Positions 1 to 64,000 of a stretch of 64,000 nucleotides of DNA are shown here, piece after piece. The translations under genes were made by a program, and so were the position numbers. Source of the DNA: Caecitellus pseudoparvulus (lineage: Eukaryota > Protista > Bigyra: Bicosoecida); NCBI GenBank assembly GCA_965644315.1, contig CBFFRQ010000031.1:682001-746000 (forward strand), read 5' to 3'. Each line of letters opens with the position of its first letter. The first letter of the stretch is position 1. The notes under the pieces were generated by a model. That model was not told where the DNA came from. It ran no database searches and saw nothing but the letters and a program-made list of their open reading frames with translations.

Positions 1-359
1 CCACTGCCAGGGCGATGGATCTGGCTGCTGTATGTGGTGGTTTGGTGCCTGCCTCATCGTAGTGGTATCGTGGGAGCTGTGGAGTGTGCAGCGACAAGGG
101 CCGCTAAGGACTGCCCCAGCGCAGGCAGTGTAGTCCTTTCAACTTCCCAGCATTCGGCACCACGTGACACCCAGTTCGAGCCGCTTGCCAAGGTTTTGGT
201 CTGGCTGTCCACTGATTGCACCGCTGTGCCGGCCAGGGCACCAGCGCTGCGCTAGCAAATTCAAACCATAATCAAACCCTCGTAGCAACACCTTCACCCA
301 GGGTGCGTTTCCCCCAGTGGCTGCTTTCGCTTGCGTTGCAGGGCAGGGACGGTCACAGC

Positions 360-2474
360 ATGGCAGTGCCCGGGACCGCTCTCCCAGGCACAGGGGTGCC
401 TGGCACGTCTGCCGGCGCCTTGTACTACACCCGGGCGGGGGTGCAGGAAGGCACGTACACGGGGACGGTGTACGGCTTGATCAAGGAGCAGAAGTACGAT
501 GAGGCGGCGCAGATCCTGAGCATGGAGCTGCAGACGTTCCCCCGGTCCAGGGCCGCACTGTCCCTGCTGGGCCACTGCTACTACCACATGCAAGACTTCA
601 GGTCAGCGGCCCTGACCTATGAGCAGCTCGTGCGATTCCATCCTGAGGTGGAGGAGTACAAGATGTACTTGGCTCAGAGCCTGTTCAAGGCAGGGCTGTA
701 CGAAGACGCCACCAAGGCCTGCATGCGGGTGGACAACGAGAAGTATGAGCAACGCCTGCTGCAGCTGCACGCCGCCATCAAGTACGAGCAGGACGAGCTG
801 GCAGCGTGCACAACCCTCGTGGACCAGTGCGTGCCAGACGAGCCTGACACCATCGTGAACAAGGGCTGCATTGCGTACAAGTCGGGCGATTTCGAGGGGG
901 CACAGGGGCTGTTTTCAGACGCCATGAGCAGCCTTGGGTACCAGGCAGACTTGACGTACAACATCGCCCTGTGCGCGTACGGCGCGAAGAAGTACGGGGA
1001 GTGCCTTAAGCATGTAGCTGGCATCATTGAGCGAGGGGTGAGGGAGCACCCTGAGCTGTCTGTGGGCAGCAACACCGACGGCGTGGAGGTGGGTAGAAAC
1101 GCGCTCGTAACGCCGCTGGCGACAGCTCCAACGGAAACGGCCGCGCCCGCCCGGCACACCTGCAGCACGCGCCCCGCGCGCCCTTCCTTGCAGGCACGGA
1201 GTGTGGGTAACACACAGATCCTACGCGACACAGCTCTTGTCGAGGCCTTCAACCTGAAGGCGGCAGTGGAGTTTAACCTGGGCAACTTCGAAGCCGCGAG
1301 GGTCAGCTTGTCAGACATGCCTCCGCGTGCCGAGGCTGAGATTGACCCCGTCACCTTGCACAATCAGGCCCTCATGCACATGGACGAGGAGCCTCAGGAT
1401 GGCTTCCGCAAGCTGAACTTCCTGCTGGCCAACCCGCCGTTCCCGCCGGAGACCTTCGCAAACTTGCTGCTGCTGTATGCCAAGCACCAGTACTTCGACC
1501 TGGCGGCAGATGTGCTGGCAGAGAACATGCACCTGACACAGAAGTACCTGCACCCGGAGCTCTTCGACTTCCTGGATGCCATCATCATGACTGAGACTGC
1601 CCCAGAGGAGGCGTACCGCAAGCTGGACCTGCTGGCGTCCGGCCACGTCGAGGCGCTGCGCAAGCACACCAAGGCCATTCAGGACTCCCGCCTGGGGCAC
1701 CAAGAGGCCGGTGTGCAGGATGGCTTGCAGGTGTACGACGAGGCGCTGGACCGCTTCGTCCCCGTGCTCATGTGGATGGCGAAGATCTACTGGGATCGGG
1801 AGAACTACGAGCAGGTGGAGAAGATCTTCAAGCAGAGTATGGAGTTCTGCCAGCAGCACGACGTGTGGAGGCTGAACGTTGCCCACACCTTCTTCATGCA
1901 GGAGGGCAAGTACCGGCAGGCCATCCACTACTACGAGCCGTTCGTGAAGAAGCACATGGACAACATCCTGGACGTCACAGCCATTGTCCTGGCCAACGTC
2001 TGCGTTGCGTACATCATGACGAACGCCAACGCAGAGGCGGAAGAGCTCATGCAGGCCATCGAGGCAGCCGAGAAGCAGGAGCTGGCAGCCGACCCCAGCA
2101 AGCAGTTGGTGCACCTGTGCATTGTCAACCTTGTCATTGGCACGCTGTACTGCGCCAAGGGCAACTATGAGTTCGGCGTGTCCCGCATCATCACGTCCCT
2201 AAAGCCGTACGACAAGAAGCTCAGCACGGACACCTGGTTCTACGCGAAGCACTGCTTGCTAGCGCTGACCGAGACGCTGGCCAAGAACATGCTGACGCTG
2301 CAAGACTCCATCTTTGCCGACATCATGTCGTTCTTGGAAGCCGCTGACGAGTACGGGCGTGACATCCCCACCGCCATCGGGCAAACAGAGGGGGACGTGG
2401 ACGTGGAGACGAGCAACGTCAGCCGCGAAGCCCGTGCTCTGCGGCGCCTGCTGCTGCGGATTCAAGGCATGTGA
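360..2474 (+). CDS. IFT70: Intraflagellar transport protein 70 / TTC30 (fleer), TPR protein
   Basis: Family motifs GVREHPELSVGS, ALVEAFNLKAA, DMPPRAEAEIDPVTLHN, PPFPPETFANLLLLY, HLCIVNLVIGTLYCAKGNYEFG. ATG at 360. In-frame GT-AG intron 1089-1193 restores GVE|ARSVGN. Confidence 0.96.
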   Translation: MAVPGTALPGTGVPGTSAGALYYTRAGVQEGTYTGTVYGLIKEQKYDEAAQILSMELQTFPRSRAALSLLGHCYYHMQDFRSAALTYEQLVRFHPEVEEYKMYLAQSLFKAGLYEDATKACMRVDNEKYEQRLLQLHAAIKYEQDELAACTTLVDQCVPDEPDTIVNKGCIAYKSGDFEGAQGLFSDAMSSLGYQADLTYNIALCAYGAKKYGECLKHVAGIIERGVREHPELSVGSNTDGVEVGRNALVTPLATAPTETAAPARHTCSTRPARPSLQARSVGNTQILRDTALVEAFNLKAAVEFNLGNFEAARVSLSDMPPRAEAEIDPVTLHNQALMHMDEEPQDGFRKLNFLLANPPFPPETFANLLLLYAKHQYFDLAADVLAENMHLTQKYLHPELFDFLDAIIMTETAPEEAYRKLDLLASGHVEALRKHTKAIQDSRLGHQEAGVQDGLQVYDEALDRFVPVLMWMAKIYWDRENYEQVEKIFKQSMEFCQQHDVWRLNVAHTFFMQEGKYRQAIHYYEPFVKKHMDNILDVTAIVLANVCVAYIMTNANAEAEELMQAIEAAEKQELAADPSKQLVHLCIVNLVIGTLYCAKGNYEFGVSRIITSLKPYDKKLSTDTWFYAKHCLLALTETLAKNMLTLQDSIFADIMSFLEAADEYGRDIPTAIGQTEGDVDVETSNVSREARALRRLLLRIQGM

Positions 2475-2489
2475 ATGCATTGTCAGCCC

Positions 2490-4763
2490 TCACGCGGTGA
2501 CGCCCATCCAGGGGAAGACGGCCTGCACCGCGAACTGCACTGGCAACCAGGACAGGATGGTGCTGCGCTCGGAGGCCAGCAGGGGCATGATGATGATGCA
2601 GGCAACGTGCAGGAGATCGTACGCACGGCGCAAGGAGCTGGGCGTGGGGCAAGGCAGCAGCGCCAGGCGCATGGCATACGCAGCGACGGCAAAGAAGTGC
2701 GCCACCAACACCCACGGCTTGGGGGTGAGGCCAGCCAGCAGACCCACTGGCCCCGCTGCCTGTGCACCACCCAGGGACATGTACTGCATGCACGCGTCTC
2801 GCAGGCGAGCCCGGGTGCTGTCGGGATCTGCCTTGCCGCCTGCAGCTGCGGGGTTCGTGAATACGCCGTGCAAAGCATTGGCCAGGACGTTGATGGTGGC
2901 GGCATGGTGCCCTCTGGAGGCAGCGTGGGCGGCAAGGGCCACCCCCACGCACCGGGAATTGGTCAAGTCCACTCCCTGCAAGTGTTGCCAGAGGCTGGCG
3001 ACGTCCTTCAAGGCCACTGTCATGCCACCGCCGGTGAGGGGATGGCGCATGTTGAAGCTGTCGCCCAGAGCCACGGCGTGGTTGCGGGTGAAGGGCGTCG
3101 CAGACATGTGCTTGTTGCGGCACACCTCTGCGTTCTGGGTCTTGACGGCTTCTTCAAACAGGTCGCGCACGCCCTCCGGCAGCTGCGGCTTCACGGTGGT
3201 CAGGAGGTACTTCGACAGGGAGCCATCCACCGGATCCGGCAGAGGGGCCGGGACGTCCACGAGGATGCGGGTCTCTGTGGAGGAGATCTGGTACAGCAAG
3301 ACAGGGTTTGGGTTGGCCAAGACGACGTGGCCGTGCCGGGGGTACGGCAGGGGGCAGGAGCCCTCCTCGTGGTGCAGGGCCAGTCCCACGAAGAAGGATG
3401 AAGCCGTCACCTTGGGCTCCGTCAACACGCGCTTGCGCAAGGCAGAGTGTGCGCCATCTGCCACGACGGTCAAAGGGGCTGTCACGGTGTGGCTGTTCTT
3501 CTCGGCATCCACCCACTTGACGCCCACGGCAGTCTCGGCGTTGCCGCCACCCAGCTTCGCGGCGGGGTGGCTTGCGGGCACATCCTGGGGGGAAAGCAGG
3601 GCCGTCACCCGCCCCTCATGCATGGTGATGTTGGGGTGCTGCTTTGCCATGTCGCGCAGCGCCTGCACGAAGCGGTGGTTGTGGAAGGAGCGCCCACGAG
3701 GGTGTTGGGCAGGGGTGCCCGGGCGCGGGTCGAAGCCAGACGACACGGGGCCCCGGGAAGGCTCTCCTACGGGCAACCCTTGCAGGCCTGCAAACTCGGC
3801 GATGGAAGCCGGGTCGTGGGTGGGGTAAGGCAGCACGAGGTCCCTGCTGCGGTCTGCTCCGGGGGTGAAGCAGACATAGCCGTCAACCTGGATGGGGTCG
3901 ATGGCCGAGGTCTTGGCAGCCTCGTCCAGGCCCATGTCCTCCAGGGCTCGGATGCCTCCAGGCTGCATCAGCTCACCCACAATGCGGTGGGGGATCGTCC
4001 AGCTGCGCTCCACGACAGTGACCTTGCGGCCGTCCTTTGCCAGACGAAGGGCCAGAGCCGTGCCGGCAGTACCGGCACCGACAACGACAACCTGCAGGCG
4101 GTGGGGGGGTGGACAGTGGTCTAAAGCGGAGTGTATGCTGTCTGCTGCTCGGTGTGTGGCTGAGCGCCTGCCCGAAAGGGCTGGCTTGTCGCTGATGCTG
4201 CGGTGAGCTTGCACTCACATCAGTGTCAAAGCCAACATCAGTTGCGTGGGTGGTGGCGGGCACAAGCCGAATGGGGGAAGGGCCTGCACTCAAGTCCTCA
4301 TACACCCATGCCACACCGAAGAAGGCCGTCATGTAGCACAGCGTGACCAGCGCAGTGCAGCTTGCCAGCAGCACGTCAGGCTGGGCAACGAAGTACATCA
4401 GCGCATGGTCACGGCCATGGGCAAGCATGAACTGCAGCATGTATGCAACAGAGGTGGCAAACAGGACCAAGGCCAGAGTGTTCGTCACGTTGAACAGGTC
4501 CCATCGAGGTGCAAGATTGCCCTTCGCATCCTGTGCCGGGCGTGAAATCAAGCATGACGTAAGCGTTTCAGCGCAGTTTCACTGCCACCTGCAGACAAAC
4601 TCACCCGCACGGAGTACCTGAACCAAAGGCTTGCCATGACGTACAGCGAGAGGACACCTGCAAACATGGCAACTCCCGTGTAGACATCATGCAGGATGCC
4701 GGCCGCAGCCAGGGCCGCTGGCAGAGCTGCTGAAGCAACCACTGGCAGGGACAGGCTCAGCAT
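2490..4763 (-). CDS. SQLE: Squalene epoxidase (FAD monooxygenase) with extended multi-TM N-terminus
   Basis: Motifs DVVVVGAGTAG, RIVGELMQPGG, GRSFHNHRF, VVADG, GDSFNMRHPLTGGGMTVA. Phase-0 introns 4531-4604 and 4092-4218 join the three ORF pieces (YSVR|DAKG, FDTD|VVVVGAG). ATG at 4763. Confidence 0.92.
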
Positions 4764-4958
4764 GCTGATGGTGGAGTGAAGTGTGCCACGAACGCTGACG
4801 TTGAGCTGCAGAGAGCACCTGGGGGAGACCCACGTGGTCTGTACTGGAGACAGGGGGGGGTTTGTAATGTGGTAAATGCCGGGTGACGGCACGGCTGCCG
4901 AGCGAGACCTGCACGGGGCTGATGTGGGCCATGAACATCAGGGTGTGCCGAGAAAGCT

Positions 4959-4980
4959 GAGCGTCAACGGAGCGTCAACG
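4959..4980. repeat. Perfect 11-bp tandem repeat GAGCGTCAACG x2 in the divergent SQLE/DES1 promoter
   Basis: Read directly at 4959-4969 and 4970-4980. Confidence 0.8.
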
Positions 4981-5214
4981 TGCCCCCCCCCCCTTCCTGC
5001 CCCCTTCATTTCATCTGGAGACCAGCAGGCGGCAGGCTCAAGGGGGCCGGCCCCTCACTTTTCACAAGGGTGTCAATCCAGGCGCTGTTCCTCCCTTCCC
5101 TGCCGCTTGGACTCAAGCAACGTGCAGCGCGAAACGCCAGTTCACGGCCTTCGGTGTTTTCGTCAACATCCTCGCTGCCGCTCTGCGTCCCGCTCCCAAT
5201 CGACAGGACCAGCC

Positions 5215-6322
5215 ATGCCTTTTCAACACGAGGAGTTTGAGTGGTCAGAGCAGGAGGAGCCCCACAAGTCAAGGAGGCTGGGATTGCTGAAGGAGTTCCC
5301 TGAAGTGAGTTGGCCGGCATATGCGATGAAACGCCACGCACCACAGACTTCCCCCGCCGGCACTCGCGAGCAGGTGAAGAAGGTCTTGGGAAACAAGAAC
5401 TGGACCCTCACCCCCATGGTCCTGGGGGCCAACCTGGTGCAGTTCAGCTTGGCGTACTTCATGCGGGATGTCCCTCTGTGGGCCATGCTCATCGTGGCGT
5501 ACACCATTGGTGGCAGCATCAACCACGCCATGACACTGGCTATGCACGAGCTGTCGCACAACTTGGCCTCCAAAAGCCTCCTGTGGAACCGTGTCCTGGG
5601 CTTGCTCTCCAACCTGCCCTTGGGTCTTCCAAGCTACGCGTGCGTGGCTTCCTCGGAGCCCTGGCTCGTGGTCCACTTCATTTACGCTTGCCCCCCCTCC
5701 CCTTCTCCACAGCACCTTCAAGCGGTACCACCTGGAGCACCACAAGTACCAAGGCGAAGATGGCATCGACGTGGACGTCCCCACGACTTTTGAAGGGCAC
5801 TTCTTCGTGGGACCTGTGCTGAAGACCATCTGGTGCTTCCTGCAGCCGTTCTTCTACGCCCTGCGCCCCCTCATTGTGCTGCCCAAGCCACCATCCACCA
5901 TGGAAGGCTTCAACTGGCTCGTGCAGCTTGTTGTGGACGGCCTGGTGTGGTACTACTGGGGCTTCCCCGCCCTGGGGTACATTCTCCTCTCCTCCCTGCT
6001 GGGCCTTGGCATGCACCCCATGGCGGGGCACTTCTTTGCGGAGCACTACACCTTTGTCACCTCCCAAGAGACGTACTCTTATTACGGCCCTCTGAACTGG
6101 TTCTCCTTCAATGTCGGGTACCACAATGAGCACCACGACTTCCCCAACGTGCCAGGCACACACCTGCCTGACGTGCGGGCTGTCTCCCACGCTGCCTACG
6201 ATGACCTGCCCACGCACTCCTCTTGGATTAAGGTGATCTGGAGGTACATTACCAACCCCACCATCACCCCTTTCAACCGTGTCAAGCGCAACACCATGGG
6301 TGGCGCCGTGGACCTGGACTGA
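5215..6322 (+). CDS. DEGS1: Sphingolipid delta(4)-desaturase DES1
   Basis: N-terminal FEWSEQEEPH; His boxes HELSH, HLEHH, HNEHHDFP; QETYSYYGPLN. Introns 5305-5373 and 5640-5712. Confidence 0.96.
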
Positions 6323-6412
6323 GCCAAGCCGCTTCGCAATGCAAGTGAATTCCTACCAGGCAGAGCCCACGCCACATTACCCTCCTCCCGCACATCATAC
6401 CTTAGCGGCTAC

Positions 6413-6877
6413 TCAGCAGTCCAGGTAGTTCGCTGCGATGAGCAGTTCATTCGCGTACTCTGGAGCAATCTCGAAGGGTGGCGGTGGGACCAAGCTGTTG
6501 CTATACCGCAGCTTGTAGTGGAAGTACTGGATGACCTTCTCCAGAATGGGGGTGCTGATACCGCCCAAGCGCACCTCTCCCTCGCTCTCCTGAAACTCGC
6601 CTGCAAAGGGAGTGAATCGGCATCATGCAGCAGCTGAGTCCATCCTCGCCCAGCGACTCCCCAGCTCCGCCACTCACTCGAAAGAGCCGCACTGATTGTC
6701 TTTGAGACCTTGGCACATCGCACGTCAACATAGAAAACGTGGTCCTCCGCACTGCGGCGATGCACGGGAAGGCGCAGCTGCACCGGAGTCTGCGGAAATT
6801 GCGCCAGCTCCCGCAGCGCACCTGATCAGCTTCACATACCCCCCGGCAGGTTCACCGGAGACAGCTGCACTTGCCAT
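6413..6877 (-). CDS. ELOC: Elongin C
   Basis: Spliced with introns 6752-6821 and 6601-6677: YVKLISAEDHVFYVD...VSKTISAAL...FQESEGEV...ILEKVIQYFHYK...ELLIAANYLDC*. Confidence 0.93.
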
Positions 6878-7347
6878 GGAAAAGAAGTGGGTACTGGCCT
6901 TCCTGGACTTCAACGAGCACCTCAGCTGGCGTCACGCCGTGAGACAACAAGGGGGCACAAGAAGAAGCCTGGAGCAACTGCCTGGCGACTGTGCAGTCCT
7001 GTCCCTTTCGACAGTGCAGAGGAAGAGGTACGTCCTTAGCAGCGACACAAGAGGAAGCTCCACAACAGAAGCATGGTGTCGAGGGATGGTGAGGGGTTTA
7101 GGTTTTGGCTGTGATCGCTTGCTTCCTCGCCATGTCAAGGCAAGAATCGCAGACACCCCTCTCTCTCTCACCCGACCATCCCTGCTCACTTGACCAGGAA
7201 GAGCCCTCCTACTGCAAAATTAAATTCGAGCCCCAATACTCACATCGAACACGCGATTGCTTCAGCATCAGTCGCAAGAGGGTCGCAGGCACTCATGAGA
7301 AGCCACGCTTCGCGCCGGCCTGACAACTGAATTCCGCACGTGACACC

Positions 7348-8353
7348 ATGGCAGCCAAGACCGATGCAAGGGACGCCCACGAGTACTCAACGGCTGTAAA
7401 ATTTGACGAGATTGATGAAACTGTTCGCTCCTGGGACCAGGAGCCTGTGGACGTATCAGCAGAAGTCACTGCTCTCCCCTCTGGGGCTGAAGTGCTCATG
7501 CTTCACGGTCTGCTGCGCGAAGAGGAAATCCAGGACATTCTACGTTTGACCGCTGACGCAGACTTCCACCCAGGCCACTCTGACACCCGAGTTCGAGACT
7601 GCTCTCGGCTTCTTTTCCACAGTGCCCCCCTTGCGGCGACGCTGTGGAGCCGTGCACAGGCAGCTCTCGTCTCCAATTCTGGCCTGGCCCAGCACACCTT
7701 GACGGCAGACCACCGCACTGCGTTTGGTCCAAGTTGCGACGGCACCTGGGAGGCAAAGTCCCTGAACGACCACTTTCGTCTGTGTCACTACGCAGCAGGG
7801 GGCCACTTCGGCCCTCATAACGATGCAAGCTATGAACAGTGGGTGACAAGCGCCGCCTGCAAGCTGTACCTCTTTCAACCCCCTCTCCCCCGCTTCCTCG
7901 ACCAGAGACTCAGACAACCGTAGCTTGCTGACTTTCATGCTGTATTTGACTGATGCTTTTGATGGAGGCGGCACAGCGTTCCTGGACCCCGAGGCAGAGC
8001 TGCACAGGGACGCTGCCGGCAAGTACTTGGCCGCCCCCGGCAGCATTGTGCACCAAGTGCAACCTGTGGCTGGCTCAGCTGTTGTGTTCTTGCAGTGCAA
8101 CGTTCTGCACTGCGGTGAGGCAGTGCAGGCGTCACCAGGCACGGCTGAGGCTGGTGGGCCCCTGAAGTACATCCTGCGCACCGACGTCATGTTTGAGCGG
8201 GTGCAGGGCACAGCTCCGCAGCTCACCCCGAAGCAAATCGCTGCACGGGAGGCGCTGGCTGAAGCACAGCGTCTGGAAGCTGCAGGGGAGTTCGCTCGCG
8301 CCATTACACACTACCAGCGCGCCGAGCGGCTTGACCGCTCTTTGGTCATCTGA
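7348..8353 (+). CDS. 2OG-Fe(II) oxygenase (prolyl-4-hydroxylase-like) with C-terminal TPR-like helix pair
   Basis: LNDHFRLCHY, HFGPHND (HxD), LTFMLYL, GGGTAF, LHCGE, KYILRTDVM. Intron 7839-7905. Confidence 0.88.
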
Positions 8354-8520
8354 GAACCTACACCTGGCGGTCCGCACGGGGAAGGGCGGGGATGCATTGG
8401 AACTCCCCGAATGCCTCACAGAGGCTCTGTAGTTTTTTGTTTTTCTTCACGAATTCACGTAGCGCTGGCGGACGCGTGCCCATGGCAAGCAGGTTCAGCG
8501 CAAGGACCTTGCTGCTGAGG

Positions 8521-10493
8521 CTACGGGCGGGGCATGGACCTCGGGCGAGGAGGCCCCCCACCAAGACTCCTTGGGCGTGGAGGTCCTGAGGCAGTCCCAG
8601 CCCCCATGCTACGGGGGCGTGGAGGTCCTGCAGGCTGTTGCTGCCTTTGTGCTGAGCCGCTCTGACCGCCTGAAATACGACGGCGGCGGCGAGGGCACTT
8701 TCGCAGCATCCCACTGGACCTGGAGGCGGACCGAGACTTGGACATACCAGGGCGGACCATGGAAGACGACCGCGCACGGTCTTGGGTGGATCCCGAAGCC
8801 TCAGAAGTCACGCTGGCCCCTGGACTGGGGGACACAGACGCGCCGTCACGGGTTCGCTTCAGGGCTCGGCCTTGCGGCTGGGCGGGTTCAAATGCAACTG
8901 GGTCTGGGTCTGCTGGCACCAAGGTAGGTGCTTCGGGCCGCAGAGCGGCACCTGTCCCAGGTCTGGCGGCCGCCGTGGAAGGCTGCTCGCCTGCCTGTGG
9001 AGGGTGCTCCTCCAACGAGGGGAGTTCTGAGGCCTCGATGTACTTTCCCGAAGTCATGAAGAATGGGTGACCCAATACCTGCTGTGCAGTCAGTCGTTTC
9101 TTGGGGTTGAGGACCAGCAGCTGCTCCACCAAGTCCAGAGCGTCCGGAGGGAGGATGCTTTCGTACCTTCGGCGCAGGTTGTTCTGGCTGCCTTTCAAGT
9201 GGTTCTTAAATGTGTTGTAGTGTGGGTAGTCTTCGAGCACTTGCGTTGTTTCAATGTTAGGAGACCCGACCAGCTTAACGATCAGGCCCAGTTGCTCGCC
9301 CTCGGTTGCGCCGGGCAGAGCCACACGACGCGTGAACATCTCAAGCACCATCAAGCCCACAGCCCACATATCTGAGCGAGAATCATATGCTGTGCAGCCA
9401 AGAAGCAGCTCTGGGGCTCTGTAGTACAGTGTGCACACCTTGGTGGTCATGGGCCGGCCCTCCCCAACAACGTCCGGCATGGGCCGTGCGAGGCCGAAGT
9501 CAGCAATGACAAGCTCGTTCTGCTTGTTCACCAGCAGGTTCGCAGGCTTCAGGTCGCGGTGCAGGTACCCTCGATTTGCCATGACACACAGCCCTGATAC
9601 CAGTTGCAAGGTGTACGACTTGATGCGATCAAGCGTCAGCTTCTTGTCGCGGATGAGCTTGTACAGGTCAAAATCAAAGAAGTCGAACACCATGAATACT
9701 GACCCAAGGTGCTCATTAGCATCAGATGCTGTGAAGGTGTTGGTAAGGAGGGGTGCACCCATATGTTTGCGAAGTGTCACGGGAGACAGCTCCCCGACGT
9801 ACACTTGCTGGTGCAGACCTCGATGAGGTTCACGACGTAGTCACAGCGCAGCGCTCGTAGGGCGTGTAGCTCTCGCACGGCGACAAAAGGAAACTGAGAG
9901 GCAAAGGGGCGGGTGTGCTTGAGGCAATAGCTGGTGAGCACGGCGATTGTGTGGGCTCACTCCGTTTCCTTCGCCGTCAGGCTTGATGCGCTTGCAGGCC
10001 ACCTTCCGGCCCGTGACCCGGTCAAATGCGACGGTCACGACCCTGCAGAAAGCGTGAGGGGAGCAAGTGCACGACCAAGCGACACAGCCCACGTGCCCTG
10101 TACAAAAAGCACGCACCCGAAAGTCCCTTCGCCAACCTTGCCCTCTGTTCGGTACGATGAGATGTCCCGGCACCCCTCCCTGCGCCTCCGGATCGCAGCG
10201 GGAGGAGATGTCGCCGCGGCGGGCTCGGTTGTGCACCCGGGCACGTCACTCGGCACAGAGGGGCCACCTGTATCTTGCTGAGCCGTCGGCGACGGTGTGC
10301 CAGCGGCTGTGCTTGGGGAAGCCGCGGGTTCCGCGCTGCCTACAAAAGTTGGACCTGCGGGCTGGCTGGCAGTTGACGCTGCGGCGGCCGTCAAGGCAGG
10401 GGCTACTAGCGACATGCTAGTAGACGCTTCTGCTTCTTGGCTGTGGTCAGGGAGAGTGCTGCCTTCTCCCTGCCTCGCAAGTACGTCTGCCAT
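8521..10493 (-). CDS. Cyclin-dependent kinase, CDK9/CDKC-like
   Basis: KVGEGTFG, VACKR, GFPFVAVRE after splicing, HRDLKPAN, ADFGLAR, MTTKVCTLYYRAPELLLG. Three inferred introns. Basic Ser/Arg/Pro-rich tail. Confidence 0.9.
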
Positions 10494-10984
10494 GGTGCTC
10501 AGGAACTGGCGTTTCACGCTGTGGCAAGTGCACGTGCAAGCGTGTTGCCATGCCGCACAGCCCACGCAGCATCACAAGAAACCCACAGAGTGAACGAAAG
10601 TCCAAGACCTGAACACGCTACCGAGTCCCGCGGGGATGTTCTGTCCCAGGGTGCGGCGGAGGAGTGAGGCAGCACTCCCGCCGCTGCTCCTGGGCAACGC
10701 GCGTTTCCGCGCTGGTGCTAATGCAACAGAGACAGTGTGAGAGTGAAGGAGTAGGGTCCTGACCGAGACAAGGTGTAAGTCAAGCTGCGAATTGTGCGCA
10801 CCCCCACGCTCTGCGGTGCTGGTGAATTGCTCGAACAGCTGGGTCGCTTGAGGGCACGTGAGGGGCGCCCAAGCTCCAACCACACACATTGCGCATGGGC
10901 AGGCGCAGCAGAGCAGGTACAGAAGGGAAAGCAGATTCCTGAGCAGGTAGCCACGGTGCAGCCTAAGCACGGGCTAGGCACAGC

Positions 10985-11643
10985 CTAGTTGGGGTTCAGG
11001 TCGGAGAGAGTGCGTGGATCCAGAGGGTTTTGCGACGTGGGGGCCCCCTTGTCTGTGTAGTAAACATTCCGGGCGACGACCCAGTCAGGTTGGTCAGCCA
11101 TCCAAGCACGCTCCCTGTCCAGCTGCTCTTTGTGGCGGCGGGCCCAGCTGCAGAGCGCGAGCGAAGTGCGGGTGGGGCTGGACCCAGGCAGATGGGCAGT
11201 CAGGAAGAACGCACCTGGCCTCCTCCATGGCTTGCAGCACGTAGATGCGCTCAAAGCGCTCATTCACCTTGGCTGCCTGGATGTAGCTGCACAGCAAACC
11301 AGCGCACCCATTCGTGCTAACCGCCAGGGCGCCGGGAGCGCTGGGCTTCCCACACTCACTCATGGGCTTCCTTATCCCCTGCCAATGCGAAGAAACCGTA
11401 GGCAACAACGCCAATTCCACCCGCCAGTAAAGCATAGCCGGGAGGTCCTCGTGCGTAAGGCTTGCCGTGGATCCTGCGGCCGGTAAAGGCACAGCGACGT
11501 GAAAGGCAGCTTGCCTGGGGGCTAATTCCGCCACTGGGCATGTACGCTAAGCAGGCTTACTTTGGCACTCGGAAGCCACCTGCGGGCTTGGTGGGCGCAA
11601 CTGCCTGCACCCACTGCCTGATGCGGGGGGGGTATGCTGCCAT
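10985..11643 (-). CDS. NDUFA13: Complex I subunit NDUFA13 / GRIM-19
   Basis: Four exons: MAAYPP...PAGGF|...RGPPGYALLAGGIGVVAYGFF|...ERIYVLQAMEEA|...ERAWMADQPDWVVARNVYYT. Matches the GRIM-19 pattern. Confidence 0.85.
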
Positions 11644-11810
11644 TCCGGGTCAAGCCTCTGACAAGCAAGGCAGCGGGCGCGTGCGTCGGCTGGTGTTGAC
11701 CAATGTCCGTCGTTCGTCCGGCTCGAGACTGTTTCTGCCAGCTGCGAGGCTTCAGCGCGGTGTACTTGGCTGGGGCATGGGAAAAGTGCATGGAGGTAGC
11801 CAGTGCATTG

Positions 11811-14300
11811 TCAAGTCACGCTGGGGGGGGAGGTCGCGGCCAGCCAGGGTGCACCTGTGGTGCCGCTGTGGCGTTCTCCTGCGCTTGCAGTGTCCACCAG
11901 CTGCGCCAAGTGTGCCCACATGTCTGCCTCCCCCACCACCGACGTAAGAAGATCTGCAATGGGTGAAGGCTTGGCGTTGCCCAAGACAACGCCGACCACA
12001 GGGGCCACCCAGCCGCGCCCACGCAAGGATTGAATCATGCGAGTGTCGGTCTCCAAGGCGCCTTCCAACTCCAGCACGAGCACTGTACCGCCAACATGGG
12101 TGTCTGTGTACCGACCTATGTTGCTAAGGAAGCCCTCTGGCGACTCTGGCTCCACCTGCGGCACGTCGTGGCCTGCCCTCCACTGCCTGGCCCAGCGCTC
12201 CCGAACGGCGGCAGTGCGGGACACGAAGAAGACCCGAACTGCAGGTTCATGCTCTGCTTCACTCGTTGCAGTTCTCTCTGATATTGCAGGGGGTACGCCA
12301 CGCCGAGAGGTCGCGTTGATCACGACGGTGTCCTCTCCATCTGCCCTCAACGCCCGCACGCCTGCCTGGGCGACTGTGAACCAGACGCCGTTGGCACTCT
12401 GCAAGGCAGAGGTGGGGTCCATGAGGGCCCCCATTTCTCCAGAGAAAGCAGTTTGCACTACAAGCTGCAGGGTCTGCAAGGGCTGGCTGCTGTGGATAAG
12501 CGAGATGGAGGCAGGGTGGCTGGAACCCAGCAGAGCCTTGGGGGCGCCGGGTGCGTTTTCCCCCGCGACCTGAACCAACATATACGTGCTGGTCGGCGTC
12601 ACATGCCCTGCTGTGCCACGTGACAGGCGGCACCCACAGAGGGAGCATGTGCTTTTCTTCTGCCTGCTCAGCGGGATCGGGCGCGGCTCTAAGCGCACCT
12701 GGATGTCCACTGTGCCCATCGGCTGCACTCGCTGTAGTGCCTGGGACATGCACACCGCAATCGCATTTGCCAGCCTCCCGGTGTCCAAGTCAAGTTGCTT
12801 GGGTACGGCGCGGCTGACTTTTAGCTGAACCCGCACATCCTTGATCAGTCTGTACTGCGTCAGGAGGGAGGACAGGAACAGACGGACGTCTGTCGTGCTG
12901 ACGCTGTGCTCCCCAAGCGCAGAGTGAAAGAGAACTTCGTGCTTGTGCTGAATACCGCTTCGCACTGCGCTTGACAGGGCGTTCATGGAGGTGGTGATGG
13001 CCTGCATGGCAGCTCGAAAGCGCTCGTGGGCGGTGTCCCGGGCTGGCAGGGTGGACTGCATGGTCTCCATTTGAGCAGCAATGGTCGCCAGCGGCTGCTG
13101 CAGCATGGTGAGGGTGTCTTCAAGCACCCGTGCTCCAGAGCGCTTTCTTGACGAGTCTGCGTGGAACCAAAGGCCTGCGACGACGGCGATGGCAGTGCAC
13201 GAGGCTGCGGCCGCAGCAATGAGCAACCCCAAGCCTAGCTTTAGACTCGCCACCCGGCGTGCTTCATGGCGAACCTCTTGGTCAACGTAGGCATTGGATG
13301 CAATCTTTGCATACTCCCTAAGCGTCTGCTGCACCCCCAGTAGACGCTCCAGCCAGTCCTCTGGCAGAGCCAGCTGTTCGTGGTCCCCGCTGACACGCTG
13401 CATCGTGGACACAGCGGCTTGGACGAGTTGTGCCGTGAGCAAGAGCGCAGACTTCTTGCCCTTGGACACCGTGGCTTCTGCAGTGCTCATGACACTTGGT
13501 GCAATGCCAGACGAAGGCGAGACAGACCTGAGCATGGCATCCCACAGCACCAGCGTGTCCGTGACTTGCCGCAGCAAGTACAGCGGGGCTGGGCCAATCG
13601 CTGTCAGGTTATCGGCATAGTGATACAGGAGAAAGTTGGTTGCGGCATCCGTTGCGAGAGACTGAGCCGCAATCGGCATGGCGTACACTGAGTGCTGAAA
13701 GCGCTCGTGCTCGCCAACCTCCATCAGCCCCGCCCACATTGGATCCACAATGCTAGACAGCCAGGCGAGGTGGCAACCAGATGTTGTCAACCTGGGAACA
13801 ACAAAGCCTGGTTCCACATACCACTGTGGCACAGGGGTTGTACAAGCTGCAGCCCCCATCGTCCTCCAAGCATCCGCTGTGCGACACTTGTGTCGGACCA
13901 TGCTCAGAGTCTCTTGCACAGGCTCCAGTTGTCGCAGGATTCCTTTCACGTGTGCGTTCACACCGGTACTCTCCTGCAGGGCAAAGAGCCGCTGTAGGGC
14001 GGCATCGGTTGCTTGCTGCTGCTTCATCACAAGCTGGTACTTCCCTGCGTACAGTGGGCTGTGGGACTGGCACATGGCCATCATCGTGTGGGCCTGAAGC
14101 TCAGCAAAACTCTGCATCATGGCCTCACTGATGGCCGAAGCTCCCAACAACAAGCTGCGCTTTGATTCTAACGCCTGTTCGCGGCTGTGGGCATGCTCCG
14201 ACAGCGCGTGTGAAACGTATGCAAAGACCGCAGCCCAGCCGAGCACCAGCACAATGACTCCTACAAACGCAGCAAGCCTCCAGTTCCTGCCCACTCCCAT
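11811..14300 (-). CDS. Two-TM sensor protein with degenerate histidine kinase and receiver-like domains
   Basis: Intronless, 829 aa. TM, long loop, TM, then TLTMLQQPLATI (H-box-like), VPKQLDLDTGRLANAIAVCMSQAL...GTVDIQV (HATPase N-box-like), and a C-terminal receiver-like alpha/beta pattern. Confidence 0.65.
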   Translation of the reverse strand: MGVGRNWRLAAFVGVIVLVLGWAAVFAYVSHALSEHAHSREQALESKRSLLLGASAISEAMMQSFAELQAHTMMAMCQSHSPLYAGKYQLVMKQQQATDAALQRLFALQESTGVNAHVKGILRQLEPVQETLSMVRHKCRTADAWRTMGAAACTTPVPQWYVEPGFVVPRLTTSGCHLAWLSSIVDPMWAGLMEVGEHERFQHSVYAMPIAAQSLATDAATNFLLYHYADNLTAIGPAPLYLLRQVTDTLVLWDAMLRSVSPSSGIAPSVMSTAEATVSKGKKSALLLTAQLVQAAVSTMQRVSGDHEQLALPEDWLERLLGVQQTLREYAKIASNAYVDQEVRHEARRVASLKLGLGLLIAAAAASCTAIAVVAGLWFHADSSRKRSGARVLEDTLTMLQQPLATIAAQMETMQSTLPARDTAHERFRAAMQAITTSMNALSSAVRSGIQHKHEVLFHSALGEHSVSTTDVRLFLSSLLTQYRLIKDVRVQLKVSRAVPKQLDLDTGRLANAIAVCMSQALQRVQPMGTVDIQVRLEPRPIPLSRQKKSTCSLCGCRLSRGTAGHVTPTSTYMLVQVAGENAPGAPKALLGSSHPASISLIHSSQPLQTLQLVVQTAFSGEMGALMDPTSALQSANGVWFTVAQAGVRALRADGEDTVVINATSRRGVPPAISERTATSEAEHEPAVRVFFVSRTAAVRERWARQWRAGHDVPQVEPESPEGFLSNIGRYTDTHVGGTVLVLELEGALETDTRMIQSLRGRGWVAPVVGVVLGNAKPSPIADLLTSVVGEADMWAHLAQLVDTASAGERHSGTTGAPWLAATSPPSVT

Positions 14301-14776
14301 GACCTGTGGCTAATTGGAAGCAGGGAGCAGCTCCCGAAGCCGCCAAGTCGCAGTTTGCCAAGGGCGGCTCACACTGCACAGCGTCAAAGTTTAGCCTTTC
14401 TGCGTTGTGGCGGCGCACTGCCTGTGGTGCTGTGCTGCCCGGCAATCGAGAAGGCGGGCGCAGCACAGCTTCGCCTAGAGGTTGAAGGGCCGGAACTGTG
14501 TTGCGGGAATAGCCGATTCGGGCCTTCTTGATCTGATCTGAGCAGCGAATCGCTCTGCGCACCTGTCTCAGCAGCAGGATAATCGTCCTGCGACAGGCGT
14601 CACAACTGGTGCGCGGCAAACAATTTCCAGGACGGTTCCACTGCGTCTCACGGGCATTATATTGCCAAAGTAGCCCGAGGGCTGCGCGGTTTCGCGCTGG
14701 CTGCGTTGCAACGGGCGCGTCGAGCTGAGCATTGTGCGGAAACTGGACCGGCCGCACCGCCGACCTGCAAAACGGC

Positions 14777-17700
14777 ATGGAAGAACTGTCGGGTGTCCTG
14801 TGGAAACACGCAGAGTATTGCGCAGCGCACTCACCATTAACCCTTGCTCACGCCTCATTTCGGTGGGGATGCAGGGCTCAGCCCGGATCCCGGGAAACAC
14901 TTGGCGTGGTGGCCGAGCCTTCCGGCGCCGCAGCCGCAGCCTGCCGCGCAGGGGAGGACGCATGCGGTGCGTCAAGTGCAACCCTCGCTGGGGAGACAGT
15001 GGCATGGGTGCCGCTGGCTGAGGAATGGCGCAGTATCCAAGCTGCTGTGCTGCAGTGGAGTGCATCGCTCATCAGCGCTTCCTCAACATTCACTGAGGTC
15101 GCCGCTATCCGGGCGCTGGACTTTGTGATCAAGACTGTTTCTTCGCGTGCACAAGCATTCCAGGAGCTTGGAATGGAATGCCAGGATGCTTTAAGAGAAG
15201 CCCTGAGTGTACTTGTCCGCAATGCGTGCGCTGAGCCTGGAGAGGCGGCCTTCGCCTCCGAGTTCGCAACACGGCACCAGCGGCCCATGCGATTCGGAGG
15301 GAGCGCGCCGAAAGCAGCGGCCAGCGAAGGCGGAGATGCCGACCACCCTTGGTCCAGCAGCATGTATGAGCCAGAGTGGCTGGCCCTGGAGCTCGTGGGG
15401 CCGAGCTGCATCGCTATGGGAGAGGTCCACACGCTGCTCGCCAGCGCTGTCGACACAGAGCAGGCGCTAGATGGCAGGGGGTCTGCCCATCAAGCCGCCC
15501 GCCTGCACATCATCTCACGCCTCTCAGCCTTGGACGCATCCCTGCTTGAGCTGACCCTGCATCTCCTGCGATCCGCGGCGGCCCAGGGGGAGGCTGTGCC
15601 GCAAGGGCTGCACCAACAGTTGCTTGCCCGCCTCATCGCTCGCTTTTCCAGCAGCATGTGTGCGAATATGGCAGATCCCACATCCCTGAAAGTTCTGGAT
15701 GCTCAGTCCATCTCGCCCACCATGCTTCGAGCCGCTGCAATCTTGACGCTTGGGCCGGGCGAGCAAGAGCAACCTCTCATCTTGCTTGAGCGTACGCTTC
15801 GTGTCCTGCAGCTTGAGCAGCGCTTTGAAGGTGACCTCGCCCAAGAAGAGCTGGAAGACCATGAACTAGATCTGCAAGTGCATCGCCTTTTGTTGCTGCA
15901 GGTGGCTTTGAGCGTTTGGACCCGCAACGCAGATGCGGCGGGCAACTTGGCTGCAAATACCGTCTGCGCTCAACGCCTCTCGAAGATTGGGGCTGAAATG
16001 CCCTCGCCGGAAGATCCCCCAGGCGTGCTATCGAAAGCAAGAAAACGCCTGTGTCCGGGATCGTTGTTCACATTGAGCGGAACGGAGCAAGGGCCGAGGT
16101 TTGCAGTCGGTGATGAGGTCAGTTCTCTGTGGAGCGGAGGAGGCAATTCGTCAATCTTCCCCGGGAGGGTGTCCGCAGTGAAGAAAGAGGAAGATGGCTT
16201 CCATTTTGACATTGCATACGATGATGGGGATCGAGACGTTGGCCAGGTGGCTACAAATGTCTTTCCAAGAGGAGCATTCGACCGAACGTGGGCTTCCTTG
16301 CCTTACCTGCATGGCCTGGTCCTTGAAGAGGCGCCTGGGCACCCGGTCGATGATGTTGCCCAGCGGCTATTCCGAGTTGCGCTGTTGGGACCGCCTAAAG
16401 TCGTCGGCGAGCGTTCACAGCTGCTTGTGGGCTTCATCCGTGAGGCAGCCCTTGAACCTGCCTCTATGTCAACACCCTTTCCAGACTGGCTGCCATCTTA
16501 CCTAGTGCGCACTCCCGCAGGCTCTCTCGGATTCATCAAAGGTCGGTCCTTGCCGCAACAAGGGGCTGCGCCGCCTGGGGCTGTTCTGGTCGTTCATGCG
16601 CTGGCTGGGGGAGGGCAAGGGGGCTCTAGCTTTGAAGAGTCCACTGATGCAGCAGCTCTGCAGTCAATCACTTCTATGTCTGGCGCATTGACGGCGGCCG
16701 TGCAAGGTCCGCAAAGCGCCACGAAGAGTCTTCACCGCACCCAAGCCATGGCTGACATGGCAACCGTGCTGTGGGAGTCTCTCAAGTTGGACGCCAGTGT
16801 GACTCTGAAGGAGCTCTGTGCAAGTACCACTGGCTCAGTTCATGAAAGCGTGCCTCATGCCGCAGCATTTGTCGTGTTCACAACTGTGCTCAGGGCTCTC
16901 GCAGCCACAGTTGCGGCCACTGCGTTTGCGAATCTGCCCGGTCGGGCGCACAAGGCTTGTGAGTTCCTGAACACTGCCATGCAGATTGGCATCAAGCAAG
17001 GGAAAGTGTGCCCGACTGCACGTCCCGACGTGGATGCAGCTGTGGCAACTCTGGCTGCCAGTGAATGCCATGCTCTGAACTGCGTGCGCAGCTTCGTACA
17101 GTTCCTTCGCCCCTGCACGAGTCAAAGCCCTGCCGCGTGCCTTGCTCATGGTTTTCTTGCCAGCCAGGGCTGGATCCACTTTGGGAACTGGCTTCGAGCT
17201 GCTGGTCATAGCGCAGGGGGATCGGTAGTGGGCGCTTTGGACAGTATCCTTCAACAAAGCGCTCAGCCACGTCACTCCATGGAAGCGCTTTCGAGTGTGT
17301 ACGACTTGCTCTCAGCCTCCTTTAGGGCAGCTGGTCGCTTCCTCCCTGACTCAGCTCTCCTAGTGCATGGTTTCGCACAGTCTGTGCAAGTTGTTCTCGT
17401 CAGGCGCCTGAAACGTTTGCTCCCTGACTTCCTCCCAGAGTTGTCAAACTGCATGACAAAGCTGCTGACTCAAGATGGCCGTCTTGCAGATGAACAAGCA
17501 AGCATGCAAGTTTTAAAGGCGGTCAGGCTTTTGGTTGAAGTGCTCACACTCCGTATTGGTGTGCCTCAAGGAATTGGCTCCGCTCTCCCGCTCTTGGCTC
17601 TTGCCGCCCAGTCGGGTATTTGTGTCGGGGCTCTCATGGGCCAAGCCAATGATTCGCTGGATGCCTGCATCCCCGAGCAGCTTACACACCTTCCTGCTGA

Positions 17701-20700
17701 TGAGATGAAGTCGGCGCTGCGCCACATTGCACTCACTCTGCCGGACCTTTGTGAAACTACCCACCTGGAGCCCTTGCTTGAAGCTGTTCGAAGTGCGCCT
17801 CTGGTTCACCATGCGCACAAGGGCTCGGCGAGTGCACGCTGCACTCTCCTTGCGAACCCCCTAATGCCGACTGCTGCCTTGATCTGGCACGACCCGGGCA
17901 CGCTGCTGCTGTGCGCAGCATGGGGACAAGCCCTCCAGCGCACGATTCGGCGCCAGCTCTTGAGTGCCCTGTCTGCAAGCCTGACAAGCGTGCCAGACGC
18001 AATCCGCATTGCAGCTGCGTGCTCCACATTGCTACACACAGCCCTGCATCAGGTCCCAACCCTCGCTTTCCCCAATGCTCCGGTTTGCAGGAGCCATGCA
18101 ACTCCGCTGGCACTTGCTGTGCTGCGGCAGACAACTGCCAGTCAGCAGGCCACAGCAGCTACGAAGATTTGCCGAGTGCTCGCGCTCCTCTCGCATCCCG
18201 ACGCTCAAGACTGCGTTGGGCCTGCTCATCGCTTGCTGCATGGTGCGAAGGCTAGGGTGAGCCCTGTAGAGGTGCTCAGGGTGTCCATTGCGAGCATGGC
18301 AGATCTTACAGCCGCTTTGGGCTGCGCAGAGCTGGTTGAGGCTTCCTTAACTCCCACCATTGGCTGCCGCCTTCTTCGCAAGGAGTGCTCCCCAGAAGCT
18401 GTCGCCGCCTGGGTGGCATCGTGGGACCTGAAGCCACCAACCCGTCAGGTAGATCCCGCAAGCTCTGTTGCACGGCCAGTTTTGCACGCATGGCATGCAG
18501 GTACAGCCGCAGGCTTACATAGCAGCTGCATCTCGGACTTGGAAAGCAAGCATTTTCTTGCAAAGCCTTACATGCCAAGCCAAGAAAACAGAGTCGAGCG
18601 ACTGTGCCTGAAGCTTGGCGAAGAGCAACAGCCCGCCCACTTTAACCTGGGCGTGCTGCCAAGATCAGCAGACTTGCAAGCCACGCGTCGAGAATCATGG
18701 ACGTCGCTCCGCAAAATGATTCGCAGCTTTCAGTGCGACTGGCAAAGCTCTTGGTCGACTTCCACTTCCAGCCAAGCCGAAGGATCCCCCTTTAGCATGA
18801 ACCCCATCCCTGCGCTGGGCAGAGAGAGTGCTGCTACAGCCACGTCCGCCTTCATCGGGCCAGCCTCAGTGTGGCGCTCAGTGTCATCCGCTGGTCCGAT
18901 GCAGCTTTCTCTACCACCTGCGCTGAGAAAAGGGCTGCTTGCCGCTGAGGCTGCCTACAGCACTCTTTGGCCCAACAGACAGGTCGTTTGGGATCTGCCT
19001 TCCAGTGAAGCGCACATCGAGGCATGGCTTCCTTTGTGGAAGGGCGTTGTCGTCCTGGATGGCATTTCCGCCAGCATTCTGCTGCTCTTCCAGACGACCT
19101 CCTGCAGCATGACTGCCCCCAGGCTTTCTGTGCGGCAAATAGCAGCGCGCTTGGGCATTCCATTGCCCCTGCACAGGCAAGCTGCGACAGCTTTGTTGAA
19201 GTTGGTCAGCCCAGGCCAGGCAATTCTCACATGCAGCCTCGTGCCTGGCGGGAACGCATACACAGGGACCCCCACATTTCCTCCAGACTGTGTCTTCGAG
19301 TTGAACCACAAATTCTTCGTTCCGGAGGAGGTGGTTGAGCTGCGCAGGAGGTATACAGGCCGCGACCCTGCCGTTGACGAAGGGCAGGTCCGGGCCTGGC
19401 GACGTTCCTTGACGAAAGCAGTCATCACTCGACACCTGAAGTCAGTGAAGGATGTCTCCTTCAAGAACTTGCATGGCGCCATTTCGGAGGCGCTGCAACA
19501 CCTCTTTCCCGTGTCACCGGCAGAGACCCGAGACTGTATCATGGAGTTGCAGGCCTGTGGCATGCTGTTTTCGTCATGCGATGCAGACGCACCTTCCCCG
19601 GATGTACCGCCGAGCTTGATGACCTGCTTCACGGAAATGAAGCTGGCATACTGCCCAGACCCTCTCCTGGTGCAGGCACAAGCAACTACGGACCCAGCAT
19701 GGAGCCGCTCCGCGCCGGCGCCTGCCCCCCCTCCTCCAGAAATCGAAGCTCTCCCGGAACCTCCTCAGCAACCGCCGCTTGTAAAGTCAGATCGATCAAC
19801 CATTGCTGACCAGTCGTTGCTCATTCCTTCAGCCATGCACGGCCTTGAGCTGTCACTGCTGCCGCCAGACTTTGGACCATGGACCTCGGCCCTCAGAGTG
19901 ATGGAGAAACGGAACCCTGCGAGCACCACCGGCTTGCGCTGGATGATGAAGCAAGCTGCCATTCTTTCAAACACTTGCGGGATCTTGTTCGAAGAAGGCA
20001 TGCTGATGCTTGCTGCCGAGGGTGGCTGCGTTGACGTTGCTGTGGAGCGCTTCCTGGCCTGCCCACTTGAGCAGGCTCTGCGATGTGGCTTGCCTCCAGG
20101 CAGGTTACGAAGGCACACACTGAACTGTGTAGCAAAAGGAATGCCGCCTCTTTGCGCTGCTATCGGCGGCTTCCCATCTCGAGATTCTGCACGTGCCGTG
20201 CCCTGTGAAGAGTTGGCACAAGTGCTGGCTGACTTTCGTCAGCTTCCTCGAGGTGCTGCGTCTGGACAGGTGGCCGTCAGCGGAGCGATTCCGCTGTCCC
20301 TCAATGCTCTGGATTGCTGCCATTCGGGAGTTTGGAGCGCGGAGGCGTCCCTTGAAGAGGCTCTCTCAGCAGACCGCTGCGCCGCGCGCTCCGCACTGGA
20401 AGGCATCGACTGCCCCGTGTGCTTGGATGAAGTCCCAAGGTCAGAGTTGTGGCAACCCTGGTGTGCACATGTGGCATGTATGAATTGCTGGCACGAGCAC
20501 GTTTCCGCTGAGCTTGCTCGTGGGTCACCTTGGCTGACTTGCATGATGTCTGGATGTCGGGCATGCGTGTCCCTGGGCGACCTGGCTCAGATCCTGGACA
20601 AATCTGGGGGCTCAGCTGGGGGTGCTCCTGCGCACGAACATACGATTGCGGCTTATGCTACACGGTTTCTCAAGCTGGCACTATCAGCAAAGGGGCTGCC

Positions 20701-22648
20701 ATCTGTTCCTGGGCTTGGCGGCAGTACTTCGACCCTCACTTCGCTGCAGCTGCACGGCACGATAAACTTGCACCAAGCTGCCATGGACCCGCTTAGTTTG
20801 CTGGGATTCACGGGTATGTTTGAAGAAGCACCACTGTCTCCCCTTTGGTCACGTGTGCTCCTGAGCACTTCAGCTCTTCACAGGCTCGCTTCGGTGCTTG
20901 GATGCATAGCTGGCGGGCCGCAAAAGGTCTTGCAGAAGGTCTCAAGCGGTGCCCCGGGTTCCCTTGACTCGTTTGTTCACGCCATGGCAGTCATGTGTAG
21001 CGTCTCGTCCGAGGCTTACTTGGGGGGCGAAATTCGGCACCCGCTTGTGGATTTGGTGATGGTCGCCCCCGCAACACACAGCACGTACTGTGAACACGCA
21101 GAGGTAGCAGAGAGTGACCCAGCACTTTCAGACGCACCCCACGCTCCTGCTCTGTCCAGTGCAAGGCACTTCATTGGCCACCTACTGTCCGCATTTGGCG
21201 GTGCGCGGCTTGCCCCCCTGAATGCCACGGGTCCCGTCAGGCTGTCTGCCAAAGCACGGCGCGCAGTGGATGAGAGCAAGGCAGGAAGCGATAACCGCCG
21301 GAGAGCTGTCTCAGGATCACAAAAACAGCGTCCAGCCCCAGATGAATTGCACCTGCACGCGCACGTGCTTGCTCTGTGGCATGGCACCTGGTACCCAGCC
21401 CTCATCGAGGAGCAGGTCGGAGCTGCCTGGCGAGTCGCCTATACAACTGACGAAACGGTGGAGGTGTTGCCACCTTCTAAACTCAAGTTGGACCCCAGTA
21501 TTCCCGAGGATGGAAGAGACTTCGGGCCGGAGCCGCTTCTACCGGATGGGCAGAAGGTGACTGCGATTTGGAACCGATCAAGTGAGTGGCCCGGCACTAT
21601 CTCCAGCAGTCGCCTTCTGAACCACGGCGAATGGGTGTACACCGTACAGTTTGATGATGGTGGTGTTGAGAAGTCGCTTGCTTTGGCTCACCTCAAAGTC
21701 GACGGGGTCAGGCCTGTTCCAACAAGACCGCGAGGCTCCGCAGCCCCACGCACGGCCTCCGCCTCCCGCGAGCAACCATGGGACACCTCCACGGCTCCTC
21801 AAGTGTGGCAGAACGTGGAAGGTGGAAGCAAGGGCAGTGGCTTGCAGCCATGCACATCGTGTGCACTTCCCCGGCACACACCAGTCCCGTGCAGCATCAT
21901 GCAAGCTTGGAAGGCGGCGGGCGGATTCGTCGAGGAGTCACGGGAGACGGCAGCAACGCTTCGTTGGCAGCTGGAGAACACAAAGCCCTGTCCAAATTGT
22001 GGCATGAGGGTAAATAAGAACGGCGGCTGTGTAGCCATGGTGTGCACTTCGTGTCAGTACCATTTCTGCTGGGGTTGCCTGGGCCCAGAGCACAGCCACG
22101 CCGCCACATGCACGCGCCCCGTCCAGGACTCTAGGTTCAGGGTGGGAGGCAGTTCGAACTTTGAAGCCTGCAATCTGACAGTGCTGAAGTTGTCAAAGTT
22201 GGCGAGGGCCGCTCACTCCCTCTCCATTGAGCTCGGCCAAAGCACGCTCCGGGCATCGATGAATTGCGGGCAAGTCCTAGCACTGGAGCAGCTTCATGCG
22301 TGTGTGCTCTTGCTGGCAGCAGCATACAGGCTCTGTCAGAGCATGCACGTTCTCGACCACTTTTCAGGATCAATGGTTAGTGTCGCAGCCATGCTGAATT
22401 TTCGCCTGGAGGAGTTGAAGGCGGCGGCCAAGGTGGTTGAGAGCAGCATTCCACTTCGCTTGGGCGAGCCTGGGCCCTTGAGGGAACTGCTGCTAGGGCC
22501 TCTCGCTGGCGAAGTGGCTGTGTTCATTTGGATGGATGCATCCCGCGCCATTCACAGACTTCTGCACGCCTTGGACGCCGCAGTTCGCGTCAGTCTGGTG
22601 ACGGTCTCCGAGCTGCTCAAGGCCAACGCATCCACCCGCAGTGCTTGA
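14777..22648 (+). CDS. Cullin-homology + Ariadne-type RBR E3 ligase fusion with Tudor-like domains
   Basis: Intronless, 2623 aa. Cullin C-terminal motifs (PNRQVVW, SILLLF, LSVRQIAARLGI, FELNHKF, KAVITRHLKSVK); RING1 CPVC...CAHVACMNCW...CMMSGC; RING2 TKPCPNCGMRVNKNGGCVAMVCTSCQYHFCWGC. Confidence 0.85.
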   Translation: MEELSGVLWKHAEYCAAHSPLTLAHASFRWGCRAQPGSRETLGVVAEPSGAAAAACRAGEDACGASSATLAGETVAWVPLAEEWRSIQAAVLQWSASLISASSTFTEVAAIRALDFVIKTVSSRAQAFQELGMECQDALREALSVLVRNACAEPGEAAFASEFATRHQRPMRFGGSAPKAAASEGGDADHPWSSSMYEPEWLALELVGPSCIAMGEVHTLLASAVDTEQALDGRGSAHQAARLHIISRLSALDASLLELTLHLLRSAAAQGEAVPQGLHQQLLARLIARFSSSMCANMADPTSLKVLDAQSISPTMLRAAAILTLGPGEQEQPLILLERTLRVLQLEQRFEGDLAQEELEDHELDLQVHRLLLLQVALSVWTRNADAAGNLAANTVCAQRLSKIGAEMPSPEDPPGVLSKARKRLCPGSLFTLSGTEQGPRFAVGDEVSSLWSGGGNSSIFPGRVSAVKKEEDGFHFDIAYDDGDRDVGQVATNVFPRGAFDRTWASLPYLHGLVLEEAPGHPVDDVAQRLFRVALLGPPKVVGERSQLLVGFIREAALEPASMSTPFPDWLPSYLVRTPAGSLGFIKGRSLPQQGAAPPGAVLVVHALAGGGQGGSSFEESTDAAALQSITSMSGALTAAVQGPQSATKSLHRTQAMADMATVLWESLKLDASVTLKELCASTTGSVHESVPHAAAFVVFTTVLRALAATVAATAFANLPGRAHKACEFLNTAMQIGIKQGKVCPTARPDVDAAVATLAASECHALNCVRSFVQFLRPCTSQSPAACLAHGFLASQGWIHFGNWLRAAGHSAGGSVVGALDSILQQSAQPRHSMEALSSVYDLLSASFRAAGRFLPDSALLVHGFAQSVQVVLVRRLKRLLPDFLPELSNCMTKLLTQDGRLADEQASMQVLKAVRLLVEVLTLRIGVPQGIGSALPLLALAAQSGICVGALMGQANDSLDACIPEQLTHLPADEMKSALRHIALTLPDLCETTHLEPLLEAVRSAPLVHHAHKGSASARCTLLANPLMPTAALIWHDPGTLLLCAAWGQALQRTIRRQLLSALSASLTSVPDAIRIAAACSTLLHTALHQVPTLAFPNAPVCRSHATPLALAVLRQTTASQQATAATKICRVLALLSHPDAQDCVGPAHRLLHGAKARVSPVEVLRVSIASMADLTAALGCAELVEASLTPTIGCRLLRKECSPEAVAAWVASWDLKPPTRQVDPASSVARPVLHAWHAGTAAGLHSSCISDLESKHFLAKPYMPSQENRVERLCLKLGEEQQPAHFNLGVLPRSADLQATRRESWTSLRKMIRSFQCDWQSSWSTSTSSQAEGSPFSMNPIPALGRESAATATSAFIGPASVWRSVSSAGPMQLSLPPALRKGLLAAEAAYSTLWPNRQVVWDLPSSEAHIEAWLPLWKGVVVLDGISASILLLFQTTSCSMTAPRLSVRQIAARLGIPLPLHRQAATALLKLVSPGQAILTCSLVPGGNAYTGTPTFPPDCVFELNHKFFVPEEVVELRRRYTGRDPAVDEGQVRAWRRSLTKAVITRHLKSVKDVSFKNLHGAISEALQHLFPVSPAETRDCIMELQACGMLFSSCDADAPSPDVPPSLMTCFTEMKLAYCPDPLLVQAQATTDPAWSRSAPAPAPPPPEIEALPEPPQQPPLVKSDRSTIADQSLLIPSAMHGLELSLLPPDFGPWTSALRVMEKRNPASTTGLRWMMKQAAILSNTCGILFEEGMLMLAAEGGCVDVAVERFLACPLEQALRCGLPPGRLRRHTLNCVAKGMPPLCAAIGGFPSRDSARAVPCEELAQVLADFRQLPRGAASGQVAVSGAIPLSLNALDCCHSGVWSAEASLEEALSADRCAARSALEGIDCPVCLDEVPRSELWQPWCAHVACMNCWHEHVSAELARGSPWLTCMMSGCRACVSLGDLAQILDKSGGSAGGAPAHEHTIAAYATRFLKLALSAKGLPSVPGLGGSTSTLTSLQLHGTINLHQAAMDPLSLLGFTGMFEEAPLSPLWSRVLLSTSALHRLASVLGCIAGGPQKVLQKVSSGAPGSLDSFVHAMAVMCSVSSEAYLGGEIRHPLVDLVMVAPATHSTYCEHAEVAESDPALSDAPHAPALSSARHFIGHLLSAFGGARLAPLNATGPVRLSAKARRAVDESKAGSDNRRRAVSGSQKQRPAPDELHLHAHVLALWHGTWYPALIEEQVGAAWRVAYTTDETVEVLPPSKLKLDPSIPEDGRDFGPEPLLPDGQKVTAIWNRSSEWPGTISSSRLLNHGEWVYTVQFDDGGVEKSLALAHLKVDGVRPVPTRPRGSAAPRTASASREQPWDTSTAPQVWQNVEGGSKGSGLQPCTSCALPRHTPVPCSIMQAWKAAGGFVEESRETAATLRWQLENTKPCPNCGMRVNKNGGCVAMVCTSCQYHFCWGCLGPEHSHAATCTRPVQDSRFRVGGSSNFEACNLTVLKLSKLARAAHSLSIELGQSTLRASMNCGQVLALEQLHACVLLLAAAYRLCQSMHVLDHFSGSMVSVAAMLNFRLEELKAAAKVVESSIPLRLGEPGPLRELLLGPLAGEVAVFIWMDASRAIHRLLHALDAAVRVSLVTVSELLKANASTRSA

Positions 22649-22922
22649 GGGGGCGTGGAAGAGTATGCATTTGCTCGTCTCTAGCTGGCCAACTGTGCGA
22701 GGCTTGGTCTGGGTCATTTGGAATGCCACTCTTGGCCCATAGCATCGAGTCTGCACGGCACCAGCTGCCAAGGGTCAAGGCACCCCTCCCGCAGTCAAGT
22801 GGTCTGACAGCTTGAGGGGTACACACTGCACGCTGGCTGCCAAAGCGAAAAGCACCTAGTCCCAGGGGAATGAGCGTGTAGATAAAACAGCAGAGGGGCA
22901 TCAATGCATCTACGAGCAAGCC

Positions 22923-25900
22923 ATGGAGCATGCACAAGGTGCAAACGTACCAGTGAGTTTGGGAGCGTTTGAGCGTTTCCTGAAGCATTCAACTCATTCC
23001 CCTGCCGGCTTCAGGAGGAACCAAGTCAGGTTGGGGAAAGGGACGACTCCTTAGATGGTGCTTTACTTCAGTCTCTGCCCCCCAAAGAGGGCACTGGCCA
23101 GGAGGATGCAGCCTCCTCGCCAGATGCACAGGCTGGCGCTGGTCACCCCGATGGTGCGGCGCAGGAAGAAGCCTCCCAAGACAGGGGTGGCACTGCCTCT
23201 GTGGCAAGTGACAGTGAAAGCGCAAGCTCTGGAGATGATTCCTCGAGCGAAGAGGAGACAGACGACGAGTTCGAGGTCCCAGTGCGAAGCCACGGCGCGT
23301 GGGACGCGTTCGTGGATGAAGAAACTCGAGAGGAGTACTACTACAACCGCGAGACAGACGAGACTACGTGGGAGCCACCCATCCCCGAGATCATGCCCCC
23401 ACACCTAGCAGCACTTGAGTTCCTCTCCAAGCTCATGAGTAACCCGTATGACCCAGAGCAGCCTCACCCGCTGTCCTCCTTTGGACTGTGGAGCGTCTAT
23501 GTGGACCATGAGTCCATGTCCATGTACTATGTGAGTGTGCCATACCCCCCTATGCTGCAAGAAGTGAAGAGAAAGAACCTGCTTGGCCGCCTTCCACGCC
23601 ACAGTGCAACGACGAGACTGGGGAGACGTCCTGGGATCCGCCTGAGGACTGGGATGAGAAGCTGGCCAGCATCCCACCCCTCGCCATCTTGACAGAGGAT
23701 CCAGATGACCCAGACGAAGCTGCTTTCTTGAAGCTTGTCAGTAAGGATGCCGATGGTGGTGAAGGTCGCCCAACATGTGTGGCTACAGCAAGGGAGCCTG
23801 AGACTCCAGGCGGCACTGCGCGCAGCGGCGGTGCACCAAGCGAGCCTTCCGAGCCAAGCGCGCCTGCGCCGAGCACAGGCACTGACATCTCCGCCCAACC
23901 TGTGCCCCCTGACGTCCCAGGTGGGCCTGACCCTTCAAAGGTTTGGTTTGTGTACCGCGATATTGAGAGCCTGATGCAATACTTCGTGAACAGCAAGACC
24001 GGGGAGTCCCGGTGGGAACCGCCTGCAGCCATTGCCGACAAAGTTGTGCAGGACGAATCAGCGACGATTCAGCCTGGGGAGTGGGAGAAGTACCTCAGCT
24101 CTGATTCAGACGCCAAGGATGATGTTGTGGCTCGCGTCAATGGCTGGGAAGTGTACCAAGATCGGAAGTCTGGCCGATGGTACTACTTCAACCCAGACAG
24201 CGGAGAGACATGTTGGGATGCCCCCCCCGCGGTCATGGCAGCAGCCCCGGAGGATTGGGAAGCTGGAGGTGCCACGATGGATGCAAGTGGAAACGTTGTG
24301 GATGACTCCAGTTCTGATGTGCAGGATGAGTCTGAGGACAACTTGCCAGCTTCAGCGATGGAGGCATCTTCCCCTCCTTCCCGCCCTGAAACGGCGCAAG
24401 GCGCAAGTCCAAGGCTTGATTCCGTGCCAGTGCCTGAAGATCACGAAGAAGAAGACGCCCTGCTGGCCCTTGGGGCTCCTCAGAGTCCCGAGAGCCCGGA
24501 AGGAAGCGAGCACGCCGCAACCAGCCCAAAAGCTCCAGAAACAGCTGCTGAAGCAGCACCACGTCCTGATGCACCGAAACCTTCGTAAGTCCCTGACATT
24601 GGTGCATGTTACTTGATGCATTCTCATGCCCCCCCCTCCCCTTTGTGTGCAGGTTGGAGGTTGGCAAGGAGTGTGGAACTGCACTTGGTGCTGATGAAGG
24701 CAAAGAAGACTTGCCGCGCTCCGTAGCAGAAACACCACATGTCCCCCTTGACTCGGGACTCGCCCAGGGCCAAGCTCCAACGGAACCGGCGGAAAGCCGT
24801 CCTCTTCAGATGCAGGCAGCAGGCCCGCGACCTGTAAGTGGTGAGCGACAAGGTGAGTCGGCACTTGTGTCGGATGGATCAGGGACAGCGCAACAAGCCC
24901 GGGGTGACGAAGGTGACGGCGACAAACGTACCGATACCGCTGTAGAAGTCTCAAGTGCCAAGCTCGACAAGTCAGTCATGCCAGCAAAGGAAAGAAAAGA
25001 GGGCAAGAAGGGTAAGAAGGACAAGAAGGGTAAGAAGGACAAGAAGGGCAAGAAGGGCAAAAAGAGTAAGAAGGGAAAAAAGAGTAAGAAGGCCAAGCTG
25101 CCTTCAACTTCGGGGGCAGCAGGAGACTCAGATAGTGATGATGACGATCTAGGCGACCTTTTGGGAACCAACACTGCGGCTCAACACCACCGGCCACTAG
25201 AGGCAGGCGCTGCAGTGCAGCAGGGTGTTGTGCAGCTTGCACAGGTGCCGGCCAAGCCTCGTGGCGGTACATCGGTAATGGACGCCATTGCCATGATTCA
25301 AAGGGCATACGGGCATGCAGAGTCTGACGCTGAGAGTGAGGGGGTGGGCGAGGACCACGTTGAAGCTGAGGCCCATCCCACAGACAAGGCTGGAGAGGGG
25401 TCACCTCCGCGACCCCAGAAGAAGGCTGATGAAGGAGCAACTTACAAGATTTTCATGCCCCCTCCACCAAAGCCAGCTGACTCTTCCGGGCTGGGTTTCA
25501 ACTTCGCCATGACTGTGAAGAGCAAGAAGTATGGGAAGAAACCAGCTGCACCCGGGATGGAGCTGGAGGACCCTGAAGAAGTCGAGCAGCAGCGCCGAGC
25601 TGCCGAGCAGGCAGCCATCCGGGAGAGGATTCTCGCCGCGCAAGAGGCAAAGAGGAAGCAAGAGGAAGAGGACAGGAACCTTGCAGAATTGGAGGGGGGG
25701 GACGATGGGTCTGCTACTGCCCTCAATCTTCTTGCTTCTGCTGCAGGGCTGTCTGCGACCGTGTTGGCCCGCATGCTTGAGAAGAGGAAGTTGGACGACC
25801 CGAACAACCAAGGCCTGCTAGCCTGGGCAAAGGCATTCCAAAGCAAGACCAAGAAGCAAATTTCAACCCTCGAAGGCAGGCTTCGTCTTGACAAGGGAAT

Positions 25901-26276
25901 GACTGAGGAAACTGTGACAAAGTGCCAGGAAGAAGTCGCACGGCTAAAGGCTCTTGTGCAGAAACTCAAGGAGTGGGAGGCAGATGAACGCAAGCGCCGG
26001 CGCGAAATGGACGAAGCCATGAAGGAGCAGCTGCGACAGCAAGCCGAGGCAGAGAAACAGCGCCTGGCACAGAAGCGCATCCGCATCCAGAAGGAGCGGG
26101 AGGAGGCAAAGGCCAGGATCCTTGCCGAAAAGCGGCGGCGGGCTGATGAAGCCCGTGCTGCGAAGGCCAAGAGAAGAGCTGAAGACGCTGCTGCCGCTGA
26201 AGCCAGGAAAGCGGCAAAGGCGGCAGAGCTGGAGCGCAAGCGAGCAAAGGCTGCGCAAGCAAGGATGGCTCGATGA
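22923..26276 (+). CDS. Protein with four WW domains, KKx repeat and C-terminal coiled coil
   Basis: WW motifs YYYNRETDETTWEPP, YY|CNDETGETSWDPP, YFVNSKTGESRWEPP, YYFNPDSGETCWDAPP. Introns 22953-23014, 23531-23604, 24585-24652. Confidence 0.8.
25005..25094 (+). repeat. 9-bp periodic coding repeat encoding (KK[G/D/S/A]) x10
   Basis: KKGKKDKKGKKDKKGKKGKKSKKGKKSKKA in the translation; AAGAAGGNN periodicity in the DNA. Confidence 0.85.
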
Positions 26277-26295
26277 CGTGCATTGCGCAAGGCAG

Positions 26296-29200
26296 CTACG
26301 AAGGGGGCGGCTTGGCTGGGGCAGAGGGGGCTTGCATGCCGCTGACGAGCAGCTTCAGTCCCCAGCACAGGGCAGTGTCCGCGACGAGGATGAAGACAAG
26401 CCACTGCTGCAGCTCTGGTGTAGGGAGGGGCACCAACTGCAGGAGATCATTCAGGTCAGGCAGAAGCTCCATGGCACCGGCAAACGCCGCCGCGTATGAG
26501 ATCATCAAGCCGCGGTGCAAATGCTTGTTGTCGGCGAGCGCAAGCATGAAGGGCTCGCCGTGGTAGTTGACGGCGAATGTGGTCGTTTGCATGGCCCACG
26601 TCAGCAAGAACATCACGGAGTTGATCACGTTGGGCTCAAACTTGCCGTCCAGGGTGATGTCAGTGCCCATGTACGGGGAGAAGCGGTGCACGGTGAAAAG
26701 CATGGCCGCAAGGTGGATGAAGAACTGGCCAAACACCATGACTAGCAGGGGGGTGTTAAAGACGGAGTCAAAAGGCCGCTGGGGCGCGAGCTTGTCGAGT
26801 GGCTTGGCCCAAGACACCGCAAAGAAACAAGCAGCCATGGACATGCCAACGATGGTTTGCTGTGTGTCGCCCATGCGCACTCCGTACAAGAACAGCACTG
26901 ACAGCTGGTACGAAGCCACCAAGGAATTCACTGCGAGAATTTGAAACATCTGGTGCGTGGCCACCAGCGTGCACCTGCCTTGGCGCAGGATGTCCTTGGC
27001 CGCAGCGATGGAGGGCGACTTGGAGGTGAAGGGTGCTGCAACAGACGCATCCCCGAACTTGACCATTGCCATCTCACCATCGAGCTCCTTCTTCATGTCC
27101 ATCAGAGCTTTCTGCATCTCCTGTAGATCTTTGTCTTGCTTTGGTGCCCTGGGGTGACCCGATGCTTTCGCAGCTTCAGCCGCCTCGCCACGTTTGGCAA
27201 CGAACTCGTCCTTTTGCTCCATAAGTTTGTCTGCGACCTTCTCGAGTTTAGGGGACGAGATGATGGAAATGCCGACAGTGGCCTGCTTCAAGGCACCGAC
27301 ATCGTTCGTGCCATCCCCGCACATGAGAGTGGGGTAGCCTGCGGCATTCATGGCTGCAATAATGGCGCCCTTCTGGTCCGGCGACACTCGCGCAAACACG
27401 ACGCCTCTGCGAGCCAAAGCCGCCTGGAGCTCTGGGACCTCAGCCAGTGCTTCGAGTGCGGCACCAGTGACTGCAGTCGGGAGCCGGTCAGCCTTATCAG
27501 GGCGCTGCAACTCCTGCCGCGACACGGTGCGCACACTTGAAGGCTCCCCACCACCCAAAGCGCCGAGCACTGGCACAGTCCTGCAAACCAGGCCACTGAA
27601 GGGGGCTCTATCGACGGCCTCCTTCTCATCATCAGTCAAGTCATTGATACTGGTGTACAGTTGAACACTAGACTCTGCGGGTAAAATCCCCACCTCACGA
27701 GCGACTGAAATGGCGGTCAGCGGATTGTCCCCAGTGATCATCACTACGTGGTGTGAGCTTGCCTGCAAATCGGCGACAATCTCCGCGCTCTTCGACTTCA
27801 AGGGGCATTCGAGCACCAAGAAGCCAGCAGCTGTCAGGCCACTTTCCACATCCTCTCGGGGAACGCCGCTTGCGGATGCGGAGGACATGTGGGGGGCAGC
27901 CTTGTACGCAAGCGCCAGCACCCTGGCGCCAGAAAGACTCAGCCTCGTGTATGTGTCCTTGTACCCTGGTGGCACGGTGACCAAGCGCTCCTGAATGACC
28001 TCAGGAGCGCCTTTCGTCACGATGAGCGTCTCCGTCTTCATGTTGAAGCGGCACGCCACGAGGGCCGTCATGCGCCGCAGTGCCGATGAAAACGGCCACC
28101 TGTGAAGGACTTGCACTGAGTCGGTGCCCTTGCCTGCGGGCACCTTTGCAACAGCATGTGCGTCACCTTGTGCCTTTGCAAGTTGCGCAAGTTGTGGAGG
28201 CGAGAGGGGGGATGCAACGTCACCCGCCGCGACGCCCCACCCAAGCGCATGGAACACCGCCACCTCCAGCGGGTCGCCGACAAGCTCGCCGTCAACATCC
28301 AACAAGCTGTGACAGCCAGCCAAAACTGCCAGAGTCCGGGAATCGCTGGCAATCACGGGGGCAAGCTGGACACCCCCTCTCTCGACGGTGCTGCGGGGGG
28401 ACCTCGCGACTCCTGCAAGGCCCAGGACATGGAGCTTGTCAGTTGTCAGGGTCCCTGTCTTGTCAAAGGCTGCCACTTCAACCTTTCCTGCCATGGGGAT
28501 TCGGAAGGGCTCGGTGCAAAAGACGCCTTTTTGTACCAGGGCAGTCAGGGACGCGTTGACGGCCATGGCAAGCTGCACAGGCAGCTCAGGAGGTACGACC
28601 GACGTAACAATCATGATACAGTGAAGCAAGAGCTTGTACCGAGATCGAGCAGGGTCCTGCAGCCCCATGTGCAAGACATACCCAGATGCAGACACTGCGA
28701 ACACAAGAAGAAGCAAGATGAAGTAGTATGCCTCAGCATTGTCGACGGTGACTCGTTTTGTTGAGAACTGAATGGTGCGCAGCAAGTCACCCTGCGATGT
28801 GTAGAAGCCTGTTCGCAGCACAAAGCCCACTGCACCTCCATCAGGGGGGAGAGGCACTCCTACATGGCGTGCTTCTTCGTCACTGGGAGAGGCGTGGGTG
28901 AGGACGGTCGTGCCACCCATCACCACACATCCAGCATTGGCCTTGAGCCAAGCCTCAGGGTCGTCAGAGGGCACGTCGGCTCCACACATTCCTGCCTGCA
29001 CTGCATCTTTCCGATGGGGTACAGACTCGCCAGTCAGCATGGCCTCATTGGCCACCGCACCGCCTGCTAGCAACAAAATATCCGCAGGGCAGACGGTGCC
29101 CTCCTCCTCCTCCGCATCGGACTTTGCGTTCAGTGTTTTCCACAGCTCTTGCATCTGGGCCCACGTCATCGGTTTCCCATCGGGCCCCTTGCCGCCAGAC

Positions 29201-30306
29201 TTGAGCAACTTTGCAGCTTCAGCACGCTTCTCTGCAGCTTCTCGCTTCGCCTTCGCGGCTGCGTCCCGCCGCCGCGCCTCTTCGGCCAGGTCACGGCAGA
29301 TGGAGACGACGTCACCCGGCAGCAGCTCCTCCGCGTCCAGCTTTCCCCAGGTCTCATTGCGGAACACGAGCAATGGTGCTGGTCGAGGCCTCATGGCCCT
29401 AAGCGAGGTGTGCTGCCGGAGGCGCTGCCAAACAAGCGTGCACTCCAGGAGGAAGAGCGTTCCCAATGTGAACAGTGTGTAGTACACGTACTCGTCGAGG
29501 AGCCACATGCCAACACAAAACAACTGAAAGACAAAGAAGGGTGCTGTAATGTGCTCGATGAAGAGCTCTTGAAAAGTCGGGGAGGGCAGCTTTAGCTCGT
29601 TTGTCCGCTGGCCGTACTGGGACAGTGTGGCTTCAAGCTCCCTCCCTGCAAGGCCCATGGCCGACAGGTACGAGGCCTCACTGTGGCCCAGGGGGAAGGC
29701 AAGCTTCTGAAATGCCCCGTCTTCGATGTCTGAGCAGACATATCGAGCAAACTGGTACGTGAAGCTCCACACAGCGGATTGGCTCGCTGGCGGCACCAGC
29801 TCTGCGACATCTGGCGAGCCGCAGTTGGGCTGCGGCACTGCCAACACATGCGTGGCATCGTGTGCATGTGTGACTTGTGAGAAACCAACGAAGATCTTTG
29901 CCGACACTGACCAGGTTTGGCTCAACACAATCAAGACGTGTAGAACACCAGCCAAGGGCAGCACCAGCCACGTGACATCCTCGGGGCCAGTGAACTCGTC
30001 CTCTTCGTCAGCATTGCCCGATGACGGCACGCCCTCTTCGTCAGGGTCGAAGTCGTCAATCTCAGGCATGGAAAGGCTGGTTGAGAGCTCCTTCTCTGCA
30101 GCGCTGAGCTCGTGCTCTTCGCCGGCAACGGGCGCCGGCGGAGGTGGCAGGTCCGAGGCCTCCGGCGCCACAGCCCACCAGAACGCGAAAGCGGCGACAT
30201 ACAGCAAGATAACAGGCACGAAGTCCAGTCTAAAGACCTTCGGGACGGCCTTGTACAGCCTCAACGATTGAATGCGGGAGGCAGCCTCCCCAACACACCT
30301 CACCAT
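26296..30306 (-). CDS. ATP13A1: P5A-type ATPase (ATP13A1/Spf1)
   Basis: APFFVFQLFC, NEAMLTGES, TSVVPPELP, FDKTGTLT, MITGDNPLTA, MCGDGTNDVGAL, VKFGDASVAAPFTSK. Intronless. Confidence 0.96.
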   Translation of the reverse strand: MVRCVGEAASRIQSLRLYKAVPKVFRLDFVPVILLYVAAFAFWWAVAPEASDLPPPPAPVAGEEHELSAAEKELSTSLSMPEIDDFDPDEEGVPSSGNADEEDEFTGPEDVTWLVLPLAGVLHVLIVLSQTWSVSAKIFVGFSQVTHAHDATHVLAVPQPNCGSPDVAELVPPASQSAVWSFTYQFARYVCSDIEDGAFQKLAFPLGHSEASYLSAMGLAGRELEATLSQYGQRTNELKLPSPTFQELFIEHITAPFFVFQLFCVGMWLLDEYVYYTLFTLGTLFLLECTLVWQRLRQHTSLRAMRPRPAPLLVFRNETWGKLDAEELLPGDVVSICRDLAEEARRRDAAAKAKREAAEKRAEAAKLLKSGGKGPDGKPMTWAQMQELWKTLNAKSDAEEEEGTVCPADILLLAGGAVANEAMLTGESVPHRKDAVQAGMCGADVPSDDPEAWLKANAGCVVMGGTTVLTHASPSDEEARHVGVPLPPDGGAVGFVLRTGFYTSQGDLLRTIQFSTKRVTVDNAEAYYFILLLLVFAVSASGYVLHMGLQDPARSRYKLLLHCIMIVTSVVPPELPVQLAMAVNASLTALVQKGVFCTEPFRIPMAGKVEVAAFDKTGTLTTDKLHVLGLAGVARSPRSTVERGGVQLAPVIASDSRTLAVLAGCHSLLDVDGELVGDPLEVAVFHALGWGVAAGDVASPLSPPQLAQLAKAQGDAHAVAKVPAGKGTDSVQVLHRWPFSSALRRMTALVACRFNMKTETLIVTKGAPEVIQERLVTVPPGYKDTYTRLSLSGARVLALAYKAAPHMSSASASGVPREDVESGLTAAGFLVLECPLKSKSAEIVADLQASSHHVVMITGDNPLTAISVAREVGILPAESSVQLYTSINDLTDDEKEAVDRAPFSGLVCRTVPVLGALGGGEPSSVRTVSRQELQRPDKADRLPTAVTGAALEALAEVPELQAALARRGVVFARVSPDQKGAIIAAMNAAGYPTLMCGDGTNDVGALKQATVGISIISSPKLEKVADKLMEQKDEFVAKRGEAAEAAKASGHPRAPKQDKDLQEMQKALMDMKKELDGEMAMVKFGDASVAAPFTSKSPSIAAAKDILRQGRCTLVATHQMFQILAVNSLVASYQLSVLFLYGVRMGDTQQTIVGMSMAACFFAVSWAKPLDKLAPQRPFDSVFNTPLLVMVFGQFFIHLAAMLFTVHRFSPYMGTDITLDGKFEPNVINSVMFLLTWAMQTTTFAVNYHGEPFMLALADNKHLHRGLMISYAAAFAGAMELLPDLNDLLQLVPLPTPELQQWLVFILVADTALCWGLKLLVSGMQAPSAPAKPPPS

Positions 30307-30658
30307 GCCGGCCAGAACCTGTTGCGGAAAATGCTGGCAGGCGCTGACAAACCTCCAGCGCTCAGCGCCACGAGTGACTACCAGGGCCTTCGCGGCGTGA
30401 AGAGTTGCTGTGCCTCATGTGACGGTACAGCGGGGCCGCAGCGTTTTGAGCTGGTTTCCTCCCTTGCTCCAGCTCACCAGGGCAAAGGGAAGAGAGCGTG
30501 AGACGGCGCATGCCACACTCGCCCCCGCCTAAAACAAAATCAGCATTTGTGCCCTGTCATGGTGCACGTTAGCTGTAGTCTGCGCATGGAGGTTGCAGTT
30601 GCTGAGGCCTGCCTTCGAGCGCTGCTGCTGCCAAGCGCCGCACTGCCGTTGGACAAGC

Positions 30659-33600
30659 ATGCAGGAGCTTCGCGGTAGCAGCGGCCCGCTGTGGCCCTCG
30701 AAGCCATCTGCCTCGAGTGCAGGTGTCATCGGGCAGTTTTTACATCCCCATTGGAAGCACGTGGGCGAGGATTCCTTCCGTCCAGTCTTCTGTGACATTG
30801 CCTGGAGCTCCCGAGGGGAGGAGTTGGCAGCCGTTTCAGAGCGTGGCGTTGTGACACTGCTCTGCCCCCAGCGCAACACCTTCAAGCAGCTGTGCAAAGG
30901 CGCAGCCACGGGGTTCTCCATTGCCTTCAGTGCAGCTGCAGACGAAGAGGTGATTGTGGGCGCCTCCGACGGCAGTGTGTCTGTGTTCTCCAGTGGCATT
31001 CAGGTGGCCACCCTGACTGCGCACGATGGTGCTGTGCACAGCATCGCGCCCTTGCCTTCAGGCGCGTTCCTCTCGGCCAGCGCCTCCCAAGCTGCCTTGT
31101 GGTCCAGCACGTGGGAGCGTGTCAGGACCACGCACCTGGCCACGCCATCTGCCGCGCTGGTGCAGCTGTCTGCGCGAGGTGGGCGCGTTGCTGCGCTGCT
31201 GTCTGACGGGAGCGTGCCAGTGTGGGAGGCCGCCGCGCTGGAGGCAACTGCGGCCCCCGTGCCCCTCACAAGGTTGCAACTACCTGCTGAAGAGGCGGAC
31301 GTGCAACTTACGTGCTTGTGCCTGTGCAAGGGTGGCAAGTGGGCCGCGGCAGGCAGTGCCAGCGGGTCGCTGTTCTTGTGGAGCATTGAGGACGAGGTGA
31401 GCGGACGCTGCACCACGCTCTGCAGCACACACTGCACCTTGCCAAGTGATGTCACTGCTTCGCACCTCTGCAGGAACTAACACGCATCGTGGACTTGCCG
31501 CCCGAGGTTGTGGAGGTGCAGCGGGTGCAGTTCCTACCTTTGCGTGCCCTGCCCAAACGCCTGCGAAAGGCTGTGGACGGGGAGACACCCCGCAGAGCCA
31601 TGAGTGTGCTTGGGCAAGACGGAACCCTGCTCTTGCTCGCGCTGACCGACACGGCAGTGAAGGCGCTGTGTGCACTGCAGCCAGGTGCAGGCCCGGTCAT
31701 CACTTTCTCGGTGTCGCCCAATGGCAGCATGGTGGCCACTGGCACTGCGGGGGGGGCACTGTGCCTGCACGATGTGCCTCTTGCCATCACACAGGCCATG
31801 GTGCAGGCAGGTTCTGGTGGTGGGAGAGCCAGCGGCATCCTGCAGCGGCTGTTTCCTGGGAAAGCGCAGTCCTGGCGAACTGGGCGCCGCAGCAGCCTCA
31901 TGCCGTCCCTCCGCGCCTCCACGTCAGCGAAGGACCCAACTGCGCCCGTCTTGACAGAGCGCTCTCAAAATGAGGCTGGGTCTGCCCGCCGCCCGCCGCC
32001 TGCCCCTTCCGTGTTGTCGTGGACGAGGACTGGGGCGCTGCCCGGCGCAGGCATGTCGAGACAGACCCGCAAAGTGAAACGCAGCGCAAGGCTCCCATCC
32101 AGAGGCGACAAGACACCCCAGCACCCCCAGGCACGTGGGGCCAGCGCAGAGGAAACTGCTAAGGACGTGGAGGTGGCGTTGCAAGTCGACGATGCCGGTG
32201 CAGGGGCTGGGCTGGAGGAAGCTGCTACCTTCCTGTCTGCTCACCTTCGCAACAAAGTAGCGGTGGGCATGCTGCACGGGCGTGGACAGGGACTGACTGA
32301 CGCTTGCAGAAAGGCGGCGTGGCGCTTTGCACTGCGGCTGCCAAACAACGGCACAGCCTGCGAGGCTGCGGGGAAGTTGCCCTTGCCGCCTGGCTTGGCT
32401 GCCCAAGTGGCAAGCACGCCCCTGAGCTCTCCGAGATTGGACAGGAATCTGCGGCGTGCTCTGGCTACGCTTGTTCATTGGTGCCCGGAACTGGGGAGCT
32501 TGCAGTACCTCCCGACACTTGCCTTCCCTTTCGTGCGTTTCTGGGGCGCAGACCCGACGGCTGCAAGCGAAACGCTGATCATGGTGTGGACGACATGGGC
32601 GCGGGGATGGCTGGAGACTGCTCCCTTGCCGCCCTCGGGGCTGCTGGGGTCGATGTTTGCAGCCCTGCAGGCAACAGACCCTGAGCTGGCCCAGCACATG
32701 GCTCGATGTGGTGCTGACGGGACGGTGTGCTTCTGGCCCATGCTGCGCAGCGTGCTCTCTGAAGTGTTGCCGAAAGAGTCGTGGTGCGTCATTTGGGACA
32801 CCCTCATGGTGCATGTGGCAGACCCCTCACTTCTTCCACTAGCCGTTCTGGCAGTGGTCCTGCTCTCGCGAAGCTCCCTGCTGGCAATCAAGCCCGCCCC
32901 CCATGCCCCTGACACCGTGCTTGGGCCACCGCCAGTGCAACCCGCCTGTGAAGCAACGCAGCGCGTCGCTGCCGCACTCAGGCGGCATCTTCCTCACGCA
33001 CCGAGGGACATCCTGCGGAAAGTGTGGGAGTTGCGCACTGGCCTCCCTGCACACTCCCTACGTGGCCTCTCCCACATCGCATCCTCTACTTCACTGCCGG
33101 GGGCTGCTGCGGACACTGCGCCCACGGCACATGCTGCGGCATGCCGACAAGTCCGTAAGGATGGCGTCGCGCTGCACGCCGTGACGGTTCAAAGACCAGC
33201 CCGCGGAGACGGCCCAGCCTCACCCTTCCCTGCGCCTGGGCCGGGCAAGCAGCGCCTGTGGCTGCCGCACCCTGACACAGCACTTCCTGCTCATCCGTCA
33301 TACCGCATCCCTAAGAGCCCCCAGGCGCTGCCCTCTGTCCCGCCTGGGGTCATGCCCATGTCACGAGTCAACCACGCCCACCACACCTGGACCGCCATCG
33401 CTGAGGCAGAAGCCGAGACGCTCCGTCGCAAGCGCGCAGCAGAGGAGATGTCGAAGGCCGCCGCAGAAGCGGAGGATGCTGCGAGGGCCGACAAGGCAGC
33501 AGCAGAGGCGCACCGTGCTGGCAGGGCACAGCACCAGACTGCGGTGGCTGAGGCAGACAAGCAGGGCGCAGAGTGGATGAGGCGCGTCACACAGCAGGCG

Positions 33601-35280
33601 GCCATGACGAGGGCTGCTGCACTAACGAGGCTGCACAGGGCGGCCTCCAGCGCCATGATGGCGCGGGAAGCCACTGCCAAAGCAGCAGCTTCCGGGGCAG
33701 CGCAGCAGGCGGCAGATGCGAGGAGCAGTTGGCAGGCGTTTGCGCAGAGCAGCCTGGAGCACGAGGCTGTGGAAACAGCCGCATTCACAGCCCAGACTGC
33801 CCTCACAGAGCAAGCCAGGACCAGTGCAGCTGCTTTGTCGCAGGCTAGCCAAGAGCACGCTCGGGACCAAGCAGTGCGTGTCAGGCAGCTGAAGCAAGTG
33901 GCGCTGGGCCACCAGATGCGCAGCGAAGACGAGGCGCGCAGAGCAGCACGCTCGCGTCTGCACGAAGCCGCCCAGGCAGAGGGGGCAGCGGCAGCTGCCA
34001 AGGCGGTCACGACGGCGCGCGCCCTGTCTGCCCAGGTCGAAGAGCTGACTGCTAAGGTGTCCATGGCTGCGGTCCAGCGGGAGCGTGCAGTGAGGCACGC
34101 CGTGGAGGATGCCGAGGCGGCCAAGGCCCGGCGCGCGGCGTGGGTGCAAGGCCGCAGTGCAGCGCTGGAGGAGACTCCACGTGGTCCTGTCCGGGACCTT
34201 CTGCGGGAGGAGGCTGAGCTGCTGGGGCTTGACCCGTACCTGGCCACAGAAGTCAGCCTGCAAGCAGCTCGCAAGGCTGCTGCGGAAAGCGCGGCAGATG
34301 CCGCCCGATCGCGTGCTGAAGACATGCAGCACCATGCAGAGGGCGACACCCGGGCCAACCTAGCGCGGCTCCAAGGAGACTTGCAGGGCTCCGATGCGGT
34401 GGACGCTGCGGTGGAGAGTGCGGTATGGCGCTCGGCAGCGGCCCTGGACTCACGCCCGGCGCCCAGTGTGGGCTCCACGCCTGCGGTGTCCCCGCCACCC
34501 AACGTGTCCAGTGTGTCTTCGACGGAGGAAGAAGGAGAGGAGGACTGGTTTGCGCGGGCAACCGTTGCGAGGGAGCAGGGGCGCCTTCTGCCCGAATCCG
34601 GTCCACAGATGGAGGCGCCTGCTACCTGGGAAGTCCACGACGAGCTTTCCGAGTCCTCTGAGGAAGGCCTGTCGTTCGGTATCGTGGAAGGGGGCGAGGC
34701 GGTGGACGAGGCGGAGATAGCAGACGAGGCCGAGGCCACCGCCGCCATGGCGGACATGCTGGCCAGGGTGACCATGTCTGGCCGCGGCCAGGAGGAAGTG
34801 CACGTGGTGCCCTCCACTGCACCTCAGACACAAGAGTGGCTGGACACGGACAGCAGTGCCAGCGAGTCGCCCGCTGATGGCACGTTTGCGTCCCTGGTGG
34901 CGGGCAGCTTGTCGCCCGTCCCAGAGGACATGGCCAAGTCGTACGGGGCCACCTTCAGTCCGCTTGATGCCAAGCAGCAGCCCCGCTTTTCCGGGCACCG
35001 CCACGCGCCCGTGCGCTCGGCGCTCAGTATTGAGAACGTCGAAGTGGACAGCCCTGGTAGCTTCGGAGGCATGACTGAAGAAGCGGGGGGTGTGCTCGCC
35101 TCTGGGCAACTAAGCCCAGAGGCAGAGGGCGGCAGCTCTGGGGTCGAGCAGAAGGATGTGCTGTCGGGGCGTGTTGGTGGCGGGAGCGTCGTTTACGAGC
35201 ACAATGTTCGGGTTCGCAGCGCGGTGCGCGCAGCCGAGTCTGGACGCGTACCCCCTGGAGGGGTGGAGCGCCAGGGATGA
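30659..35280 (+). CDS. TBC1D31: TBC1D31/WDR67 (WD40 + TBC + coiled coil), centrosomal
   Basis: N-terminal WD40 repeats; AWRFALRLPNN, LATLVHWC, YLPTLAFPFV, WPMLRSVLSEVL..ESW. Intron 31397-31473. Confidence 0.85.
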
Positions 35281-35372
35281 ACCACCTGCACAAATTCACT
35301 GTCACATCCACACTGCAAGCACCTCATGTCAAGCCTGTGTCTCCAGCTCAGCCGGCCCTTGACGTGACCAAG

Positions 35373-36110
35373 ATGTCTGCGGCACACCGCCCAGCTCCGG
35401 TGGGCGTGGCAAGCCTGACCGACAGCACCCGGGGTGCTGGGTACCAAGGCAGCTTGGAAAAGGCTGGGATTGTCGTTGAGCCGCCATCACTTGCCCATGA
35501 TCTTCCCGTAAATGTAGAGTTGCTGTCGTGCTTGAAAGCAGAGTTGGAGAAGCGCTTGACTCACTTGGTGCGCCAAGCGATTGCGTGTGTGAAACGCTGG
35601 ATGAAACGCAGACACACTCATCCTGCGACTCTCCAGGTTCGATCGAACGCTGAGCTGAAAGATGCACTTGAAGAGGAACCAGAAGATGATGATTACAAGC
35701 TGGCGATCAAGGAGAACAATGTGCGGCCGCTGCCTTGCACGGGTGCCGAGCGTGGTTGGTAGCTCACGGACGATTGACTGGTTTGCATTTCACAGAGCGT
35801 GATCACCACAACCCAAGGCAAGATTCGGGAGATCGACTCGCTCTTGGAAGAGCTGGCTCATGTTGAAAAAGTTGGCTTCTCCGAACCCTTGCAGTTCGCG
35901 GCTCCCCACATGCGCACGGGGAAGCCAGAGTCAGTTTTCAGGCAGACAGCAAGCGCAGGGCAAACTTCCGACGCGGCGCCCATAGCGAGCAGCCACGTCC
36001 CTGCCGTGAAGAGTGCAGTAACTCAGCCTTCAGGAAAGAGTGGTGCTGCAGCTTTGCCTCCGCTTGGAGGCGCCGCAGCAACAGCGCCCGATGACAGCAT
36101 CCAGCTGTAA
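35373..36110 (+). CDS. Small coiled-coil protein resembling Tma17/Adc17
   Basis: Spliced with introns 35568-35636 and 35721-35795: LKAELEKRLTHL|VRSNAELKDAL...DYKLAIKENN|SVITTTQGKIREID, fitting the recalled HLxRSNxxL...ENxxV pattern. Alternative ATG at 35277. Confidence 0.6.
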
Positions 36111-36118
36111 CGCGGAGC

Positions 36119-37492
36119 TCAATCGGACTTGCTGGAGGCAGGCTCGGAGGCACCAGAGTCTGGGGAAGTAGCTTCGCCAGAAGCTTTGGATGGGGAATGC
36201 GTGCCGTGGGCCTTTTTCTCGGCGCCATCGGCAGCGTCCAGCACGCTCTGCAGCCGCGCCTGGTACTGCAGGGAAAACACTTCGAAGTAGTACGACGCGC
36301 CATTCCATAGAGAGTTTGCCAAAATCGCGACCAGGACGAGGCTGTGCACTGCCCAGCTCTCGTACATGAGCTTTGCAGGCAGCATCGTGACGATGGTGTA
36401 AATCAGCTGGCTCACAACGAAGACAGCCTTGCCCTTCACTGTGCTCCATTCGAAGTGCTCGTCTGGTCCATTAAGACCCGTCGCACGCGCCACTGACAGG
36501 GCAGCGTTGTACAACATGCCTTTGCGTGCGGTGATGAACCACCGTGAGGAAGTCAGTAGCGAGGGGTCCTGCGAAATGCGGTCACCGTCCAGCAGCTCCG
36601 TCTTCACCAAGTACAGCACCTGCCACACCATGTACGCCAGGATGGGCCACCCCAGGGCTGTCGTCATGGTCAATGAGCAGGGTGGGGCAGATGGGTCGGT
36701 CTCTGCATCCAGCGCTGAAAAATCCAAGAAGCCTGCAAACAGTGCCTTGGACCCAGAGCACACGCCGGCGCCGTCTCGGAAGCGGCCATACCAGCGCTCA
36801 GCCCAAGTGTACATGGGGGGGAAAGCGTGAATGAACAGCGTGGTCACTTTGTCAAGTGAGTGGAACACCAAGCTGTTGCGCCACGCGAGGATCGCGATGA
36901 GGACTGGTCCATTGGCGGCGACGAAGGTGATCTCAAACAGCACCCTGTTCGATGGAAGCACCACCATGCTGAGAACAGCGAGGAAATTCACAGCATAGCA
37001 GAAGTCAATCAAGAAGTACTGCCACGCGCGCTTCTTGTACATGTAGTACCTGAGCAGGAGGCGTGCGGCGGGCAGAGCCATGAGTTGAGCCTGGCCAGAG
37101 CGCCCAGCTTCAACACGCACCGCAGGCCAAGGAGGGGGAAGATCCAGAACATGTACCATTTCCAGAAATGTTTCGGGATGGCTGAAGTCAAGGAGGGGCA
37201 GTATGGAGTGCGAGGCGGCGTGGCAGTAGGCATCTGATCACCAGGGTGGCCTCGGCGTGGTGGCCGTTTTCCGCTCCACACCACGGTGTGACGCACTGAG
37301 CAGAAAGTACTCCGTGGCCAGGATATTGATGATGCCCAGGGTGAAGCTCAACTTATCGATGAGCTTGACCCGCAAGGGCTTCTTCAGTTCCTGTGCCAAA
37401 TGCTGCCGCAGGGGCGTGGCTTCACTGCCTGTCACAAACTTGCGAGCCCTGTTGCGGATTCCCTCCCCGACCAGCTTCAGGGATCCATCCAT
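36119..37492 (-). CDS. GPC1: Glycerophosphocholine acyltransferase (DUF2838)
   Basis: DKLSFTLG, WQYFLIDFCYAVN, NGPVLIAILAWRNSLVFHSLDKVTTLFIH, WNGASYYFEVF. Two inferred introns. Confidence 0.92.
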
Positions 37493-37548
37493 GGCCGTGA
37501 GAAGGGCCAGACGCCCTGCTATCGCGCACTACAACACACGGGCTGTAA

Positions 37549-38637
37549 TCACTGCAATGTGCTCTTGTTGGCTTCTGCTGCTTGTGCTTTTTGCCCGGAC
37601 TGCGCGTCTGTCGCAAGGCACCTGGCGCACACAGGAGATGCCACTGAAGACTGCGCAGCGGGCTCCGAAAGCCTGCTGTCTGCGCGCTGGAGCCACACAT
37701 CTCTGTATCTCCGGGAGGCTTTGAAGGATGCCAAGTACAGGGTGATCCTCCAACTTGCTGCGTGGACGCCCTCCCAGCTCGTCACTGGCCCGCCCCAACC
37801 CTCGCCAAAGCAGCTGGAGAAGTACTCATGTAGCACTTGCAACTCTCGCTGGCCATCCCAGCACCCAGGCAGACACTTTGCCACTCCAGGAAGTGGCTGC
37901 AGGCGGGACCGCATGACGGTGTTCCACCAGAACATCTGGCCTTCGTAGTGAGCGTGGTCCCACTCCTGGCTGCTGTCCGGATCGCACACCAGCAGGCGGG
38001 ACTCAGTGGACCTGCCTTGAGCGTACGCCTGAGGGAGCACCTCACCTCCCAGGTACTCCGACACGCCAGAGCCCCACGGCAGGCGGAACTTCAGCAGTGA
38101 GGCGCGGGGCCGCATGGCGCGGACCCAGGCTGCCTGCTCAGCCATGTCGCGCGCCACGCTGTCGGCGTGCACTGGTTCTGTGCGAATGTCACAGATGAAC
38201 AGCGAGGCCCTGTCCTTCCACAACGCCGCAGTGTCCGCATCAAAGGACTCCTGGATCACTTTGACTTGGGACGAGCCGCTGAAGGCGAAGGGGCGCGGGT
38301 CGTAGCAGGTGAGAGTCAGGCGGGGGAACATGCCGGCGAGCAGGGGGATGTGGTCTCCAGGCGCAGCGCCTGCGTACACCACCAGGTCACCTGGCCGAGC
38401 GCAGCGAGTGAGGAAGTCAACCTCAGAGATGAGCAGCTTGCGCTGTCCCCAATGAAGCTCGTCGGTGGAAACTGCAGTGCCAGGCTGCCGTGGGTGCCAC
38501 GGCAGGACTGGCCATGTCCCGTTCAGGGTACTGGGTGGCGCGGGAGCTGCCCCACAGTGTGCACATGCAGGCCAAGTAAAGGTGCTCGCCTCGCCAGGTG
38601 TGCCTGCCCCCCCGCACGCGGCAGCCTTCGCAGCCAT
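37549..38637 (-). CDS. VP39-type cap-specific mRNA (nucleoside-2'-O)-methyltransferase (PARP_regulatory family)
   Basis: LHWGQRKLLISEVDFL, VVYAGAAPGDHI, YDPRPF, FICDIRT, LLKFRLPW, STESRL, YEGQMFWWN. Intronless. Confidence 0.9.
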   Translation of the reverse strand: MAAKAAACGGAGTPGEASTFTWPACAHCGAAPAPPSTLNGTWPVLPWHPRQPGTAVSTDELHWGQRKLLISEVDFLTRCARPGDLVVYAGAAPGDHIPLLAGMFPRLTLTCYDPRPFAFSGSSQVKVIQESFDADTAALWKDRASLFICDIRTEPVHADSVARDMAEQAAWVRAMRPRASLLKFRLPWGSGVSEYLGGEVLPQAYAQGRSTESRLLVCDPDSSQEWDHAHYEGQMFWWNTVMRSRLQPLPGVAKCLPGCWDGQRELQVLHEYFSSCFGEGWGGPVTSWEGVHAASWRITLYLASFKASRRYRDVWLQRADSRLSEPAAQSSVASPVCARCLATDAQSGQKAQAAEANKSTLQ

Positions 38638-38864
38638 TGCTGCCACCAAGTCACGGGAGTGAATGCCTCAGCGCTGCGCAGCTTGCCCCCCACCCACCGC
38701 CGTGCACTCGAAGCGAGCACCTCACAGGGTGACCGGGGCAGCCAAACTCCACTCCAGCGTGGTTCTTCGAATTTAGCGGGAGGGCGCCTTTTGCTCGGCA
38801 ACCCACGTGCAAGTGGTTCGCCCTGCCGGCGTTTCATGAACCAGCGTTTCGCACAGTTCCTGCC

Positions 38865-40654
38865 ATGGCAATGGGATGGCTGCGCTTCAGCGCCATGGCG
38901 TTCACGCTCGTCTTCATCTGCATTGTGCTGATTTGCGTGTGTGGAAATCCGTCGAGGAATGACCCCCTCGGCGTTCTCAACCGCTTCTTGACGCGCACCT
39001 TGCCAGCTGCCATCAAGTGCGACACTGGCCTGTGCCTTGCCTCCCGCGATGCCAGCTCACGCTGCCCCCACGAGCCACAGGAGATTCTTGAAGGCTACAC
39101 GAACTGAATGGATCATAGATGTCGCCTACAACGTGTATGCTTGGTTCTTCTTGCAGCGGAACCCGTTCGTCATGGTGCGTGGGATGCAGCGCCTGGCAGC
39201 CAAGCGCGATGCTGCTCAACCAATCCCCCAGCGTCTCTGCCGCTCAGATCGGGTACTTCATCCTCATTCTCGGTGGATTCGGCGTCTTCCTCTGGAAGGC
39301 ATACCCACGCATCCCCAACGACTACATCGCTGCGTGGCACAAGCCCATCGGCATCGGCGTCATGCTGGCTTGCCTGTCCAGCTTCATCGCTGCCGCTGCT
39401 GTGCACCCCGGGCACATCACGAAGGATACGGTGGCACGCTACGCCAGGTGGAAGTTCGACAACATCCTCTTCGACAAGCGTGTCTGTGCCACCTGCGACG
39501 TCGTGAAGCCCGCCAGGAGGTCAGTGCACGCAGTGGTGCCTCGAGCGGCGCACAGTCAACACCTTGCCCTCCGCAACACGCCCCCTGCACCCACAGCAAG
39601 CATTGCAAGATCATGAACCAGTGCATCAGCCGCTTCGACCACTACTGCATTTGGCTGAACACGGCAGGTGCGTGTGCAGGCTGCTGGCCAGCCGCCCAAG
39701 CTCCTGCCCGCCACTGACGCGCCCTCGACTGCACGCACAGTGGGCGAGCGGAACTATCGATACTTCCTTGCTTTTCTTGTGACACACGTGATCATGCTTT
39801 GGTATGGAGGCATCGCGGCACTCAGCATTTTTGCCCAGGAAGCGGCCGACAAGCGCCTGTGGGAGGCGACTTTCGTTCGCCGCGGCACAAACGAGCGCAT
39901 CAAGGCCAGCACGTGGATCGTTGTTCAGTTCCTGATGCACGAGAACTACGAGCTCAGCATGTGCTTCATGCTGTGTGCCGTCATGGGCCTGGTGCTGGCG
40001 GGCTTCACAGGCTACCACCTGTACCTGACCGCCTGCAACCTGACCACGAACGAGATGATGAAGTGGGGGGACGTGGAGCGCGGCCAGGAGTACAACCGCC
40101 GCCGGCACGAGTTGGCAGTGAAGAACGTGGAGCCCATCCGCAGCAGGGTCGCTGACGTGCAGGCCAAGGTGTCCGCTGCGCGGGCGGCGTTGGACTCGGT
40201 GGCTCCCGCCGCGCCGGGCGCTCCCGCCGGCCCCAGGCGCACACTGTCCTCCTCAGCTGCTGAAGCGGACACTGAGGAGCTGCAGCGCCAGCTGGAAGTG
40301 CACGAGGAGCGCCTGAAGGACCTGCAGGAGATCCAGAGCGAGATGGAGGAGGCCTTAGCCAACCCCCCCCCTGACACCCCCCTGACGCATGCCTATGACC
40401 GGGGCGTATGGCAGAACTTCATGGAGGCGCTGTTCCCGCTCAGCGACCGTGGTGCTGGTGCCCTGCCAGCTCACCCCATGCTGGCTGGCTGGGGCGAGGA
40501 GGATGTGCAGCCCGACGCCGACACGCAGCGCATGGACGAGGGCGGTACCATGGTGCCCCCCGCTTCCAAGCCCGCTGACCCTGTCAAGCAGCGGCGTGGT
40601 GCGGCCTCGAAGAAGGCCAAGAAGGCGGGGCGCGGAAAGGGGAGACGTTCGTGA
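38865..40654 (+). CDS. DHHC-family palmitoyltransferase (SWF1/ZDHHC4-like, DHYC motif)
   Basis: RNPFV, PGHIT, CATCDVVKPAR|SKHCKIMNQCISRFDHYCIWLN, VGERNYRYFL, NLTTNEMMKW, YDRGVWQNF. Four inferred introns. Confidence 0.92.
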
Positions 40655-40809
40655 ATTCACCGTGCAGCACGTGTGAGCCTGCAGCGCAGGGCAGGGGGGT
40701 GCAGAGGGACTCTTGCGGGCGTGACACCCCCCTGCCGCCAACCTGCGGGCTGCAGCGTGGACTGCGGTTCAGAGGTGTCCAAGGTGTCGCAGCACGACCA
40801 CCCGCGCAC

Positions 40810-41548
40810 TCAGCAGTACTCCTCCAAGACAATCTCGTGTCCCAGCAGCACCTCCTCCAAGACGCCCGTGGGGAAGTCGTCCTTGCCCCCCATGTCCTCA
40901 AAACCCACGATGCTGTGGTGTGTCTTGCCCTCCTTCACCAACACCATGGTGGGCAGTGCCCAAATCTTCAAGCGCTCGCACAAGAAGGGCGCCTTCTCTG
41001 CGTTCACCTTCACGAAGCGCGTCTCGGGGTGCTTGCGCGCCAGCTTGCCCAGGTGCATGTCCACGATCTCGCAGCGTGCCGTGGAGGAACGGTAAAAGTG
41101 CACCACTGCCCGGTCTGACTTCTTCAGCTCCTCGAAGAAGGTCTTCTGGTCGTGGATCTCAGAGTACTCGCCGTGGCCGGCGGCCTTCCACTTTGCACGC
41201 TGCTCCGCGGACTTCTTGAGGGCTTCCATGCGCTGGCGGCGGAGTTCTTCAAAGTCGTCTTCCTCCATGCGTTCCATCTTGTGCAGCTCGTCATCCAGGC
41301 GCTCTTCCTTCTCCTGCAGAGTCTTGAGCATGACCTCCCCGAGCACCTGCTGCACTTGGGCAGCTGTGGGAGGAGGAGGCAGACGGGTCTGTGCGGCCCC
41401 GATGCAAGGTTGCTGGCGGAAGTTGCAGCTGATGCGGGTGTCACGAGAATCGTGCATCGCTTTGCTGTCGCTGTAGCGTGCTGGCGAGGATGGCGTTGCG
41501 CTGGCGTTACCAGCCGCCCCACGCACCGTTCATCATCTGAGCAGCCAT
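40810..41548 (-). CDS. TXNDC9: Thioredoxin domain-containing protein 9 (phosducin-like 3)
   Basis: GHGEYSEI, VVHFYR, RCEIVDMHL, FVKVNAEKAPFL, IVGFEDMGGKDDF. Intron 41364-41526. Confidence 0.93.
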
Positions 41549-41707
41549 GGTGAGAAGTTTTGTGAAGACAAATCAAGCAGAGAGGAGGAAAATGCGCATT
41601 TTTCACTCAGTAAGGCAGGCAATACTTTGCGTGGAAGGGTTGTATTGCTTGGGAGCAGGGACTGCCACTTTCCGCAGCGTTTCTTGCTGAGGCACCGGAC
41701 ACTGGCC

Positions 41708-43566
41708 CTACGTCTTGCGCTCGCCCTCGGCAGCCCCTGCCTCCCGTGCCGCCCGGCGCACTTCAGTCCTCATGACCGTGTCAATGGAAGCCTGTGTGGC
41801 GTCTGCCAGGGCGCTTTGCACGTCCTTCAACTTCCTCAGCTGGTCCACGCTCATGTCCCCACGCGTCTCCCCCAGCAGGTGCCCCAGGCGGCGGCGCAGG
41901 CGCTTGGAGCCCTCCATCGTCTTCAAGTGGTCCACCACGAGCTCCCGCCCACGCTCCACATTGACGCGCTGGCTGAGGGCGGCAAGCACCCACCCCACCA
42001 AGGCCCCCAGGAGGTGCAGGCCAGCCAGAGCCCGCCATGTCCCCACATCGTCCAAGGCGTCAGCGTACGTCGGCGCAGCGCGGCCCCGCCCCGCCACGGA
42101 AGCCAGCGTATTGTACGCCGGAAATGCAGCGAGCAGCGCCAGCATGGCCAGCGCGTACGCCCCCACCATGCACCGGGCGTACCACCGCACCCGCCCCGCA
42201 TTCGCGTTGGAATACAGCGCTGCCTTGAGCAGCATAGTGCTCCGTGCGCCACCGCCCATGGCAGCAGCGTTTGCCGCCACGTCGTCGTCGTCCACGTCTC
42301 CGTCCCCGTCGTAGTCCAGCAGCTGGGATGGGTCCTCGGCAGTGACTCCCGAGTCACTCTGCGCAGGTGTGAACTGGCGTGTGGCGTCCACACTGCCGAA
42401 GCGAGTCAGCACGTGGATGGACCCCAACAACGCAAGGGTGGTTAGGACATTCACCCCAAATCGCACTGGCCCTGCTACATTGGCGTAATTCTGAGCCGTG
42501 CGGGGGGGGGGCGGGAGCGAGGCGTGCGGATTGCGGAAACGCGGCGGGCGCGCAGTGGCAACGCACCACCACGAAGGCAGCGTCGTCATCGAATTGCTGG
42601 GCTACCACAACGTTCATGAGGCTAATTCCACTGAGCAGGCCCTGCACGAGGAGGAACAGGGCCTCCAACCCTTCCAGCCAGAATGCAGAGAAAGGCTTCA
42701 CCTGCCCCACCGGCGAGCTGGCTTGAGACGATGGCTCATCACCACGAACAGGCCCAGTGGCGTCCGTTTGACCCATTGAACGCGGTGCCGCCATGCCCCG
42801 GGCCTGCCCGAGGATGCGCCGCTGGAACACCCCAGTGGATGGCGCCTCCACATACAGGCTGCCAGCTGCCGTTGGAGGCGGCGCCGCACCGAAATCTGTG
42901 TTAAAGGCAGCAGAGCTGGCTACAAGTCTGGCTTTGTCATGAACACTGATGGTCCTCGTGTCCAGGTCCACATCGGCGAGCTGGGGGGTGGGAAGAGATT
43001 CGAATGCGGCGGGGGCGGCTGGCTGGCGTTACGCTGGCGTTACGACGCACCTTCTCCTCTGAGCTGTACTTCTGCTCTGGAAGAGCGTGGGGCCGCCTGC
43101 TATCAGGGCTGTGGAGAAATCGACTGTCTGAGGCCCTTACATCGGCTGGCTGCTCCCGCTGCTCGCGCGTCGAACTTGCCCCGGTAGATGCTCCTCTTCC
43201 CGGCCTGCGGCTTGGGAGCGTTTCACGCCCAGCTCCTGCGGGTGCCTCTTCCCCACTGCCCGACTCAGCGTGCGGAAGGCGAAGGGCTGCCGGCCGCCCA
43301 GAAGCACCTGGTTTTGCCTCCCGTACACCACCTGCATCATCCACGCCTCTTTGTGCTTCGGTTGCGGAGGGAGCCTGCCGGCCACCTGTGCTGGCTTGGT
43401 CGGCTGCGCTGCTCGCTGGCGCACGCCTGCGTGCGCCAGCGAGGGGGCCAAGCACTGGCCGGCGACTGCCACCTTGACTGCTTCCTGTGTCGTAATCGCC
43501 TGCCTCGTCGTCATCCAGACGCAGACGTCGAGCAACCCTGCCGCCTGGGGGTTGCCTGTCTGCCAT
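41708..43566 (-). CDS. TMEM237-like ciliary transition-zone membrane protein
   Basis: Disordered N-terminus, LYVE, then four TMs (QGLLSGISLMNVVV; NYANVAGP...LTTLALLGSI; AYALAMLALL; WRALAGLHLLGALVGW). Same pattern as TMEM237. Two inferred introns. Confidence 0.65.
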
Positions 43567-43738
43567 GCTGCTCGGTGGCTGGCCGAGAAGAGGCGCAGCG
43601 CTCACGACAGGTGGCTGTCACGCAGCTGGGAGGACTATGTGTCACAAGGTGAGCAAACCATGCTGCTGGAGCCGGTCTCCCTGGTGTTGTTGAATTGGTT
43701 CCTGGACAGTCAGTGCTGCTGCGCCGGGAAGGAGAGCG

Positions 43739-44218
43739 TCACTCCATTCGTTTGAGCTGCCGCAAGAGAGGCGGAGCGAGTCCCAAGCACAGCCAGGCCG
43801 CAAGTATCAGGTCGAAACCCATGCAAAAGCCTGGGTACCAGGAGGGCACGTGGGGGGCGCCATCTGACGGCAGCGCGCCGTGTGCTGGCCAGTGCACAGC
43901 GTGCACGCCCATGTCCCAAGCACAATGTGCCGCCCAGCCAGCAGCAGCCAGGAAGGGGGAGCGGGAGGTGGAGGAAAACACCGCCATCATGCCATACGCG
44001 ATAAGCCCCGCAGCCTCCAGCGGCAGCCAGTGTGCTCGTGCTGGCGGGTGCCACAGGGCAAAGCCAATGTACACCAGAGCAGCTGCGCCGAGAGCAACGT
44101 TTGCCACGTGCAGCTGGGCGAGGAGGCGGCGCGCAAACAAGCCTTGAACAGCAAGGACAAAAGCATAACCCAATCCTGCTCCGATGCTTACTTCCAGTAA
44201 GAGGCCCAACGCCTCCAT
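43739..44218 (-). CDS. Small multi-TM protein, bacterial DUF6010-like
   Basis: ALVYIGFAL, LEAAGL, AAGWAAHCAWD, VPSWYPGFCMGFDL. Intronless. Confidence 0.7.
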   Translation of the reverse strand: MEALGLLLEVSIGAGLGYAFVLAVQGLFARRLLAQLHVANVALGAAALVYIGFALWHPPARAHWLPLEAAGLIAYGMMAVFSSTSRSPFLAAAGWAAHCAWDMGVHAVHWPAHGALPSDGAPHVPSWYPGFCMGFDLILAAWLCLGLAPPLLRQLKRME

Positions 44219-44480
44219 CGCCGTGCTCTGCGACGTGGCGCAAGCGGCGTGGTGTTTGTCACGGCAGATGAAACGCAACGAAGCGACACCTGGCAAGTGG
44301 CCGAGGCGCGTCGGTGACACCAAGCTCGAACAAAATGGAGAAACAAGGCAGAGAAGCAGCACTTAAAGGTAAATTCGGTGCGATATTACTGCACGTAGCT
44401 TCTGCTCAAGCCTGCTATGCCCACCGACCTTGACGGGCGTGCCGGTCCACGGCGCAGCAGCCCGGTTGACGCCACGCTCA

Positions 44481-45506
44481 CTACCTTCCGACAGCACCAA
44501 GACTGCTGTCTGTGCGAGGATTTGCAGTGAAAGCTTGCACCGTCACAATCAAGTCGTTTGCAGCGTCCTGTGCTTCCCTCAAGTCGGCGATGTACAGCAT
44601 GCGCAGCACAGTCACGGCAGCATCCACAGCCGCATTGCCCGTGCTGATGCCAGGGGGGAAGGCGGCTAGGTCCACATCCTTGGACTCCTCTGCGGCGTAG
44701 GCGACGCCACCCGAGCTGTCCAGGTAGGGGAGAATGCGCCTCCGCAAAACTCGCCCGCATGCACGCAGCAATGCCTCGTGGTCACCCCCGTGCTCTGAAG
44801 CATCGACTTCCAGCACCGCTGCAAGCTGTTGTAGCGCCTTGGATGCGGTTTCGTCCAGGGTCACTGCAGAGTCGACCCTGGAGGCCTTTGAAGGTGCGCT
44901 GAGCCCGGCACCCGAGCCAGCTTGTGCACCGGCCGCTGAGACAGGCTGCTCTGCCTCCACAACGCCTGCGACGGCAGCGGCAACAGAAGACTTGGGGGCG
45001 GCAAAGGCCGCATTCACTGTCAGGTTTGTCTCGTCGGCTGCGAAAGTGCTCCAACGGGGCGAGGTGTGCGGCAGGACGGTGGCTTGGCGTGGTGTCTCAG
45101 TTTCCGCACCTGTGTCTTCGTACTGCATCGCAAGCGCCTGCCCAATCAGCCAGTGCACATAGATCTGAATACCTTCTACATCATACCCTGCCCCTTCTTC
45201 CAACAAGGGGCAGCCTAGTTCCCGCAGGTACCTTTCGAAGTGGGAGTGCCAGGCCGCGTCTGGCACTGCTGTGGCCTGGAGGCCTGCTCTCTCATCCACA
45301 GGCCAGTGCCGCACGCAGGCGCCTTCCAACCATGCCACCAGCTCAACGACCTTTGACACAAGCACTGCGCACGAGCGAGATGAGCTGCCTTGCCTGGTGC
45401 TTTGGGCCCCTCGACGCTGCGGCTCACCTTGGCCTCCAGCTACCACAGCCTGCGGGCTGGCATGCCCCAGCACAGCGAGCTTTGCCGATAAAGAGAGCAA
45501 AGGCAT
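44481..45506 (-). CDS. RTRAF: RTRAF / C14orf166 (tRNA ligase complex subunit)
   Basis: LVAWLE, FERYLRELGCP, LRMLYIADLR, VQAFTANPRTDSSLGAVGR*. In-frame introns 45365-45427 and 45038-45109. Confidence 0.92.
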   Translation of the reverse strand: MPLLSLSAKLAVLGHASPQAVVAGGQGEPQRRGAQSTRQGSSSRSCAVLVSKVVELVAWLEGACVRHWPVDERAGLQATAVPDAAWHSHFERYLRELGCPLLEEGAGYDVEGIQIYVHWLIGQALAMQYEDTGAETETPRQATVLPHTSPRWSTFAADETNLTVNAAFAAPKSSVAAAVAGVVEAEQPVSAAGAQAGSGAGLSAPSKASRVDSAVTLDETASKALQQLAAVLEVDASEHGGDHEALLRACGRVLRRRILPYLDSSGGVAYAAEESKDVDLAAFPPGISTGNAAVDAAVTVLRMLYIADLREAQDAANDLIVTVQAFTANPRTDSSLGAVGR

Positions 45507-46036
45507 GCTAGTTCGAGGCGTGCAGAACCCAAACAGCCCCACTACACGCTGCCAACAAAGCACGTGCTTCGCATGCGAAAGCCTGCTGATGTCGTGCAGC
45601 TCCTTCTTCCTCTGCGGATTTGGCAGGCCGCGCACATTGAGGAGCTGCAAAGCACGCACCCCCTGCCACCTGACAGGGCAACGAAGGAAAGGCACAGAAA
45701 CGGAGACAGCTCATACCCACTAAGACCGGCGCTGCCTGGTTCCGTGCATGCGCGTGTCGGGCCAGCAGGCACCAGCTGCCGGTGTGTGACTTTGTTTCCT
45801 GCCACGCTGCAACTCCGGCGCGCCCACATTCCACAGTCACAGCCACATTCCCACACAAGAAACGTGCATGCCGCGGCGTTGATGAGTGACTGGGTGCCTG
45901 TGCCGATTGCCTTGCTCCCTGCCTCCTCCTGCGCGCGCGCTGCAGCTACCCAGCGGCGCGTGCGGTATTTGCGCGCGTTGACTTGCACCGCTGCTTGCCC
46001 CACGCACACCACCGTGTCAGCGAAGCATCAGCAAAA

Positions 46037-48178
46037 ATGGCGTGCTTCTGCTTAAACCGAAAAGATCAAGGAGACGATGAGGAAAGGGACCATGATGACG
46101 GCGAAGCAGTGCAAACTGTCTCGTTCCAGCACAAAAACGCCACTGCGTTGACTCTAGCTCTGCTTGCCGGGGTGGCGCTGGTCATTGTCGGGCTCACCGT
46201 GGAAGGTGCTGTGCCAACGCAACAGGCTCACTACATCACGATGGCTGGGGCGTTTGTGGGCGGGTTGCCAGCTGGGCTGCTGGTCAACAACCTCCTGCAG
46301 TCTTTGTCCAGCTTGCTTGGCTTGCCGGCAAGCGCCAAATCGGCCGTCAAGACCGCTAACGGTCCTCTAACGGCACTTTTCTTCACCGCATGTATCCGTG
46401 CAGTCGTCGAAGTGCTATTTGTGGGCTCCCATGCTCCATCAGAAGTTGTCCCATGGCGTTCCTGGACCACCTACTGCTTCATGCTGGCAGGGATGTGGTG
46501 GGTTCGCCGGATCGTGTCCCGCGCTATCCAGCACAGCATGGTGAAGAAAGTCGTCGGGGTGAGTGACGTAGCGTTCTGCAACGCATAACTCCATGGTGTG
46601 CACCATGGGGGCCGTCTTTGCCTTGCGCAGGAGAAGCTTGCCCGCATGATGTTCCTGAACGAAGCAGTCCAGCGCTTGACCGACGCATACGCAGGTCAAC
46701 GCGACGCGAAGGCTCAAGACAAAGCTTTCAAGACTGCAGGGGCCGTGCTAAAAGAGGCAACATTTGAAGAGAAGGCAAAGTGGGCCCACTCATCCTTTCT
46801 CACGGCGTATGCACCCCGGTCCACTTTCCACGCTGCCAACAGCACCGAGGCTGCATCCCTTGCAAGCCAGCCGGTGGACAACGCAGTCATGCCGGTCAAG
46901 ACGGCGTCAACTCTGGTAGCTGTAGCACGAGCTACCTTCGCACGCATGGTGGGTCAAGGAAAAACAGCGCAGGAGTCTGCCACTGCGCCTCAAATGTCCA
47001 GGGTGGACAGTCGCGGTAGCGCTGGGAAGTCCAAGCGGCAACTGGTGCCAACTGGGTCCTTCGTCGCCCCAGGCACCAGCAGCAGCGTGGCACCTGTCTC
47101 TCAACTACCCAACACCACCGCAACTCTCATGGCTCAAGCAGACAACGGGCCGGACGTCAACACGCAACACATGATGGAGCAGGTGGGTCCCAAGTGGGCT
47201 GGGCCACTGATGGCGCGGATGGACACCAGCGAGAACAATAGCCTTACAGAAGATGAATTCGTCGACGGCATGCTTCGCCTGTACCATGACTATTACGACA
47301 CGAAGCGCGCCGCCCTGGGAGACTCCCCGATCGCCGGAGCCTTCGGCGTTGTGATGAACTGTGTCATCGTCCTCGTCGCCATCGCTGGCCTGCAGTTCAT
47401 CGTCGGCATCCAGCTGACAGACTTCATCGTCACCTTTGCAGCCATCGGACTTGGGCTCTCGTTTGCAGTGGGGAGCTCCATTGCCGCCTGCGTGCGGGCG
47501 TTTCAGCTGGTCACCATCATCGCGCCGTACGCTGTTGGGGACAAGGTGCAGATCGAGGGTTGGAACGACACGGGTGTGATGGACGTCGCCCGCATCGACA
47601 TGCTGGTGACAGAGTTCAGGGACTTCAACACTGGCGTGCCCATCATTGTGCCAAACTCTGAGATCCTCTCCGCTGCCATTCGGAACTTGTCGCGGTCCAA
47701 CCTCGTCAAGGCCGTCATCGTCTTCAGGTTCAAGGTGAACCCGAACATGACGGCGGCAGACCTGGGGCAACTCAAGGCCTGGCTGGAACGGTACTGCAAG
47801 GACCGCCCTATGGACTGGGAGTCCAAGGTGCGCGCTCGGGTGAAGCCGTCTGAAGATGGCATGAAGATCAAGATCAAGCTGCACCACCACCGCTCGCTGC
47901 GGGCTTCCCAAGCGCGCAATGCTCGCTCCGACATCTTCCTCGCCATCAACGACAAGATGCGGTCCATGAACCTGCTGTTCACTGAAGCTCCCAAGCCTGT
48001 CGTACTCGTTGCTCCAGACAGTCTCAAGTGGCCTGGGCAGGCCGCACTGCCCCCCAGTCAGGTGGGACAGCAGTCCCCTGCAAGTGGGACGCAAGGCGAG
48101 GAGGTCTTCCCCTTTGAACCACAGGACTTGACGACTTCCAGGACTCGTCTCTCGCCAATAGGGCACAGGGAAGCCTGA
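46037..48178 (+). CDS. MscS-family mechanosensitive channel with EF-hand
   Basis: N-terminal TMs, EF-hand DTSENNSLTEDEF, GLSFAVG, PYAVGDKVQI, IIVPNSEILSAAIRNLSRS. Intron 46559-46630. Confidence 0.88.
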
Positions 48179-48417
48179 TCTGCCAGCAACACGGCAGCTG
48201 TCCTTGGCAGTGAAACGTGCCGCTTCACATCGAGCAGCGCAGCAGAAGTCTGCGTGCCTGACTCAAAACAATCCATCCTGACATCATGAAGAAACAGACC
48301 CTCCGAGCCACTGATGAGAAGCACCACCGGCGCGGCCCTTGGACCCTCCCTCGCAGTTGGCTGTGTTGCCCATCGACGTTCGCCGCTGCGCCAGGCCAGC
48401 ACCTTCGCAGCAAGAGC

Positions 48418-49940
48418 ATGGCTGAGAACCTGTGGCTCCCCCCAACGCGTGTGGGCGGTTTTGGTGCAGCTTTCGGGACGTCCTGGCTACAAAGCTGCCA
48501 AAGCAAGCTGGGTGATGCGGAAGAAGCCGACATCAGGTGCGCTGGGCTTGTGCCTTTCTGCTCGCCTCGCACCCTGCGGAAATTGATGTGTCACCCTTGC
48601 TTACGCCCACGCCAGTTTGACGGGCCTTGGAGGAGACACGATCCCACTGGTCATCGACAGGGCCATCAAGCGTCGTCTTGATGCTGACGGCTTTCACGCT
48701 GAGGACGAGGATGAGCGTCCACTGACCCAGGGACATGCCAAGCGAGCCCGCACTGGTGAGTGCTTGCGCCGGCAGGATGCGGCAGGATCGCCGGCTGACC
48801 CAGGCAGTCCCCCTCCGCGCAGAGGACTGCAGCAGCGCTATCCATCCTCATGGTCAGGACTCTGGCGCGTCTTGGACGGCGGCAGCTGCCTCGGCAGCTG
48901 AGGGACAATCCCACGCAACGCAGCTGCTGGCCTTGCCCGAGCCGCTGCCACAGGCAGCTGCACTGCAGGCCGAGGCTGCAGCGACCTTCCCAGCCCTCAG
49001 CCAGCACGTGCAGCACCTAACTTCCGTGGCACAGGGCTCCAACCGGGCTGATACAGCCAACGTGTTGCCCCCCCACGTCCCCTCGCAGTTGGCACGGCGA
49101 GCCACACTGCAGCCAGCAGCACAAGGCGTGGCGCGGGCGCCCGGCGACCAGCAATTCGTGCCCTTGGCGCAGGGGGAGACCATTCTCCGTGTGTCCGTGT
49201 ACAGCGCCTCAGACGCCAAGCGGCGCGCAGATTTCTGCGTGCTGGGCAGCCAGCCCCTGACCGCTCTGAAGGACGCACTGTACTGCCCTGCCGACACGCC
49301 CCATGGCAGCCACGCCCTGCCAGCCTCCTACTTCTTCATCGAGGGCGTGGCGTACGACGACACGCGCCCTGTGCACGTGCGGTTTGACGCGCATGGGCGC
49401 GTGGCTGCAGTGGGGCGGGCTGCGCTGCTCCCCACCCCGCCGCCCACAGACACAGCGGAGGCGCCCGCCCCTGGCCGCCTGGCGTCCCTGCAGCCCCCAC
49501 GCCTAAGCAAGCCAGTGGTGGACTGGGCCCGATCTGCCCTGCGCCGCCGCCGGCCAAGTGGCTGGGGCCCAGTGCACTCCGCAGACATGAGCGAGACACG
49601 GTTTGAGCAGCTGAGCGTTCGTCTGGGCGCGCACTACCTCCTCCTGCACGCGGGGGACTGCCAGCACGTGCTGGTGTTCACAGACATTCACGAGGCACAC
49701 GCGGGGGACGAGCAGAACGCCCTGCAGTACCCCCTGCACATGCACCAGAACAAGGTACACCGCCGCACCTGTGACACGTGCAAGCTGCCAGCCACGGTGC
49801 AAGTGTTCGGGGACCGCCTGGCGCGCTCCTCGCCCGCGTACATGTGCTCTCAGTGCTACTATGCCCTGCACTACAAGAGCCCTGCGGGGGAGCAGCTGGC
49901 GTACGCGGACTACACCGTGTACCCCTACGCACACGATTGA
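48418..49940 (+). CDS. SNAPC3: snRNA-activating protein complex subunit 3 (SNAP50)
   Basis: VLGSQPLTALKD..YC, YFFIEGVAYDD, LGAHYLLLHAGDCQH, CDTC...CSQCYYALHY. Two inferred introns. Confidence 0.9.
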
Positions 49941-50097
49941 GCAAAGCACTCGCGGCACTGGTCCACACAGGCCCTGCAGCGCGACGTCGCACACACTTCC
50001 CTAATGCAACTTGTCCTCCACATGCCAAGCCGCCGCAGATGGAGACCGCAAGCCTCAGCGCAAGGCACCCTCCTCGGAAGCACCACCAAGGCGCAGA

Positions 50098-51786
50098 ATG
50101 TCAGCCGTCGCGGCTGACGCGGGTGCGCCTGCTCGCCGAGCATGCTGGCTGGACTGTGACCCTGGTCATGACGATGCTCTGGCCCTCATTCTAGCTGGAT
50201 TTTCCCCTTCTCTGGAGCTGATTGGAGTCAGCACAGTGGCAGGTACGCCCATTAGCGTGATTGGCGTGTGCAGCCTGCGGAAATTGCACCACCCCGCCCC
50301 TTCCCAGGGAATGTGAGCGTGGAGAAGACGACAAAGAATGCCGCACACATGCTGCACGTCCTGGACCTGTGGCGGGATGTTCCGCTGTACAAGGGCTGCG
50401 CCACTCCGCTCCTGCGTGCCTTGAAGCCGTGCCCAGAAATCCACGGTGCGACGCACAGCCACTGCAGCCCCTTCAACCCCGGCAACGGCAACACTGACAC
50501 CGCACCTTGCACTCGCGCAGGGGACTCGGGCCTGGGCGGCAAGGAAGGCTCTGCCGCTTTCCCTCCACTTCCGGACGACTTTCCTTGGCGAGCTCAGCAT
50601 GCTGTGGAAGGCATGTGGCAGCGCATTTCTTGCTGGCACCACTACGGCTGCGCAGTCCCCGGCGAAGGCGCAGCGAAGCTGCCCGAAGGACAGCGCCCGA
50701 AAGTCACCCTCATGGCTACTGGCGCCCTCACCAACGTGGCAGTGCTGCTGAAGACCTACCCAGCCGTCACACGCATGCTGGAGGCCATCGTACTCATGGG
50801 CGGCGGGTTCACACGAGGTCAGTCCAGCGCTCAGCCAGCGGCGAGGGGCAGCGAGTCCAGCCCACGCCACCCCGCGCTGCACCTCTCCCTGCGCAGGCAA
50901 CACGCGACCTTTTGTCGAGTTCAACATGGAGACAGACCCCGAGGCCGCGGCAGTGGTCTTCAACGCCGGCTTGGGGCACACTGGCGCGCCCTTCGCCATG
51001 AAGCACCACAAGGACCAGCTGCTGGCGCACGAATTCGCCACAGGCAGCGGCGCAGCCAGCGCTGTCCCTGCCGCAGACCCGTCCAAGGTGGGGAAGGGTG
51101 CGCCACTGGATGCAGCCCACGCAAAGCTGCACGGGGATGCTGCCAAGGAGGGTGTGCAGGAGGAGTCCAGCCTGGGCAAGGGCATTTCATTCATTGAGCC
51201 GGCCGTGCCCATGGCGCAGCTTGGCGCCGCCATTCAGGCCCGCATCGGTGCGCAGGTGTCCGTGCCAGGCGTCACGCCAGGCGACGCCTCCATCCCCGTG
51301 CCAGTCGTCATGCTGCCGTTGGAGGTGACCCACACGGCCCTCGTCACAGAGGACGTCCTGTCCCGCATCAACGCACTGCCAGGGCCCACTGGCGCTGCGC
51401 CCTCGCGCTTTGCCGCTCTCATCGCCAGCCTGCTCGTCTTTTTCCGCGACTCGTACTTGCACGTGGAGGGCATGCCAGACCCCCCCCTGCACGACCCCTG
51501 CGCCGTCGCAGCCGTCATCGACCCCACCAAGTTCGACTTCACCCACGCGCACGTGTTCATCGACACGCACTCCCTGGTGTCTCCCGGCGCCACTGTGGCC
51601 GACCTGCGCAATGTCTACCGCCTGCCCTCCAATGCCCGCAACGCATACGTGTCGTCCAGCATGGACGTCAAGTGGTTCTGGGAGGTCATGCTGCATGCTT
51701 TGGAGGCCGCCAACGCTGCCTGCGTCATGAATGCGCAGGCAACCGAGGCGGACCCGCCAGCCAGCAAGCGGGCACGCAAGGAGTGA
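50098..51786 (+). CDS. Inosine/uridine-preferring nucleoside hydrolase
   Basis: [15 protein letters not shown]|GN, IH|[42 protein letters not shown]. Three inferred introns. Confidence 0.93.
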
Positions 51787-51824
51787 TGACGCCACCATGA
51801 ATCCACTTCCGCCCAGGACCAAGC

Positions 51825-52193
51825 CTACGCCTTCTCCTCCTCGTCGTCGTCGCTGTCGCCGTAGAACTGGTGCTCCTCGGCTCGTTGGCGGAGGTACCCA
51901 GCAATTTCGTTGGCCCGCCGCTCGAGGCCTTCAGACACCGTCTCTGCAGGTTTGCCTGCGGACGCTCGAGCCTGGCTTGGCGCTGCGACAAACACAGCCG
52001 TTGGTGACAAGACCTGCTCAATGAACTTCTTAGCCCCAACTGCGCTGTCATCAATGAAGGTCAGGTACTCGATCGTGGCTTGGTCACTGCACAGCCAAGA
52101 GCAAGGCGGAGTGCTGCGTGGAGTTTCAGCACCGAAACGCCCGTGGAAACGAGCTCACCTCTCCAGGAAAATGCCCCGGTAGAACTTTACCAT
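51825..52193 (-). CDS. GTF2H5: TFIIH subunit p8 (TFB5)
   Basis: Spliced MVKFYRGIFLES|DQATIEYLTFIDDSAVGAKKFIEQVLSPTAVFV matches the TFB5 pattern (G.LIE.D...L..D....KFII..L....FV). Mostly missed by the ORF track. Confidence 0.82.
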
Positions 52194-52458
52194 GGTGAAT
52201 GAAGATGAAACTCTTCAGTGGGTTGAGAACCAGGCTTCCTGCTGCAGGGACAGGCTGGACTGTTGGGCAGAGCAAGGCTGCGCGGCAATCAAGCAAGTGC
52301 TGGGGATTGCACAGGCAAGTGCCAGCGACTCTTGTGCTAAAGGTGCTGAGAACTCTCTCCACCTTGGGTGCTTCTCTACATGTGCAGTCTAAGCTACATA
52401 ATGGGACGTGAAATTTGCAGACTTTCTGGCTCAGCATGGAGGGGGGGGTACGAGCGAG

Positions 52459-55400
52459 TTACACTGGCTGAGCGGCGCCGCCAGCAACAGCGCGCAGCTG
52501 CTCCAGCACCGCATCCAGTTCGCTGCGCATGGCAACTATCTGCTCCTGCTTTGCAGACAGGGCCTTGGTTGCTTCCTGGCGCACCTGTGCCACCTGCTGC
52601 TCGGCCCGCACCCTGACAGCCGCTCCAGCTGACGTCAGCTCGGCCTCACGCGCAGCTGCACGGCGCTGCAGCTCATCCACTTCAGCCGCCAAGGCTTCCA
52701 GCTGCATCACAGTAGCGGAGCGTGGCTTGGACGCTTCGCGTGCCAGGCGGGCGTTCTGCTCCGTCAGTACCTTCAGCTGCCCCTGCAGCTCGGCAATGGC
52801 CTTGCCTCTCCCAGCGGCCTCCGCTGCCTCCCCCTCTGCCGCCTCGAGTCGAGCCTGCAGGGCGTCAATGATGGCCTTGCTGGGGGCCACAGCATCCACT
52901 GCAGCAGCATTCGCACGCTGCACTTGCTCCTGCAGCAGCGCCACTTGCTGCTGCAGTCCCCGGATGCGCATGTCGGCGGCCTCCAGCTCCTCAGCAGCGG
53001 GCTCAGGTGCAGTGGAGGGTTTGGCACTGCCACGTCCACGCACGGCTGCTTGACCTAAGCCCCGCCTGGCCATGACGCTGCCCCTGCGCTGGCTGCTGCG
53101 CGTGCGAGCCGCGCCGGCAGCGCGAGCGGGGCCTGGCCTGCCCCCTGCAGCCTGTGCCTCTTTCAGCTTCTTCTTGAAGAATGCGCGGCACTTGGCCTCC
53201 GCCTCCTCCGCCTTTTGCGCCTGTGCCTTCCAGTGCTTGGCTTGTGCCCTCAGCGCCTCCATCTCCTCGGTCTTCGACGGCCCAGCCCCGTCTGCAGGCG
53301 ATGCGCCAGCGCCCTCCACGTCCACCTCCCCGATGAGGCGCTCCAAATCCAGCCCGCCGCGCGCCTTTGAACCCGCCGGTCCAAGGCGCTTCGCCAGGCT
53401 GCGCAAGGCACCCTCCAGCCTTGCCTCGCGCTTCTTGTGCCCTGCAGAGACGCGTTCGTACTCTTGGCGCAGCGCGCGGAGGCTCCGGGCGCTGGCCTCC
53501 TCGGCTTGCTCCGCAGCTGCCCGGGCTTCCTCCAGCGCCGCCTCTGCATCGGCTGCACGCTTGGCAAGGGCTGAGTCTGGGCCAGCTGTCGCAGCATGCA
53601 CGAGGGCGGCAACGGAGTCGGGGCGGCGACTGGACAAGGCAGCCTCTGCATCCGCCAGCGCTCGCTCCAACTGGCGAATGCGCCGGGCAGCGGGCGCAGA
53701 CGCCCCCCCTGCAGTTGCTGCTGCCTTGCTACGGTCCAGAGCAGCCTCCAGAGTGGCAATGTGGCGCCGGGCCTCACCCAGCTGCTCAGCCTGCTCGCGC
53801 AGTCGAGCGGAGTCGCGGTCCAGCATGTCTTGGTTCTCCCGGTACCACGCCAGTTTCTTCGTCAAGTGCTTCACTTCCTCAGCATGCTCGTCCCGAACGC
53901 GCTGCAGTGTTGCGGCGGCTGCCTCGCTTGCAGCGGCGTCTGACGCTGCTGCGCCAGCCGTCAGCCGCTGCAGCTCAGCTTGCAACTGCCGCGTGTGGTG
54001 CCGCTCCCGCTCCAGCGCCACCCTCAGCCCTGCCGAGTCCTGCTCAGCGTCAGCCAGCTTCGCATGCAGGCTTGAGCGCTCTCGTTCCATGTCTTGGGCG
54101 GCAGACAGCTCCCGCCGCAAGGCGTCGTGCACCTCTACAGACCGCCGCAGCGCTGGCGGAGGTGCAGGCAGCGTGGCTTGCGCCGCTGCCTCGGGCGGCT
54201 TCAAGTCCTCCAGTGGGGTGTCATCAGGCACACCCAGGGCAGCAGACAAGGCTCGCACACGAGCCTGCAGCTGCTCCCTTTGCGCCAGCAGTTCTCCGCT
54301 CGCGGCATTGGCCCGTGCCTTGACTTGGGCAGCTTGCGCAACGACCGCGTCGTTCTGGCTCTGGAAGCCCTGAATGAGTCGCTCAGCACCCTGCAACTCG
54401 CCCATGAGCAAGCGGGCCACCTCCAAAGGCACCCATCCTATGACAGTGCCCTCCCCAGGACTCGCCGCATCAGACGCTTGGGCCAATTTGAAACGCCCAT
54501 CCGCCATTCCATCCGGCCTGATGTGCTCAGGGAGAGGCTGCCCTGGGAGGGGAATGTCTTCCAGCTTCTGCACCTTGGGCAGAGCCACGTGGCCTTCCCC
54601 AGTCGGAACTGCGCCCACCCCTGCCTCCAGCACGGCCTGCAGCAAGCGCTGGAAGCGGGCAGTCGCAGCAGACCACTGCCTTGCTGCCGCAGAAATGCCC
54701 GGCTCGTCTTCCCCCATGGCGGCACCCCCTGCAAAGCTCAGCATGCTCTCTGCGTCCCCCCTTGCTGCCAGCTCCCGTCGAAGCGCCTCTTGAGTATCCG
54801 CCAGCTCTGCACGGAAGTGCTGGGCGTCCCCCCGAGCCTCTTCCAGCTGGGCTTCAGCTGCTCGCAGTGCATGTCGAAGCCGCCGCGTCTCGGCCGCGTT
54901 TGCGCTAGCCTTCCCTGGGTCCTGGGTATGGCTGGGCACCATGCCGATGGCTTCCCGTCGCCCTCGCCGCTCGGCCGCCTGCTGGGCAGCGGATGCAGGC
55001 CGGCCGCTGCCGCCAACCCTCAAGTGCCCAGCAGGCGGCAGCGCCTTGTACGTGTGCACGGGCAGGGCGGGTGGGCGAACAGCCTGAAAAGTGCCCCACT
55101 CCCCCTGGCCTTGGCCGCCTGCTGGCTCTTGTGTGGCGTAGTACCTGGCCCGATACTGGTCACGAGTTGCCCAGCCCCCGCCGGTGCCCAACGGCCCTGA
55201 TGAAGTGGCAGCTCTGGAACGGATTGCAGCCTGCACAGCAGCCAAGCTGATGCCTGGGACCGACGCAGCTTGAAGGGATGCCACGAGAGCATCGGCGGCC
55301 ACGTCCAGAGGGTCTACGATTTCCCGTGCCTCTGGAATGCGTGCCGAGGTGCGGGAATCGGGCGACGATGACGTCACTGCGCTTCCTGCCACACTGCCGG

Positions 55401-57188
55401 CAAGGCTTTCAGTGGGAGGTGTTGACTCACCCCTCCCATCAGATGTTACGTGTGACTCCCCCCCTTCACGCTCCGCCTCAGGAGGGGAATGCGCGCTGGA
55501 CTGCAGCAACTCCGTCGGCTCTGGGGAAGAACCAGCCTCACCTGGCGTGCCATCCCCATCCAGAGGATGCGATGCAGCAGCACCGGGCTGCGTGTCTGCC
55601 TGATCGGATGCGCCTGCTGAAGTGTGAGGCGGCGATGCCGCGACTGGGGGTGGTGCAGGCGCCTCAGTCGTCGAGTCGGGGGAGCTTGCCCCCTCAAACT
55701 CCTCCTCCGAGTACCCCCCACCCTCGCTTCCACTCCCATCGCCTTCTGACCCCTGCCCACTGCCCACGTCGGAAGAGCCCGCCCTCTGCCCAGCAGAAGC
55801 TGCCGACTTTGGAGAGGCTTGGGCACTGTCAACGCCTGGAAAGCCAAAGGCAGGCACGACTCCCGACGGAGTTTCTTCGCTGGGGTCCAGCTGTGTTGCC
55901 TTGGGGGGTGCTTCAGGGAGTGGCGACACGACCACGGGGGCAGCGAATGCCTGTGCGGCGGCAGCGAAGGAAAAGTGTTCCGAGTCGGGCGCAGCCGATG
56001 CCATCGGGCTGCTCCGCGCCTTCGACGCCCCTCCCAGCGCCGAGGGCTCCGGCTCTGACCAGGACTGTCCCGAGCCTGGGCGTCCACCTCGCTCGCTGGG
56101 CTGCTCCGTTTCAGGCGGCGTGTCGCTTCCCGTTCGTGGGGTGCCAGGGTTGCCCCAGAACACTGCCCCAGAGTGCGCGACGCCGGCAGCCGCCGCGTTT
56201 GCGCGGGCTTCCCCGGAATCTGAGCCGCTGCCTTCCGCCACAGCCGGCATGCTGCCCTTCCCCCCCTGCAAGCCGTAGCTGCGTGAGCGGCCGGACCGAG
56301 ACGCCACCCCGCGCACGCCATGCGGTGAGGGTTCGCCCAGCGAAATGTCAAGAGATGAGTCGGAAATGGAAATGTCTGCAGTGCTGGGCGCCCGAATGCC
56401 AGAGTAGCGCCCTGGGGGGGACTGGCTCCCTCGCGGCGATGTGCTGCGGTTGCGAGCGAGGCCCCCCGCCCGCTGCCCGTGCCTGCGGCCACCCTGCACC
56501 ACCCTCACGTCGGCATCCGTCACACTCAGGCTGTCTTCAATGTCGAGGCTGTCTTCCGAGGACATGCTGCCCCCTCCAAAGCTGCCCAGGCGCGGGTGGC
56601 CTCCACCAGCACCCGCTGCTGCGCTGAGCGACCGTGTCTGTCGTTGCCGCACGCCGCCGCCTCCGACTGCTGGGGTGGTTGAAGGCACAGCAGCAGGTGC
56701 AGGGGCGTGCTCTTGCATCGCTCGTTCCCGCTCGGCGTTCATCTGCTCCAGCCGGGCTTGCACCAGCTCTTCCACGCTTTTCTTCGAAGCTCCCGGCTGC
56801 GCCGTCCCCTTGAACGCGCTGGAAGCCTTGCGCGCCGCCACTGCCTTTCCAAAGGCCTCCATTGCGCTCTGTAGGGATTCAACGAACGAATGCGTGGGAG
56901 CACTTTTGGGGAGGCAGTCGGCTCCCCCACGCACTGGTTTCTTTGGCTTCGACTTGCTACGCGCCCGTGGCTGTCGGGCTGGAGGGGAAGCCTGTGAGGA
57001 AAGAGGCGACGTGCAGCACTAATGGAGCGAGCTCCGGCTGATGTGGGACTCACATCGCCACCTTCCAGTGAGAAGTCGTACGGGTCACTGCGCACAGTCG
57101 CGATGGGCACGGTGCGTCGGACGTGCAGGCCACCGCAAGTGGGCTGGAAGCGGGGGACAACATACCTCGATTGCCCAGCGGTATACAT
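52459..57188 (-). CDS. CEP162: CEP162-like centriolar coiled-coil protein
   Basis: ERLIQGFQSQN, KKLAWYRENQDMLDRD, RRIRQLER...RRPDSVAALVHAA, SLRALRQEY, MRSELDAVL. 5' exons (MYTAGQS|SDPYDFS...) and start are tentative. Confidence 0.75.
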
Positions 57189-57721
57189 CGAGCCTGTGGA
57201 TGACCAGGGGTGCAAATGGTGTGGTGGCTGTGATGTAGCAAGTACGTCGCGCTGGGTCCTCACCTCCTTGAGCTGCGTGCTGCGCGAAAGCGAGGGAGGA
57301 GGGTGAAACGCCATCTGAAACGGCAGCTTTTGCAAGCAAGGCAGAAGCTCGCACTCACTCCGCCTCGGTACGCCATCTCGCAAATGAATGCAAAATATAG
57401 CGCCTGTCTCGTGTTCCTGATGAAACAGTAGGGGGAAGTAGCGGCGCCCCCGAACACGTTCCAACGGCAGCCTGGCTCCTGTGTCTTTACAACAAGCTGA
57501 CTCTGGGGAGATGGCGGTGCTGAACGTTGCACCAGCGACTCGATCTTTGCACAGCAAGATTTTATGGCAAGGGTGCAATCTGTCCGGCTGGTTGTCAGAG
57601 ACCATCACTTGCATTTAGCCAGCCCTCGGCGAGTGGGCTCAGCTCCAAGCCATGGCCAGCAAGCCTCTAGATGAGCCTGGAGGCACATGCCAAGCAAGAA
57701 TCACCTCGCTCACAAAGCCCT

Positions 57722-59604
57722 TCACTTCCTCGGAAGCAAAGCAGCCTTTTCCATGGACATCGAGCTGCGCGGTGGGTCTTTCCCCCGCAGTAGTGCTTGC
57801 ATGGCCGGGATCCACAGTTCGCTGAGCTCTGCCTGAGCACGTGCGTCGTCGGCTTCGTCCCAGGAAGAGGCCGTCTCCCACCACCTCTTCGCCTGGGAGG
57901 CAGCTGGAATGGCATCGTGGGAGTCCCAAGGTTTGTCCCCTGCAAAAATGCAGGCGTCGCTCATCTGCTTGTCCTCCGCCTGCAGGGGGGACTGCCCAGA
58001 GCGAATGTTGCACTGAAAGTTCGGCGTCAGGGACACGATGTAGTGGTGCCACATGCTTGGCAGGTAAAGCACTTCCCCAGGCCGCAGGACCGTCTCCACG
58101 CCTCGAGCTGCAGCGACATGTGCAGTGTAGCGACTGTCAAAGAGGGTGGTAGGGTCAGCCACGTCCAGCGCCCAGTGCCGCCGGGCCGGGCCGCGGTCCA
58201 TTGTGTGCACCAACGCACATTCCGAAGGGGGCAGCAAGATGTACCGCTTAGCTCCGTGCAAGAGCATGATGTTGTTCCTGTGGCCGTCTTCATGGCCCTC
58301 TGCGATGACGCCAGGCTGCCCGACACGGCACTGAGGTCCCTTGCGCATGCTGCGGTCGACGATCATGAAGTTGCCATTCCGGCCAAACACCGGGTCCAGC
58401 TCATCAACAATGGGAAAGAGCCCCATATCTGCACCTCTTACCGAGGACTTGCGGCGCAACTCCATGTGGACAGACAGATATCTGTGGGGGTAGCTCTGGG
58501 ATGCTGCGACACTTGCCGGCGGCACGGGCCACCAACCCCAGGGGCTTCTCAGGCTGGCCAAGTCCTCCCGCCGCCCCGTCAAGTGCACAGGTTTGGCATC
58601 GGGTGTCCCTGTGCCCACGCCTTTCTTTTGTGCTGCCATGAGGTGCGCAGCGGCTGCGGCTGCGTAGGAAGCCTCCAAAGGTCCGAGGTTGCCAGCGTGA
58701 CGCAGCAGCTCATGGAAACTGGCGCCCGCGCCTGCCGCTGCCGACAGCAGGGAAGCAGCCTTGTCAATGCGGGCAGAAACTTCTTTTACTTCTTCGGCCC
58801 AGTCTTCAAAAGTGCCCGTGGAAGGGGTGGGCGGAGGCCACGAAAACTTGTACCCTCGACGCCGGGCTGAGTGTTCCGTCTGGACAGACGTCAGCGGCTT
58901 CTCACGAGGAACGTGAGCCTGCCTCAGGGCATCCGTCCAGTTCAAGTGCTGCGCAGCCGCTTGCCAGTCTGCCAGCTGCTCAACCGACGCTCCATCCTTG
59001 CGCTCCTCCTTGAACCACATAAAGTGATTGTGCGGTGCCGACGTCAGCTTCACAGAATGCGACACCCGAGAGTACCGCTCGACGAAGGAATCCCATGACT
59101 TGTACATGTCGAAAACCTTATCCAGTGCCTTGTGGCCAACAGCCTGGGAGGGAGCGCGAGAGTTTGGGTCAGCGACGCAGCTCCACAGCGCGACGATCGC
59201 GCAGCCCTGCTCTGCTCACCTTGAACGGCACCTCGCACCGCTGCAGCTCGGCGAGGCGGGCTCTGCCTTCCTCGGTCGACACGTCCACACGCTCCAAGGA
59301 GTCAAATGCGCGCCCTCCGTCGGGGGGGAGCTCTGTGATGCTCGGATTCCAATAGGTAAGCATGCGCTGAACGAGCAGGAGCAGCGAGCGTGGTGAGCGA
59401 AACGCCACCCTGCCGAGCACAGGCTGCATCGCGCACCAGGAGGGAGTACATGCGCGGGAAGTTCTCCTTGGAGCACTGCCGAATGTCAGTCGGGCTAGCC
59501 TCCTTGAAGGCACTGCCTCTGCCCTGTGCCGAGCCCACCAGTGTGGCAATCAGTGCCCAGCACAGCACAGCCAGCACTGGTGCTGGCCATCTGCCTTGCC
59601 TCAT
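57722..59604 (-). CDS. JmjC/cupin-like 2OG oxygenase with signal peptide or anchor
   Basis: Hydrophobic leader; AEGHEDGHRN (HxD), GAKRYILLPP, LRPGEVLYLPSMWHHYIVSL. Two inferred introns. Confidence 0.85.
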
Positions 59605-59725
59605 GCCAGCTCCCCGGCTCGCACAGCTCGAAACGTACCACAATTGCGGGGCAATGACAAGGGTCCATTGAACATGCACACGTGGTTCTTCACTCCCTTT
59701 GCATTGTGGGCCCGCGTGACTTTCC

Positions 59726-60817
59726 TCACGCGCTGGCGCCAGGCACCAAGACGATCTTGCCCTTCACGTGGTGCGCCTTGCTCAGGTCCAGGGCCTTGCC
59801 GGCCTCAGTGAGGGGCAGCTCAGTCAAGTCACCCACGGTGACCTTGCCTTCATCCATGAGCCCCGCAATGGTGGTGAGCTGCTCAGCGGACGGCTTCACG
59901 AGGAAGGCGATGCCGGTCTTGTTGCCGCCGGCCTCAGCTGCGTCCTTGGCCACGGTGAAGTTGGCGATGGAGACGATGATGCCGCCGTCCTTCACCACCT
60001 CCAGACCCTCCAGGCCACTCGCACCACCCACGGCATCGTACACCAAATCCACGTCCTTGCCGCCTGCCGCTGCCTTGATGGCTGCCGGCACGCCGCCAGC
60101 CGTGTAGTCCACAACGGCGTCCGCGCCCAGCCCCTTGACAAAGTCGACGTTCTTGCCAGAGCACGTGCCAATGACAGTGGCCCCTGCATGCTTAGCAAAT
60201 TGCACCGCGAAGGAACCCACGCCACCAGACGCGTTCAGCACGACGACGGTCTGCCCCGCCTTCAGGGCGCCGTGGTCGAAGAGGCCCTGCCACGCCGTGA
60301 GGCCGGCGAGGGGCACTGAGCCAGCCTGGGCGAGGGTGGACTTGGAAGGCTTCTTCGCAACCTTGGCCGCCGCCACAGCGACGTACTCGGCATACGTGCC
60401 GTTGTCCCCGATCTTGGCATCAGCTGGTGCGCCCTCCTCACCAGGCTGCAGAGGGCGAGTGTATGCAAACACTTCGTCACCCTCTGCCAGCCCCTCCACG
60501 CCGGAGCCGACAGCAGTCACCACGCCAGCCACATCCCAGCCAGGGATGATGGGGAGGCTCTGGGGCCATGCCTTGATGTACCCTTCACGCAGCTTCCAGT
60601 CCACGGGGTTCACACCTGCTGCCGCTACCTTGATCAAGACCTGCGTGGACGGCGTGGTGGCCACAGTGTGCAGCAACCCGCACCGAATTCGCAGACCACA
60701 GGGACGTACCTCATCCGCCGCAGGAGTCGGGATGGGAATCTGCACAGTCTCCAAGACACTGCTGTCGCCATACGCATTGTACAGGACAGCCTGCATGGTG
60801 GTGCCTTCGGCGGCCAT
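59726..60817 (-). CDS. NADPH-dependent MDR oxidoreductase (zinc-independent, quinone reductase-like)
   Basis: AGVNPVDWK, IPGWDVAGVV, PLAGLTAWQGL, ASGGVGSFAVQFAK, GKIVL. In-frame intron 60641-60709. Confidence 0.93.
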   Translation of the reverse strand: MAAEGTTMQAVLYNAYGDSSVLETVQIPIPTPAADEVRPCGLRIRCGLLHTVATTPSTQVLIKVAAAGVNPVDWKLREGYIKAWPQSLPIIPGWDVAGVVTAVGSGVEGLAEGDEVFAYTRPLQPGEEGAPADAKIGDNGTYAEYVAVAAAKVAKKPSKSTLAQAGSVPLAGLTAWQGLFDHGALKAGQTVVVLNASGGVGSFAVQFAKHAGATVIGTCSGKNVDFVKGLGADAVVDYTAGGVPAAIKAAAGGKDVDLVYDAVGGASGLEGLEVVKDGGIIVSIANFTVAKDAAEAGGNKTGIAFLVKPSAEQLTTIAGLMDEGKVTVGDLTELPLTEAGKALDLSKAHHVKGKIVLVPGASA

Positions 60818-61582
60818 CTGTACTAGGTGCACGGCGGGACTGTGACGTGGCACGAATTCCGCGCGGGGCTGAACCCGCTTCAAGCCGTGCAAGACAGGCA
60901 GGCCAGCCACTGAGCTGAAACTGGCTGGGGCACGTACGTTTTATTGGGAGGAGTTGTGGTACAAAAGCCTGACGGGCTGCGGGGGGAGCGCGTGTGGAAG
61001 CGATGCAAGGGAGGTCCATGGAAGGACGCGGGTAGAATGCCCGACTGTGTGCCTTTTTGCATGCAGGCATGTGCACAGGTGCACGTTGCGAGAAGGGAGC
61101 ACAGCACGTACCTAAATACTGCAGCTACTGGGCTCGAGATGGAAGAGGCTAGACTGAGATGGAATGTGCTGCATCTTGCACACTGCCCCGGGAACCGACT
61201 CCAACCAGCGAAGCACGCTCTCACACCCCCCCTCAAATTCCTCCGAGCCCTGCCACATTCCACATGCTGCGAACCTACCCATGGACAATCCCGTACAATC
61301 TCTCTATGCTTTTGTGCCGTTTCTTACCTTCGCCTGCGGGTGACCCGCCTCGGACCGTGCTCGCTGCAGTTTAGAGTCTTGTGCTGCAGGAGATTTGTCA
61401 ATTTCCGCAAGTCACACGTTGCCAGCGCAGTGATTGGCGAGTCTACCGCCATAGGCCTCGATCACACCGCCAAATTGGCATTTCAGCACTCAAAACAAAC
61501 AGTGAGTGCGGCCTTGTGGCGCGGCGTGGCGATGCTCGCAGGCACTTGTCTGTACTTTGGATACTTTGCGTTGACTCCAGGC

Positions 61583-63304
61583 ATGGCGGCCGCGGCTGGT
61601 GGAGTCAACGCCCTCTCGAATTTTGAGGAACTTTGCGCTGCAGGACAACCCTTGCCAACCCAACAACGCGAAACCAAGGAAGACTCTCAGTTCGAACCAA
61701 AGCGGCGGCCCCGTCCACACGCCGATGGATTGCACGGAAAGCCCGTCAGACGCCGAAGGACACAGCCCAAGGAGGACGAGGCATGGTTGGCAGGCATGGC
61801 AGCCGACACCACCTACCCTTTCGTGCCCATCGACCACCTCATGCCGGCCCTCGAAACACTGACGGGTATGGAGCGGAGTCTGCACAGTCAGCCTGCAGAG
61901 CCAGAGGCCTACCTTATAACAGGTCCCAGGGGCGCTGGGAAGACCCACTTGCTGAAGGCATTTGCCAGACAGGTGGCTGTGAGGAACGCCAGAGTGGGAG
62001 GTGACAGGTTCACACTGTGCTGCAGCATCAATCTTGCGGCGCGTGAGCCATATGACACAGAGAGTTTCTGTGAATGGTTGCTCGGGTCGATCGCGAGAAA
62101 GCTCTCAAAGTTGGAAGAGTATGAGCCTGTCACGAAGGTGCTGGGGCTGCTGGCCAGCTCTGCACATGAAACGGTAAATGTGCAGCATCTTCTGGTCACG
62201 GTGTCCGCAGAGGGCGGCGCCGGCAGTGCAGCCTCCACCGAGCTGTCGCGTCGGATATGCGCAACTCTGACTGGTGCTGACACGACGGATCGCTTGGACC
62301 TGGCCACCGCCGTACTGAGAGAAGCCAACATCGCCGTCATTGTGTTCATTGACGAAGCCGACTGTCTGTTCCAGGGCAGGCATTTCACACAGGAATGTGC
62401 AGGCCTGTGGTGCTCGCAGCTGAGGCGGCTGCTGTCGTTGAAGTACCCTGCTGTTGGCGTGGTCTTGTGCACAGCCTTCCAGCGGGCCAGCCAACTGTTC
62501 GTTTACGATGGAGATCCTCATGACTTCCCGCCCCGCTTCACACATCATGCGCTGCGAAAGGACTGGAATGAGGCCTTGATCGAGCACGTTCCTCTGGGGG
62601 GGCCTGCCTGGAGCCGCACATCCCTCATGGCCTTCCTCCTTACATACATGTGCAGGATAATGGACCGCTCATTCTCCCTCTTCCAGCGCCACCTTGACCA
62701 GCAGCCGTCAGAGGATGCGCTTTGGGTGGCGAGGGATCTCGATGCGTTGTGCCTGCAGGGCTGGAAGGGGGATGCTGATGCAAGCCCTGAACAGAAGCTG
62801 GACGCTTTCCTGGTGCACATCATGGAGCAGTATGGTCACACCCCCCAAGACCTCGCCCGCTCGGCGCGCAAGCTTCTTCGCGCATGCTGGTCGCCATGGG
62901 CATGGCCAGTTTCATTTCTGGGGAGTTGGGAGGCAGTTGCCGGTCCGTATCCCCTCATGCACAAACTGGTAATGGGCACCTTCCTGAGTACCGTGTCACC
63001 TGACCAGCAAGGGCGGTTGGCAAAGGACACAATGCTCACCTTCCACTCCGGGCAGCATACGCTGCCAAGAGAACTGCTGGAGCAGTTCTTGGCCGTGAAC
63101 ATCGCCTGCCACACACCACAGCTTGCATACGCACGTGATGACAGCATCCTTCATCAGGCTCCTGCGCTCACTGCAGTTGAGTGCGTGGACGATGCCATGG
63201 ATGATGGGCTGCTCACACTCCACGACAGTGGTCTGGGCCTTCGCAGCCTGCGAGTGTACCGCTGCTACACGAGTGACTTATTGCACCCTGTTATTGTGAT
63301 GTGA
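61583..63304 (+). CDS. Orphan P-loop NTPase (AAA+/STAND-like)
   Basis: Walker A LITGPRGAGKT, Walker B IVFIDEAD, sensor-like strand VVLCT. Start uncertain because the ORF is open from 60944. Confidence 0.7.
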   Translation: MAAAAGGVNALSNFEELCAAGQPLPTQQRETKEDSQFEPKRRPRPHADGLHGKPVRRRRTQPKEDEAWLAGMAADTTYPFVPIDHLMPALETLTGMERSLHSQPAEPEAYLITGPRGAGKTHLLKAFARQVAVRNARVGGDRFTLCCSINLAAREPYDTESFCEWLLGSIARKLSKLEEYEPVTKVLGLLASSAHETVNVQHLLVTVSAEGGAGSAASTELSRRICATLTGADTTDRLDLATAVLREANIAVIVFIDEADCLFQGRHFTQECAGLWCSQLRRLLSLKYPAVGVVLCTAFQRASQLFVYDGDPHDFPPRFTHHALRKDWNEALIEHVPLGGPAWSRTSLMAFLLTYMCRIMDRSFSLFQRHLDQQPSEDALWVARDLDALCLQGWKGDADASPEQKLDAFLVHIMEQYGHTPQDLARSARKLLRACWSPWAWPVSFLGSWEAVAGPYPLMHKLVMGTFLSTVSPDQQGRLAKDTMLTFHSGQHTLPRELLEQFLAVNIACHTPQLAYARDDSILHQAPALTAVECVDDAMDDGLLTLHDSGLGLRSLRVYRCYTSDLLHPVIVM

Positions 63305-63584
63305 TTGCAATCGACAGGAAGCAAGGCTGAGTTGCCCATGGCCAGTGTCTTTGCCGAGATCCAGAGACACGAGGCAACGCAGCAGCTCTAGCAGATTGCG
63401 CACTCTGATCGACATAAAATGCGCAGCCCGCCCCAATTCGTAGGCGGTGTGGGAAGGCGTACAGGAAGAATGCACTTCTGAGCTCTCTCGCGGATGGTTG
63501 AAGCCTTTCGTTCACAAAACAAAACCCCCCTCTTCAGCACAACCTTCCTCTGGATTTGGCTTGAGGTGTTTGTGATTGGTCGCC

Positions 63585-63992
63585 ATGGAGGCGGCTCTTA
63601 TGGCCAGCCTGGGCCGCACGACAGCTGCTGTCTTGCCCTTGCCAGCAGCCGTGTCTGGTGGAAAGAGTGCGCCACTGAAGCTGGATGCGGGACAAGCACG
63701 GCACACCTTTCACGACGACCCAGTGTGGGAGTTTATTGAGGAGATCTTTGGGGAAGTCCCCACTTTCTTGCCTGTCACTGAGGTCTTGATTTTCACCCAC
63801 CCGCTCTTGACCAATGAGTGAGTGCCACGTCGCTGCGACGGCAGTGGCGCTTCCCATTGTCTGCAGCTCAACACGCACCCTCTGCTTCACCGAACTTGCT
63901 TGGGACGAACCCTGCCTATTTTTGCGTGTAGGTTTACTCTGCAAGACTTGTACTCCATCATTTTGTCGGCAGCAGCAAGCGCAGATGAGTAG
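63585..63992 (+). CDS. Possible small two-exon hypothetical protein
   Basis: GCCATGG start, GTGAGT donor at about 63818, acceptor TTTTTGCGTGTAG ending 63930, giving ...LTNE|FTLQDLYSIILSAAASADE*. No family recognised. Confidence 0.35.
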
Positions 63993-64000
63993 CGCCTTTG

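Follow-up and report, generated by a model that had tools for sequence, protein, structure and literature searches.

The window, by which we mean the whole 64,000-nucleotide stretch of Caecitellus pseudoparvulus DNA analyzed here, very probably contains an expressed three-exon squalene epoxidase (SQE) gene in which a separate exon supplies a two-helix membrane module homologous to the membrane domain of the plant-type HMG-CoA reductases (HMGR). As the module is attached to an SE domain, the gene is not itself an HMGR and has the module alone in common with one. Since the same small module was recovered on several other sterol-pathway enzymes, the hairpin looks, as far as sequence comparisons can tell, like a portable membrane domain of sterol metabolism.

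The gene, on the minus strand, belongs to the compact genome of a marine eukaryote (30.6 Mb, approximately 60% G+C), and its structure was delineated by translation of the exons (Table 1), none of whose reading frames has an internal stop. The preliminary description had placed the module on the second exon and joined it in phase 0 to the epoxidase as FDTD/VVVVGAG, and this arrangement was reproduced on translation. The first exon encodes two hydrophobic stretches (residues 6-24 and 27-45 of the NCBI protein model P0003) and might constitute an extra N-terminal membrane segment or a signal-like segment that precedes the module. It is also kept in the closest relative, L009, a 49-kb metagenomic contig which encodes an enzyme 70% identical to that of the window, with three exons, matching positions of both introns, and the same neighbors, namely a convergent TPR gene downstream and a divergent sphingolipid delta-4 desaturase gene upstream.

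Table 1. Features of the squalene epoxidase gene, with positions counted from the first letter of the window
Feature	Positions	Strand	Details and basis
Exon 1	4605..4763	-	53 residues, ATG at 4761-4763; translation
Intron 1	4531..4604	-	74 nt, GT..AG, phase 0; sequence
Exon 2	4219..4530	-	104 codons: two-helix module and ~30-residue linker ending FDTD
Module core, 75 residues	4291..4515	-	P-R-W motif, helix 1, loop, helix 2; first row of alignment A1
Module helix 1 (approximate)	4420..4476	-	Kyte-Doolittle, 19-residue window; P0003 residues 72-90
Module helix 2 (approximate)	4318..4374	-	Kyte-Doolittle; P0003 residues 106-124
Intron 2	4092..4218	-	127 nt, GT..AG, phase 0; exactly between linker and FAD-binding motif
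Exon 3	2490..4091	-	533 residues and stop (2490-2492), starts VVVVGAG; complete catalytic region
FAD-binding G-x-G-x-x-G motif	4062..4091	-	Very start of exon 3; translation and Rossmann-type Pfam matches
Pfam SE domain	2646..3479	-	Exon 3 residues 205-482

In the Pfam and homologue searches each exon served as its own query, and by these matches the product of exon 3 is an unambiguous squalene epoxidase. The Pfam SE family (PF08491) is matched with an E-value of 4.8e-79 (265.7 bits against a cut-off of 20.1) and FAD_binding_3 with an E-value of 2.8e-16, the families DAO, FAD_binding_3 and NAD_binding_8 all matching residues 1-34 of the exon. Additionally, 3478 homologues of exon 3 were found, the best named of which are annotated as squalene monooxygenase, and the best named SQE relatives belong to stramenopiles. 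Although P0003 bears the NCBI label Symbiodinium sp. KB8, a dinoflagellate source was rejected in view of these relatives, of the small compact genome with its G+C content, and of the canonical GT..AG introns; the label most likely refers to an organism in co-culture.

Marine metatranscriptome contigs aligned over positions 2400-4950 show gaps that match both predicted introns exactly. Intron 1 is skipped in contigs from three runs of two studies (X1, X3 and X4), whereas the removal of intron 2 is supported by a single RNA-seq contig, from X3, with a shorter flank of 83 nt; no run has coverage of positions 4120-4205 inside intron 2. Two of these sources, X1 and X4, were flagged as ‘probably DNA’ by software, the library source being metatranscriptomic. 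A check of the junction between exon 2 and the epoxidase in transcripts had been proposed earlier, and the join is present in the X3 contig. P0003 has joins identical to those of the three-exon model. It might be argued that the gene model is an artefact, with exons 1 and 2 representing either a leader that is not translated or a small gene of their own, and with the epoxidase beginning in exon 3; indeed, P0001, called in prokaryote style on a contig from Logan, has a different reading through intron 2, and the gene call of the relative (P0002) begins immediately ahead of the FAD motif. However, this is extremely improbable in view of the transcriptome-library contigs joining exons 1-2 and 2-3 in frame, the absence of a start codon ahead of the FAD motif in the spliced frame of exon 3, and the presence of module and enzyme in one polypeptide in over 40 SQEs, which come from brown algae, from Tribonema and Cafeteria, and from metagenomes with marine eukaryotes.

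The hydropathy profile of P0003 places two hydrophobic helices with a short loop between them in exon 2. No Pfam family scored above threshold on exons 1 and 2; the nearest candidate on this region, DUF997, reached 17.8 bits against a cut-off of 26.3 and was taken as hydrophobic noise. A feature search of the ESM Atlas with exon 2 likewise gave no usable match. The relationships of the segment emerge instead from profile comparisons. A profile built from 20 SQE N-termini only (A1) was searched with HMMER against 1.84 billion representative proteins at a whole-library E-value of at most 1e-3, and returned 123 matches at this threshold. Part of the epoxidase domain is carried by 28 of the 119 new matches, and HMG-CoA reductases are also among those recovered. 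The latter include the Achlya hypogyna HMGR P0140 (E 1e-9; Pfam HMG-CoA_red 3e-134), an HMGR fragment from Laminaria digitata, a fragment from Chlorochromonas that clusters with the full-length HMGR P0261, and approximately 19 land-plant HMGR N-termini (E 5.6e-7 to 8e-4), one of them from Ananas and two of them including the catalytic domain. Further, two unlabelled fragments matching A1 were traced to their contigs, where each immediately precedes an HMG-CoA_red gene call in the same orientation; these are the initial exons of HMGR genes that a prokaryote-style caller had broken up. A word search with a chrysophyte HMGR N-terminus added 25 more full-length HMGRs with the module, one of which is labelled as coming from a cryptophyte transcriptome. 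As most of the module matches are metagenomic fragments with no species name, the taxonomic range is only sketched by these searches.

Direct profile-profile comparison with hhalign aligned A1 to a profile of 17 plant HMGR N-termini with a probability of 97.9, an E-value of 5.4e-13 and a score of 63.6. The control scores were 18.6 for the reversed plant profile, 9.5 +/- 1.9 for 100 column shuffles, and 11.3 +/- 2.3 with a maximum of 17.7 for 100 shuffles confined within each helix and the loop. In the reverse direction, exon 2 alone matched A3, a profile of 11 confirmed HMGR N-termini, over 78 columns (probability 97.0, P 1.1e-10) and the plant-only profile A2 with a probability of 79.6 (P 1.5e-5). 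The HMGR-only profile, when run against the six frames of the genome, hit two places only, the best of which was exon 2 itself (E 2.1e-9). Other hydrophobic segments of the same protein served as controls against the HMGR module, with probabilities of just 0.2% for exon 1 and 0.5% for the membrane helices at the C-terminal end of the epoxidase. The likeness being significant in both directions and far above the controls, we conclude on the strength of these profile alignments that exon 2 and the membrane domain of plant-type HMGRs are homologous. The plant-HMGR-like anchor that the preliminary description had proposed for this SQE is thereby borne out, and neither of the outcomes which it had named as refuting, namely the lack of a significant profile match to HMGR membrane domains and transcripts with exon 2 not joined to the epoxidase, was observed. 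The plant HMGR strings which it had quoted match the N-termini recovered from plant HMGRs, among them P0208, which resembles the Arabidopsis string.

One might still ascribe the resemblance to chance or to the biased composition of hydrophobic helices, with no common ancestry, given a pairwise identity between the SQE module and HMGRs of 21-24% in the hhalign alignments, a region with no Pfam family, and a language-model search with no usable match; yet this is most improbable against a score about 20 standard deviations over the within-helix shuffles and well above that of the reversed profile, the significance in both search directions, the near-zero probabilities for other hydrophobic stretches of the same protein, and an identical polar signature with a similar loop length across hosts.

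This signature was derived from 88 non-redundant modules, each pair of which is less than 70% identical. Ahead of helix 1 there is a P-x-P-[RK]-W motif, in which the tryptophan is conserved in 99% of the modules. Helix 1 itself bears an asparagine (100%), followed seven residues on by a phenylalanine (94%) and three further by a serine (81%), after which comes a variable loop. Helix 2 displays a Leu-x-Tyr motif (Tyr 100%), two aromatic or aliphatic positions, a [GA] position, two phenylalanines (98% and 92%), a glycine (97%) and a closing [VI]-[SA]-F-[VI], amounting to a run of approximately 10 consecutive conserved positions. Every invariant residue of the family is present in the module of the window. 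If the topology of plant HMGR holds for the module, the conserved positions would all fall in the cytosolic half of the hairpin. The family so defined has no entry in Pfam.

Beyond SQE and HMGR, the module is found on three Rieske or Rieske-plus-KshA_C proteins, and ‘cholesterol 7-dehydrogenase’ is the JGI name of P0213 and of the cluster-mates of P0176. A second copy in the same genome as the window's gene belongs to a 678-residue frame (G000:C68) with a Rieske match of 2e-20, its module scoring 95.2% against HMGRs. Additional hosts are a START protein (P0138; module 98.7%), an acyltransferase from Florenciella (module 98.5%), and a squalene synthase fragment whose first 100 residues align to residues 240-338 of human squalene synthase with an E-value of 9e-23. 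The latter fragment ends with the module (95.7%), and the placement in this host is therefore C-terminal. Four more proteins of 427-557 residues (P0187, P0192, P0204 and P0205) have no clear Pfam domain and were left unclassified; P0192 shows a weak trace of HMG-CoA_red (E 0.006), and some of the four may be read-through gene calls. All the classified hosts recovered from the 1.84 billion proteins are sterol- or lipid-pathway proteins, a range that accords with the earlier suggestion of a mobile sterol-pathway module. A tree of the module, computed from 74 columns, is poorly resolved, and because these columns are too few to establish the donor or the order of events, we claim no direction of transfer.

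The preliminary description had further envisaged that a shared anchor would co-localize or co-degrade HMGR and SQE, and had proposed checking whether the HMGR of this genome has the same segment. The module is absent from that HMGR (G000:C73), including in the six-frame genome search with the HMGR-only profile, and the N-terminus of the enzyme has no hydrophobic helix and resembles a targeting presequence. The only bearers of the module in this genome are the SQE and the Rieske protein. Co-localization or co-degradation of SQE and HMGR by way of the module is excluded in this organism, since its own HMGR lacks the module.

What the module might do instead can be approached through its plant homologue. 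In Arabidopsis HMGR, the two hydrophobic segments target the enzyme to the ER in an SRP-dependent manner and insert with both ends in the cytosol, and the isolated membrane domain causes proliferation of the ER, with the endogenous HMGR concentrated in “ER-HMGR domains” (PMC8430881). By analogy, the module of the SQE would insert in the ER with both ends cytosolic and would hold the catalytic domain on the cytosolic face of that membrane. The conserved half of the hairpin could present a fixed surface for helix-helix or lipid contacts, and through such a surface the enzymes that bear the module might be clustered within a single ER subdomain or subjected to a common turnover system. The enzymes concerned in this organism would be the SQE and the Rieske sterol-desaturase-like protein.

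An asparagine within the membrane, a tyrosine and a conserved run that contains glycine are typical of specific helix-helix or lipid contacts. We favor a self-associating, cross-associating or lipid-responsive surface that would co-localize or co-regulate its bearers because the two invariant residues (Asn and Tyr), together with this run, whose conservation extends to every face of the helix, exceed the needs of an anchor; granting the homology, we consider the chances of this reading, which draws on conservation in the alignment, to be nearly even. The main rival holds that the module is homologous but is a passive ER anchor, which the shuffling of exons or domains has distributed over enzymes of the ER, in which case the sharp signature would reflect the needs of membrane insertion or retention rather than regulation or enzyme clustering. 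Anchoring, by way of SRP-dependent ER targeting, is the sole established function of the two helices of the plant domain (PMC8430881), diatom HMGR deprived of its N-terminus is simply a cytosolic enzyme (PMC7766473), and the lack of the module in this organism's own HMGR means that there is no SQE-HMGR coupling to be explained here; conservation would also be possible if the module had to fit a narrow insertion or retention machinery. However, an invariant polar Asn and Tyr and a conserved run of about 10 positions on helix 2 would be unusual for a passive anchor. Further, such an anchor sits uneasily with the confinement of every classified host to sterol or lipid metabolism in a search of 1.84 billion proteins, and with the ability of the plant domain alone to recruit endogenous HMGR and to reshape the ER (PMC8430881). 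Taken together, we regard a purely passive role as possible though rather unlikely.

The association or lipid-responsive surface can be extended to a broader proposal, in which an ancient portable module, present in plants, in stramenopiles and in lineages related to them, labels proteins that control flux or handle sterols (HMGR, squalene synthase, SQE, the Rieske oxygenase resembling a sterol C7-desaturase, the START lipid-transfer protein and the acyltransferase) and assembles them in one ER subdomain or brings them under a lipid-responsive degradation system. We put this forward as a doubtful possibility.

Neither the architecture described here nor any occurrence of the module outside plant HMGR was found in the full-text literature searched, most subscription journals lying outside its coverage, and to this extent the earlier remark that no description of the architecture was known holds. 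In the plant literature, the HMGR membrane domain is described as showing little or no resemblance from one eukaryotic kingdom to another (PMC8430881; PMC9478949). Our results indicate that this domain is not peculiar to plants, and that it has been repeatedly attached to other flux-controlling steps (squalene synthase and squalene epoxidase), as well as to sterol-modifying and sterol-carrying proteins. What is new is apparently the occurrence of an already known membrane domain in further architectures, by which it is recast as a mobile family. Plant HMGR is not known to have a sterol-sensing domain, and there is no settled view of how its strongly conserved membrane domain contributes to controlling the enzyme. 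For mutation, the family offers a short list of invariant targets (Asn, Tyr and the F-F-G motif), and the presence of one module on different enzymes provides natural swap experiments. The hypothesis of module-mediated co-clustering or shared turnover is also relevant to the ER metabolon that has long been sought for the synthesis of isoprenoids and sterols. Finally, there is a relevance to engineering in algae and plants, where truncation of the HMGR N-terminus is a routine approach to raising flux.

One close counterpart among known systems is the membrane domain of plant HMGR (Arabidopsis ‘1S’; ‘motif 5’ of PMC3983158), to which the SQE module is related by homology at the profile level and with which it has in common the two helices and the short loop. 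The similarity extends to the Asn, Phe and Ser on helix 1, the Tyr-x-x-Gly-Phe-Phe-Gly on helix 2, and the location N-terminal to a cytosolic catalytic domain with a variable linker in between. Unlike its plant counterpart, the SQE module sits on squalene epoxidase, follows one or two additional hydrophobic segments, and retains the P-R-W motif before helix 1; land plants no longer have this motif and read L-P-L-P in its place.

The ‘three helices’ reported for diatom HMGR probably correspond to the N-terminal membrane region of protist HMGRs, the study in question having counted the helices only, with no report of their relatedness to plants or SQE (PMC7766473). The protist HMGR N-termini, as in Achlya, Laminaria and Chlorochromonas, have the form of the module closest to that of the SQE, and the P-x-P-[RK]-W motif is part of it. 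An extra upstream helix, as in the SQE, is also frequent in the HMGRs of stramenopiles and other protists, and it is the catalytic domain that differs.

The sterol-sensing domain of the yeast and animal HMGRs, a membrane domain of five or more helices which mediates regulated degradation, is a possible functional analogue of the module, but it belongs to a different family and has more helices than the SQE hairpin; a Pfam search at E-values up to 10 found no member of the sterol-sensing family (as in yeast and animal HMGR, SCAP and NPC1) on exons 1 and 2. The N100 region of mammalian SQE is likewise a membrane-embedded N-terminal extension, and on the same enzyme, but it is set apart by its description as a re-entrant loop and an amphipathic helix rather than a two-helix hairpin, and no mammalian-type SQE is among the 28 A1 matches carrying part of the epoxidase domain. 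In the mammalian case, according to PMC8166775, N100 makes the stability of the enzyme responsive to membrane sterol. Were the broader proposal made above to be true, the module would be the functional counterpart of the SSD/INSIG system of animals and fungi and of N100, in lineages which have no sterol-sensing domain.

The squalene epoxidase (SQE) gene keeps its setting in a relative, as the order TPR protein, SQE, sphingolipid delta-4 desaturase recurs on L009, a metagenomic contig with an SQE 70% identical to that of the window. A spacer of roughly 450 bp separates SQE from the desaturase, and the two genes point away from it in opposite directions.

Coordinates of SQE, its neighbours and the related loci of the same genome
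Feature	Location	Strand	Remarks
TPR protein	window 216-2474	+	first in gene order
SQE	window 2490-4763	-	between TPR protein and desaturase
Sphingolipid delta-4 desaturase	window 4876-5793	+	Lipid_DES, 6.9e-9
HMG-CoA reductase	G000:C73:21789-25721 (L001)		Pfam, 1.1e-110
Second module copy	G000:C68:518490-518684	-	
Rieske-protein frame, module at head	L008:3844-5877	-	678 residues

In P0001, a Logan gene call of 666 aa, one frame runs through exon 2, intron 2 and exon 3; in the window, the 127-nt intron 2 (4092-4218) puts exons 2 and 3 into different frames. At a C-run near 4100-4110, P0001 has two prolines whereas the window ORF 2490..4214 has four, and in exon 3 a single residue differs (N to D). 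The NCBI model P0003 matches the N-terminal 400 residues of the window SQE identically and carries a dinoflagellate name (“SQE2 [Symbiodinium sp. KB8]”); its C-terminus is mis-modelled, with 13 unrelated residues after about residue 409 and then a stop. The window's genome is compact (30.6 Mb, ~60% G+C) and the relatives of its SQE are stramenopile-like; P0003 in the Symbiodinium sp. KB8 assembly probably derives from a co-cultured protist.

The HMG-CoA reductase (HMGR) of the same genome has no membrane anchor. Upstream of its catalytic part, the frame opens on a presequence-like stretch rich in Ala, Ser and Arg, and at least one intron interrupts this frame.

Beyond SQE, the two-helix module forms the end of P0235, a squalene synthase fragment from a 1051-nt JGI metagenome contig cut at its 5' end (L010), residues 1-100 of which align with human SQS 240-338 (E 9e-23); P0219 is a sister fragment. 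The module can therefore also occupy a C-terminal position. Four metagenomic proteins of 427-557 residues (P0187, P0192, P0204, P0205) carry it at their N-terminal start, with no clear match to Pfam in what follows and, in P0192, a weak trace of HMG-CoA_red; these represent either additional host families or read-through gene calls.

Within the source genome, the sole module copy besides that of SQE heads a Rieske-protein frame on another contig, which matches the Rieske [2Fe-2S] domain (2e-20) and, weakly, KshA_C, with additional hydrophobic segments between module and Rieske domain. This protein resembles metagenomic “cholesterol 7-dehydrogenase” proteins, which likewise bear the module.

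Follow-up and report, generated by a model that had tools for sequence, protein, structure and literature searches.

The window, that is, the whole stretch of 64,000 nucleotides analysed here from the bicosoecid flagellate Caecitellus pseudoparvulus, contains a long open reading frame that raises the question of whether a protist joins a cullin and an Ariadne-type RBR ubiquitin ligase in a single chain and, if so, whether that chain arose apart from the CUL9/PARC of animals or shares its origin. CUL9 has been described as vertebrate-specific (PMC11257990) and CUL7/PARC as chordate-restricted (PMC2785787), and the current account holds that CUL9 arose in vertebrates when a CUL7 duplicate became fused with an ARIH gene (PMC11257990). 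A preliminary description of the locus had accordingly proposed an independent, convergent fusion. The reading that we favor, at a probability of roughly two in three, is instead that the 2623-aa protein belongs, together with the vertebrate CUL9, to an ancient CUL9-like family of cullin–Ariadne fusions, within which it has evolved fast.

A single reading frame encodes the fusion

Beginning with an ATG at 14777 and terminated at 22648, the frame is open over 2623 codons and encodes both a cullin and an RBR part.

14777..22648, plus strand: cullin-RBR fusion ORF, 2623 aa; intact in independent contigs

The gene is single-copy at the DNA level in a genome of 30.6 Mb (215 contigs, with an 18S of 1697 nt). 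A contig of 26 kb, obtained in a separate sequencing run, spans positions 17000-22900 with 54 substitutions and zero gaps, while a seawater-type metagenome contig from the ENA carries the whole ORF within the same neighbourhood, free of indels and stops, and differs from it over the entire ORF by 46 synonymous and 41 non-synonymous codons, which proportion corresponds to a pN/pS of 0.30. Because two assemblies agree and the pN/pS is of that magnitude, the fusion is real DNA on which purifying selection acts, and the earlier depiction of one intronless cullin–Ariadne RBR frame in a protist stands. The opposite explanation—namely, that two genes or an intron-split gene were misread as one ORF, or that the region was mis-assembled—would be favored by the RNA-labelled reads, possibly DNA, which gave scattered pieces at the locus with none bridging the WHB domain and RING1; but the two independent assemblies without a stop or an indel, the selection on the ORF, and the same one-ORF layout in a paralog, as well as in a dozen further organisms, make that explanation very improbable.

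The cullin half

Three cullin regions were delimited:

17924..18571, plus strand: helical cullin region, CR3/4HB-like (aa ~1050-1265), with a degenerate cullin 'RLL' motif; assigned through R1198, the model and structural alignment
18866..19321, plus strand: cullin alpha/beta (C/R) and first winged-helix subdomains; profile match, and BLAST against the paralog at 72 bits
19373..19585, plus strand: WHB neddylation domain, with K1555 at 19439-19441; Pfam Cullin_Nedd8, invariant Lys and fold match

The Pfam Cullin model gave no match to the fusion in a search of its own genome that recovered four canonical cullins and APC2, a direct phmmer search of the PDB returned zero sequence matches for the cullin part, and the Cullin_Nedd8 match at residues 1542-1591 (E=1.5e-4) lies under the cut-off and is weak by Pfam alone. 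In contrast to those sub-threshold results, a cullin HMM built from the other fusions, the four canonical cullins, and APC2—the 2623-aa fusion itself being left out—gave a match of 51 bits over residues 1364-1597 (E=4.5e-18, calculated for one target). That match covers the alpha/beta subdomain and both winged helices, and places KAVITRHLK (19415-19441) in register with DAAIVRIMK; within the 18866..19321 segment an RQVVW strand occupies the place of the cullin RRLxW. K1555, which residue corresponds to the AIVRIMK lysine of the four canonical cullins, is invariant across the 15-row alignment, in agreement with the preliminary description of a winged helix at ~19390-19570 with a lysine in that position.

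The cullin segment proposed at ~18900-19330 is thus significant by profile, but its start was estimated too far downstream: the region probably begins near residue 1050 (nt 17924), some 1 kb upstream, because the structural matches reach back to that residue. The helical region (aa ~1050-1265) was not detected by sequence profile alone; its R1198 is invariant in alignment A1, and the predicted model has a pLDDT of mostly 60-85 over aa 1050-1190 and lower beyond. With the model of residues 1050-1640 (mean pLDDT 61) only cullins were among the Foldseek matches listed, and the best structural match was the CUL1 WHB (VIA-align Z 11.6, rmsd 1.5 A over 71 residues), which support is partly circular because the fold model made use of an alignment of cullins.

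The chain continues for 1000 aa past the WHB, where cullins of the canonical CUL1-5 type, with their N-terminal adaptor-binding repeats, come to an end; the 2623-aa fusion fits neither of those two features.

The RBR half and its remodelled catalytic core

The remaining features are as follows:

16094..16261, plus strand: Tudor/SH3-like domain 1 (aa ~440-495); Pfam Tudor_5 E=0.001-0.004, below the cut-off
19931..20101, plus strand: Ariadne UBA-like element, degenerate and without its conserved Trp; scored at 11.2 bits, the best of 1000 shuffles reaching 3.2
20411..20557, plus strand: RING1 with eight of eight C3HC4 ligands (C1879, C1882, C1896, H1898, C1901, C1904, C1922, C1927)
20567..20701, plus strand: probable RING1-to-IBR helix, from its position in the RBR alignment
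20702..21841, plus strand: insert of ~380 aa replacing IBR zinc site I, with only three scattered Cys
21350-21490 and 21539-21706, plus strand: two Tudor-like domains within the IBR insert; Pfam Tudor_3 27.3 bits, above the cut-off, in two stretches
21851..21892, plus strand: C-terminal half of the IBR, zinc site II (C2359, C2362, H2367, C2372)
21893..21982, plus strand: linker between IBR and Rcat, in which the motif of the CUL9-like group, W-x(2-4)-[GERN]G[FY], is present
21983..22114, plus strand: Rcat/RING2; Pfam IBR_1 42 bits, Rcat zinc ligands intact
22139..22636, plus strand: Ariadne-like helical tail, alignable with fusion-group tails

The IBR/RING2 region is above the Pfam cut-offs, and the best PDB sequence match of the RBR half is ARIH1; a single-sequence fold of this half had a pLDDT of 38 and was unusable. 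The positions listed in the preliminary description were right for RING1 (~20410-20560), for a partial IBR (~21850-21895), for RING2 (~21980-22115), and for the helical tail, within which the Pfam Ariadne model found no match. The UBA-like segment noted at ~19940-20090 rises above the shuffled sequences, but is degenerate and elicits no Pfam match. That list, moreover, had missed the three Tudor-like domains, the insert at IBR site I, and a substitution in the Rcat.

Those last two changes affect the catalytic core. A complete two-zinc IBR is absent, since site II alone is present and site I has given way to an insert in both this fusion and its paralog. In the Rcat, the catalytic Cys2418 (22028-22030) is retained and the catalytic His is replaced by Ala2420 (22034-22036), at which position His occurs in every other row of alignment A3, ten in number, and Arg in the fusion P0019. 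That His deprotonates the acceptor in several RBR ligases, but is not fully conserved among them (PMC9834252). Residues 2353-2623 show zero amino-acid changes between two strains.

We also considered whether the Tudor/SH3 modules might represent the CPH domain of CUL9, which identification was not supported, no similarity to the fish CPH being found.

A paralog and other RBR genes in the same genome

Besides four canonical cullins and APC2, the genome has two weak WHB matches: the 2623-aa fusion and an ORF on another contig (G000:C92 107144-120127, minus strand; L006/L007), hereafter the C92 paralog, of 4327 aa and with the same cullin-RBR plan. This paralog has the Lys at the neddylation site and keeps both the Cys and the His of the Rcat; its IBR zinc site I is also lost, with no Tudor domain being detected within the insert there, and instead of Tudor domains it has Mib/SH3 repeats along with SPRY/Neuralized-like domains. 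The two proteins are sisters in all the trees, and a duplication within the lineage of this flagellate is the best reading of their relationship. A spliced RBX1 gene and a UBA3-type E1 domain are likewise present in the genome.

Three further RBR genes were observed. A 3128-aa ORF (G000:C30 47492-56878, plus strand; L008/L009) combines ankyrin-like repeats with a complete Ariadne-type RBR and is without a cullin. A 1719-aa protein (G000:C13 20400-25559, plus strand; L010) contains C2-like, ankyrin, and RBR domains, with a SPRY-like insert behind the Rcat. A plain Ariadne RBR (L035 2134-3372, minus strand; G000:C13 near 517 kb) has CPWTMDD opening its RING1, the first zinc site of which looks lost, unless an exon boundary lies there.

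Distribution of cullin-RBR fusions

Word searches disclosed few relatives: with the whole C-terminal half only the protein itself and one fish CUL9 were matched, with the RBR part only the protein itself, and with the RBR of P0019 no named fusion; the Atlas searches yielded just one IBR cluster. Among the best 150 matches, at least nine other clusters at 50% identity, with P0031/P0188 included and the 2623-aa fusion and the C92 paralog left out of the count, consist of long proteins having a cullin region upstream from an Ariadne-type RBR. In six of these clusters (P0128/P0156, P0019, P0029, P0087, P0026, and P0188) the Cullin and the IBR matches both exceed their Pfam cut-offs. A metagenome scan gave five further contigs with a cullin upstream from an RBR, three of the five as one ORF, which contigs may overlap with the clusters; at none of the remaining metagenome RBR loci, for many of which the DNA extends several kb upstream, was an upstream cullin present. 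The contigs that host fusions range from 33 to 61% GC.

The named members of the RBR clade come from the chrysophyte Ochromonadaceae CCMP2298, the amoebozoan Clastostelium, and a fish, the chrysophyte and amoebozoan members being RBR fragments in neither of which the cullin part was seen; for four RBR fragments the contigs are too short upstream to reveal a cullin. At the start of P0156 is a DOC domain (ANAPC10, 52.7 bits), which can be aligned with that of the fish CUL9.

In the literature we found no report of cullin-RBR fusions outside the chordates, in a search that lay outside most subscription journals and the older RBR surveys; the portions consulted of a pan-eukaryote cullin study (PMC12816148) and of a Dictyostelium review (PMC9108976) present no such fusion. 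The view from which the preliminary description started, that a CUL9-type fusion is specific to animals, or to chordates, is what the literature states, but the same plan recurs in many microbial eukaryotes, and a paper describing it there was not found.

Several of these loci merit a separate comment. The P0156 ORF at L041 5721-13286, a protist-type locus with DOC, cullin, WHB, RING1, and IBR in one frame, is the closest match to the domain set of CUL9. The P0026 cluster (e.g., L045 10001-13768) comprises intronless CUL9-like proteins of 1253-1266 aa that start at the cullin region and are located on gene-sparse contigs; its RBR has 47% identity to that of the fish CUL9, and the host is possibly a non-vertebrate animal. 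The ORF call of P0011 (L063) opens with an IFT46 domain ahead of the cullin-RBR, which arrangement is probably a read-through gene call. Finally, many AT-rich intronless RBR genes (L085-L141) have a common Rcat motif and no upstream cullin, and we would guess that these resemble the RBR ligases of giant viruses.

Common descent or repeated fusion

Separate phylogenies were obtained for the two halves. In the cullin tree, whose outgroup consisted of the four canonical cullins and APC2 only and in which many branches are long, all twelve fusions, the fish CUL9 among them, lie together to one side of a branch that is supported at 99/99. AU tests reject the joining of the 2623-aa fusion and its paralog to each of the four canonical cullins of their own genome (p 5e-5 to 9e-4). 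In the RBR trees, the other fusions and CUL9 come together in every sampling (87-98). The 2623-aa fusion and the paralog, represented by ~135 usable core columns of biased composition, lie inside the CUL9 group in two of three mixture-model samplings (93 and 98) and outside it, with weak support, in two larger trees; for the 51-row set a quick mixture tree is quoted, and its fragment group was chosen after an earlier tree. A grouping with the other RBRs of the genome is not rejected by the AU tests on this half (p 0.074 and 0.29).

Evidence of other kinds was gathered on the same question. The W-x(2-4)-[GERN]G[FY] linker motif occurs in 13 of 13 fusion-group proteins and elsewhere, among 118 rows, is confined to 6 fragments that belong to that clade; a motif at the IBR start is also common to the 2623-aa fusion and CUL9. 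The RBR of the 2623-aa fusion is scored at 190 bits by the fusion-group HMM versus at most 169 by 100 HMMs of non-fusion Ariadne proteins, and three control non-fusion RBRs scored in the opposite direction. The pairwise identities of the cullin and RBR halves are correlated (Mantel r 0.75, p 1e-4), which coefficient is inflated by near relatives.

The cullin tree, the AU tests on the cullin half, the linker motif, the HMM scores, and the codivergence of the halves lead us to prefer one old fusion with changing accessory domains, which explains the results better than does repeated fusion; common descent with CUL9, considered on its own, appears likely to us, and the 2623-aa fusion is probably a deep co-orthologue of that protein. 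If, alternatively, a cullin and an Ariadne RBR had been fused independently in the lineage of this flagellate, or among protists separately from CUL9, one might expect accessory domains different from those of CUL9, as is the case; and such an origin would be consistent also with the unstable RBR placement, with the unrejected alternatives in the RBR tests, with a Trp before the WHB helix that is common to the protist fusions and absent from CUL9, and with the propensity of this genome to join RBRs to many other domains. Long-branch attraction, furthermore, could pull divergent cullins together. On the side of the RBR convergence retains some probability, because the AU tests there reject no alternative and long branches may attract. 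For the protein as a whole, nevertheless, the rejection by AU tests of descent from any canonical cullin of the genome, the linker and IBR-start motifs in common with CUL9, the DOC domain of P0156, the identical domain order everywhere, the co-diverging halves, and the relatedness to the fish RBR of the P0026 group, which does not look chordate, render a second fusion rather unlikely, and the convergence put forward originally is not what we would now propose.

Comparison with CUL9 and related ligases

The closest known system is CUL9/PARC, whose structure is available (PMC11257990). Both proteins have the cullin C-terminal region, WHB-Lys, RING1, IBR, and Rcat in the same order, with a UBA-like element, degenerate in the 2623-aa fusion, and a putative Ariadne domain in the corresponding places, with the IBR-Rcat linker motif in common; the adaptor-binding CR1 is undetected; and the fish CUL9 groups with the 2623-aa fusion in the cullin tree and in most of the RBR trees. 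In contrast, the 2623-aa fusion is without the TP53-binding CPH (searched with Pfam Cul7 and by BLAST against the fish CPH), without the DOC that occurs in its relative P0156, and without the CUL7/9 ARM and N-terminal beta-barrel, and possesses instead three Tudor-like domains; it differs also in the insert that occupies the position of IBR zinc site I and in the Ala of the Rcat. Because the CPH, the DOC, and a complete IBR are all missing, we do not class this protein as CUL9 proper.

ARIH1 and ARIH2, which act with neddylated CRLs (PMC3817463, PMC11257990), contain the same catalytic parts as the RBR half, but are separate partner proteins that operate with a substrate receptor, and their linker is without the GG[FY] motif. 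CUL7, for its part, is a non-canonical cullin of the same group without an RBR.

Proposed mode of action

By analogy with those systems, the 2623-aa fusion is probably a neddylation-gated E3-E3 assembly in one chain. RBX1 would bind the cullin C/R domain, whose fold is predicted, in the manner of CUL9 and of ARIH1-CRL; NEDD8 might then be attached to K1555, for which reaction the Lys is present and the genome holds a UBA3-type E1 domain and RBX1. The neddylated WHB and the RBX1 RING would engage the UBA-like and Ariadne elements so as to free the Rcat, upon which an E2~ubiquitin could dock on RING1 and the ubiquitin be passed to Cys2418, the residues for both steps being in place. Substrates may be picked by the built-in Tudor-like domains and the helical N-terminus and not by an adaptor.

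In this protein the final transfer of ubiquitin is probably slower or takes another route, since Ala stands where the catalytic His would be and the IBR has had one half replaced; the C92 paralog, in keeping both the Cys and the His, is the likelier enzyme of full activity. Alternatively, the 2623-aa fusion, though of the same ancestry, would be a pseudo-ligase or a ubiquitin-trapping scaffold that binds RBX1, an E2, or the paralog and recruits substrates through its Tudor domains while the C92 paralog carries out the catalysis, to some extent as CUL7 partners other CRLs. The Rcat His-to-Ala change being unique among 11 aligned close relatives, the losses of IBR site I and of the UBA-like Trp, and the longest branch in the family are all compatible with this alternative. 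The retention of Cys2418, of all the RING1 and Rcat zinc ligands, and of K1555 is less so, as are the identity of the two strains over residues 2353-2623, the incomplete conservation of the His in active RBRs (PMC9834252) and its replacement by Arg in P0019, and the combination in the paralog of a missing IBR site I with a full dyad; we accordingly hold the pseudo-ligase to be a possible outcome, yet not the one to be expected, and retain the gated ligase as our working scheme.

Implications for the history of CUL9

A broader and more tentative proposition joins the two lines of argument: that the fusion family is an ancient eukaryotic one extending over stramenopiles, amoebozoans, and animals, so that CUL9 was not a vertebrate invention and CUL7 is a truncated derivative, and that at the same time the 2623-aa fusion functions as a neddylation-gated ligase whose IBR is split, whose catalytic core contains Tudor readers, and whose active site is without the His. 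We consider the conjunction of all those elements doubtful.

If the family is as we describe, the full fusions across microbial eukaryotes, one of them with a DOC domain, would reverse the vertebrate-origin story of CUL9, and CUL7 would become the derived, truncated form; the ancestral role would be independent of TP53, and simple model organisms would become available for the poorly understood CUL9 pathway. To that family picture this locus contributes a duplication and a remodelled catalytic core, which core bears upon how much loss an RBR may tolerate under purifying selection, both paralogs having lost half of the IBR and the 2623-aa fusion the catalytic His as well.

Neighbouring genes and a mitochondrial-like contig

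Upstream from the fusion gene, in divergent orientation and ~480 bp from its start, is an ORF of 813-829 aa (window 11811-14300, minus strand) that has zero Pfam matches, yet is under strong purifying selection (pN/pS 0.08). The downstream gene (window 23100-26276, plus strand) encodes WW domains and is probably spliced; no tie to the ligase was seen. Farther off, at window 2490-4214 on the minus strand, is a squalene epoxidase gene (Pfam SE, 265 bits). Elsewhere in the assembly, a contig of 41.7 kb (G000:C213, L061) is mitochondrial-like, with 22% GC in the part read, TGA coding for Trp, and a short nad11-like frame.
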